NCBI RefSeq assembly: GCF_964355755.1
Contig: NC_092674.1
Coordinates: 25,358,001-25,422,000, forward strand
Source: Antedon mediterranea
Taxonomy: Eukaryota; Animalia; Echinodermata
Reading direction: 5' to 3'
Length of the DNA: 64,000 nucleotides
The position numbers and the translations under genes are program-made. The notes under the pieces are model-generated. The model did not search any database and had not been told where the DNA came from. It saw nothing but the letters and a program-made list of their open reading frames with translations. Positions 1 through 64,000 of this stretch are shown here, in pieces; position 1 is the first letter of the stretch; each line of letters starts with the position of its first letter.

Positions 1-85
1 GGGTTGATTACAGTATGTCAAACCTTTTCTGACTAAGGTTATACCACATCAGATTAACCAGGGAACATTTCACTCATCCCTGTAC

Positions 86-118
86 CAAAGATTGTATAGC
101 GCCGCTATACAATCTTTG
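86..118. repeat. 33-bp perfect palindrome (16-bp arms), candidate P-element-type excision footprint; copies at 18911, 30768, 44572
   Basis: CAAAGATTGTATAGCG-C-CGCTATACAATCTTTG; absent at the equivalent site of unit 5 (~58360). Confidence 0.6.
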
Positions 119-425
119 CTTTAACCTTGTTATTTTATTATCTGTACTCAAAGTAACCAGTTTGTTCAAAAACACATTGCTTTCTTCTGTGATGTTTAGA
201 TCACCCGGTTTCTAGGTACTGTATGTTGTGAATAAACAGTAATTAAAATGTGAATAATTGTAATGATCATGGCATCTGTGATACCGCGAAAACTGCCAAA
301 GTGGCTATGGATGAATGCAAATTCCAATGAGGCCTTTTTAACTGTTTGCATGTCAGTGTACTGTTATTGAACTGATATAGCCTTAGCCTTGAATATACAA
401 ACGACTGAACAACCACAACAAATTG

Positions 426-1030
426 CCGTAAAACCTCGAAAAGAAGCCCGTTTTTTTATTGCTCTTGGGTGGGCTTCTTTTCGAGATGGGCTTCTTTTCG
501 AAAGTACTTTTGCAAACTGTAGAGGGGGCTTCTTTTTGAAATGAATGCTGTAAATTTTGTGAATTTCTTCTACAAACAATAATATGACTTTGAGACATTT
601 TTTCAACAATGAAATTATGTTTAATATACCAATTAAAAAACAATATAAAAAGCAAAAAACAGTCCTATGATTCACCGTCAAATACACTCATTTCGTTATC
701 ATCGTCATAAATGTATGATAAACACGATCATACATATTAATTATTATCATCAGTCTTCATCACAAGTATCTGGCATTAAATTATCCTACTACAGTAACTC
801 TTAATGTTTGTATTGTTTATTTCTGTTCCTTTGACTAAATTAATGAACCTATATTGTAGTCTATCTCGAAAAGAAGCCCATACTATCTTGAAAAGAAGCC
901 CAGGGGCTTCATTTCGAGATGGGCTTCTATTCGAGAGTACTTTTGCAAACTGTAGAGGGGGGGGGGCTTCTTTTCGAGATGGGCTTCTTTTTGAGGTTAA
1001 GCCCATGGGCTTCTTTTCGAGGTTTTACGG
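426..1030. mobile_element. Tc1/mariner-pogo-type MITE (TA TSD); copies 19251-19861, 31108-31710, 44921-45517
   Basis: TIR CCGTAAAACCTCGAAAAGAAGCCC / GGGCTTCTTTTCGAGGTTTTACGG, with many internal GGGCTTCTTTTCGA repeats. The empty site CAAATTATACGAAT in unit 5 (~58660) shows the TA duplication. Confidence 0.9.
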
Positions 1031-1499
1031 TATACGAATAATGAACGAATAATTAATGTTTCTCTGAAAGGTTTACTTGCGAAAAGTAGGTAAGCGGGGC
1101 CGTTGTACAGCGGTCTTTAATTTGAGAGAGTCTTTAACTTGATGGAGACACTGTATTTGGGAATATCACTACCATATTTGGGTACTTTTTTGTCAAACTA
1201 GTTTGATAGTGTAGACGGAGCTTTATAAGCTTAGAATTTTGTTTTCTTCATAGTGATACTGAGTTTTTTTCTAAACGGTAATTATGTAATTGCCATACCA
1301 TAATGTCTCATTAAATAAAACCGTAGTTCACCCGGTTTCTAGGTACTGTATGTTGTGAATAAACACAATAATTAAAATTTGAATAATTGTAATGATCGTG
1401 GCATCTGTGATACCGCGAAAACTGCCAAGGTAGGTAAGCGGGGCCGCGGTACAGTGGTCTTTCATGGGAGGGAGTCTTTAACTTGAGGGAGACGATTTA

Positions 1500-1633
1500 T
1501 TTTTAGTCGTGTGCAACGCAACATATGTTACGCGACATTACAGCTCACTATATCGGTCTGTAGGTCGGTCGGTCAGTAAACACTAATTTAAATTTGAGCA
1601 CGCGACTGCAGCCATGTACAGTATGGCCTTGTA
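1500..1633 (+). mobile_element. Short Helentron-associated (HINE/DINE-1-like) element, present in every unit
   Basis: T-run start, subterminal inverted repeat AGTCGTGTG/CACGCGACT, (GGTC)n microsatellite, 3' hairpin GCCAT..ATGGC then CTTGT. Confidence 0.6.
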
Positions 1634-2506
1634 TTGTTTAAGCACGTGAAAGAAAACAAAGTCAAGTGGATAGAATGAATGCAAATACAAATGATGCCTT
1701 TTAAACTTTCCGCGTGCCAATATTTATTGAACTTATATAACCCTAAATTATTTTAAATATACAAACTTCTGAACAACCACAACAAATTTAAGAAAATATT
1801 ATTGGTTTATTATTTCAACCAATATTTACTTTTGTACCAAAATAACATGCATCATATTTGTTTGGCCAAATTGCAAGAATTGCGACCCTAGTAATGGCGC
1901 CAATTCCGTGAGAAAGTAATTTTAGATTTATTTTGAATAGTAAATATTCGAGGAAAACTAAAATGTGGCCACCTTTCAAAACACACACTATATTATGTAA
2001 CTGGAACAGTACACATTTTCGTATTCAATAACAAAACTAAATCAGATACGTTTTAATTATAAATATTAGAGTAGGCCTATTCAAACTTCTGACAAATCAG
2101 AAAAACAAATTTGTGCGTGTATAGGTGTATTATTTCTACCGATATTAACTTTTGTACCAAAATAACATGCATCATTATTTTTTGGGCCAAATTCCAAGAA
2201 CGACGACCCTAGTAATGGCGCCGATTCCGAGAAAGTAATACACAACCAATTGGAGTGAAATTTTAGATTTGATTTGAATAGTAAATATTTGAGGAAATCA
2301 AACATTTGGAATTGGAATTATGGCACAAAGGTGCATGAACCATGTTTTATCTGCCACGTTTCAAAACAAATATTCAAAGTATTCAATAACAAAACTCAGA
2401 TACGTTTTAATTATAAATGTTAGAGTAGTATATAAGTAGTATTAGTTTCAATATAATTATATTCGACAGGCTATACAGGGCCTTCAGTATACTTGTTTCT
2501 TTCTTA

Positions 2507-2722
2507 AGCGTGGTTCCCACTAGAACGCAACGCAACGTAAAGCAGCGACGTATCGACGCAAAGTGTTGTATTGCGTAATCACAAGTGGGAACTGACATGC
2601 AACAGTGCTGGAAACATCGCAGGTTTGATTTCACGCAGGCGGGGGCAAACACAATTATTGGAAGGGAATTTTCTTATGTTGCGTAGGTTGCGTTACGTTG
2701 CGTCGCTAGTGGGAACCACGAT
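2507..2722. mobile_element. PIF/Harbinger-type MITE (TTA TSD); copies 21324-21539, 33159-33374, 48616-~48812 (right end deleted)
   Basis: TIR AGCGTGGTTCCCACTAG / CTAGTGGGAACCACGCT flanked by TTA. Confidence 0.85.
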
Positions 2723-3116
2723 TTACTGGAAAAACAATGAAAAGACGTCGTCGATAATGAGGTGGTGCACACATTTGAGAGAGAGATAACGTATACTGTA
2801 GGCATAAAATTGACCATGTGTATCATACTTTTACCTTTTTATTACTTATTGGTAATTGTCCGCCAATCAATATAAACACTGTGTTTCTTCTTACTCCATT
2901 GGTCATCCCATTCCAAAATTTTGAAGCAATAAGAAAAATGGCCTATGCTCAAGACAGTTGTTATGGGCACAATAAATTAAAATACGATGAAAGTTCTTTC
3001 TAAATTGGTCAACTTTATTAATGCCATAGCTTGAGCGCCTTTCACCGATCGAGCGACTTTCTATGAGAAGAAGAAGTCGTGTCACATAAGAATATAATAA
3101 ACGGCTCTGATTGTTA

Positions 3117-3231
3117 AGCTTTGGTTCCCACTAGGGCGTACCGCGTAATTTTACCAATCACAAGCTATGGATAATCCAAACTGATGCTTGTCATGGTCAA
3201 CTCGCTTGCGTTGTCTAGTGGGAACCAAGCT
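3117..3231. mobile_element. Short related Harbinger-type MITE (units 1-4)
   Basis: AGCTTTGGTTCCCACTAG ... CTAGTGGGAACCAAGCT flanked by TTA. Confidence 0.75.
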
Positions 3232-4218
3232 TTAGCGCTATCTGCCATTCATTTTAATACTGCACGCCTTTATATTGGGACCGGTAGTGATATTTATTTC
3301 CGTACACAAGTCCTCCTCATGAAACATCACAAAATAAACATGAATATTCATTAGTCATATCCATATCCAAGGTGTGATGTAAGAATTGAGCTAACTACAA
3401 TTCGCTAATGCGAACAATGCTTTCTGTTGAGCCGTCTGTTTTTGTCGAATCGATTAGACAAATCCCATGAGCAACTTATTTTTACTTTATGGTGATAATA
3501 GTGAGAGAGATTATTTAGAGGGTTAGGTTTTAGTTATATTTAGGAAGTAGTTCGGCTATCTTTCACATAAGTGGTCCCCAACTTATGTACGAAAAAAAAA
3601 TCGCGACCCCGTAATTCAACTGTGTTTCACGTACAGTAAGCCTTATGCGAAATTTTGTAACTAGACTGGAGAGATTTGAATGAAACCTAGCCACAATGAC
3701 CCTAACTCATGATTTTGTTTTCACGAAACAGTATGCTAAGACAGTACCGAAACCATCAGTAAAATCAAGCATTTCGAGAAGAAACGTAACTGATGTTTCC
3801 CATGAAGATGAGAGTGTTTGGCCATTTTCAACGAATGGAAACATGTCGTCGAATTCTTCCATATTCCCGTACAACGGTTGTAGCAGTGAAAGACGGTATC
3901 AAGGTATATGCATGTACATACAACTGATTTCAAAAAAAGTAAAACGCAATGGCTGATGTAAAACGGAATTTGAATCATAATATAAACTTGTTGTATATAT
4001 AGCATGATAATTTAAATTTTCCAGATCAACCTAACGTTTTAAGCAATACTGGGTTTATCGCCTGTAATGTTATCTTGTAATCGTTACAAACAGTATCAAA
4101 GACCTAGTCCAGGATTCGCTGTAGCACCACGTCTGCGTCTGCCAAAGAAACCAGTACCACAACCTAAAGGAGCCAGGTCAATGCCTGGCTCTTCAATTAT
4201 TCGTTATAACAGACAGCG

Positions 4219-4609
4219 TGTTAACAGGTGTACAGGATAAGTCAGGCAGATAACAACAATCACGATGCTCAGTAAAATCTGTCAAAGTATCTTTATTCTT
4301 TTCTCTTTCTTTCTTTAATTTGAGTATGGTCGAGGATTGAGAGGTTTCGAAACTTCTGAACCTTCCTAGTACACTTGAAATCTTCCTTTATCTATTAACA
4401 ATATTATCTTAAAGTATATGTCTAGTTTCCCTATGAAACTATACTTTAAACTACACTTTGGATGTTTAGTTCCCCTATAGAACTACGAAACCATCTTTGC
4501 ACATGGTTTTTTGCCATCATCCTCCGATCATGTCGAAGGTTATCGCTAGAGGGCTAATCTAAAATAATTATCTAGCGCCCTCATCTATATGTATCTTATG
4601 AACTTTACA
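4219..4609 (-). repeat. 3' LTR
   Basis: Direct repeat of 10137-10527; AATAAA on the - strand at 4292-4297. Confidence 0.97.
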
Positions 4610-4620
4610 CCGGCCCTCCT
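4610..4620 (-). other. Polypurine tract
   Basis: AGGAGGGCCGG on the - strand immediately before the 3' LTR. Confidence 0.8.
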
Positions 4621-4766
4621 AATGCGAATAACATAAAATGAGCATTAGCAAACTGCAAAACAATTAGTAATCTTAATAATTAGTCTCGTTTAAAAATTTG
4701 TATCATCGTTAACTAAATAGCGTAAGATTTACTTGTTATTAGTTAACTATATTATGACATAAATAA

Positions 4767-7700
4767 TTATGGAGAATCTGCTTCTAACAACACCACCAAC
4801 TTAGTAATTGGTCTCTTCAGTTCAGATGTGCTTGTCTTGAGCTTCACTGCTCTAACATAACCTTTGTCATCAGGGTATACCTCCACCACTCTGCCCATTG
4901 GCCATTGTCCTCTTGGTGAGTTGTTGTCGCATATCAACACGATTTCTCCTACATTCACATTTTTTCTCTGGTGAAACCATCTCTGTCGTTCCTGAAGTGT
5001 TACCAAATATTCCTTGGACCAACGTCTCCAGAAGAGATTTGTTAAATACTGAATTTGTCTCCATCCCTTTACTAGTTCCTTTCTTTCGAACACGCCTGGT
5101 TCCATTGATGTTTGCTTGTTTCCCACAAGAAAGTGGTTAGGTGTTAACGGATCTTTATCTAATGGACTGTCTGATATAATCGTCAACGGTCTGCTATTGA
5201 CAATTCCTTCAACTTCACAAAATACTGTTGGAAGTCCTTCGACATCTAGCTCCATTGGTTGCTCCTTCAGAACACTATATAAGACCTTCCGAACAGAACG
5301 AATCATTCTCTCCCATGTGCCACCGTAGTGTGAAGCGGAAGGCGGATTAAATTTCCAGTCTATATTTTGTCGAAGCACATTACTTTGGATTTCCCTTGGG
5401 TCGAGCTCCTTAATTGCCTTTTTCAGCTCATTCTTGGCACCAATGAGGTTTGTTCCATTGTCTGACATTATCATGCGTATTGGGCCTCTCCTTGCGGTAA
5501 AACGTCGAAGAGCATTGAGGCAACTAGTGGTCGTCAATGAGTGAGATACTTCCAAGTGAATTGCTCTAGTTTTCAAACAGGTAAATATTACTCCATATCT
5601 CTTATGTATAGTTCTTCCCCTTTTTATATCGAAGGGTCCAAAGTAATCCATTCCAGTATGTGAGAATGGGTTTTCGCCAACAGTTACTCTACAACTCGGC
5701 AGGTCGGCCATTTTCTGGTTTTCCGCTCTTCTGTGGTACCTTCTACATAGTACGCATTTGCTGATTAATTTCCTGGTAGCAGAGACCACTTGAGGTATCC
5801 AGTATTTTTTCCTCAGGTGCGTTATGATTTGGTTTCTGCCACAATGGCCAAGATTTCTGTGCATCTCTCGTATTATTAACTGGGAAACATGAGAGTTCTT
5901 AGGCAGGATCATTTGGTGTTTAGACGAACCCAACTCTGCTCTTCTCAAGCGACCTCCTACCTTTAGGACGCCATTTTCCAAAAATGGATCAAGTTTTACT
6001 AATGGACTTGATTTCTTGATTTGATTACCAGCTTCCAATGATTTAATCTCTTCTATGTATCTCCTTCTTTGAACATTTCTTACGAGAGACACTTCAGCTG
6101 CCTTTAGTTCGGATACCGTCAGATATTTTCTGTCTACATCCTTCTTGCGAAGAACCTGTTTTAACTTTATCATCCAGGCGGTGGCTCTACGTAGGCGACT
6201 CCAAGATGAATAGTGTTTCGCCAAGGTTTCTAATGTATCAGCATAAGGCAAGACTGGGCATGCAACCTTCTTGACTTCAGGATCATCTATCTTCAAATTA
6301 TGGCTACCTTGAATTTGTTGAGGCCACTGGTTTGTTTCCTGCCAGAGGAATTCCGGCCCTCGTAACCACATTTTCTCATTTTCGATTTTTCCTAGTTTCA
6401 GTCCTCTTGAGGCGATGTCAGCAGGGTTATCTTTAGTACCAACATGTCTCCATTGACTCGTAGTAGATCCTTCTTGTATGACATTTAGTCGATTAGCAAC
6501 AAAGGTACTGAATCTTGTACTCACATTGTTAATATAGTTGATCACCAACATGCTATCAGTCCAGAAAAGGATATCGTCAAAGTTGTAATCTATTTCAGAT
6601 TGGATTAAGCTTGCACTCTTAACCGCCAATGTCGCTGCTGTAAGCTCAAGTCGTGGTATTGTCATTCGCTTGAGTGGTGAAACTCTTGAACGGCTATACA
6701 GATTGTTGCAGGTAATGGCTCCATCTACTACACATCGTACGTAGGCGACTATTCCGTAGCCCCTTTCACTAGCGTCTGCGAACATATGGAGTTGACATGG
6801 TCTCTTTGCACAATTCAAGTTAACGCATCTTGGTATCTTGATGTTAGAAATAAGTTTTAATTCTTCCAACCAGGTCTGCCAGCGTTGTTTTATTTCCCCG
6901 TCAATGGGTTCATCCCAGCCTTTGTTATCTCGCATTACTTCTTGAAGTAATATCTTCGCCGGTAGGATAACTGGTGCTATTAAGCCCATTGGGTCAAAAA
7001 CAGAACTTATTGTAGATAAGATTCCTCTCCTTGTGACAGCTTGCTCTCTGGTTGGAGCTTCGAAATATAAATAATCTTCTTCTGGATGCCATTTAATGCC
7101 TAATGCTCTTTCACATGGTATGGTTTCTTCATGTAGATTAATTGACTGAAGTTCCTTTGACCGTTCAGATTCTGGTATAGTGTTTATTACTTTCTTTGAA
7201 TTGCTGGTCCATTTTGTCAAACGAAATCCTCCATCTTGGCATAGTATTCTCAGCTGCTTAATAAGTTCCACTCCTGTCTCCGGATTCTCAACACTCTTTA
7301 ACAGATCATCTACGTAGAAGTTACGTAACAATGTTTTCTTGGTGTTTTCTTGGATTTCTGAAATAGAGCAGTCGGCTGCTGTCTGTTGTAGTGCCTTATT
7401 TGCACATGAGGGTGACGAGGTTGATCCGAATAGGTGCACGGTCATTCTATATTCTACGGGAGTAGCGTAAATGTTTCCATTTGGGAACCATAGAAATCTG
7501 AGGAAGTTTCTATCACTTTCCGGTACTTTGACTTGGTGGAACATCTTTTCCACGTCAGCAATTATGGCAACTTCTTCTTCCCTGAAACGGAGTAGCACCC
7601 CCAATAGGTTGCTAGTCAGGTTTGGTCCGGGTAACAAAACATCATTAAGAGCTACTCCCTGATATCTTGCTCCACAGTCGAAAACCACTCTTAACTTCCC

Positions 7701-10121
7701 AGGTTTCTGGGGATTGTAAACGCCATGGTGAGGGATATACCATTTGTGTCCATCTTGTATAATTTCGTCAGGTGGTACTCTCTCTGCATATCCCTTGGTT
7801 AGCAATTCATCCATGTAGTTGATGTATTCCATTGCATATGGTTTATCTGCTTTCAGACGACGACATAATGACTCTAGTCGTTTGACTGCTTGTAGTCTGT
7901 TGTCAGGCATGACCACTTCATTGCGTCTAAAGGGAAGGCTAATTGTAAAGTGATTGTCGGGTCCCTTCACTATGCTTTCGTTTACTTTCCTGAGGAATAA
8001 TTTATCTTCAACAGAATGGTTTTGTGTAAGATCCAAACCACTTTCTGGGAAGTCAATCTCGGTGCTCCTTTTTACTAACTTCTCCAACGTGTCGTAAGTA
8101 GACTTTTCTACATTTCTTCCAACGAAGTTTGCTGGGTATGGGTGACTACTTTCGTGGTTACCAATCAAGTTCCAAACGATCCACCCCAGGTTAGTTCTGG
8201 TTGCATGGGGAGCGTCGATAGGTCCTGTTTTTACTTCCAGAGGTGTATAAGCACTTGCTACACCCATGCCTATCAGTAGACCCACTTCTTTACCCTTATC
8301 TATCTGGGGTATTTGTACGCCTTGTAAATGTGGCCACTTGTCGATGTCCGATTGTTTAGGAAAGTGTGCCTTCTGAATAGGTAAGTTGCTCTTAGTATAT
8401 GCAGTGTGTATAACAGTTTCCATATTTCTGTTGTCTAGGGAAGTTACCTTTAGTCCCTTTACCGCCTTTGTTGTTAATCGGTACGTAGACCCCATCGTGT
8501 CAATGGTGATACATTCATTCCTTCCACCAACGCCAAGTTGTTTTACGAGTGCCTCTGAGCAAAACGAAATGGTGCTCCCTGGATCTAGAAAGGCGTATGT
8601 TTCTACTTGGTGTGAGCATCCAACGCTTACGCGAACTGGGATCACTGCCAAGGCACATTCTCCTTGATTTATCTTGGCACACGCAGCTTGCAGTTGGTTA
8701 GGCTGCTTATCGTTATTCTTGTTTGTCGTTTCAGTGTTGACAACTGGGTCTTGGTGGAGCGTGGTTGGGTGCCTCCTCTTACATTTGGTGCACGTGTGGC
8801 GACTGTTGCAATGTTTAGCCAAGTGACCAGTAGTTAAGCAGCCGTAGCATAATCTGTGTTCTTTAATGTAGGTTAGTTTCTCTGGTCTTTGCAGGTTGTC
8901 GAATTTCCTGCATTCTTCTATTCTGTGTGCGCCTTTACTGCAGTAAAGACAGTCTCTTTGCACTTCGACTGCAGCATAAGCTCCCTTTGGTCTATGTGGT
9001 GGTTTGCGCTGAGATACTTTTTCGTCTTTAATGTTCCCAAACGTAGGATTACTAAGAATCCTGGACTGTTTTTCTACGAATAGTACAAAGTCGTCAAATT
9101 GTACCCTTCTGGTTTCTTGAATAAGGTCTGTTTTGGTCCTCCATTTGTCTCTCATGCGGTAAGGCAGTTTCAACGTGAGGGTCTGTATGCTACTTGTATG
9201 ATTTAATTCTTGTAAATGATCGAGACTGGACATGGAGTTCTTACATTCGATAAGTAGTAATGAGTATCTGGACAAAGAATCTTTATCCTCTGCCTTTATC
9301 TCAGGAAAGTCCTTTAATGATGTAATATAGGCATCCGCCAATCTGAATGGATTACCGTATTTATCTATTAGCGCCTGCTTCGCTTGTCTAAAGCCTTCTC
9401 CAGGATCCATAGCTAAATAGCTCTTGACCAGATTATTCACCTCACCAGTTGTATATTGTTCTAAGTAGTACAGTTTGTCTCTCTCGCTGCGAACCTTGCC
9501 TTCCACCTCGTGCTCAAAGGCTCTCTTAAATCGTCCATAATCCATTGGGTTGCCGTCGAATTTTGTAAGTCCCCTTTTAGGTAGACTTGTTTGTATCAAC
9601 CATTGGGACAGTACTTCTCCCTGTTTTTCAATCAAATTCTGTAGTAGTATATTATTGGTCTGTTCAACGGCTGGAGTAGGTGTAATCGGGTAAGGTGCAG
9701 AGCTTATTTCGGGTTTAGGTGTAACTGTGGTCTAATCTGTAGTTGGGTTTGCCCTTGGAAACCATGATGTTGCATTAGGTGATAATGTAGGTGGTACTGG
9801 TTCTAAGACAGGCTGTACCGCTTCGTTTTCGTCTAATGAGTCAAGGTATTGACTAACCTTATCGACCGCATCAGTATTTGGTACCTGAGGTGTATCCTCA
9901 GCCGTAATGGACAATCGTTCTAGCTCTTTGTCCAAGGCATCTGAGCGGGCTTGTGCTACGGCTAATTTACCCTCTTCTTCTATTTGTTCAAGTTCTAATC
10001 TTTTCTGTAAGGTCTTCTTATTATATTGAGCTCTCGCCTTAGCAACCGCCAATTCAGCTCTTGCTTCTGCTGCTGATATCTCTAATTGGCTACTTCTAGT
10101 CGAACTCTGTGTGCTTGACAT
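4767..10121 (-). CDS. BEL/Pao Gag-Pol polyprotein (~1784 codons) interrupted by one in-frame TAG at 9732-9734
   Basis: ATG (MSSTQ) at 10121; the two ORF-track ORFs share a frame with open sequence between them. Gag FDGNP motif; triple Cys-His box (CLYC..H..C, CYGC..H..C, CTKC..H..H); protease FLDPGS; RT YVDD; RNase H FADAS/IPRLEL/WTDS/NPAD; integrase HHCC and DYFGP/SDNG/WER. PR-RT-RH-IN order. Confidence 0.95.
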
Positions 10122-10125
10122 TGTC

Positions 10126-10136
10126 AAGTTTCGAAA
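10126..10136 (-). promoter_or_regulatory. Non-tRNA primer-binding site candidate (TTTCGAAACTT), complementary to LTR 10263-10273
   Basis: Directly abuts the 5' LTR end, has no TGG, and is a perfect 11-nt inverted repeat of a sequence upstream of the LTR poly(A) signal. Confidence 0.65.
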
Positions 10137-10527
10137 TGTTAACAGGTGTACAGGATAAGTCAGGCAGATAACAACAATCATGATGCTCAGTAAAATCTGT
10201 CAAAGTATCTTTATTCTTTTCTCTTTCTTTCTTTAATTTGAGTATGGTCGAGGATTGAGAGGTTTCGAAACTTCTGAACCTTCCTAGTACACTTGAAATC
10301 TTCCTTTATCTATTAACAATATTATCTTAAAGTATATGTCTAGTTTCCCTATGAAACTATACTTTAAACTACACTTTGGATGTTTAGTTCCCCTATAGAA
10401 CTACGAAACCATCTTTGCACATGGTTTTTTGCCATCATCCTCCGATCATGTCGAAGGTTATCGCTAGAGGGCTAATCTAAAATAATTATCTAGCGCCCTC
10501 ATCTATATGTATCTTATGAACTTTACA
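10137..10527 (-). repeat. 5' LTR
   Basis: Direct repeat of 4219-4609; upstream of gag on the - strand. Confidence 0.97.
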
Positions 10528-10532
10528 CAGCG

Positions 10533-11148
10533 TTTTTATTATATATATCTATTTTAAAATCACAAACTATATTTAATGTAAAAATAATACTATATGGTCC
10601 TATTGCGATAACTTTTTTCGTCTTTAAACGGTTAAAAATGTGAAAAATAAATCGATTCTAATAATTATAGAGGTCCGCTATAAATCCCAAAATGCATTGC
10701 GCGCGGATTGATATTTTTGTTTTTCACCTGTAATTCGCCCACTTTTCGATCGATCGTGAAGCCAAAACAAATGGAAGACTCCTAACTTTTCAGCGAAAAT
10801 ACCGGGTTTTCCCCAATTTGTATCAACGGAGTCTAGCAAAAATAGAAAGACAATTAATGCAGCAACTATACAACGTCAGGCTAGGTATATAGCTAGCGTA
10901 CGATGTTCGTACGTTATCGATGTTTACCAGCTAGGCCTACAAAACTAAGCCTAGCTAGGCTAGGCCTAAGACCGTCCACGAGAGGTCGATCGCCGCGAGC
11001 TACTTAGGTAGTGCATTGTTTCTCACTTTTTATCATAATTTACCATAAAACGTACATTTAAGACAAGGAATGACATGGTTTAATGTTTTTAAAGTGATAT
11101 ATATGTATTATTTTCCAAAAAACGTCCAAAATTGCAGGGAAGGGGTCT
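10533..11148. mobile_element. Kolobok-like MITE, left terminus deleted
   Basis: Same sequence as 50297-50922; ends GGGAAGGGGTCT-TTAA. Confidence 0.85.
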
Positions 11149-11199
11149 TTAAGGTGAGTTTCAGTACAAGCATGTACCTTTAACTGTCATGAAACACGT

Positions 11200-11361
11200 A
11201 TAGAACGCCGTTACTTCTTTCTTCGGCTCTTTTACCATTACGTTCGGCACTTTCACCATTTCATACGGCTCTGGTAAAAGAGCCGTATAAAATGATGAAA
11301 GAGCCAAATGGTAAAGGGCCGAATGGTAAACGAGCCGAATAAGGCAGTAACGGCGTTCCAT
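11200..11361. mobile_element. Small MITE in gene A intron 2 (units 1-4)
   Basis: TIR ATAGAACGCCGTTACT / AGTAACGGCGTTCCAT; flanks AAACACGT / AGACACGT (8-bp TSD, one mismatch); internal GGCTC/ACCATT repeats. Confidence 0.7.
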
Positions 11362-12928
11362 AGACACGTCTGAGACTGCAGATGACCAATAAGCATAAAC
11401 ATAATGTCTAAAATAAAATCATTGGTCGTCGAAAAAACAATAAAAATGCATAATTACAACCTGTTTAGTTACCATAGGCATAATATTAAAAGGATGCTGA
11501 TCAGTATTATCTTTATTTAAACAGCCGGTCACTGCCAACTCCAACAATCACGACGCCCAGGTCACATTGTAGAACTAGTACAAACTCTTCTGATGCCTTC
11601 CAAAAGGCAGGCTTCAAAGTCGATTACCCGCTCGGCGCAAAAGGCTTTTGTCAGCAAGGGAACCCCACAACGAAGGTCCAAGGATAGTATATACTTTTGG
11701 AAATATGCAAGTGTATGAAGACTGAAGGCCATTTATAAGTAATTAATATTATTATAATGTAGATATATTTTTAAAATCTTAGCCTTTAAACCGCCATGGA
11801 AGGACCGAGAGCCTTCCAATATCATTCGTGCAATATAATAGGATAGGCTTAAGTTAGAAAAAAAATACATCTTATAACCACAATAATTCCCCTGTCGTAA
11901 TCAGCTCCACAGTCGAGACCGAAGCCAATTAAACGTGCTATAAGCCTAAACAAAAATCATGTTTTGATGAAAAAATGATTCATATTGAAAAAAAAAAAAC
12001 CCATTCAACCTATTCAATATCTATTAAAGCGGAAGTAAATAATATAAATAATAAATTAAAGCTATAATAAAGATGATAATATATTGAAAGCAATTAGAGG
12101 CCATGGTAGGGCAAATACATTGTGTAGAAAATCGACGAATCTGGATTCAAATAATATATAGACTAAATGCAAGGAATGTTTGGGGGAAAAAATGATCGAT
12201 ACTGGAAACTAGTTTATAGTATAAACACATAACCATGTGCATTAATAGAGATAGTCTATGCAGTGTTTATCATTGTAAGAACAGACGGCTGGATTAAAAA
12301 ACAACCAAGACGTATCTTATGGAGACTAACCATTCAAAATTTCAAACCGTAGTAAAATCACAAGACAGAGCTGCTCAATCTTAAATGTAAGTATACTTGT
12401 TTTAGAGAAACTGTTATTTATTATGATGTAGGCCTACTGTATCTAAGTTTATTCAGGTTTCTGTGACAATCCAGCACTTAGTAAAGTGATAGTGGGATGT
12501 ATTTTAAGGCATCTATTTATATTCGGTCGTCATCGAAATTGTTCAACCCAAAAATACAGTATGGTAGTTTGTTCCATTTTAAGCAACTATGTATGGAACG
12601 CGAGAAGTGCAATAAATGATTATTTGTTTTCTTCAGGTAGTCGTTGTTAGCGTAACAATAATGGTATATGGAACGCGAAAAATGCAGTAAAACGATTATT
12701 TGTTATCTTCTGTACTCGCTGTTGATAGTCATTTAGTTCATTATTTTGTTGTTACAGGCCACTATGCTTATGTGTATTTGTTCTGAATTATGGTATAATA
12801 ACAGTATGTGATTAATAATATTTAATTGAAGTTGTATTATTTTATTGTTCAAAATACATCAATAACTAACTCGTGAGGCCATTTCAGTTTCAGAGGAACT
12901 TATTTTTATTTCGCCAACTATACGCTAA

Positions 12929-13094
12929 AGCTTGTTACACAAAGCAATAGCATCATCTACCGTATATTTTGAATAATGAATATCATTTGTTAAGAAAAAT
13001 GTATCCAGTATAGCTTGTTACACAAAGCAATAACATCATCTAACATATATTTTGAATAATGAATATCATTTGTTAAGAAAAATGTATGCAGTAT
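12929..13094. repeat. ~83-bp tandem duplication in the gene B 3' region (units 1-4)
   Basis: AGCTTGTTACACAAAGCAATA...AAAATGTATnCAGTAT twice; single copy in unit 5. Confidence 0.8.
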
Positions 13095-13134
13095 AGGCCT
13101 AATTATAGCCTCAAAATCATAAGAAGATAGTATC

Positions 13135-16100
13135 TTATCTTGTGCACACAACGCATGATAACTCGTGGTTATCAACATATGGCGGACATTTGAGTGACCC
13201 ACATTTTCCGACGGCAGGATAGATTACAAAGCCATTTTTATCCATTTTTGAATTATCCCTACTTTGAGGAGAGCCGTCGACGCAAAGGTATTCATGGGTG
13301 GCCTTGTGATGAGTACAACCACCCATTAATAAACCTTCGTACTCCTTGGTCCAGCCTTCAGGGCATGTACGTTTAGCTGGGATCATTATACTTGCTGATC
13401 GACCTTTTGCTAGACACACTGCGCAAGCTGGATCCGTGTCATGTACGTCATTCCACTGAGGGTATTGATCGGACGCCGTTTGGTACTCAGCACCATACAC
13501 TTCAGCCCTATGAGAGCCGTTCGCCACCATTCGCTCGTCGTATTCAGGTTTCTCGGGTAAACACAGTGGGTTTGTACCAGCTCCAGTTTGCATAAAGTGC
13601 CCTCCTCCAAGATACCCTAAACATTATTATTCAAAACAGTAAAACAATAAACGTGGTAATCATAATGTAAGGTGTAACAAAATTGTCGGTGCCCAAATCC
13701 GACGCAACCATACAATTCCGGCCTAGAAATAGAATCTGCTTTTCATGTTGTAGTTGAGTATTTTTAACAAGCCGACACTTGTTATTACTTGATAATAGAG
13801 ACTTTACAAAACACGACGGGAAGCCACAGGACGGTGCGATCATGAATAATTTATGCATGAGCTTTAACAAAGTAGGCGGAGCTTAGTGTGAAATTCCGTC
13901 GTCTTAACTTTTTGAGGACGATAAAGTTGCCATTTTCCCGTTTACGGAGAACGAATTGAACAAATATACATATAACCTTAAATATACAGTTCAAATTACA
14001 CTTAAACGTTGAAAAAATATTTGAACTTAAAATTTAATTGTTTAACGAAATAACATTTTTATTGGGTTAAAATGGCTGTGTTAAAAGCAATACATTCTGC
14101 GAGGCGTTTGAATTCGATGCTCCTAGCTAGGAAGGCCTATGCTGTTCCACCAGAGCTAAGCGATTCAGAAGGGCCCACGCCGCAAGACACGGGAGGGGGA
14201 GAGGGATACTGTCGGTCATCGTCTTCGCGCAAGGGCTCGTAACTAATAAAACGGCTATGTTGACTGTATATGATTTTGCGCTCTAGCGAACACAAGATAT
14301 ATTCATCGTCCTCCCCTAACCGTCGTTAGTTAAAAGTCCTTTAAAGTGAGGTGGACGACCCAAGGTGAAATGCGCTGGTGACGTTCGGGAAGTTTAAAGG
14401 CAAGGAGAGAGGGAGGGGCGATGAAACCGAAAATAAGTATAAAGTGTAAATAAAAATAATGTTCAAAACAACATTTTATCACAAGTTTTATGTAAATTCA
14501 TAAATTACATTTTGTTCAACTTTTTATATATTCTGTACACATATAGGCCTAGTACTATGGGTTTGAATGGTGGATCTTATGAATAATAAAGCTGTTTGTG
14601 ATTTTAAAATTAATAATATTGATTTATTTTCACTTACCAACGTATACGATTTCTGAAGAATTTGGGGTGCAGTCCTTCCGACCCCAATGAGTATACTCAG
14701 CATAATTGTTAAAGTTAGTTGTAAAAGCTGTAAATATTAAATTACATTATATTTATGACAGATATTCCTTCATATCATTACTCTTAAAGATATTATTGTC
14801 CCCTTCAAAAAATAATTCTTAACAAAATGTTTGTTGAATGTCCCATTTTAATGCAACATAATAGTTATCCACTTTGACCAAAAATTTGATCGGGAAAAAA
14901 ATGCATTTACTTGAAAAAAAAACTGGTTTAAAGCAAAATTTTTTTTCTATTTGTTTTCTACTTATTTTAATTAATCTTAATTTTTCATGTTTTTGGGGAC
15001 AATACATCTTTAGGGATGTAATTGTGAAATAGAAATATAACTGTAAATTTGTTACCAAATGTAATGCGAAATTTGACCAACCACAATCTCGCCCCCACCC
15101 CCCAACCCAGTGTGAGAAAAACTAAACAGCTATTACGAGTTAGATGTGAACATCCACTCTGGGAAGAAGACATTCCTTGGATGTACCGTAACGTCGATAT
15201 TGAAGAACTCTTCTTCTTTCAGGGCTCAAATCTTAGTTACTTTAAACGCATTGGAACGATATAGAGTCATATGTTATCCCATCAGATCCTACACAATACA
15301 CTCTAGGGTAAGAGTTGAAAGACAGAATTTTTGCTGGATGGGGGAACTTGGTGGCCCCCAGCCTCCAGATCTGCTTCTGTAATAATTTACCTCCGCCAAG
15401 GAGGTATATGTAATCGATCGCGTGTGTTTGTTACTTGGCAAAAAAGAATTTTGCCAAGTATAGTATTTACTTTGTTTGTGTGTATGTTTGTTTGTTACTT
15501 GGCAAAAAGAATTTTGCCAAGTATAGTATTTTTTTGGTGTAGATAGGTAGCCTATATATTTCAGACCATTCGACCAGTCGACTGGCAGGGGCACCGCAAA
15601 TCGGCACAGCTTCAAGACACTCCTCGACCATTATTCTGGTCAATCTTGATTTTAAAAAGGTCATTTTTTGCAATGGCGGGATTGTTTATATTAAAAAATT
15701 ATTTAAACAAAATTATTAACCCCAGCAGGATTTTAACATGTAAAGCTAATACATAAAGCAAAAAAATGTATCTTTCAACATGCTCCCAATCAGTGGATAT
15801 ATTTTGCCAAGTACTTCACTCCGTTTCTGAGTGCTTTCATTTGTTTGTTTGCACGGTAGCGCCTACAGTATTCAAGTTATCGTTCTGGATTTTTGGGTGT
15901 AGATAGGTATATACTTTCAGACCATGCCTAATGAAAATCAATAAAATTGGTTTATCAATAACTTCACAAATAACAAAAATGATATTATTTTCAGACCGGC
16001 TAGAAGTGTTAAAAGATAGGAGACCATTTTCAAAATCCGGTAAGAAGTCTTAAAGTAATACGTAAAATAAAATTACATTTTCTCGAGAACTACTTGTCCA

Positions 16101-17648
16101 AAAAAAACTCATTTTGGACAAGAGGCAAGGGTTATAATTTGTGATTTGTAATCTTAAAACAATTTTTTAATGTACCGGCTTTTTCATACGAGCAGTTTAA
16201 AAAACCTATTTCTTTTCAAATTCACCCGTTTGTTTTTGGCGTTGCTGTTCTATTGTTATTCAAATTAAACTATTTTTAGTTGATAATTAGTTTTTTTAGT
16301 ACCAGCCTGTTTCCTTACTTATTTCATTCTGTACATATGTATATACTTACAAAACATGCCTATTGATTTTCAGGAAAATTGATATATTGGTCATGTCACA
16401 AAAGCTTATCTTCAGTACGATATATTAAATACCACGCATTCTGTCTTCTTTTAACATGGACATATTCTTTGATATGGACCAAAATTAGTCGATTGGTCAA
16501 GAGGTTAAGCTTACTACATGGGTTAAGGCGGAGGCGCCGAAAATCGGCATAGCTTAAGATACTCCTCGATCATTATTCTGGTCAATCTTGATTTTAGAAA
16601 GGTCATTGTTGCAATGCCGGAATTGTTTGTATCAAGAAATTATGTAAACAAATTATTAACCCCAGCAGGATTTTAACCATGTAAAGCTAATACATAAAGC
16701 AAAAAATGTATTGTTAGTGCTATTGTTAGTCAACTGAAAGGCTTGTTATATAACCATTACACCAAACTCGCATACACATGCTCTGAGTGAAATTAGCCTA
16801 AATCAAACAGCATTAACACGCACACAAACTTATATATATTTATATTTTCCCGGAGAAATCTTATGTAGGAGAATTTTACAGTAGGCGGAGGTATGCGCTC
16901 TCGGGTGGATTTCTAGTTGTGTAATAGTTTTGAGAAATTCTCATAACTTATTAATGTTGTATTAGTTTAGAGCAAATCACGTCACATAACGTATCCACAC
17001 TTAGAATTTTTAAGAGGTTATGATTTTCAGGCGTCCAAGTGATTGTAAAATAGGATATTCTCAGTGTAGAAATGGTTGATGAGAATAACAAACAGCACGC
17101 GGTCTAAAACTCGATAACTAATTGAAAATGATATATTTTTTGTAATTATTAAGAGCAATGTCACAATTAGATAATTTTTATTGTCTAAAAAAAACAAAAA
17201 TCAACACACAATCACAATACGCTTACCTTTGTCACCGAAAATGAAATTCCAGATTACTCCGTCATTGTTTTTAGAGGCCTTTATAATAATAATTATTACA
17301 AAATATTATGATTAGTTTAATTCTTCACCATCCATAAGATAATTAATTTCAAGTATACATAAATTTGTCTTTTCAAAACTTTAATTAACGACTAACCGTG
17401 GCCTTATTACAAAGCTAAATCAAAACAAGAGTTTTCGGGCTAGAGCAAAACTATTATCATCAGTGCAAGTTAGAGTACTTGGACAAAGTAGATAGTATAA
17501 ATAGACAAGCGCTGCTTGAGTGGACTTGAATAATTATAATAAAAAAGAGTTAATAAAAAGTCTTAATCTTGATTAAATTTCTTACCTTGGCTTCGGTTAG
17601 CAAAATCAGGCAATACCAAAAAATGACGGTACCTTTGAAGATCTTCAT
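13135..17648 (-). CDS. Gene B copy 1: secreted short-chain collagen C4-like (spongin short-chain collagen NC1-related) protein, 228 aa; exons 17586-17648, 17227-17278, 14638-14727, 13135-13616
   Basis: GT-AG introns with matching phases; 687 nt open. Signal peptide MKIFKGTVIFWYCLILLTEA. Family motifs YTHWGRKDC, GYLGGGH, LCLP, YGAEY, PACAVC, MIPAKRTC, WTKEYEG, CGSLKCPPY, ELSCVVCTR*. Confidence 0.9.
14788..15009. mobile_element. Kolobok-like MITE in gene B intron 2 (units 1-3)
   Basis: TTAA-AGATATTATTGTCCCC ... GGGGACAATACATCT-TTAG; empty TTAA site in unit 4 (~54727). Confidence 0.75.
15388..16918 (+). mobile_element. Non-autonomous Helentron/Helitron-type element; copies 27303-28825, 40726-42564
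   Basis: Subterminal inverted repeat ACCTCCGCC/GGCGGAGGT, (GTTT)n, 3' CTAGTT end. Inserted in a TT without TSD: empty site AATAATTGTGTAA in unit 4 (~54950). Confidence 0.8.
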
Positions 17649-17689
17649 TTTCTTGTTGGTTCTTGGTTTGTACACCTTTAAAGCTGATG

Positions 17690-17760
17690 TAATGAAAATG
17701 TAAAACGTATTCTGTTTTTATAGGCCTATTAACAGCAGGTGCGCGGTCAGTAATTGGTGC
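17690..17760 (-). promoter_or_regulatory. Gene B core promoter
   Basis: CCAAT 17757-17753, TATAAAA 17722-17716, initiator-like TCATT 29 nt downstream of the TATA, ATG at 17648; conserved in units 1-4. Confidence 0.65.
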
Positions 17761-20700
17761 TAGGTGTTGCAAAATAAATAAAATCATATTTCTAATAATA
17801 TTGAAAATTAGTGTTCAAATAATATTTCTAATTAAAAACTAATCTGATTTAGTTCTTGAATACAAAAATGTGTACTGTTCCAGTTACATAATATAGTGTG
17901 TGTTTTGAAAGGTGTCCAAATTTCGTTTTTCCTCGAATATTTACTATTCAAATCTAAAAATTTCACTCTAATTGGTTGAGTATTACTTTCCCGGAATTAC
18001 TAGGGTCTAGAATACTAGTTCTTTTTCTGTTGGTACTCTTTTTGATATTCGTCGATGCAGAACAGAATCTTCTTTTCAATCATAATAATATATCCCACTT
18101 GTCACCAGAATCTGGAATAACTTACCCGGTGAAATTCGCAACAAGATATTTCTGTTAGTTAGTTAAACTATCTCAGTACTTATTTTTTAAATAGTTTTGA
18201 TGATGCTTTAATTGTAAAATGTAATTTTGTTGTGCTCTTTTCTGGGTTGACCAACTAGCATAGATGTTTAGCACCTGTTTGGTCTTTCCTTGCCGTTTAT
18301 ATTTTGTTTGTTTTTTCTATGTATGGCAGAAACTGAATAAAATAAAAAAATAAATAAAATATTTGGGAACATCACTACCATATGGGTACATCACACTTGT
18401 TTGTCAAACTAGTTTGATAGTGTATTAGACGGAGCTTTATAAGCTTAAAATTTTTTTCTTCACAGTGATATACCGTAATATATAAACGGTAATTAAGTAA
18501 TGTTCATACCATCAATGTCTCATTAAATAATACCGTATCATTTACATCGCAGACGTTTGTACTAATTCAGTAACCAGTGATGAATTGATAAAGTTTTGCA
18601 TAAGAAGCATTTAAAATGTTTTAAATAAGCGTGTTTCCACCTGAAATTTCATCAGAACAGAAATTACATAGGATACATAATCACAAAAATGTGATTGAAA
18701 CATTATAAAAATCTTAAAATGTAAAAAAAAACACAAAAAACTGTATTAATAAAATATGTATTTTCTAAAATGGTGTCGCTCTGCTCTTTGAGATGCGCAA
18801 ACGCAATTTTTTATGATTTTTGGAAGGGTTGATTACAGTATGTCAAACCTTTTCTGACTAAGGTTATACCACATCAGATTAACCATGGAACATTTCACTC
18901 ATCCCTGTACCAAAGATTGTATAGCGCCGCTATACAATCTTTGCTTTAACCTTGTTATTTTATTATCTGTACTCAAAGTAACAAGTTTGTTCAAAAACAC
19001 ATTGCTTTCTTCTGTGATGTTTAGATCACCCGGTTTCTAGGTACTGTATGTTGTGAATAAACAGTAATTAAAATGTGAATAATTGTAATGATCATGGCAT
19101 CTGTGATACCGTGAAAACTGCCAAAGTGGCTATGGATGAATGCAAATTCCAATGAGGCCTTTTTAACTGTTTGCATGTAAGTGTACTGTTATTGAACTGA
19201 TATAGCCTTAGCCTTGAATATACAAACGACTGAACAACCACAACAAATTACCGTAACACCTCGAAAAGAAGCCCGTTTTTTTATTGCTCTTAGGTGGGCT
19301 TCTTTTCGAGATAGGCTTCTTTTCGAAAGTACTTTTGCAAACTGTAGAGGGGGCTTCTTTTCGAAATGAATGCTGTAAATTTTGTGAATTTCTACTACAA
19401 ACAATAATATGACTTTTGAGACATTTTTTCAACCATGAAATTATGTTTAATATACCAATTAAAAAACAATATAAAAAGCAAAAAACAGTCCTATGATTCA
19501 CCGTCAAATACACTCATTTCGTTATCATCGTCATAAATGTATGATAAACACGATCATACATATTAATTATTATCATCAGTCTTCATCAGAAGTATCTGGC
19601 ATTAAATTATCCTACTACAGTAACTCTTAATGTTTGTATTGTTTATTTCTGTTCCTTTGACTCAGTTAATGAACCTATATTGTAGTCTATCTCGAAAAGA
19701 AGCCCATACTATCTTGAAAAGAAGCCCAGGGGCTTCATTTCGAGATGGGCTTCTATTCGAGAGTACTTTTGCAAACTGTAGAGGGGGGGGGGGGGGGCTT
19801 CTTTTCGAGATGGGCTTCTTTTTGAGGTTAAGCCCATGGGCTTCTTTTCGAGGTTTTACGGTATACGAATAATGAACGAATAATTAATGTTTCTCTGAAA
19901 GGCTTACTTGCGAAAAGTAGGTAAGCGGGGCCGTTGTACATCGGTCTTTAATTGGAGAGAGTCTTTAACTTGATGGAGACACTGTATTTGGGAATATCAC
20001 TACCATATTTGGGTACTTTTTTGTCAAACTAGTTTGATAGTGTAGACGGAGCTTTATAAGCTTAGAATTTTGTTTTCTTCATAGTGATACTGAGTTTTTT
20101 TCTAAACGGTAATTATGTAATTGTCATATCATAATGTCTCATTAAATAAAACCGTACTTCACCCGGTTTCTAAGTACTGTATGTTGTGAATAAACACAAT
20201 AATTAAAATTTGAATAATTGTAATAATCGTGGCATCTGTGATACCGTGAAAACTGCCAAGGTAGGTAAGCGGGGTCGCGGTACAGCGGTCTTCAATTGGA
20301 GGGAGTCTTTAACTTGAGGGAGACGATTTATTTTTAGTCGTGTGCAACGCGACATTACAGCTCACTATATCGGTCTGTAGGTCGGTCGGTCAGTAAACAC
20401 TAATTTAAATTTGAGCACGCGACTGCAGCCATGTACAGTATGGCCTTGTATTGTTTAAGCACGTGAAAGAAAACAAAGTCAAGTGGATAGAATGAATGCA
20501 AATACAAATGATGCCTTTTAAACTTTCCGCGTGCCAATATTTATTGAACTTCTATAACCCTAAATTATTTTAAATATACAAACTTCTGAACAACCACAAC
20601 AAATTTAAGAAAATATTATTGGTTTATTATTTCAACCAATATTTACTTTTGTACCAAAATAACATGCATCATATTTGTTTGGCCAAATTGCAAGAATTGC

Positions 20701-22512
20701 GACCCTAGTAATGGCGCCAATTCCGTGAGAAAGTAATTTTAGATTTATTTTGAATAGTAAATATTCGAGGAAAACTAAAATGTGGCCACCTTTCAAAACA
20801 CACACTATATTATGTAACTGGAACAGTACACATTTTCGTATTCAATAACAAAACTAAATCAGATACGTTTTAATTATAAATATTAGAGTAGGCCTATTCA
20901 AACTTCTGACAAATCAGAAAAACAAATTTGTGCGTGTATAGGTGTATTATTTCTACCGATATTAACTTTTGTACCAAAATAACATGCATCATTATTTTTT
21001 GGGCCAAATTCCAAGAACGACGACCCTAGTAATGGCGCCGATTCCGAGAAAGTAATACACAACCAATTGGAGTGAAATTTTAGATTTGATTTGAATAGTA
21101 AATATTTGAGGAAATCAAACATTTGGAATTGGAATTATGGCACAAAGGTGCATGAACCATGTTTTATCTGCCACGTTTCAAAACAAATATTCAAAGTATT
21201 CAATAACAAAACTCAGATACGTTTTAATTATAAATGTTAGAGTAGTATATAAGTAGTATTAGTTTCAATATAATTATATTCGACAGGCTATACAGGGCCT
21301 TCAGTATACTTGTTTCTTTCTTAAGCGTGGTTCCCACTAGAACGCAACGCAACGTAAAGCAGCGACGTATCGACGCAAAGTGTTGTATTGCGTAATCACA
21401 AGTGGGAACTGACATGCAACAGTGCTGGAAACATCGCAGGTTTGATTTCACGCAGGCGGGGGCAAACACAATTATTGGAAGGGAATTTTCTTACGTTGCG
21501 TAGGTTGCGTTACGTTGCGTCGCTAGTGGGAACCACGCTTTACTGGAAAAACAATGAAAAGACGTCGTCGATAATGAGGTGGTGCACACATTTGAGAGAG
21601 AGATAACGTATACTGTAGGCATAAAATTGACCATGTGTATCATACTTTTACCTTTTTATTACTTATTGGTAATTGTCCGCCAATCAATATAAACACTGTG
21701 TTTCTTCTTACTCCATTGGTCATCCCATTCCGAAATTTTGAAGCAATAAGAAAAATGGCCTATGCTCAAGACAGTTGTTATGGGCACAATAAATTAAAAT
21801 ACGATGAAAGTTCTTTCTAAATTGGTCAACTTTATTAATGCCATAGCTTGAGCGCCTTTCACCGATCGAGCGACTTTCTATGAGAAGAAGAAGTCGTGTC
21901 ACATAAGAATATAATAAACGGCTCTGATTGTTAAGCTTTGGTTCCCACTAGGGCGTACCGCGTAATTTTACCAATCACAAGCTATGGATAATCCAAACTG
22001 ATGCTTGTCATGGTCAACTCGCTTGCGTTTTCTAGTGGGAACCAAGCTTTAGCGCTATCTGCCATTCATTTTAATACTGCACGCCTTTATATTGGGACCG
22101 GTAGTGATATTTATTTCCGTACACAAGTCCTCCTCATGAAACATCACAAAATAAACATGAATATTCATTAGTCATATCCATATCCAAGGTGTGATGTAAG
22201 AATTGAGCTAACTACAATTCGCTAATGCGAACAATGCTTTCTGTTGAGCCGTCTGTTTTTGTCGAATCGATTAGACAAATCCCATGAGCAACTTATTTTT
22301 ACTTTATGGTGATAATAGTGAGAGAGATTATTTAGAGGGTTAGGTTTTAGTTATATTTAGGAAGTAGTTCGGCTATCTTTCACATAAGTGGTCCCCAACT
22401 TATGTACGAAAAAAAAATCGCGACCCCGTAATTCAACTGTGTTTCACGTACAGTAAGCCTTATGCGAAATTTTGTAACTAGACTGGAGAGATTTGAATGA
22501 AACCTAGCCACA

Positions 22513-23628
22513 ATGACCCTAACTCATGATTTTGTTTTCACGAAACAGTATGCTAAGACAGTACCGAAACCATCAGTAAAATCAAGCATTTCGAGAAGAA
22601 ACGTAACTGATGTTTCCCATGAAGATGAGAGTGTTTGGCCATTTTCAACGAATGGAAACATGTCGTCGAATTCTTCCATATTCCCGTACAACGGTTGTAG
22701 CAGTGAAAGACGGTATCAAGGTATATGCATGTACATACAACTGATTTCGAAAAAAGTAAAACGCAATGGCTGATGTAAAACGGAATTTGAATCATAATAT
22801 AAACTTGTTGTATATATAGCATGATAATTTAAATTTTCCAGATCAACCTAACGTTTTAAGCAATACTGGGTTATCGCCTGTAATGTTATCTGGTAATCGT
22901 TACAAACAGTATCAAAGACCTAGTCCAGGATTCGCTGTAGCACCACGTCTGCGTCTGCCAAAGAAACCAGTACCACAACCTAAAGGAGCCAGGTCAATGC
23001 CTGGCTCTTCAATTATTCGTTATAACAGACAGCGAGGTGGTCACCCACAGTTAAGGTGAGTTTCAGTACAAGCATGTACCTTTAACTGTCATGAAACACG
23101 TATAGAACGCCGTTACTTCCTTCTTCGGCTCTTTTACCATTACGTTCGGCACTTTCACCATTTCATACGGCTCTGGTAAAAGAGCCGTATAAAATGATGA
23201 CAGAGCCAAATGGTAAAGGGCCGAATGGTAAACGAGCCGAATAAGGCAGTAACGGCGTTCCATAGACACGTCTGAGACTGCAGATGACCAATAAGCATAA
23301 ACACAATGTCTAAAATAAAATCATTGGTCGTCGAAAAAACAATAAAAATGCATAATTACAACCTGTTTAGTTACCATAGGCATAATATTAAAAGGATGCT
23401 GATGATCAGTATTTTTATTTAAACAGCCGGTCACTGCCAACTCAAACAATCACGACGCCCAGGTCACATTGTAGAACTAGTACAAACTCTTCTGATGGCT
23501 TCCAAGAAGGCAGGCTTCAAAGTCGATTACCCGCTCGGCGCGAAAGGCTTTTGTCAGCAAGGGAACCCCACAACGAAGGTCCAAGGATAGTATATACTTT
23601 TGGAAATATGCAAGTGTATGAAGACTGA
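22513..23628 (+). CDS. Gene A copy 2: uncharacterised 207-aa basic, S/R/P-rich protein; exons 22513-22720, 22842-23055, 23427-23628
   Basis: GCCACAATG context with an upstream in-frame stop. Splice sites CAAG|GTATAT, TTTTCCAG|, TAAG|GTGAGT, TTTAAACAG|. Phases 1 and 2 join into 624 nt open to TGA (ends PRIVYTFGNMQVYED*). Confidence 0.72.
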
Positions 23629-25049
23629 AGGCCATTTATAAGTAATTAATATTATTATAATGTAGATATATTTTTAAAATCTTAGCCTTTAAACCGCCAT
23701 TGGAAGGACCGAGAGCCTTCCAATATCATTCGTGCAATATAATAGGATAGGCTTAAGTTAGAAAAAAAATACATCTTATAACCACAATAATTCCCCTGTC
23801 GTAATCAGCTCCACAGTCGAGACCGAAGCCAATTAAACGTGCTATAAGCCTAAACAAAAATCATGTTTTGATGAAAAAATGATTCATATTGAAAAAAATA
23901 AACCCATTCAACCTATTCAATATCTATTAAAGCGGAAGTAAATAATATAAATTTTATAAATTAAAGCTATAATAAAGATGATAATATATTGAAAGCAATT
24001 AGAGGCCATGGTAGGGCAAATACATTGTGTAGAAAATCGACGAATCTGGATTCAAATAATATATAGACTAAATGCAAGGAATGTTTGGGGAAAAAAATGA
24101 TCGATACTGGAAACCGGTTTACAGTAGTTTATAGTATAAACACATAACCATGTGCATTAATAGAGATAGTCTATGCAGTGTATATCAACGTAAGAACAGA
24201 CGGCTGGATTAAAAAACAACCAAGACGTATCTTATGGAGACTAACCATTCAAAATTTCAAACCGTAGTAAAATCACGAGACAGAGCTGCTCAGTCTTAAA
24301 TGTAAGTATACTTGTTTTAGAGAAACTGTTATTTATTATGATGTAGGCCTACTGTATCTAAGTTTATTCAGGTTTCCGTGACAATCCAGCACTTAGTAAA
24401 GTGATAGTGGGATGTATTTTAAGGCATCTATTTATATTCGGTCGTCATCGAAATTGTTCAACCCAAAAATACAGTATGGTAGTTTGTTCCATTTTAAGCA
24501 ACGGTGTATGGAACGCGAGAAGTGCAATAAATGATTATTTGTTTTCTTCAGGTAGTCGTTGTTAGCGTAACAATAATGGTATATAGAACGCGAAAAATGC
24601 AGTAAAACGATTATTTGATATTTTCTGTACTCGCTGTTGATAGTCATTTAGTTCATTATTTTGTTGTTACAGGCCACTATGCTTATGTGTATTTGTTCTG
24701 AATTATGGTATAATAACAGTATGTGATTAATAATATTTAATTGAAGTTGTATTATTTTATTGTTCAAAATACATCAATAACTAACTCGTGAGGCCATTTC
24801 AGTTTCAGAGGAACTTATTTTTATTTCGCCAACTATACGCTAAAGCTTGTTACACAAAGCAATAGCATCATCTACCGTATATTTTGAATAATGAATATCA
24901 TTTGTTAAGAAAAATGTATCCAGTATAGCTTGTTACACAAAGCAATAACATCATCTAACATATATTTTGAATAATGAATATCATTTGTTAAGAAAAATGT
25001 ATGCAGTATAGGCCTAATTATAGCCTCAAAATCATAAGAAGATAGTATC

Positions 25050-28000
25050 TTATCTTGTGCACACAACGCATGATAACTCGTGGTTATCAACATATGGCGG
25101 ACATTTGAGTGACCCACATTTTCCGACGGCAGGATAGATTACAAAGCCATTTTTATCCATTTTTGAATTATCCCTACTTTGAGGAGAGCCGTCGACGCAA
25201 AGGTATTCATGGGTGGCCTTGTGATGAGTACAACCACCCATTAATAAACCTTCGTACTCCTTGGTCCAGCCTTCAGGGCATGTACGTTTAGCTGGGATCA
25301 TTATACTTGCTGATCGACCTTTTGCTAGACACACTGCGCAAGCTGGATCCGTGTCATGTACGTCATTCCACTGAGGGTATTGATCGGACGCCGTTTGGTA
25401 CTCAGCACCATACACTTCAGCCCTATGAGAGCCGTTCGCCACCATTCGCTCGTCGTATTCAGGTTTCTCGGGTAAACACAGTGGGTTTGTACCAGCTCCA
25501 GTTTGCATAAAGTGCCCTCCTCCAAGATACCCTAAACATTATTATTCAAAACAGTAAAACAATAAACGTGGTAATCATAATGTAAGGTGTAACAAAATTG
25601 TCGGTGCCCAAATCCGACGCAACCATACAATTCCGGCCTAGAAATAGAATCTGCTTTTCATGTTGTAGTTGAGTATTTTTAACAAGCCGACACTTGTTAT
25701 TACTTGATAATAGAGACTTTACGAAACACGATGGGAAGCCACAGGACGGTGCGATCATGAATAATTTATGCATGAGCTTTAACAAAGTAGGCGGAGCTTA
25801 GTGTGAAATTCCGTCGTCTTAACTTTTTGAGGACGATAAAGTTGCCATTTTCCCGTTTACGGAGAACGAATTGAACAAATATACATATAACCTTAAATAT
25901 ACAGTTCAAATTACACTTAAACGTTGAAAAAATATTTGAACTTAAAATTTAATTGTTTAACGAAATAACATTTTTATTGGGTTAAAATGGCTGTGTTAAA
26001 AGCAATACATTCTGCGAGGCGTTTGAATTCGATGCTCCTAGCTAGGAAGGCCTATGCTGTTCCACCAGAGCTAAGCGATTCAGAAGGGCCCACGCCGCAA
26101 GACACGGGAAGGGGAGAGGGATACTGTCGTTCATCGTCTTCGCGCAAGGGCTCGTAACTAATAAAGCGGCTATGTTGACTGTATATGATTTTGCGCTCTA
26201 GCGAACACAAGATATATTCATCGTCCTCCCCTAACCGTCGTTAGTTAAAAGTCCTTTAAAGTGAGGTGGACGACCCAAGGTGAAATGCGCTGGTGACGTT
26301 CGGGAAGTTTAAAGGCAAGGAGAGAGGGAGGGGCGATGAAACCGAAAATAAGTATAAAGTGTAAATAAAAATAATGTTCAAAACAACATTTTATCACAAG
26401 TTTTATGTAAATTCATAAATTACATTTTGTTCAACTTTTTATATATTCTGTACACATATAGGCCTAGTACTATGGGTTTGAATGGTGGATCTTATGAATA
26501 ATAAAGCTGTTTGTGATTTTAAAATTAATAATATTGATTTATTTTCACTTACCAACGTATACGATTTCTGAAGAATTTGGGGTGCAGTCCTTCCGACCCC
26601 AATGAGTATACTCAGCATAATTGTTAAAGTTAGTTGTAAAAGCTGTAAATATTAAATTACATTATATTTATGACAGATATTCCTTCATATCATTACTCTT
26701 AAAGATATTATTGTCCCCCTCAAAAAATAATTCTTAACAAAATGTTTGTTGAATGTCCCATTTTAATGCAACATAATAGTTATCCACTTTGACCAAAAAT
26801 TTGATCGGGAAAAAAATGCATTTACTTGAAAAAAAAACTGGTTTAAAGCAAAATTTTTTTTCTATTTGTTTTCTACTTATTTTAATTAATCTTAATTTTT
26901 CATGTTTTTGGGGACAATACATCTTTAGGGATGTAATTGTGAAATAGAAATATAACTGTAAATTTGTTACCAAATGTAATGCGAAATTTGACCAACCACA
27001 ATCTCGCCCCCACCCCCCAACCCAGTGTGAGAAAAACTAAACAGCTATTACGAGTTAGATGTGAACATCCACTCTGGGAAGAAGACATTCCTTGGATGTA
27101 CCGTAACGTCGATATTGAAGAACTCTTCTTCTTTCAGGGCTCAAATCTTAGTTACTTTAAACGCATTGGAACGATATAGAGTCATATGTTATCCCATCAG
27201 ATCCTACGCAATACACTCTAGGGTAAGAGTTGAAAGACAGAATTTTTGCTGGATGGGGGAACTTGGTGGCCCCCAGCCTCCAGATCTGCTTCTGTAATAA
27301 TTTACCTCCGCCAAGGAGGTATATGTAATCGATCGCGTGTGTTTGTTACTTGGCAAAAAAGAATTTTGCCAAGTATAGTATTTACTTTGTTTGTGTGTAT
27401 GTTTGTTTGTTACTTGGCAAAAAGAATTTTGCCAAGTATAGTATTTTTTTGGTGTAGATAGGTAGCCTATATATTTCAGACCAGTCGACTGGCAGGGGCA
27501 CCGCAAATCGGCACAGCTTCAAGACACTCCTCGACCATTATTCTGGTCAATCTTGATTTTAAAAAGGTCATTTTTTGCAATGGCGGGATTGTTTATATTA
27601 AAAAATTATTTAAACAAAATTATTAACCCCAGCAAGATTTTAACATGTAAAGCTAATACATAAAGCAAAAAAATGTATCTTTCAACATGCTCCCAATCAG
27701 TGGATATATTTTGCCAAGTACTTCACTCCGTTTCTGAGTGCTTTCATTTGTTTGTTTGCACGGTAGCGCCTACAGTATTCAAGTTATCGTTCTGGATTTT
27801 TGGGTGTAGATAGGTACATACTTTCAGACCATGCCTAATGAAAATCAATAAAATTGGTTTATCAATAACTTCACAAATAACAAAAATGATATTATTTTCA
27901 GACCGGCTAGAAGTGTTAAAAGATAGGAGACCATTTTCAAAATCCGGTAAGAAGTCTTAAAGTAATACGTAAAATAAAATTATATTTTCTCGAGAACTAC

Positions 28001-29504
28001 TTGTCCAAAAAAAACTCATTTTGGACAAGAGGCAAGGGTTATAATTTGTGATTTGTAATCTTAAAACAATTTTTTAATGTACCGGCTTTTTCATACGAGT
28101 AGTTTAAAAAACCTATTTCTTTTCAAATTCACCCGTTTGTTTTTGGCGTTGCTGTTCTATTGTTATTCAAATTAAACTATTTTTAGTTGATAATTAGTTT
28201 TTTTAGTACCAGCCTGTTTCCTTACTTATTTCATTCTGTACATATGTATATACTTACAAAACATGCCTATTGATTTTCAGGAAAATTGATATATTGGTCA
28301 TGTCACAAAAGCTTATCTTCAGTACGATATATTAAATACCACGCATTCTGTCTTCTTTTAACATGGACATATTCTTTGATATGGACCAAAATTAGTCGAT
28401 TGGTCAAGAGGTTAAGCTTACTACATGGGTTAAGGCGGAGGCGCCGAAAATCGGCATAGCTTAAGATACTCCTCGATCATTATTCTGGTCAATCTTGATT
28501 TTAGAAAGGTCATTGTTGCAATGCCGGAATTGTTTGTATCAAGAAATTATGTAAACAAATTATTAACCCCAGCAGGATTTTAACCATGTAAAGCTAATAC
28601 ATAAAGCAAAAAATGTATTGTTAGTGCTATTGTTAGTCAACTGAAAGGCTTGTTATATAACCATTACACCAAACTCGCATACACATGCTCTGAGTGAAAT
28701 TAGCCTAAATCAAACAGCATTAACACACACACAAACTTATATATATTTATATTTTCCCGGAGAAATCTTATGTAGGAGAATTTTACAGTAGGCGGAGGTA
28801 TGCGCTCTCGGGTGGATTTCTAGTTGTGTAATAGTTTTGATAACTTATTAATGTTGTATTAGTTTAGAGCAAATCACGTCACATAACGTATCCACACTTA
28901 GAATTTTTAAGAGGTTATGATTTTCAGGCGTCCAAGTGATTGTAAAATAGGATATTCTCAGTGTAGAAATGGTTGATGAGAATAACAAACAGCACGCGGT
29001 CTAAAACTCGATAACTAATTGAAAATGATATATTTTTTGTAATTATTAAGAGCAATGTCACAATTAGATAATTTTTATTGTCTAAAAAAAACATAAATCA
29101 ACACACAATCACAATACGCTTACCTTTGTCACCGAAAATGAAATTCCAGATTACTCCGTCATTGTTTTTAGAGGCCTTTATAATAATACAAAATATTATG
29201 ATTAGTTTAATTCTTCACCATCCATAAGATAATTGATTTCAAGTATACATAAATTTGTCTTTTCAAAACTTTAATTAACGACTAACCGTGGCCTTATTAC
29301 AAAGCTAAATCAAAACAAGAGTTTTCGGGCTAGAGCAAAACTATTATCATCAGTGCAAGTTAGAGTACTTGGACAAAGTAGATAGTATAAATAGACAAGC
29401 GCTGCTTGAGTGGACTTGAATAATTATAATAAAAAAGAGTTAATAAAAAGTCTTAATCTTGATTAAAATTCTTACCTTGGCTTCGGTTAGCAAAATCAGG
29501 CAAT
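25050..29504 (-). pseudogene. Gene B copy 2, start codon deleted
   Basis: Exons 25050-25531, 26553-26642 and 29124-29175 are intact. A 34-bp deletion at ~29504 removes the ATG and the first half of the signal peptide. Confidence 0.8.
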
Positions 29505-32500
29505 TTTCTTGTTGGTTCTTGGTTTGTACACCTTTAAAGCTGATGTAATGAAAATGTAAAACGTATTCTGTTTTTATAGGCCTACTAACAGCAGGTGCGC
29601 GGTCAGTAATTGGTGCTAGGTGTTGCAAAATAAATAAAATCATATTTCTAATAATATTGAAAATTAGTGTTCAAATAATATTTCTAATTAAAAACTAATC
29701 TGATTTAGTTCTTGAATACAAAAATGTGTACTGTTCCAGTTACATAATATAGTGTGTGTTTTGAAAGGTGTCCAAATTTCGTTTTTCCTCGAATATTTAC
29801 TATTCAAATCTTAAAAATTTCACTCTAATTGGTTGAGTATTACTTTCCCGGAATTACTAGGGTCTAGAATACTAGTTCTTTTTCTGTTGGTACTCTTTTT
29901 GATATTCGTCGATGCAGAACAGAATCTTCTTTTCAATCATAATAATATATCCCACTTGTCACCAGAATCTGGAATAACTTACCCGGTGAAATTCGCAACA
30001 AGATATTTCTGTTAGTTAGTTAAACTATCTCAGTACTTATTTTTTAAATAGTTTTGATGATGCTTTAATTGTAAAATGTAATTTTGATGTGCTCTTTTCT
30101 GGGTTGACCAAATAGCATAGATGTTTAGCACCTGTTTGGTCTTTCCTTGCCGTTTATATTTTGTTTGTTTTTTCTATGTATGGCAGAAACTGAATAAAAT
30201 TAAAAAATAAATAAAATATTTGGGAACATCACTACCATATGGGTACATCACACTTGTTTGTCAAACTAGTTTGATAGTGTATTAGACGGAGCTTTATAAG
30301 CTTAAAATTTTTTTCTTCACAGTGATATACCGTAATATATAAACGGTAATTAAGTAATGTTCATACCATCAATGTCTCATTAAATAATACCGTATCATTT
30401 ACATCGCAGACGTTTGTACTAATTCAGTAACCAGTGATGAATTGATAAAGTTTTGCATAAGAAGCATTTAAAATGTTTTAAATAAGCGTGTTTCCACCTG
30501 AAATTTCATCAGAACAGAAATTACATAGGATACATAATCACAAAAATGTGATTGAAACATTATAAAAATCTTAAAATGTAAAAAAAAACACAAAAAACTG
30601 TATTAATAAAATATGTATTTTCTAAAATGGTGTCGCTCTGCTCTTTGAGATGCGCAAACGCAATTTTTTATGATTTTTGGAAGGGTTGATTACAGTATGT
30701 CAAACCTTTTCTGACTAAGGTTATACCACATCAGATTAACCATGGAACATTTCACTCATCCCTGTACCAAAGATTGTATAGCGCCGCTATACAATCTTTG
30801 CTTTAACCTTGTTATTTTATTATCTGTACTCAAAGTAACAAGTTTGTTCAAAAACACATTGCTTTCTTCTGTGATGTTTAGATCACCCGGTTTCTAGGTA
30901 CTGTATGTTGTGAATAAACAGTAATTAAAATGTGAATAATTGTAATGATCATGGCATCTGTGATACCGTGAAAACTGCCAAAGTGGCTATGGATGAATGC
31001 AAATTCCAATGAGGCCTTTTTAACTGTTTGCATGTCAGTGTACTGTTATTGAACTGATATAGCCTTAGCCTTGAATATACAAACGACTGAACAACAACAA
31101 CAAATTACCGTAACACCTCGAAAAGAAGCCCGTTTTTTTATTGCTCTTAGGTGGGCTTCTTTTCGAGATAGGCTTCTTTTCGAAAGTACTTTTGCAAACT
31201 GTAGAGGGGGCTTCTTTTCGAAATGAATGCTGTAAATTTTGTGAATTTCTACTACAAACTATAATATGACTTTTGAGACATTTTTTCAACCATGAAATTA
31301 TGTTTAATATACCAATTAAAAAACAATATAAAAAGCAAAAAACAGTCCTATGATTCACCGTCAAATACACTCATTTCGTTATCATCGTCATAAATGTATG
31401 ATAAACACGATCATACATATTAATTATTATCATCAGTCTTCATCAGAAGTATCTGGCATTAAATTATCCTACTACAGTAACTCTTAATGTTTGTATTGTT
31501 TATTTCTGTTCCTTTGACTCAGTTAATGAACCTATATTGTAGTCTATCTCGAAAAGAAGCCCATACTATCTTGAAAAGAAGCCCAGGGGCTTCATTTCGA
31601 GATGGGCTTCTATTCGAGAGTACTTTTGCAAACTGTAGAGGGGGGGCTTCTTTTCGAGATGGGCTTCTTTTTGAGGTTAAGCCCATGGGCTTCTTTTCGA
31701 GGTTTTACGGTATACGAATAATGAACGAATAATTAATGTTTCTCTGAAAGGCTTACTTGCGAAAAGTAGGTAAGCGGGGCCGTTGTACAGCGGTCTTTAA
31801 TTGGAGAGAGTCTTTAACTTGATGGAGACACTGTATTTGGGAATATCACTACCATATTTGGGTACTTTTTTGTCAAACTAGTTTGATAGTGTAGACGGAG
31901 CTTTATAAGCTTAGAATTTTGTTTTCTTCATAGTGATACTGAGTTTTTTTCTAAACGGTAATTATGTAATTGTCATATCATAATGTCTCATTTAATAAAA
32001 CCGTACTTCACCCGGTTTCTAAGTACTGTATGTTGTGAATAAACACAATAATTAAAATGTGAATAATTGTAATAATCGTGGCATCTGTGATACCGCGAAA
32101 ACTGCCAAGGTAGGTAAGCGGGGCCGCGGTACAGTGGTCTTTTATGGGAGGGAGTCTTTAACTTGAGGGAGACAATTTATTTTTAGTCGTATACAACGCA
32201 ACATATGTCGGTCTGTTGGTCGGTCGGTCAGTAAACACTAATTCAAATTTGAGCCCGCGACTGCAGCCATGTACAGTATATGGCCTTGTTTAAGCACGTG
32301 AAAGAAAACAAAGTCAAGTGGATAGAATGAATGCAAATACAAATGATGCCTTTTAAACTTTCCGCGTGCCAATATTTATTGAACTTATATAACCCTAAAT
32401 TATTTTAAATATACAAACTTCTGAACAACCACAACAAATTTAAGAAAATATTATTGGTTTATTATTTCAACCAATATTTACTTTTGTACCAAAATAACAT

Positions 32501-34343
32501 GCATCATATTTGTTTGGCCAAATTGCAAGAATCGCGACCCTAGTAATGGCGCCAATTCCGTGAAAGTAATTTTAGATTTATTTTGAATAGTAAATATTCG
32601 AGGAAAACTAAAATTTGGTCACCTTTCAAAACACACACTATATTATGTAACTGGAACAGTACACATTTTCGTATTCAATAACAAAACTAAATCAGATATA
32701 CGTTTTAATTATAAATATTAGAGTAGGCCTATTCAAACTTCTAACAAATCAGAAAAAACTAATTTGTGCGTGTATAGGTGTATTATTTCAACCGATATTA
32801 ACTTTTGTACCAAAATAACATGCATCATTATTTTGGGCCAAATTCCAAGAACTACGACCCTAGTAAAGGCGCCGATTCCGAGAAAGTAATACACAACCAA
32901 TTAGAGTGAAATTTTAGATTTGATTTGAATAGTAAATATTTGAGGAAATCAAACATTTGGAATTGGAATTATGGCACAAAGGTGCATGAACCATGTTTTA
33001 TCTGCCACGTTTCAAAACAAATATTCAAAGTATTCAATAACAAAACTCAGATACGTTTTAATTATAAATGTTAGAGTAGTATAATAAGTAGTATTAGTTT
33101 CAATATAATTATATTCGACAGGCTATACAGGGCCTTCAGTATACTTGTTTCTTTCTTAAGCGTGGTTCCCACTAGAACGCAACGCAACGTAACGCAGCGA
33201 CGTATCGACGCAAAGTGTTGTATTGCGTAATCACAAGTGGGAACTGACATGCAACAGTGCTGGAAACATCGCAGGTTTGATTTCACGCAGGCGGGGGCAA
33301 GCACAATTATTGGAAGGGAATTTTCTTACGTTGCGTAGGTTGCGTTACGTTGCGTCGCTAGTGGGAACCACGCTTTACTGGAAAAACAATGAAAAGACGT
33401 CGTCGATAATGAGGTGGTGCACACATTTGAGAGAGAGATAACGTATACTGTAGGCATAAAATTGACCATGTGTATCATACTTTTACCTTTTTATTACTTA
33501 TTGGTAATTGTCCGCCAATCAATATAAACACTGTGTTTCTTCTTCCTCTATTGGTCATCCCATTCCGAAATTTTGAAGCAATAAGAAAAATGGCCTATGC
33601 TCAAGACAGTTGTTATGTGCACAATAAATTAAAATACGATGAAAGTTCTTTCTAAATTGGTCAACTTTATTAATGCCATAGCTTGAGCGCCTTTCACCGA
33701 TCGAGCGACTTTCTATGAGAAGAAGAAGTCGTGTCACATAAGAATATAATAAACGGCTCTGATTGTTAAGCTTTGGTTCCCACTAGGGCGTACCGCGTAA
33801 TTTTACCAATCACAAGCTATGGATAATCCAAACTGATGCTTGTCATGGTCAACTCGCTTGCGTTGTCTAGTGGGAACCAAGCTTTAGCGCTATCTGCCAT
33901 TCATTTTAATACTGCACGCCTTTATATTGGGACCGGTGATATTTATTTCCGTACACAAGTCCTCCTCATGAAACATCACAAAATAAACATGAATATTCAT
34001 TAGTCATATCCATATCCAAGGTGTGATGTAAGAATTGAGCTAACTACAATTCGCTAATGCGAACAATGCTTTCTGTTGAGCCGTCTGTTTTTGTCGAATC
34101 GATTAGACAAATCCCATGAGCAACTTATTTTTACTTTATGGTGATAATAGTGAGAGAGATTATTTAGAGGGTTAGGTTTTAGTTATATTTAGGAAGTAGT
34201 TCGGCTATCTTTCACATAAGTGGTCCCCAACTTATGTACGAAAAAAAAATCACGACCCGTAATTCAACTGTGTTTCACGTACAGTAAGCCTTATGCGAAA
34301 TTTTGTAACTAGACTGGAGAGATTTGAATGAAACCTAGCCACA

Positions 34344-35455
34344 ATGACCCTAACTCATGATTTTGTTTTCACGAAACAGTATGCTAAGACAGTACCGAAA
34401 CCATCAGTAAAATCAAGCATTTCGAGAAGAAACGTAACTGATGTTTCCCATGAAGATGAGAGTGTTTGGCCATTTTCAACGAATGGAAACATGTCGTCGA
34501 ATTCTTCCATATTCCCGTACAACGGTTGTAGCAGTGAACGACGGTATCAAGGTATATGCATGTACATACAACTGATTTCGAAAAAAGTAAAACGCAATGG
34601 CTGATGTAAAACGGAATTTGAATCATAATATAAACTTGTTGTATATATAGCATGATAATTTAAATTTTCCAGATCAACCTAACGTTTTAAGCAATACTGG
34701 GTTATCGCCTGTAATGTTATCTGGTAATCGTTACAAACAGTATCAAAGACCTAGTCCAGGATTCGCTGTAGCACCACGTCTGCGTCTGCCAAAGAAACCA
34801 GTACCACAACCTAAAGGAGCCAGGTCAATGCCTGGCTCTTCAATTATTCGTTATAACAGACAGCGAGGTGGTCACCCACAGTTAAGGTGAGTTTCAGTAC
34901 AAGCATGTACCTTTAACTGTCATGAAACACGTATAGAACGCCGTTACTTCCTTCTTCGGCTCTTTTACCATTACGTTCGGCACTTTCACCATTTCATACG
35001 GCTCTGGTAAAAGAGCCGTATAAAATGATGACAGAGCCAAATGGTAAAGGGCCGAATAGTAAACGAGCCGAATAAGGCAGTAACGGCGTTCCATAGACAC
35101 GTCTGAGACTGCAGATGACCAATAAGCATAACACAATGTCTAAAATAAAATCATTGGTCGTCGAAAAAACAATAAAAATGCATAATTACAACCTGTTTAG
35201 TTACCATAGGCATAATATTAAAAGGATGCTGATCAGTATTTTTATTTAAACAGCCGGTCACTGCCAACTCAAACAATCACGACGCCCAGGTCACATTGTA
35301 GAACTAGTACAAACTCTTCTGATGGCTTCCAAGAAGGCAGGCTTCAAAGTCGATTACCCGCTCGGCGCGAAAGGCTTTTGTCAGCAAGGGAACCCCACAA
35401 CGAAGGTCCAAGGATAGTATATACTTTTGGAAATATGCAAGTGTATGAAGACTGA
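34344..35455 (+). CDS. Gene A copy 3, intact; exons 34344-34551, 34673-34886, 35254-35455
   Basis: Same exon lengths (208/214/202) and splice sites as copy 2. Confidence 0.72.
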
Positions 35456-35464
35456 AGGCCATTT

Positions 35465-36368
35465 GGCGCTAGTTCCGTTTCGCACCTGTTTTTATTTCGA
35501 CTTCCTTTTGACTCCAAATTGTTAAGCAACTTATTGTGAATACCACACCTTAAAATTGGGCCTCATAAGTACTTTTATGAAGAAGAATCACACAAAAAGT
35601 AACAAATAAATCCTTAAATTGATGATTTTACAGACATGTTTCTCGCATGCCGTTCGCCGCGAATTTAGCATACTCGAAGTTCAATATTTTCGTTTCTATG
35701 GAGCGCCAAAAGAGCAACAACAATAGATGGTTAAAACCTCAGTGGAATGCGTCTTCTTTTAATGCATTTATTATTGAAATACACGTTTAATTTTAATATA
35801 TTTTGTCAATAAAAATGCTGTAACATTTTACTGCTAATAATTTGCTGTTTTCAAATAGCAACCAACCCTAGGCCTAAGAGTAAGACTAAGACTAAGAGGC
35901 ACATTATTTAGATTAAGGTATAGGCCTACCCCTACAGTACATGTAATATGATGATGAATTTGTCGATTTTTATTCCTAAAAGCTCCTGCAAAAACCATGT
36001 ACAGTATCAACAGTAATATTTTTGTTGCATTGACATTGACAAAATATGATAAAATTGAACGTAATTTTCACCAATAAATGCATTAAATTTACGAAATTTA
36101 CTGAGTTTTTAGCCCTCTATTATGATTGCTCTTTTGGCGCTCCATAGAAGCAACAACATTGAACATGGAGTATGCGAAATTCACGAACCGATGTGCGAGA
36201 AACACGTCTGTAAATTCATCAATTTAAAGGATTTACTTTTTACTTTTTGTGTGATCTCCTTCGTAAAAGTATTTTTGAGGCCTAATTCTAAGGTGTGGTA
36301 CTCACGATAAAGTTACTTAACCAATTTTGAGTCGAAATAAACGACAGGTGCGAAACGGAACTAGCGCC
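35465..36368. mobile_element. Merlin-like foldback MITE
   Basis: Perfect 25-bp TIR GGCGCTAGTTCCGTTTCGCACCTGT; 8-bp TSD GGCCATTT; long imperfect subterminal inverted repeats; empty in the other units. Confidence 0.85.
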
Positions 36369-37446
36369 GGCCATTTATAAGTAATTAATATTATTATAAT
36401 GTAGATATATTTTTAAAATCTTAGCCTTTAAACCGCCATTGGAAGGACCGAGAGCCTTCCAATATCATTCGTGCAATATAATAGGATAGGCTTAAGTTAG
36501 AAAAAAAATACATCTTATAACCACAATAATTCCCCTGTCGTAATCAGCTCCACAGTCGAGACCGAAGCCAATTAAACGTGCTATAAGCCTAAACAAAAAT
36601 CATGTTTTGATGAAAAAATGATTCATATTGAAAAAAATAAACCCATTCAACCTATTCAATATCTATTAAAGCGGAAGTAAATAATATAAATTTTATAAAT
36701 TAAAGCTATAATAAAGATGATAATATATTGAAAGCAATTAGAGGCCATGGTAGGGCAAATACATTGTGTAGAAAATCGACGAATCTGGATTCAAATAATA
36801 TATAGACTAAATGCAAGGAATGTTTGGGGAAAAAAAATGATCGATACTGGAAACCGGTTTACAGTAGTTTATAGTATAAACACATAACCATGTGCATTAA
36901 TAGAGATAGTCTATGCAGTGTATATCAACGTAAGAACAGACGGCTGGATTAAAAAACAACCAAGACGTATCTTATGGAGACTAACCATTCAAAATGTCAA
37001 ACCGTAGTAAAATCACGAGACGGAGCTGCTCAGTCTTAAATGTAAGTATACTTGGAGAAACTGTTATTTATTATGATGTAGGCCTACTGTATCTAAGTTT
37101 ATTCAGGTTTCCGTGACAATCCAGCACTTAGTAAAGTGATAGTGGGATGTATTTTAAGGCATCTATTTATATTCGGTCGTCATCGAAATTGTTCAACCCA
37201 AAAATACAGTATGGTAGTTTGTTCCATTTTAAGCAACGGTGTATGGAACGCGAGAAGTGCAATAAATGATTATTTGTTTTCTTCAGGTAGTCGTCGTTAG
37301 CGTAACAATAATGGTATATAGAACGCGAAAAATGCAGTAAAACGATTATTTGTTATCTTCTGTACTCGCTGTTGATAGTCATTTAGTTCATTATTTTGTT
37401 GTTACAGGCCACTATGCTTATGTGTATTTGTTCTGAATTATGGTAT

Positions 37447-38137
37447 TAATCTATTAATTCAACATTTATTAGTTTCTATCAATGGTATAACAATACAATA
37501 AAAAAGAATGATAATTTATAATGAGAAAATACAAAAAATACCAATAATAGAGGATCTGCAAGAAGAGAATACTTGTCACGCAAGACCCATAAACAAAAGA
37601 AAAAAATACATTTGTATATAATTATTAAATAAAATAAAAAAAAGTCATGACAAAAACAGTTTGAAGGTCTAGTTTGAGTACAATGATAACAAATTACTTT
37701 TAAGTTTTTTACGAAAAGTTGGGAGAGAGGAAGAGTTAACAATACTAGTATCTAATTGATTCCAAATTAAAGGGCCAGAAACATAAATAAAGTGAGAAGA
37801 ACTAGTTAATCTTACAAAAGGAATAGTTAACTGAAACTTATGAACAGTACTTCTTAAATTATGACCATGGTTGAAATCAGCAGTGTTAAATAAATTCATC
37901 ATGGGAGAAGGAAGATTGTTAGAAAAATATTGAAAGACAAAAGAGGCACTTTGCAATTTATGTATATCACCTAACTTCAGTAACTTAAGTTCATAAAATA
38001 AAGGTTCAGATGGAGTAATGCGAGACGTACAAGTAATATTTCTAATAGCACGCTTAATCAGCTTATTAAGTTTATCGAGATGTGATGGATAGTCAGCAGC
38101 CCAAATAATGTTACAATAATAAAGATGAGGTAAAATT
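37447..38137 (-). mobile_element. 5'-truncated LINE (L2/Crack/CR1 group) 3' end
   Basis: Encodes YCNIIW...KRAIR...GPLIWNQL...FRKKLK, the ORF2 C-terminus, followed by a T-rich UTR and AATAAA; unique to unit 3. Confidence 0.85.
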
Positions 38138-38471
38138 ACAGTATGTGATTAATAATATTTAATTGAAGTTGTATTATTTTATTGTTCAAAATACATCAAT
38201 AACTAACTCGTGAGGCCATTTCAGTTTCAGAGGAACTTATTTTTATTTCGCCAACTATACGCTAAAGCTTGTTACACAAAGCAATAGCATCATCTACCGT
38301 ATATTTTGAATAATGAATATCATTTGTTAAGAAAAATGTATCCAGTATAGCTTGTTACACAAAGCAATAACATCATCTAACATATATTTTGAATAATGAA
38401 TATCATTTGTTAAGAAAAATGTATGCAGTATAGGCCTAATTATAGCCTCAAAATCATAAGAAGATAGTATC

Positions 38472-41400
38472 TTATCTTGTGCACACAACGCATGATAACT
38501 CGTGGTTATCAACATATGGCGGACATTTGAGTGACCCACATTTTCCGACGGCAGGATAGATTACAAAGCCATTTTTATCCATTTTTGAATTATCCCTACT
38601 TTGAGGAGAGCCGTCGACGCAAAGGTATTCATGGGTGGCCTTGTGATGAGTACAACCACCCATTAATAAACCTTCGTACTCCTTGGTCCAGCCTTCAGGG
38701 CATGTACGTTTAGCTGGGATCATTATACTTGCTGATCGACCTTTTGCTAGACACACTGCGCAAGCTGGATCCGTGTCATGTACGTCATTCCACTGAGGGT
38801 ATTGATCGGACGCCGTTTGGTACTCAGCACCATACACTTCAGCCCTATGAGAGCCGTTCGCCACCATTCGCTCGTCGTATTCAGGTTTCTCGGGTAAACA
38901 CAGTGGGTTTGTACCTGCTCCAGTTTGCATAAAGTGCCCTCCTCCAAGATACCCTAAACATTATTATTCAAAACAGTAAAACAATAAACGTGGTAATCAT
39001 AATGTAAGGTGTAACAAAATTGTCGGTGCCCAAATCCGACGCAACCATACAATTCCGGCCTAGAAATAGAATCTGCTTTTCATGTTGTAGTTGAGTATTT
39101 TTAACAAGCCGACACTTGTTATTACTTGATAATAGAGACTTTACGAAACACGACGGGAAGCCACAGGACGGTGCGATCATGAATAATTTATGCATGAGCT
39201 TTAACAAAGTAGGCGGAGCTTAGTGTGAAATTCCGTCGTCTTAACTTTTTGAGGACGATAAAGTTGCCATTTTCCCGTTTACGGAGAACGAATTGAACAA
39301 ATATACATATAACCTTAAATATACAGTTCAAATTACACTTAAACGTTGAAAAAATATTTGAACTTAAAATTTAATTGTTTAACGAAATAACATTTTTATT
39401 GGGTTAAAATGGCTGTGTTAAAAGCAATACATTCTGCGAGGCGTTTGAATTCGATGTTCCTAGCTAGGAAGGCCTATGCTGTTCCACCAGAGCTAAGCGA
39501 TTCAGAAGGGCCCACGCCGCAAGACACGGGAGGGGGAGAGGGATACTGTCGGTCATCGTCTTCGCGCAAGGGCTCGTAACTAATAAAACGGCTATGTTGA
39601 CTGTATATGATTTTGCGCTCTAGCGAACACAAGATATATTCATCGTCCTCCCCTAACCGTCGTTAGTTAAAAGTCCTTTAAAGTGAGGTGGACCACCCAA
39701 GGTGAAATGCGCTGGTGACGTTCGGGAAGTTTAAAGGCAAGGAGAGAGGGAGGGGCGATGAAACCGAAAATAAGTATAAAGTGTAAATAAAAATAATGTT
39801 CAAAACAACATTTTATCACAAGTTTTATGTAAATTCATAATTTACATTTTGTTCAACCTTTTATATATACTGTACATATATAGGCCTAGTACTATGGGTT
39901 TGAATGGTGGATCTTATGAATAATAATGCTGTTTGTGATTTTAAAATTAATAACATTGATTTATTTTCACTTACCAACGTATACGATTTCTGAAGAATTT
40001 GGGGTGCAGTCCTTCCGACCCCAATGAGTATACTCAACATAATTGTTAAAGTTAGTTGTAAAAGCTGTAAATATTAAATTACATTATATTTATGACAGAT
40101 ATTCCTTCATATCATTACTCTTAAAGATATTATTGTCCCCCTCAAAAAATAATTCTTAACAAAATGTTTGTTGAATATCCCATTTTAATGCAACATAATA
40201 GTTATCCACTTTGACCAAAAATTTGATCGGGAAAAAAATGTATTTACTTGAAAAAAAAAATGTTTTAAAGCAATTTTTTTTTTTCTATTTGTTTTCTACT
40301 TATTTTAATTAGTCTTCCTTTTCATGTTTTTGGGGAAAATACATCTTTAGGGATGTAATTGTGAAATAGAAATATAACTGTAAACTTGTTACCAAATGTA
40401 ATGCGAAATTTGACCAACCACAATCTCGCCCCCACCCCCCAACCCAGTGTGAGAAAAACTAAACAGCTATTACGAGTTAGATGTGAACATCCACTCTGGG
40501 AAGAAGACATTCCTTGGATGTACCGTAACGTCGATATTGAAGAACTCTTCTTCTTTCACGGCTCAAATCTTAGTTACTTTAAACGCATTGGAACGATATA
40601 GAGTCATAATGTTATCCCATCAGATCCTACACAATACACTCTAGGGTAAGAGTTGAAAGACAGAATTTTTGCTGGATGGGTGAACTTGGTGGCCCACAGC
40701 CTCCATATCTGCTTCTGTAATAATTTACCTCCGCCAAGGAGGTATATGTAATCGATCGCGTGTGTTTGTTACTTGGCAAAAAAGAATTTTGCCAAGTAGA
40801 GTATTTACTTTGTTTGTATGTTTGTTTGTTACTTGGCAAAAAGAATTTTGCCAAGTATAGTATTTTTTGGTGTAGATAGGTATATATTTCAGACCATGCC
40901 TATTGAAAATCAACAAAATTGGTTTATTAATAACTTCACAAATAACAAAAATGATATTATTGTCAGACCGGCTAGTGTTAAAAGATAGGAGACCATTTTC
41001 AAAAGCTGGTGAGCAGTCTTAAAGTAACAAGTAATTTAACTGAAATTGTATTTTCTCGAGAACTACTTGTCCAAAAAATCTTATTTTTGGACAAGAGGCA
41101 ATGGCTATAATTTGTGATTTGTAATTTCAAAACATAAGTGATTTAATGTACCAGCTTTTTAATACGAGTAGTTTAAAAAAAGCTATTTCTTTTAAAATCC
41201 ACCCGTTTGTTTTTTGCGTTGCTGTTCCATTGTTAGTCAAAGGAGACTATTGTTAGTTGATAATTAGTTTTTTTAGTCATTTTTTTATTTCATTCTGTGC
41301 ATAGGTATATACTTACTGTCAGAACATGCCTATTGATATATTGGTCATGTCACAAAAGCTTATCTTCCATCGATATATTAAATAGCACCCGTATTATTTT

Positions 41401-43288
41401 AACATGAACATATTCTTTGACATGGACCAAAATATTAGTCGACTGGCAGGGGCACAGCAAATCGGCACAGCTTCAAGACACTCCTCGACCATTATTCTGG
41501 TCAATCTTGATTTTAAAAAGGTCATTTTTTGCAATGGCGGGATTGTTTATATTAAAAAATTATTTAAACAAAATTATTAACCCCAGCAGGATTTTAACAT
41601 GTAAAGCTAATACATAAAGCAAAAAAATGTATCTTTCAACATGCTCCCAATCAGTGGATATATTTTGCCAAGTACTTCACTCAGTTTCTGAGTGCTTTCA
41701 TTTGTTTGTTAGCACGGTAGCGCCTACAGTATTCAAGTTATCGTTCTGGATTTTTGGGTGTAGATAGGTATATACTTTCAGACCATGCCTATTGAAAATC
41801 AATAAAATTGGTTTATCAATAACTTCACAAATAACAAAAATTATATTATTTTCAGACCGGCTAGAAGTGTTAAAAGATAGGAGACAATTTTCAAAATCCG
41901 GTAAGAAGTCTTAAAGTAATACGTAAAATAAAATTACATTTTCTCGAGAACTACTTGTCCAAAAAAACTCATTTTGGACAAGAGGCAAGGGTTATAATTT
42001 GTGATTTGTAATCTTAAAACAATGTTTTAATGTACCGGCTTTTTCATATTATTATCTTCAGTACGATATATTAAATACCACGCATTCTGTCTTCTTTTAA
42101 CATGGACATATTCTTTGATATGGACCAAAATTAGTCGATTGGTCAAGAAGTTAAGCTTACTACATGGGTTAAGGCGGAGGCGCCGCAAATCGGCACAGCT
42201 TAAGACACTCCTCGATCATTATTCTGGTCAATCTTGATTTTAGAAAGGTCATTGTTGCAATGCCGGAATTGTTTGTATCAAGAAATTATGTAAACAAATT
42301 ATTAACCCCAGCAGGATTTTAACCATGTAAAGCTAATACATAAAGCAAAAAATGTATTGTTCGTGCTATTGTTAGTCAACTGAAAGGCTTGTTATATAAC
42401 CATTACACCAAACTCGCATACACATGCTCTGAGTGAAATTAGCCTAAATCAAACAGCATTAACACACACACAAACTTATATATATTTATATTTTCCCGGA
42501 GAAATCTTATGTAGGAGAATTTTACAGTAGGCGGAGGTATGCGCTCTCGGGTGGATTTCTAGTTGTGTAATAGTTTTGAGAAATTCTCATAACTTATTAA
42601 TGTTGTATTAGTTTAGAGCAAATCACGTCACATAACGTATCCACACTTAGAATTTTTAAGAGGTTATGAATTTCAGGCGTCCAAGTGATTGTAAAATAGG
42701 ATATTCTCAGTGTAGAAATGGTTGATGAGAATAACAAACAGCACGCGGTCTAAAACTCGATAACTAATTGAAAATGATATATTTTTTGTAATTATTAAGA
42801 GCAATGTCACAATTAGATAATTTTTATTGTCTAAAAAAAACAAAAATCAACACACAATACGCTTACCTTTGTCACCGAAAATGAAATTCCAGATTACTCC
42901 GCCATTGTTTTTAGAGGCCTTTATAATAATAATTATTACAAAATATTATGATTAGTTTAATTCTTCACCATCCATAAGATAATTAATTTCAAGTATACAT
43001 AAATTTGTCTTTTCAAAACTTTAATTAACGACTAACCGTGGCCTTATTACAAAGCTAAATCAAAACAAGAGTTTTCGGGCTAGAGCAAAACTATTATCAT
43101 CAGTGCAAGTTAGAGTACTTGGACAAAGTAGATAGTATAAATAGACAAGCGCTGCTTGAGTGGACTTGAATAATTATAATAAAAAAGAGTTAATAAAAAG
43201 TCTTAATCTTGATTAAAGTTCTTACCTTGGCTTCGGTTAGCAAAATCAGGCAATACCAAAAAATGACGGTACCTTTGAAGATCTTCAT
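38472..43288 (-). CDS. Gene B copy 3, intact; exons 43226-43288, 42867-42918, 39975-40064, 38472-38953
   Basis: Same structure as copy 1 with few substitutions (D>G in exon 2, A>V in exon 3). Confidence 0.9.
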
Positions 43289-46200
43289 TTTCTTGTTGGT
43301 TCTTGGTTTGTACACCTTTAAAGCTGATGTAATGAAAATGTAAAACGTATTCTGTTTTTATAGGCCTACTAACAGCAGGTGCGCGGTCAGTAATTGGTGC
43401 TAGGTGTTGCAAAATAAATAAAATCATATTTCTAATAATATTGAAAATTAGTGTTCAAATAATATTTCTAATTAAAAACTAATCTGATTTAGTTATTGAA
43501 TACAAAAATGTGTACTGTTCCAGTTACATAATATAGTGTGTGTTTTGAAAGCTGGCCAAATTTCGTTTTTCCTCGAATATTTACTATTCAAAATAACAAA
43601 TCTAAAAATTTCACTCTAATTGGTTGAGTATTACTTTCCCGGAATTACTAGGGTCTAGGTTACTCGTAGTTCTTTTTCTGTTGGTACTCTTTTTGATATT
43701 CGTCGATGCAGAACAGAATCTTCTTTTCAATCATAATAATATATCCCACTTGTCACCAGAATCTGGAATAACTTACCCGGTGAAATTCGCAACAAGATAT
43801 TTCTGTTAGTTAGTTAAACTATCTCAGTACTTATTTTTTTTAATAGTTTTGATGTTGAAAATGTGTGTCACCTTTTTGGAAGATGCTTTAATTGTAAAAT
43901 GTAATTTTTTTGTGCTCTTTTCTGGGTTGACCAACTAGCATAGATGTTTAGCACCTGTTTGGTCTTTCCTTGCCGTTTATATTTTGTTTTTTTTTTCTAT
44001 GTATGGCAGAAACTGAATAAAATAAAAAAATTAATAAAATATTTGGGAACATCACTACCATGGGTACATCACACTTGTTTGTCAAACTAGTTTGATAGTG
44101 TATTAGACGGAGCTTTATAAGCTTAAAATTTTTTTCTTCACAGTGATATAATATATATATAAACGGTAATTAAGTAATGTTCATACCATTAATGTCTCAT
44201 TAAATAATACCGTATGATTTACATCGCAGACGTTTGTACTAATTCAGTAACAAGTGATGATTTGAATTGATAAAGTTTTGCATAAGAAGCATCTAAAATG
44301 TTTTAAATAAGCGTGTTTCCACCTGAAATTTCATCAGAACAGAAATTACATAGGATACATAATCACAAAAATGTGATTGAAACATTATAAAAATCTTAAA
44401 ATGTAAAAAAAAACACAAAAAAATGTATTAATAAAATATGTATTTTCTAAAATGGTGTCGCTCTGCTCTTTGTATGATTTTTTGAAGGGTTGATTACAGT
44501 ATGTCAAACCTTTTCTGACTAAGGTTATACCACATCAGATTAACTAGGGAACATTTCACTCATCCCTGTACCAAAGATTGTATAGCGCCGCTATACAATC
44601 TTTGCTTTAACCTTGTTATTTTATTATCTGTAGGCTACTCAAAGTAACCAGTTTGTTCAAAAACACATTGCTTTCTTCTGTGATGTTTAGATCACCCGGT
44701 TTCTAGGTACTGTATGTTGTGAATAAACAGTAATTAAAATGTGAATAATTGTAATGATCATGGCATCTGTGATACCGCGAAAACTGCCAAAGTGGCTATG
44801 GATGAATGCAAATTCCAATGAGGCCTTTTTAACTGTTTGCATGTCAGTGTACTGTTATTGAACTGATATAGCCTTAGTTTATTTTGAATATACAAACGAC
44901 TGAACAACCACAACAAATTACCGTAAAACCTCGAAAAGAAGCCCGTTTTTTTATTGCTCTTGGGTGGGCTTCTTTTCGAGATGGGCTTCTTTTCGAAAGT
45001 ACTTTTGCAAACTGTAGAGGGGGCTTCTTTTCGGAATGAATGCTGTAAATTTTGTGAATTTCTACTACAAACTATAATATGACTTGAGACATTTTTTCAA
45101 CCATGAAATTATGTTTAATATACCAATTAAAAAACAATATAAAAAGCAAAAAACAGTCCTATGATTCACCGTCAAATACACTCATTTCGTTATCATCGTC
45201 ATAAATGTATGATAAACACGATCATACATATTAATTATTATCATCAGTCTTCATCACAAGTATCTGGCATTAAATTATCCTACTACAGTAACTCTTAATG
45301 TTTGTATTGTTTATTTCTGTTCCTTTGACTCAGTTGAACCTATATTGTAGTCTATCTCGAAAAGAAGCCCATACTATCTTGAAAAGAAGCCCAGGGGCTT
45401 CATTTCGAGATGGGCTTCTATTCGAGAGTACTTTTGCAAACTGTAGAGGGGGGCTTCTTTTCGAGATGGGCTTCTTTTCGAGGTTAAGCCCATGGGCTTC
45501 TTTTCGAGGTTTTACGGTATACGAATAATGAACGAATAATTAATGTTTCTCTGAAAGGCTTACTTGCGAAAAGTAGGTAAGTGGGGCCGTTTTACAGCGG
45601 TCTTTAATTGGAGAGAGTCTTTAACTTGATAAAGACACTGTATTTGGGAATATCACTACCATATTTGGGTACATCACACTTTTTTGTCAAACTAGTTTGA
45701 TAGAGTAGACGGAGCTTTATAAGCTTAGAATTTTGTTTTCTTCATAGTGATACTGAGTTTTTTTCTAAACGGTAATTATGTAATTGCCATACCATAATGT
45801 CTCATTAAATAAAACCGTAGTTCACCCGGTTTCTAGGTACTGTATGTTGTGAATAAACACAATAATTAAAATTTGAATAATTGTAATGATCGTGGCATCT
45901 GTGATACCGCGAAAACTGCCAAGGTAGGTAAGCGGGGCCGCGGTACAGTGGTCTTTTATGGGAGGGAGTCTTTAACTTGAGGGAGACAATTTATTTTTAG
46001 TCGTGTGCAACGCAACATATGTCGGTCTGTTGGTCGGTCGGTCAGTAAACACTAATTCAAATTTGAGCACGCGACTGCAGCCATGTACAGTATATGGCCT
46101 TGTTTAAGCACGTGAAAGAAAACAAAGTCAAGTGGATAGAATGAATGCAAATACAAATGATGCCTTTTAAACTTTCCGCGTGCCAATATTTATTGAACTT

Positions 46201-46477
46201 ATATAACCCTAAATTATTTTAAATATTCAAACTTCTGAACAACCACAACAAATTTAAGAAATATTATTGGTTTATTATTTCAACCAATATTTACTTTTGT
46301 ACCAAAATAACATGCATCATATTTTTAGGCCAAATTGCAAGAATCGCAACCCTAGTAATGGTGCCGATTCCGTGAAAGTAATTTTTTTAGATTTATTTTG
46401 AATAGTAAATATTCGAGGAAAACTAAAATTTGGCCACCTTTCAAAACACACACTATATTATGTAACTGGAAAAGTAC

Positions 46478-48116
46478 CTGGGGCGGATCCAGAGGGGGGG
46501 GGGGGGGTCCACGGGGTCCGGACCCCCCCTAAATTTTAAGGGTGCCCTTTTTTTAGAGGTTCAATATTTTATTCGTGTGACATATTTGTGTGTATATTAG
46601 TATGCACAGAGTAAGCTACACTAACCCCAAAAATAAAAACAGAAATTTATCACAATGAGCGCGATGTTAAGTTACGGCGGCCGATCAAAGAGCATTGTGA
46701 GAGGTGGTGACGCGTGATGATCTCTACTTAAACTTCTAAAAATAGATCGTTTCGCATACTACAGAGGGCGCATGTAAACTTTTTACGATTCAACTCCGCG
46801 TACGTTACCATGCGTGCTCTGTCATTGACGCGATTATTTGTCCATTGGTAAACACATTTTTATGTATTATTATTCTGAAAATAATTGAACTGTAAACATA
46901 ATTCTTTTGAGTATTTGTTTATTTACATATCATTCCATCAGATCAACTATTTTTTATTTCCATTACATCCAACCAAACATGTAAAAAATGTAGTTAAAAT
47001 ATCGTACTATCTACCGCGTACGACCATACGCGGTAGATTGTTTACTCAAAAATCATCGAACGGTCCTTACACTATACTATTCAACCTTGTTTTTGTAGTT
47101 GAGCCTCTCATGACCTGGGATTTGTTTGTCTTCCTACGCCAAGATAATATAGTTTTACAAGCCATGTGCTTTTTTCTCTGAGAAATATTTATTATAAGTG
47201 CCAAAAAAATGTTTTTTTCTCGATATGAAGCCTTTATTATTCAAATCTTTTAAAGAAAAATCACACATACCATAAAGAAGGATCATTTATTTCATTTTTG
47301 AAACAATATTTGTGAAAATTACGTGAGGCTCAATTATCGTAAGCCAATCAAAGCTGAGCTTTCCCGCGATCGGCAGAGCTCACGGTTGACTGATTTTGGA
47401 TTCTGGCTATTTTGGATTGGTGGACGCGAATCACCCACAGCGGAATGTTTTCTCTCGCGTGTACCAAGAAGTCACGTGATCTCTCTGTACTGAACGGTAC
47501 ACTACACAAATTTAGAGCAATGAATTTGTACGAATTCCGTTAAATCATAGAGATATTATATAATATCTCTATGGTTAAATAAACAACTCTATATATTTTA
47601 TAAACATTTAATAACATATTTTATTGATATTTCCAATGTTGATATATAAAAGAAATTACTATTAAACGTAATTATATGTAATTATTTTAGCGAAAAATGG
47701 CGCAATTTGTTTACAACGTTCGTGGCTAAAAACGATCATTTTCGGCAATGTTTTAGACCCTATATTTCGAAAACTACAAGTCAGATTTTCGTAATTCTTT
47801 CTTTATTGGAATATTGAAACAAAATACCAACAGATAATGTTTAAATTGGTTGAAAAATAACAACTTTTAATTTTGCATCGTTATCCCTGCTAATAAAGTG
47901 TCATTTCCGGCGAACTAGAAAGGTGCCATTTATCATGAATTTTGCGTGCGAGAGTGCCATTTCCGGCCATCTAAGTGTGTCCTGTAACAAAATTCGCTTC
48001 GCCACAACCCCCACCATGGGGGGGGGGGGGCTGTGGCTCAAATACTCAATATCTGATGTGCCCTTTTTATCGGCGGACCCCCCCCCCCCTCTCAAAAATG
48101 TCTGGATCCGCCCCAG
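46478..48116. mobile_element. Non-autonomous hAT-like DNA transposon with 5-bp TSD
   Basis: TIR CTGGGGCGGATCCAGA / TCTGGATCCGCCCCAG; TSD AGTAC; single AGTAC in units 1-3. Confidence 0.85.
47546..47573. repeat. 28-bp perfect palindrome between 7-bp direct repeats (candidate P-element footprint)
   Basis: GTTAAAT-CATAGAGATATTAT|ATAATATCTCTATG-GTTAAAT. Confidence 0.7.
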
Positions 48117-49775
48117 AGTACACATTTTCGTATTCAATAACAAAACTAAATCAGATACATTTTAATTATAAATATTAGAGTAGGCCTATTCAAACTTCTA
48201 ACAAATCAGAAAAAACAAATTTGTGCGTGTATAGGTGTATTAATTCAACCGGTATTAACTTTTGTATCAAAATAACATGCATCATTATTTTTGGGCCAAA
48301 TTCCAAGAACGACGACCCTAGTAATGGCGCCGATTCCGAGAAAGTAATACACAACCAATTAGAGTGAAATTTTAGATTTTATTTAAATAGTAAATATTTG
48401 AGGAAATCAAACATTTGGAATTGGAATTATGGCACAAAGGTGCATGAACCATGTTTTATCTGCCACGTTTCTAAACAAATATTCAAAGTATTCAATAACA
48501 AAACTCAGATACGTTTTAATTATAAATGTTAGAGTAGTATATAAGTAGTATTAGTTTCAATATAATTATATTCGACAGGCTATACAGGGCCTTCAGTATA
48601 CTTGTTTCTTTCTTAAGCGTGGTTCCCACTAGAACGCAACGCAACGTAAAGCAGCGACGTATCGACGCAAAGTGTTGTATTGCGTAATCACAAGTGGGAA
48701 CTGACATGCAACAGTGCTGGAAACATCGCAGGTTTGATTTCACGCAGGCGGGGGCAAAGACAATTATTGGAAGGGAATTTTCTTACGTTGCGTAGGTTGC
48801 GTTACGTTGCGTAACAATGAAAAGACGTCGTCGATAATGAGGTGGTGCACACATTTGAGAGAGAGATAACGTATACTGTAGGCATAAAATTGACCATGTG
48901 TATCATACTTTTACCTTTTTATTACTTATTGGTAATTGTCCGCCAATCAATATAAACACTGTGTTTCTTCTTACTCCATTGGTCATCCCATTCCGAAATT
49001 TTGAAGCAATAAGAAAAATGGCCTATGCTCAAGACAGTTGTTATGGGCACAATAAATTAAAATACGATGAAAGTTCTTTCTAAATTGGTCAACTTTATTA
49101 ATGCCATAGCTTGAGCGCCTTTCACCGATCGAGCAACTTTCTATGAGAAGAAGAAGTCGTGTCACATAAGAATATAATAAACGGCTCTGATTGTTAAGCT
49201 TTGGTTCCCACTAGGGCGTACCGCGTAATTTTACCAATCACAAGCTATGGATAATCCAAACTGATGCTTGTCATGGTCAACTCGCTTGCGTTGTCTAGTG
49301 GGAACCAAGCTTTAGCGCTATCTGCCATTCATTTTAATACTGCACGCCTTTATATTGGGACCGGTAGTGATATTTATTTCCGTACACAAGTCCTCGTCAT
49401 GAAACATCACAAAATAAACATGAATATTCATTAGTCATATCCATATCCAAGGTGTGATGTAAGAATTGAGCTAACTACAATTCGCTAATGCGAACAATGC
49501 TTTCTGTTGAGCCGTCTGTTTTTGTCCAATCGATTAGACAAATCCCATGAGCAACTTATTTTTACTTTATGGTGATAATAGTGAGAGAGATTATTTAGAG
49601 GGTTAGGTTTTAGTTATATTTAGGAAGTAGTTCGGCTATCTTTCACATAAGTGGTCCCCAACTTATGTACGAAAAAAAAATCGCGACCCCGTAATCCAAC
49701 TGTGTTTCACGTACAGTAAGCCTTATGCGAAATTTTGTAACTAGACTGGAGAGATTTGAATGAAACCTAGCCACA

Positions 49776-51500
49776 ATGACCCTAACTCATGATTTTGTTT
49801 TCACGAAACAGTATGCTAAGACAGTACCGAAACCATCAGTAAAATCAAGCATTTCGAGAAGAAACGTAACTGATGTTTCCCATGAAGATGAGAGTGTTTG
49901 GCCATTTTCAACGAATGGAAACATGTCGAAGAAATTTTTCCATATTCCCGTACAACGGTTGTAGCAGTGAAAGACGGTATCAAGGTATATGCATGTACAT
50001 ACAACTGATTTCGAAAAAAGTAAAACGCAATGGCTGATGTAAATCGGAATTTGAATCATAATATAAACTTGTTGTATATATAGCATGATAATTTAAATTT
50101 TCCAGATCAAGGTTATCGCCTGTAATGTTATCTGGTAATCGTTACAAACAGTATCAAAGACCTAGTCCAGGATTCGCTGTAGCACCACGTCTGCGTCTGC
50201 CAAAGAAACCAGTACCACAACCTAAAGGAGCCAGGTCAATGCCTGGCTCTTCAATTATTCGTTATAACAGACAGCGAGGTGGTCACCCACAGTTAAAGCC
50301 CCATTCCCTACGTTTTTTAGATCTATTTTAAGATCACAAACTATATTTAATGTAAAAATAATACTATATGGTCCTATTGCGATAACTTTTTTCGTCTTTA
50401 AACGGTTAAAAATGTGAAAAATAAATCGATTCTAATAATTATAGAGGCCCGCTATAAATCCCAAAATGCATTGCGCGCGGATTGATATTTTTGTTTTTCA
50501 CCTGTAATTCGCCCACTTTTCGATCGATCGTGAAGCCAAAACAAATGGAAGACTCCTAACTTTTCAGCGAAAATACCGGGTTTTCCCTAATTTGTATCAA
50601 CGGAGTCAGGCAAAAATAGAAAGACAATTAATGCAGCAACTATACAACGTCAGGCTAGGTATATAGCTAGCGTACGATGTTCGTACGTTATCGATGTTTA
50701 CCAGCTAGGCCTACAAAACTAAGCCTAGCTAGGCTAGGCCTAAGACCGTCCACGAGAGGTCGATCGCCGCGAGCTACTTAGGTAGTGCATTGTTTCTCAC
50801 TTTTTATCATAATTTACCATAAAACGTAAATTTAAGACAAGGAATGACATGGTTTAATGTTTTTAAAGTGATATATATGTATTATTTTCCAAAAAACGTC
50901 CAAAATTGCAGGGAAGGGGTCTTTAAGGTGAGTTTCAGTACAAGCATGTACCTTTAACTGTCATGAAACACGTATAGAACGCCGTTACTTCCTTCTTCGG
51001 CTCTTTTACCATTACGTTCGGCACTTTCACCATTTCATACGGCTCTGGTAAAAGAGCCGTATAAAATGATGAAAGAGCCAAATGGTAAAGGGCCGAATGG
51101 TAAACGAGCCGAATAAGGCAGTAACGGCGTTCCATAGACACGTCTGAGACTGCAGATGACCAATAAGCATAAACACAATGTCTAAAATAAAATCATTGGT
51201 CGTCGAAAAAACAATAAAAATGCATAATTACAACCTGTTTAGTTACCATAGGCATAATATTAAAAGGATGCTGATCAGTATTATCTTTATTTAAACAGCC
51301 GGTCACTGCCAACTCCAACAATCACGACGCCCAGGTCACATTGTAGAACTAGTACAAACTCTTCTGATGCCTTCCAAGAAGGCAGGCTTCAAAGTCGATT
51401 ACCCGCTCGGCGCGAAAGACTTTTGTCAGCAAGGGAACCCCACAACGAAGGTCCAAGGATAGTATATACTTTTGGAAATATGCAAGTGTATGAAGACTGA
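49776..51500 (+). pseudogene. Gene A copy 4, inactivated
   Basis: +1 frameshift at ~49930 leading to TAG at 49962-49964; 22-bp deletion at ~50110; MITE at the exon 2 end. Confidence 0.75.
50297..50922. mobile_element. Kolobok-like MITE (TTAA TSD, AG...CT termini)
   Basis: TTAA-AGCCCCATTCCCT ... AGGGAAGGGGTCT-TTAA; single TTAA in units 2 and 3. Confidence 0.85.
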
Positions 51501-52215
51501 AGGCCATTTATAAGTAATTAATATTATTATAATGTAGATATATTTTTAAAATCTTAGCCTTTAAACCGCCATGGAAGGACCGAGAGCCTTCCAATATCAT
51601 TCGTGCAATATAATAGGATAGGCTTAAGTTAGAAAAAAAATACAACTTATAACCACAATAATTCCCCTGTCGTAATCAGCTCCACAGTCGAGACCGAAGC
51701 CAATTAAACGTGCTATAAGCCTAAACAAAAATCATGTTTTGATGAAAAAATGATTCATATTGAAAAAAATAAACCCATTCAACCTATTCAATATCTATTA
51801 AAGCGGAAGTAAATAATATAAATAATAAATTAAAGCTATAATAAAGATGATAATATATTGAAAGCAATTAGAGGCCATGGTAGGGCAAATACATTGTGTA
51901 GAAAATCGACGAATCTGGATTCAAATAATATATAGACTAAATGCAAGGAATGTTTGGGGGAAAAAAATGATCGATACTGGAAACCGGTTTACAGTAGTTT
52001 ATAGTATAAACACATAACCATGTGCATTAATAGAGATAGTCTATGCAGTTTATATCAACGTAAGAACAGACGGCTGGATTAAAAAACAACCAAGACGTTT
52101 CTTATGGAGACTAACCATTCAAAATTTCAAACCGTAGTAAAATCACGAGACAGAGCTGCTCAGTCTTAAATGTAAGTATACTTGTTTTAGAGAAACTGTT
52201 ATTTATTATGATGTA

Positions 52216-52378
52216 ATAATAATAATAAATGAATATTTATATAGCGCCGGTATCCTCCACCCATGTGGCGCTCATGGCGCTTTGTGCATTAACAACGTGC
52301 GAGAACATCAGCGAATAGCGACGTCTTTAGGTTGGTCTTGAAACTGTTTAGACTAGTTGAGCATTTAACTGTTGCTGG
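52216..52378 (-). mobile_element. Short L2-type LINE 3' fragment
   Basis: Encodes SLNSFKTNLKTSLF, then GCGCTATATAAAT and an (ATT)n tail; unique to unit 4. Confidence 0.8.
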
Positions 52379-53078
52379 TACTGTATCTAAGTTTATTCAG
52401 GTTTCCGTGACAATCCAGCACTTAGTAAAGTGATAGTGGGATGTATTTTAAGGCATCTATTTATATTCGGTCGTCATCGAAATTGTTCAACCCAAAAATA
52501 CAGTATGGTAGTTTGTTCCATTTTAAGCAACGGTGTATGGAACGCGAGAAGTGCAATAAATGATTATTTGTTTTCTTCAGGTAGTCGTTGTTAGCGTAAC
52601 AATAATGGTATATAGAACGCGAAAAATGCAGTAGAACGATTATTTGATATTTTCTGTACTCGCTGTTGATAGTCATTTAGTTCATTATTTTGTTGTTACA
52701 GGCCACTATGCTTATGTGTATTTGTTCTGAATTATGGTATAATAACAGTATGTGATTAATAATATTTAATTGAAGTTGTATTATTTTATTGTTCAAAATA
52801 CATCAATAACTAACTCGTGAGGCCATTTCAGTTTCAGAGGAACTTATTTTTATTTCGCCAACTATACGCTAAAGCTTGTTACACAAAGCAATAGCATCAT
52901 CTACCGTATATTTTGAATAATGAATATCATTTGTTAAGAAAAATGTATCCAGTATAGCTTGTTACACAAAGCAATAACATCATCTAACGTATATTTTGAA
53001 TAATGAATATCATTTTTTAAGAAAAATGTATGCAGTATAGGCCTAATTATAGCCTCAAAATCATAAGAAGATAGTATC

Positions 53079-56000
53079 TTATCTTGTGCACACAACGCAT
53101 GATAACTCGTGGTTATCAACATATGGCGGACATTTGAGTGACCCACATTTTCCGACGGCAGGATAGATTACAAAGCCATTTTTATCCATTTTTGAATTAT
53201 CCCTACTTTGAGGAGAGCCGTCGACGCAAAGGTATTCATGGGTGGCCTTGTGATGAGTACAACCACCCATTAATAAACCTTCGTACTCCTTGGTCCAGCC
53301 TTCAGGGCATGTACGTTTAGCTGGGATCATTATACTTGCTGATCAACCTTTTGCTAGACACACTGCGCAAGCTGGATCCGTGTCATGTACGTCATTCCAC
53401 TGAGGGTATTGATCGGACGCCGTTTGGTACTCAGCACCATACACTTCAGCCCTATGAGAGCCGTTCGCCACCATTCGCTCGTCGTATTCAGGTTTCTCGG
53501 GTAAACACAGTGGGTTTGTACCAGCTCCAGTTTGCATAAAGTGCCCTCCTCCAAGATACCCTAAACATTATTATTCAAAACAGTAAAACAATAAACGTGG
53601 TAATCATAATGTAAGGTGTAACAAAATTGTCGGTGCCCAAATCCGACGCAACCATACAATTGCGGCCTAGAAATAGAATCTGCTTTTCATGTTGTAGTTG
53701 AGTATTTTAACAAGCCGACACTTGTTATTACTTGATAATAGAGACTTTACGAAACACGACGGGAAGCCACAGGACGGTGCGATCATGAATAATTTATGCA
53801 TGAGCTTTAACAAAGTAGGCGGAGCTTAGTGTGAAATTCCGTCGTCTTAACTTTTTGAGGACGATAAAGTTGCCATTTTCCCGTTTACGGAGAACGAATT
53901 GAACAAATATACATATAACCTTAAATATACAGTTCAAATTACACTTAAACGTTGAAAAAATATTTGAACTTAAAATTTAATTGTTTAACGAAATAACATT
54001 TTTATTGGGTTAAAATGGCTGTGTTAAAAGCAATACATTCTGCGAGGCGTTTGAATTCGATGCTCCTAGCTAGGAAGGCCTATGCTGTTCCACCAGAGCT
54101 AAGCGATTCAGAAGGGCCCACGCCGCAAGACACGGGAGGGGGAGAGGGATACTATCGGTCATCGTCTTCACGCAAGGGCTCGTAACTAATAAAACGGCTA
54201 TGTTGACTGTATATGATTTTGCGCTCTAGCGAACACAAGATATATTCATCGTCCTCCCCTAACCGTCGTTAGTTAAAAGTCCTTTAAAGTGAGGTGGACG
54301 ACCCAAGGTGAAATGCGCTGGTGACGTTCGGGAAGTTTAAAGGCAAGGAGAGAGGGAGGGGCGATGAAACCGAAAATAAGTATAAAGTGTAAATAAAAAT
54401 AATGTTCAAAACAACATTTTATCACAAGTTTTATGTAAATTCATAATTTACATTTTGTTCAACCTTTTATATATACTGTACACATAGGCCTAGTACTATG
54501 GGTTTGAATGGTGGATCTTATGAATAATAATGCTGTTTGTGATTTTAAAATTAATAACATTGATTTATTTTCACTTACCAACGTATACGATTTCTGAAGA
54601 ATTTGGGGTGCAGTCCTTCCGACCCCAATGAATATACTCAACATAATTGTTAATGTTATTTGTAAAAGCTGTAAATAATAAATTACATTATACTGACAAC
54701 AGATATTCCTTCAAAAATCATTACTTTTAAGGCTGTAATTGTGAAATAGAATTAACTGTAAACTTGTTACCAAATGTAATGCGAAATAATTTGACCAACC
54801 ACGATCTACTTTAATCGCATTGGAACGATATAGAGTCATGTTACCCCATCAGAGCCTACACAATACACTCTAGGGTAAGGGTTAGAAGGCAGAAATTTTG
54901 CTGGATAAGGGACCTTGGTGGCCCCGAGCCTCCAGATCTGCTTCTGTAATAATTGTGTAATAAATCAAATTCCATAACTTATTAATTTTGTAATAGTTTT
55001 AGAGCAAATTACGTCACAACGTATACACGCTTAGAATTTTTCAGAGGTTATAATTATTAATTTTGTAATAGTTAAGAACAATTCTCATAACTTATTCACT
55101 CTTAGAATTTTTCAGAGGTTTATATAAATTTCAGGGGTCTGGGTGATTATAAAATAGGATATTCTCCGTGTACAAATGGTTTAGAGATGAGAATAACAAA
55201 GAACACGTGGTCTTAAAACTCGATAACTAATTGAAAATGATATATTTTTTTTTAATTATTAAGGGCAATGTCACAATTAGATAATTTTTATTGTCTAAAA
55301 AAAAAACAAATATCAACACACAACACGCTTACCTTTGTCACCGAAAAGGAAATTCCGGATTACTCCGCCATTGTTTTTAGAGGCCTTTATAATAATAATT
55401 AATATAAAATATTATGATTAATTTAATTCTTCACCATCCATAAGATAATTAATTTCAAGTATATATAAATGTGTCTTTTTAAAACTTTAATTAACGACTT
55501 ATCTAGCCGGTCGTGTCCTTATTACAAATGATTTCGATAAACTGCAGAAAAACGTGCACAATGGTCAAATTTGTTTTAATTACGAACATGTATTATTATA
55601 ATTTGCCTTGCCTGTGTAAGAAAGACATAATAATTATTCATATAAGAGAAATTATTTATTTTTCATTAAGAAATGTTACATATTAATACATGGATAGAAG
55701 TATAGATGTATTGTCCCTTGAAACACACAAAAATGAAGGTCAAAATATACTAAATTTTAATTGGCCATATCAAAGTAATATTAAAGTTATTCACTTTAAG
55801 TCGAAAATTCGAGCCAAAAACAAAAATTTTATGTAATTAACAGCTAAATTAATTTGATTACATTTCTTCTGGAAAATAGTCACGAGCAAAAGTAAACAAA
55901 GATTTCAAACAGTAAGTATACATTATGCATGATGTTAATTAGGATTGTTTACAACTCTTCATGGTTGAGAAGGTGTTTTCACACAGATCGCGAGGAAGTT

Positions 56001-56778
56001 TTATGATTATGCATACAGAGTAGCCAAATAAGCGCATTGCATTATAAGATATGTTTTGATCGAAAACTTTGACTGGAAGTCAAAGTTATTTTTTGAACCA
56101 AAAAACGTCTGTATTTCAGTTAAATGATTTTTTTTTTGACTAATTTTTGGTGAAAGTTATTAACTATTATGATACTTCAAAATGACCCACTTTTTTTCGA
56201 AATCTTTTTATTTTTATTTTTTGGGAATTTGACAAAGGGACAATACATCTTTAACTTTTCAGTTTTTGAATAAAGTGTATAATAGGCCTATAGGCTAATA
56301 ATGGGGTTTTTGGACTTTCTCGGATGCATGTACAATTTTGATATGACTCTAAAATACATTTTGTGATTATATAGCCATTAGTATAAACCAGACTACATAA
56401 AATATAACAATATAATATAATATAATAAATCCAAAGGCAAATTACTGAAAATAATGAAAATGCTGTGGGTATCAGTGGCTGGATCTCAATGGAGATACAA
56501 AATAAAATAAGCGAAAAGCTAAATCAAAACAATAAAATAAAACAGCCAGAAAATTTAGCAGTTTTCGGGCTGGGGCAACACTATTATCATGAGTGAAAGT
56601 TAGAGTACTTGGACAAAGTAGATAGTATAAACAGACAAGCGCTGTCTGAGTGGACTATGATAATTTTAATAAAAAAGAGTTAATAAAAAGTCATAATCTT
56701 GATTAAGGTTCTTACCTTGGCTTCGGTTAGCAAAATCAGGCAATACCCAAAAATGACGGTACCTTTGAAGATCTTCAT
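53079..56778 (-). pseudogene. Gene B copy 4 with nonsense mutation; exons 56716-56778, 55333-55384, 54579-54668, 53079-53560
   Basis: CGA>TGA at 53343-53345 truncates the NC1-like domain; the 5' exons carry several substitutions. Confidence 0.85.
55704..56250. mobile_element. Kolobok-like MITE within ~1 kb of unit-4-specific intron 1 sequence (55529-56514)
   Basis: TIR AGATGTATTGTCCCTT / AAGGGACAATACATCT-TTAA, the same termini family as 14788-15009. Confidence 0.65.
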
Positions 56779-58095
56779 TTTCTTGTTGGTTGTTGGTTTG
56801 TACACCTTTAAAGCTGATGTAATGAAAATGTAAAACTGATTCTGTTTTATAGGCCTACTAACAACAGGTGCGCGGTCAGTAATTGGTGCTAGGTGTTGCA
56901 AAATAAATAAAATCATATTTCTAATAATATTGAAAATTAGTGTTCAAATAATAATATTTCTAATTAAAAACTTATCTGATTTAGTTATTGAATACAAAAA
57001 TGTGTACTGTTCCAGTTACACAATATAGTGTGTGTTTTGAAAGGTGGCCAAATTTCGTTTTTCCGCGAATGTTTACTATTCAAAATAACAAATCTAAAAA
57101 TGTCACTTTAATTGGTCGAGTATTAACTTCCCAGAATTACTAGGGTCTAGGTTTTTGCAAAGCTTGGCCCAACAATACCATCACCATTATATTCGAAAAC
57201 CACAACGTGTTACTCTGTTGGTACTCTTTTTGATATTCGTCGCTGCAGAACAGAATCTTCTTTTCAATCATATATATCCCACTTGTTACCAGAATCTGGA
57301 ATAACTTACTCGGTGAAATTTGCAACTTAGATATTTCTGTTAGTTACTTCTTTTAAAACCAAATTATTAAACCATCTCAGTACTTATTTTTTAAATAGTT
57401 TTGATGTTGAAAACGTGTGTCGCCTTTTGAAGATGCTTTAATTGTAAAATGTAATTTTTTTGTGCTCTTTTCTGGGTTGACCAACTAGCATAGGTGTTTA
57501 GTATCTGTTTGTTCTTTCCTTGCCGTTTATATTTTGTTTATTTTTTTCTATGTATGGCAGAAATTGAATAAAATAAAAAAATGAAATATTTGGGAACACC
57601 ACTACCATATTTGGGTACATCACACTTTTTTGTCAAACTAGTTTTGATAGTGTAGACGGAGCTTTATATAAGCTTAGAATTGTTTTCTTCATAGTGATAC
57701 CGAGTTTTTTCTAAACGGTAATTATGTAATTTTCATACCATCAATGTCTCATTAAATAATACCGTATCATTTACACCACAGACTTTTGTACTAATTCATT
57801 AATCAATGATGTTAGAATTGATAAAGTGTTGCATGAGAAGCATTTAAAATGTTTTAAATAAGCGTGTTTCCACCTGAAATTTCATCAGAACAGAAATTAC
57901 ATAGGATACATAATCACAAAAATGTCATTGAAACTTCATAAAAATTATCAAATGTAAAAAAAACACACAAAAAACAGTATTTATAAAATATGTATTTTCT
58001 AAAATGGTGTCGCTCTGCTCTTTGAGATGCGCAAACGCAGTTTTTTCTGATTTTTGGAAGGATTGATTACAGTATGTCAAACCTTTTCTGACTAA

Positions 58096-58306
58096 GGCGT
58101 GGTTCCCACTAGCGACGCAACGTAACGCAACCTACGCAACGTAAGAAAATGCCCTTCCGATAATTGTGTTTGCTCCCGCCTGCATAAAATCAAACCTGCA
58201 ACTTTACAGCACTGTTCCGTTGTCGGTTCACACTAGTGATTACACAATACAGCACCTTGCGTCGATACGTCGCTGCGTTGCGTTGCGTTCTAGTGGGAAC
58301 CACGCT
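58096..58306. mobile_element. Harbinger-type MITE, independent insertion in opposite orientation
   Basis: Same family as 2507-2722; inserted at the TAA of CTGACTAAGGTT, which is empty in units 1-4. Confidence 0.85.
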
Positions 58307-60134
58307 TAATTAAGGTTATACCACATCAGATTAACCAGGGATCATTTCACTCGTCCCTGTATTAACCTTGTTATTTTATTATCTGTACTCAAAGTAACCA
58401 GTTTGTTCAAAAACACATTGCTTTCTTCTGTGATGTTTAGATCACCCGGTTTCTGGGTACTGTATGTTGTGAATAAACAGTAATTAAAATGTGAATAATT
58501 GTAATGATCATGGCATTTGAGATACCGCGAAAACTGCCAAGTGGCTATGCAAATTCAAGTGAGGCCTTTTTAACTGTTTGCATGTCAGTGTACTGTTATT
58601 GAACTGATATAGCCTTGGGTTATTTTAAATATACAAACGACTGAACAACCACAACAAATTATACGAATAATTAACGAATAATTAATGTTTCTCTGAACTT
58701 GCGAAAAGTAGGTAAGCGGTGCCGTTGTACAGCGGTCTTTAATTGGAGAGAGTCTTTAACTTGATGGAGACACCCGGTTTCTAAGTACTGTATGTTGTGA
58801 ATAAACACAATAATTAAAATGTGAATAATTGTAATAATCGTGGCATCTGTGATACCGCGAAAACTGCCAAGGTAGGTAAGCGGGGTCGCGGTACAGCGGT
58901 CTTCAATTGGAGGGAGTCTTTAACTTGAGGGAGACGATTTATTTTTAGTCGTGTGCAACGCGACATTACAGCTCACTATATCGGTCTGTAGGTCGGTCGG
59001 TCAGTAAACACTAATTTAAATTTGAGCACGCGACTGCAGCCATGTACAGTATGGCCTTGTATTGTTTAAGCACGTGAAAGAAAACAAAGTCAAGTGGATA
59101 GAATGAATGCAAATACAAATGATGCCTTTTAAACTTTCCGCGTGCCAATATTTATTGAACTTATATAACCCTAAATTATTTTAAATATACAAACTTCTGA
59201 ACAACCACAACAAATTTAAGAAAATATTATTGGTTTATTATTTCAACCAATATTTACTTTTGTACCAAAATAACATGCATCATATTTGTTTGGCCAAATT
59301 GCAAGAATTGCGACCCTAGTAATGGCGCCAATTCCGTGAGAAAGTAATTTTAGATTTATTTTGAATAGTAAATATTCGAGGAAAACTAAAATTTGGCCAC
59401 CTTTCAAAACACACACTATATTATGTAACTGGAACAGTACCGTACACATTTTCGTATTCAATAACAAAACTAAATCAGATACGTTTTAATTATAAATATT
59501 AGAGTAGGCCTATTCAAACTTCTGACAAATCAGAAAAACAAATTTGTGCGTGTATAGGTGTATTATTTCAACCGATATTAACTTTTGTACCAAAATAACA
59601 TGCATTATTTTTGGGCCAAATTCCAAGAACTACGACCCTAGTAATGTCGCCGATTCCGAGAAAGTAATACACAACCAATTAGAGTGAAATTTTAGATTTG
59701 ATTTGAATAGTAAATATTTTAGGAAATCAAACATTTGGAATTGGAATTATGGCACAAAGGTGCATGAACCATATTTTATCTGCCACGTTTCAAAACAAAT
59801 ACACTAAAACTGGAAGAGTAGGCCTACACATTTTGTATTCAATAACAAAACTTAGATACGTTTTAATTATAAATGTTAGAGGAGTATATAAGTAGTATTA
59901 ATTTTCAATATAATTATAATATTTTTAAGTAGTTTATATATACTGCTTTTACGGATTTTTTTTAAAGCTTTTCTAACTTTACAAGTCCTTGATTGACAGC
60001 GAAGTGTTTAAGATGATATCGTGTTGCTGAACTTCCGACAGCATAATAAAATTAAAATAAACTCGAGTTTGATAAAAAAAAAAAAACATTGTTGGTTCGT
60101 TGTTACGCCGAACAACCTCATCAGTTAAATGAAA

Positions 60135-60382
60135 TACGGTCTTTTAGACGACACCTTCTGCCTGTTTAACAACGAAGTAGAAGCTAACAAATTCCATCGA
60201 TTCCTTAACTCAAGACACAATAATACAACTTTACAACAAAGAAATAAATAACAAATACGATTTCTGTAACATCAGTATTTAGGAAGAAAACTTACAGTGG
60301 TCTCTTTTTAGGATATTTTAGTTTCTGTCCCATGTTGTATAAAACAAGATTAGTCAATATCCTGTTAGATAGACTGTACAAA
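60135..60382 (+). mobile_element. Penelope-like element RT fragment
   Basis: Translates as LDDTFCLFNNEVEANKFHRFLNSRH and TSVFRKKTYSGLFL..FSFCPMLYK, matching PLE RT/thumb motifs. Confidence 0.7.
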
Positions 60383-60384
60383 AT

Positions 60385-61055
60385 GCACTTATATTACCTA
60401 GAATAGCGTATGCTATCACAGTATGGGGTGCTACTTCTGCTACAAATTTAAACCGTATACATATTCTTCAGAAAAAAGCACTTAGAAATATTTGTCATGT
60501 TCATTTTATGCATCCTTCTCATCCACTTTTTATTTCGACCCAAACATTAAATATTTTTTACCTTTATACGAAACACACTGCTATATTTATGTATCAATAT
60601 AAACATAATCTATTACCTGAATCATTTAATAACTTATTTAGTACATCTGCCTCATTCCATAATTACTCAACTAGAAACAGGTCAAACTACTGTCCACAAC
60701 TAAAACGCACCAAAGTCGGACAGCAATGTATTTCCTACCAAGGAACACATATTTGGAATAATTTAACAAACTATATAAAACAATCCCCCACTTTAAGTTT
60801 GTTTAAACAGAGATTAAAGCAATATTATAACAATAGAAATATTTAAGTTAAGTAAATCACATTATGTTATTTTGGTTTGTTCTTTTTTGTTTGTACTAAT
60901 TGTTTGATCTTTTTTTTTAGGGTTACATGCTTAAAGCACTTGTGCCTATTTTGTATCCCATTCTATTATCTTATTATTTGTATTGTATTTGTATATGTTT
61001 TTATTTTGATTATGGAATAAAAATGTCGATGAAGTGAATTCATAAAAAAAAAAAA
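60385..61055 (+). mobile_element. 5'-truncated LINE (L2/Crack group) 3' end
   Basis: YAITVWG...LQKKALR...HPLF...HNYSTR...YQGTHIWNNL...FKQRLK, then a T-rich UTR, AATAAA and an A-run. Confidence 0.85.
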
Positions 61056-61799
61056 TCAATAATACTTGGATATGTTTACTTAAGTTAACACCCACAAATT
61101 TAGGACGTCAATCGCTATTATGCTAACAAACAAACAACGCAAGTGCTATACTTAGCAAAAATGAACGCAAGAACAGACAACGTCACGACAAAGCAGAAAT
61201 GAACGTATGTTTTGGAGAGGCTAACTATAAATTTAAACCTTGGAAACCACGAGACACAGCTAGCCGTTTTAAAATGTAGATAAATACCGGAACTTTAGGC
61301 CCTATATTTATTAGGTAACGTATCAAGTTTATTTAGGTTTTTGTGACAATGTTTTACCAGCAGTAAAGTGGTATTGGAATGCTATAGGTCATAGACATTG
61401 TCCAACTATGATGTACTGTACACAGTACGGAATCTATGCCATTTTTAAAAGAATAAAATTATTTATGGAGCGCATAAAGTTTAATAATTTAGTATTGGTT
61501 TCCTTTGGTAGTCGTTGTTGATAGCCATTTAGTTCATTAATTTTGTTATTATAGGCCTACTATGCCTATGTGTATTTGTTCTGAATTGTATAATAAAAGT
61601 ATGCGATTAATTGTTTCTTGAAGTTGTGTTATTTTATTGTTTAAAATACATCAATAACTAACTCGTGAAGCCATTTTAATTTCAACCCTGGTTTTATTTC
61701 GCCAACTATGCGCTAAAGCACAAAGCAATAGCATCATCTACCGTGAATAATAGATATCATTTGTTAAGAAAAATGTATCCATATATGATAGTACTTTTA

Positions 61800-62670
61800 T
61801 ATATATAACACATAAATAACTTCCTGTCATTTGATTGGACGAATTTTGGTCATATGGCGTGTAATAGTACGCACTATTAAACGATCGTTTAATAGTACTT
61901 GTTTTCGTGTACTAAATAAAAATTCTTTTCGCGTTTTGAAAAATATTTTGTTTTATACTATTGCTTTTGAAATACAACAGCGCCACATATTTTGTACTTT
62001 CACGGCGATTTGAATGTTATGATAGAAGTACATTTCTGGAAAGATATATATACTAATTTAGATCAAAAAGGCATTTAAATTAGCTTTAGATCGTTTTTAG
62101 GATTTTGATTAATAAATGGGAACATCTCTACAAGACATGAAATCGTTGGAAAAAATATAATTAGCCTAGATGAGTTCCAATTGTCTGTCGAAGTTATGCC
62201 TTTCAGCCAAGCTAGTATAGGTCTAGCCTAGGCATGTTAGTAATAAGCTAGGCCTAGCCTAGGCGTTTTAGCCTTGCTAGACCTAGAAATGTTTGGTCGT
62301 TTGTTGACATAATTAGCACTAAAGTACCGGATATTTATATGGATAAAATCCATATAAATATAACATTTATTACAATATTAAAAACCAAATGTGACGCTTT
62401 TAATCAATGTGAATTAAAAATAGGCCTTGTCTAGGCCAGGCTAGGACTACCTTTTATTTGATTCAAATGACAGGATCGAATCTATGTAGATGTTATATAA
62501 AACAAATAAATGTTTTATATTCGTGTAATGGTCCAAATAATGGCATTTTGGTGAATGATGAAATGTTAAATATCAACTAGGCTTTGCCTCATTGATATAT
62601 AACCTTTCATAATTCACCTCATCCCATTATTTGTACCATTACACTCATAAACATTCATTATTTGTATAAT
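61800..62670. mobile_element. Non-autonomous element with a long terminal hairpin (possibly Crypton-type)
   Basis: Interrupts homology at the 3' end of the relic gene; ~125-bp imperfect foldback at 62523-62645; no TIR or TSD seen. Confidence 0.4.
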
Positions 62671-62672
62671 AT

Positions 62673-63084
62673 TGTGCATACAACGCATGGTAACTCGCGG
62701 CTATTACGGTGGATATGTGAGTGAGCAACCTACTCTGATGGCAAGAACAAAAAGGCATTGTTGTTGCTTGAATTACCCTTGGTTTGGGAAGACCCAACAG
62801 AATGCATAATCATGTGCAGTTGTCTAGCCTTCAGGGCATGTACGTTTAGCTGGGATCATAATACTTGTTGGCCTTTTGCCAGACATACTGCGCAAGATGC
62901 ATCCTTCTGAAATGGGTGACCCCAAGCGTATTTTCCTCCACTTGACGCTGCCGCTATTTTACGTTCGTCCATTCATATCTATTCGCCCTAAACAGCCATT
63001 GTAATCGGTTGAGAAAGTTGAAAAACACAGTGTTTTAATTGTACCAGCTCCATAATGTGAATAAGTGCCCTCCACCAAGATATC
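62673..63084 (-). pseudogene. Degenerate last exon of an older gene B paralog
   Basis: Acceptor TTAG|GA TAT CTT GGT GGA GGG CAC; CAVCLAKG, IMIPAKRTCPEG*, ELPCVVCT; several frameshifts and deletions. Confidence 0.85.
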
Positions 63085-63442
63085 CTAAAATAAATAACAC
63101 TGTGGTCGAATGGATTAAAATATAATAGTTCTTCAACTAAATTTAGTTTGTTGTAATCAATGGACTCGTTCAGGCTTAGTTTGCCCGCTAAGTTGACTTA
63201 AAACCACTAACTTTGGTAACCAGCTTATCCGGGTATATTACAACACCTGAACGTACCCAATATCATGTTTACTTACTAAAGCCGATTTTCCACTAGGCGA
63301 ATTTGTTCGCGCGAATCGAAAGCGTCATGCTATGCACATGCGTATTCTAGTTTCTGTCTGTCATACTCCTTTCTGCAACGAATTCTAGTTCCTTTGATTT
63401 TTCGCTGCAGCGAAATTTAATAGTTCGAATTGTTTCTGCTTT

Positions 63443-64000
63443 TTGCCTCGGTATAACTTGGACACAGAAAAAGACATTAAAAGAAGAAAATCACTAGCAG
63501 CTATGGCATATAACAAGGTGAAGTCGTCGCTAGAACACAAAACGATGTCTATAGACGTGAAATCCCGTTTGTTTGACGCATACATAGCAAGTATTTTCTT
63601 ATGTAACAGTGAACTCTGGGTACTAAACAAAAAATTACAAGAGAGTATAGATATATATCACAGGAAAATGTTGCGAAAGATGATAGATATTAAATTAACA
63701 GATAGAGTGTGTAACACGAAAATATACAAGATAACAAAACAAGAAGAATGGAGTAAAAGAATTAAACGGAGGAGACTAAAATGGTATGGACACATAATTA
63801 GATTACCGGATGATACCCCAATCAAATAAACAATGAAGGAAACTAACAGGAAAGTAAAACGACCCGTAGGAAGACCAAGAAATAACTGGATGAATCAAAT
63901 ATAGAAAGACTTACAAGGACAAGTAGACACTAACACAATAACAAACCATCCTGCCATAAACAGAAAAAAATGGAAACAAATTGTGGAAAGCGTAATGTCG
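63443..64000 (+). mobile_element. RTE-group LINE ORF2 C-terminal fragment (degenerate)
   Basis: DIKRR...RRRLKWYGHIIRL...RPVGRPRNNW, with an in-frame stop at 63827-63829. Confidence 0.85.

Follow-up and report, generated by a model that had tools for sequence, protein, structure and literature searches.

According to the accessible parts of the original reports, the primer of reverse transcription in Tf1 consists of the first 11 bases of its own mRNA, freed by an RNase H cut (PMC7175516), and this self-priming needs a structure of three duplexes termed the pretzel (PMC10085805). Self-priming has also been proposed for Tj1 (PMC4600332) and predicted for the plant elements Tcn1 and TAR (Ty1/copia), the rule applied in the latter case being at least 10 complementary nucleotides that start 0-5 nt past the LTR (PMC6317226). 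The BEL/Pao elements are described otherwise: the ICTV profile of the Belpaoviridae gives them an 18-nt primer-binding site (PBS) that pairs with the 3' end of either tRNA-Arg or tRNA-Gly, and calls their replication poorly understood (PMC8742986). A search of the open literature by title and start of abstract returned no report of a self- or splice-primed BEL/Pao element. Term searches of the available text found no mention of a PBS, a primer or a tRNA in PMC3118150, PMC6238403 and PMC8556966, and no discussion of the PBS in the BEL/Pao papers PMC554778 and PMC8220671; the available portions of PMC3601003 and PMC12451622 likewise contain nothing on self- or splice-primed BEL/Pao elements.

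The window studied here (the whole 64,000-nt stretch of Antedon mediterranea DNA) contains a full-length LTR retrotransposon of 6309 bp (4219..10527), which is read, with all its features, on the reverse strand. Its LTRs, both of 391 bp and of an intron-less form, lie at 10137..10527 (5' LTR, TGT...ACA) and 4219..4609 (3' LTR) and differ from each other at one position. The target site duplication (TSD) CGCTG flanks the element on both sides (10528..10532 and 4214-4218) and a polypurine tract (PPT) stands ahead of the 3' LTR (4610..4620). The start of gag (9732..10121) is closed by an in-frame stop at 9734-9732, which appears, by comparison with other copies of the family, to be peculiar to this copy; the remainder of gag-pol (4767..9731) spans 1654 amino acids. 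The Pfam domains come in the order DUF1759, RVT_1 (under the curated cut-off), Peptidase_A17 (E = 2.6e-49), Integrase_H2C2 (the integrase zinc finger) and DUF5641, reverse transcriptase (RT) thus preceding integrase. On this domain content and order of its Gag-Pol, the element is filed as BEL/Pao (Belpaoviridae), and the named proteins among its top matches (34-39% identity) belong to nemerteans, molluscs, a priapulid, hemichordates, amphioxus, an echinoderm and fish. It resembles Tas, Bel, Pao, Sinbad and Suzu in these domains, in its PPT and 5-bp TSD and in the size of its LTRs and genome, which fall within the BEL/Pao ranges (0.2-1.2 kb and 4.2-10 kb, respectively); Sinbad, for instance, measures 6287 bp with 386-bp LTRs in the accessible part of its description (PMC554778). 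In contrast to the Tf1/sushi group, which are Ty3/gypsy chromoviruses, it has a Pao peptidase and DUF1759, and no Pfam match to a chromodomain. The element is a young jumping gene.

The host region (1-64000) is a tandem array with units of ~12-19 kb, many blocks of which are 95-100% alike. The element occupies one unit, and the empty site is seen in three others. Past the TSD, about 35 nt of the flank (10528-10575) are missing relative to the empty site near 50277, which points to a small deletion adjoining the insertion. The repeated unit also holds a cysteine-rich frame of 162 amino acids (13135-13623) with no Pfam match, which we take to resemble the domains labelled "short-chain collagen C4-like" in marine invertebrates. 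No second copy of the family and no LTR intron were found within the 64-kb window.

Directly after the 5' LTR, where a TGG would be expected to pair with a tRNA, the element carries the putative PBS TTTCGAAACTT (10126..10136). It begins at 10136 with no gap after the terminal CA and is followed by GACA and by the ATG at 10121. These 11 nt are the exact complement of LTR positions 10273-10263, the predicted self-primer AAGTTTCGAAA (10263..10273 in the 5' LTR, with a second copy at 4355-4345), and the duplex is exactly 11 bp long, the next pairs being G-G and C-A. TTCAG immediately precedes AAGTTTCGAAA, TAGATAAA lies at 10312, 39 nt upstream of the motif, and AATAAA, a predicted polyadenylation signal, lies 48 nt downstream of it (10210..10215). 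The preliminary description had given all of these letters and positions, together with the lack of a TGG, and they are confirmed. The start codon, together with the final 3 nt of the PBS, is predicted to lie in a 6-bp hairpin (10114..10128). No tRNA genes were found in the 64-kb window, and there were no Rfam matches over 4000-11000.

Among 5000 dinucleotide-shuffled LTRs, six give a match of at least 11 nt at offsets 0-5, and 10 nt of the window PBS find a match by chance in the LTR of L083, which is unrelated. The palindromic core of the PBS, already noted as a caveat in the preliminary description, is real, and because of it the window element constitutes, by itself, evidence of no more than moderate weight; the case rests on the relatives. 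Its PBS is also atypical in starting with TT, whereas 37 of 39 PBSs start with G or A. It reads (10136-10126) as the type found in L037 and L075 minus one TTTCG unit, although these two are not neighbours of the window element on the RT tree; the loss of one such unit may explain both the TT start and the zero spacer, a coincidence being possible as well.

Relatives were collected with an alignment of 37 proteins as query. This gave 79 loci from metagenome contigs (from the best 80 of 501 confirmed) and a further 10 loci (L080-L089) from genome bins, for a total of 89 loci in 68 families; no relatives were found among viral contigs. The bins that contain L080-L089 are bacterial, and these BEL/Pao contigs are most likely contamination from a host animal. 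Within this sample of the best 80 of 501 plus the bin loci, 38 of the 68 families present the signature, that is, the complement of their own PBS within their own LTR: 25 across a splice junction (L083 with one mismatch) and 13 contiguously. Four more families are consistent but incomplete (L002, L064, L017, L034), and another four have a PBS of the same type while the LTR motif is absent from the contig (L010, L038, L040, L082). Little or no LTR is contained in the contigs of five families (L012 and L056, judged by eye; L051, L071 and L072, by length only), and ten have no sequence upstream of gag. The remaining seven (L026, L039, L047, L062, L070, L084, L087) do have upstream sequence, show no such match and are unexplained. 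L039 (471-6713) and L070 (569-6597) are sisters with long BEL/Pao frames in which no LTR or PPT was recognised by eye, and they are possibly decayed or domesticated; L084 has a perfect inverted duplication of 196 nt upstream of gag (6300-6950).

The specificity of the match was evaluated in a controlled comparison of 12 elements (the window element and 11 relatives) in which the LTR's 3' terminus was fixed independently, by the divergence of its two copies. Matches had to start 0-5 nt past the LTR end and could be contiguous or bridge a canonical GT-AG pair anywhere within the LTR. Paired with their own LTRs, the PBSs gave 8, 11, 11, 11, 11, 12, 12, 14, 14, 14, 15 and 15 nt, that is, at least 11 nt in 11 of 12 cases; none of the 132 swapped pairs reached 11 nt and four reached 10 nt, two of these being between the related L037 and L075. 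For junction-spanning matches, 9 of the 11 relatives attain at least 11 nt with their own LTR, against a maximum of 7 nt in the swaps (n = 132). In the other 27 of the 39 elements (38 relatives and the window element) the PBS was placed with the match in view, and their counts are descriptive only; position-free matches of 11 nt do occur by chance (L025, L026, L074).

With that reservation, the 39 elements have 32 distinct PBS 10-mers, 37 of the elements pair at 10 of 10 positions, with no G-U pair, and none has a TGG near the start of the duplex. Among 14 hand-picked pairs of neighbours on the RT tree, 12 differ in their PBS and the LTRs change correspondingly, except for the mismatch in L083; in one further copy (L055), the PBS has changed without its partner in the LTR. 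The co-variation between PBS and LTR motif that the preliminary description had proposed to look for in related elements thus holds, and its reading that the element primes with its own LTR RNA, without a tRNA, is supported by this co-variation and by the lack of TGG. Self-priming in the window element and its relatives is likely on these sequence comparisons. The PBS for tRNA-Arg or tRNA-Gly of the ICTV profile is absent from the window element and from beside the duplex in the 38 relatives, a departure from the Belpaoviridae as described. In our judgement such a PBS is a described trait of the family and not a criterion of membership.

In 25 of the 38 families a GT-AG intron within the LTR interrupts the PBS complement, so that only splicing makes it whole, which distinguishes these families from the Tf1/sushi elements. 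The same PBS rule was used here as in the plant TAR and Tcn1 study, but those elements belong to other superfamilies and the available text mentions no splice junction in the primer (PMC6317226). The introns measure 76-488 nt (in the 21 families where this is measurable), with donors of the GTAAGT, GTATGT and GTGAGT types and YAG acceptors. The upstream exon contributes ~4-10 paired nt and the downstream exon 4-11, and the matches are 10-15 nt long in the spliced form as opposed to 2-11 nt (median 7) in the unspliced one. The junctions of L021, L074 and L058 come from relaxed splice-site filters, L021 and L074 having been missed by the strict one. The contig of L020 holds both forms, one LTR copy lacking exactly the 117-nt GTAAGT..TAG intron. 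It shows the precise removal of this intron, and the source of the contig may be RNA or an intron-lost DNA copy.

The distribution of the intron was mapped on an RT tree (FastTree, 69 sequences, midpoint-rooted, without named reference elements). Eleven of the 13 contiguous relatives form one clade (L003, L004, L005, L013, L014, L019, L028, L035, L041, L059 and L063; support 0.74), while L008, L031 and the window element are placed separately. This intron-less clade, as reconstructed, shows that splicing is dispensable in places. Its members have long leaders, with 212-563 nt between duplex and start codon versus 4-195 nt in the other 28 elements, and some of them have a donor-like site within the leader.

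The window element itself groups with the intron-bearing L080, L077 and L007 (support 0.79). Copies of its own family were recovered as contigs from four runs (X1, X5, X6 and X7) of three organisms and aligned to 9400-10700. They locate an insert of ~410 nt at 10265..10266, within the motif, where it would split the primer as 8+3 or 7+4. Record 9 of X5 takes in 10137-10271 and, past the 410 nt that separate the two exon sides, 10266-10371; contigs of X1 coming from either side terminate at 10266, and record 16 of X6 and record 27 of X7 stop there and run on. Record 26 of X7 passes the site, and the uninterrupted form may exist there too. These contigs make it likely that the family has an LTR intron, and that neither LTR of the window copy has retained it. 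Since the window copy lacks it, the intron had escaped the preliminary description. A nested mobile insertion would be the alternative for this family only and, with the insert being read only from contig breakpoints, it deserves mention; we nonetheless think it unlikely. The split AAGATTCG|TAAAT of L077 is in the same register as AAGTTTCG|AAA in the window (8+3), six other families have introns of a size comparable to the ~410 nt (351-488 nt), the one-base G overlap at 10266 fits GT...AG ends, and the same break is met with in the runs of three organisms.

Taken together, these comparisons suggest that a piece of 9-15 nt of the element's own LTR RNA probably primes reverse transcription through the PBS, and that host splicing assembles this piece in the intron-bearing copies. 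Pol II would begin transcription within the 5' LTR, either at the motif or upstream of it, the spliceosome would take out the LTR intron and the exon-exon junction would pair with the PBS. The element's RNase H would then cut on the immediate 3' side of the duplex, in the manner described for Tf1, and RT would copy U5 and R back to the cut before jumping to the R region at the 3' end. In 30 of the 39 elements, the predicted cut is followed by a C. New LTRs would inherit the intron because the 3' copy is, as proposed, left unspliced; this unspliced copy would pair poorly with the PBS and might thereby escape cutting, a feature that the intron-less clade suggests is dispensable. The PBS would be made anew whenever the retained primer is copied, and the match would stay exact as a result. 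Were the 3' copy also spliced, both new LTRs would be intron-less and the primer ready-made, so that splicing at both ends would explain the window copy as well as the whole intron-less clade. We lean, with less assurance, towards the broader proposal that a widespread branch of animal BEL/Pao elements makes its RT primer with the host spliceosome in this way, the intron being removed from the 5' LTR and kept in the 3' LTR, and removal from both giving rise to intron-less lineages like that of the window copy.

Other scenarios may account for the match. One is a variant nearer to Tf1, the model of the preliminary description with TTCAG as a possible initiator, in which transcription starts at the motif and the primer is formed by the capped first ~11 nt of the RNA, with a first exon of 4-10 nt; it is compatible with splicing and may be entertained as a tentative possibility. 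Several features fit a start at this point. The duplex length peaks at 11 nt (19 of 39 elements) and its ends are sharp, GG plus a purine occurs within 10 nt upstream of the motif in 22 of 39 elements versus 2-3 further up, position -2 is an A in 28 of 39 and, more weakly, 28 of 39 have a pyrimidine-purine step at one of the first two paired bases (background 7-24). The combination of GG plus purine with A at -2 could be a start-site, a splicing or a cleavage signal. In predicted folds of the window leader, moreover, the duplex forms only if the RNA starts at 10274 (five starts tried), with pair probabilities of 0.6-0.98; these fall to 0.11-0.18 with 10 more nucleotides and to 0 with at least 40 more, and in the longer leaders the primer duplex faces competition from a segment at 10282..10292 with predicted pairing to U5 (10155-10146). 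Against such a start, it requires a micro first exon of 4-10 nt in 25 families, a TATA-like box at -35..-22 is found in 0 of 39 elements (several lie at -46..-73), and the spliced L020 copy extends 83 nt upstream of the junction, although this assembly may be chimeric or DNA.

Nor was a pretzel found. For the own flanking stems of the Tf1 type, a rank in the best tenth of the swaps is reached by no more than 4 of 34 and 6 of 34 cases (mean ranks 0.47 and 0.51; 0.52 and 0.64 in the window element). Since they score no better than swapped controls, these stems are discarded as a common feature, in agreement with the caveat of the preliminary description that no Tf1-like R-U5 stem is seen. The likeness to Tf1, Tf2 and Tj1 of the Tf1/sushi group consists in the lack of a tRNA site and in ~11 nt beside the LTR that are complementary to the own 5' LTR. 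The three-duplex pretzel is a point of difference, and a 5'-terminal position of the primer would be hypothetical here.

The self-primer may also act in trans, provided by short spliced transcripts of solo or 3' LTRs and not by the same genomic RNA. The same sequences would serve and the competing folds in cis would be avoided, but the PBS and the LTR motif are matched family by family, which is simplest in cis, and a cut would still be required to make the 3' end; we consider this origin improbable. A regulatory duplex, acting in translation, packaging or as a splice sensor while something else primes, is more doubtful still. It draws on the position of the window start codon, 4 nt past the duplex and inside the hairpin, and on priming being itself deduced from sequence. 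However, the duplex lies 0-5 nt from the LTR end as against 4-563 nt from the start codon, and is thus placed, as far as its position indicates, like a primer site and not like a translation control; no tRNA site stands beside it, and strict Watson-Crick pairing without G-U would be unusual for a purely structural stem. Priming by a host tRNA half or another small RNA, with an incidental LTR match, has a precedent in the half-tRNA priming known in copia lineages from the accessible text of PMC6317226, but it is very improbable given that the 32 different PBS 10-mers are nearly all matched by their own LTR and that swapped pairs never attain 11 nt.

The favoured reading is that of a primer derived in cis from the LTR and, in intron-bearing copies, completed by splicing. 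Judged by its sequences, the system would work like Tf1 self-priming without belonging to the Tf1/sushi group, and would add a splice-assembled primer. An annotation rule is gained for elements that would be overlooked by PBS finders based on tRNAs, and what CAGE, long-read RNA and cDNA-end sequencing should show is precisely predicted by the splice-built primer model. If the model is true, self-priming reaches a third superfamily of LTR retrotransposons, and the stated rule of tRNA-Arg or tRNA-Gly use in BEL/Pao elements would have to be corrected. The making of a primer by splicing would be a way found in no paper of the searched literature. The replication of these elements would then be tied to the splicing of their host, and the two copies of a single intron would differ in fate within one RNA.
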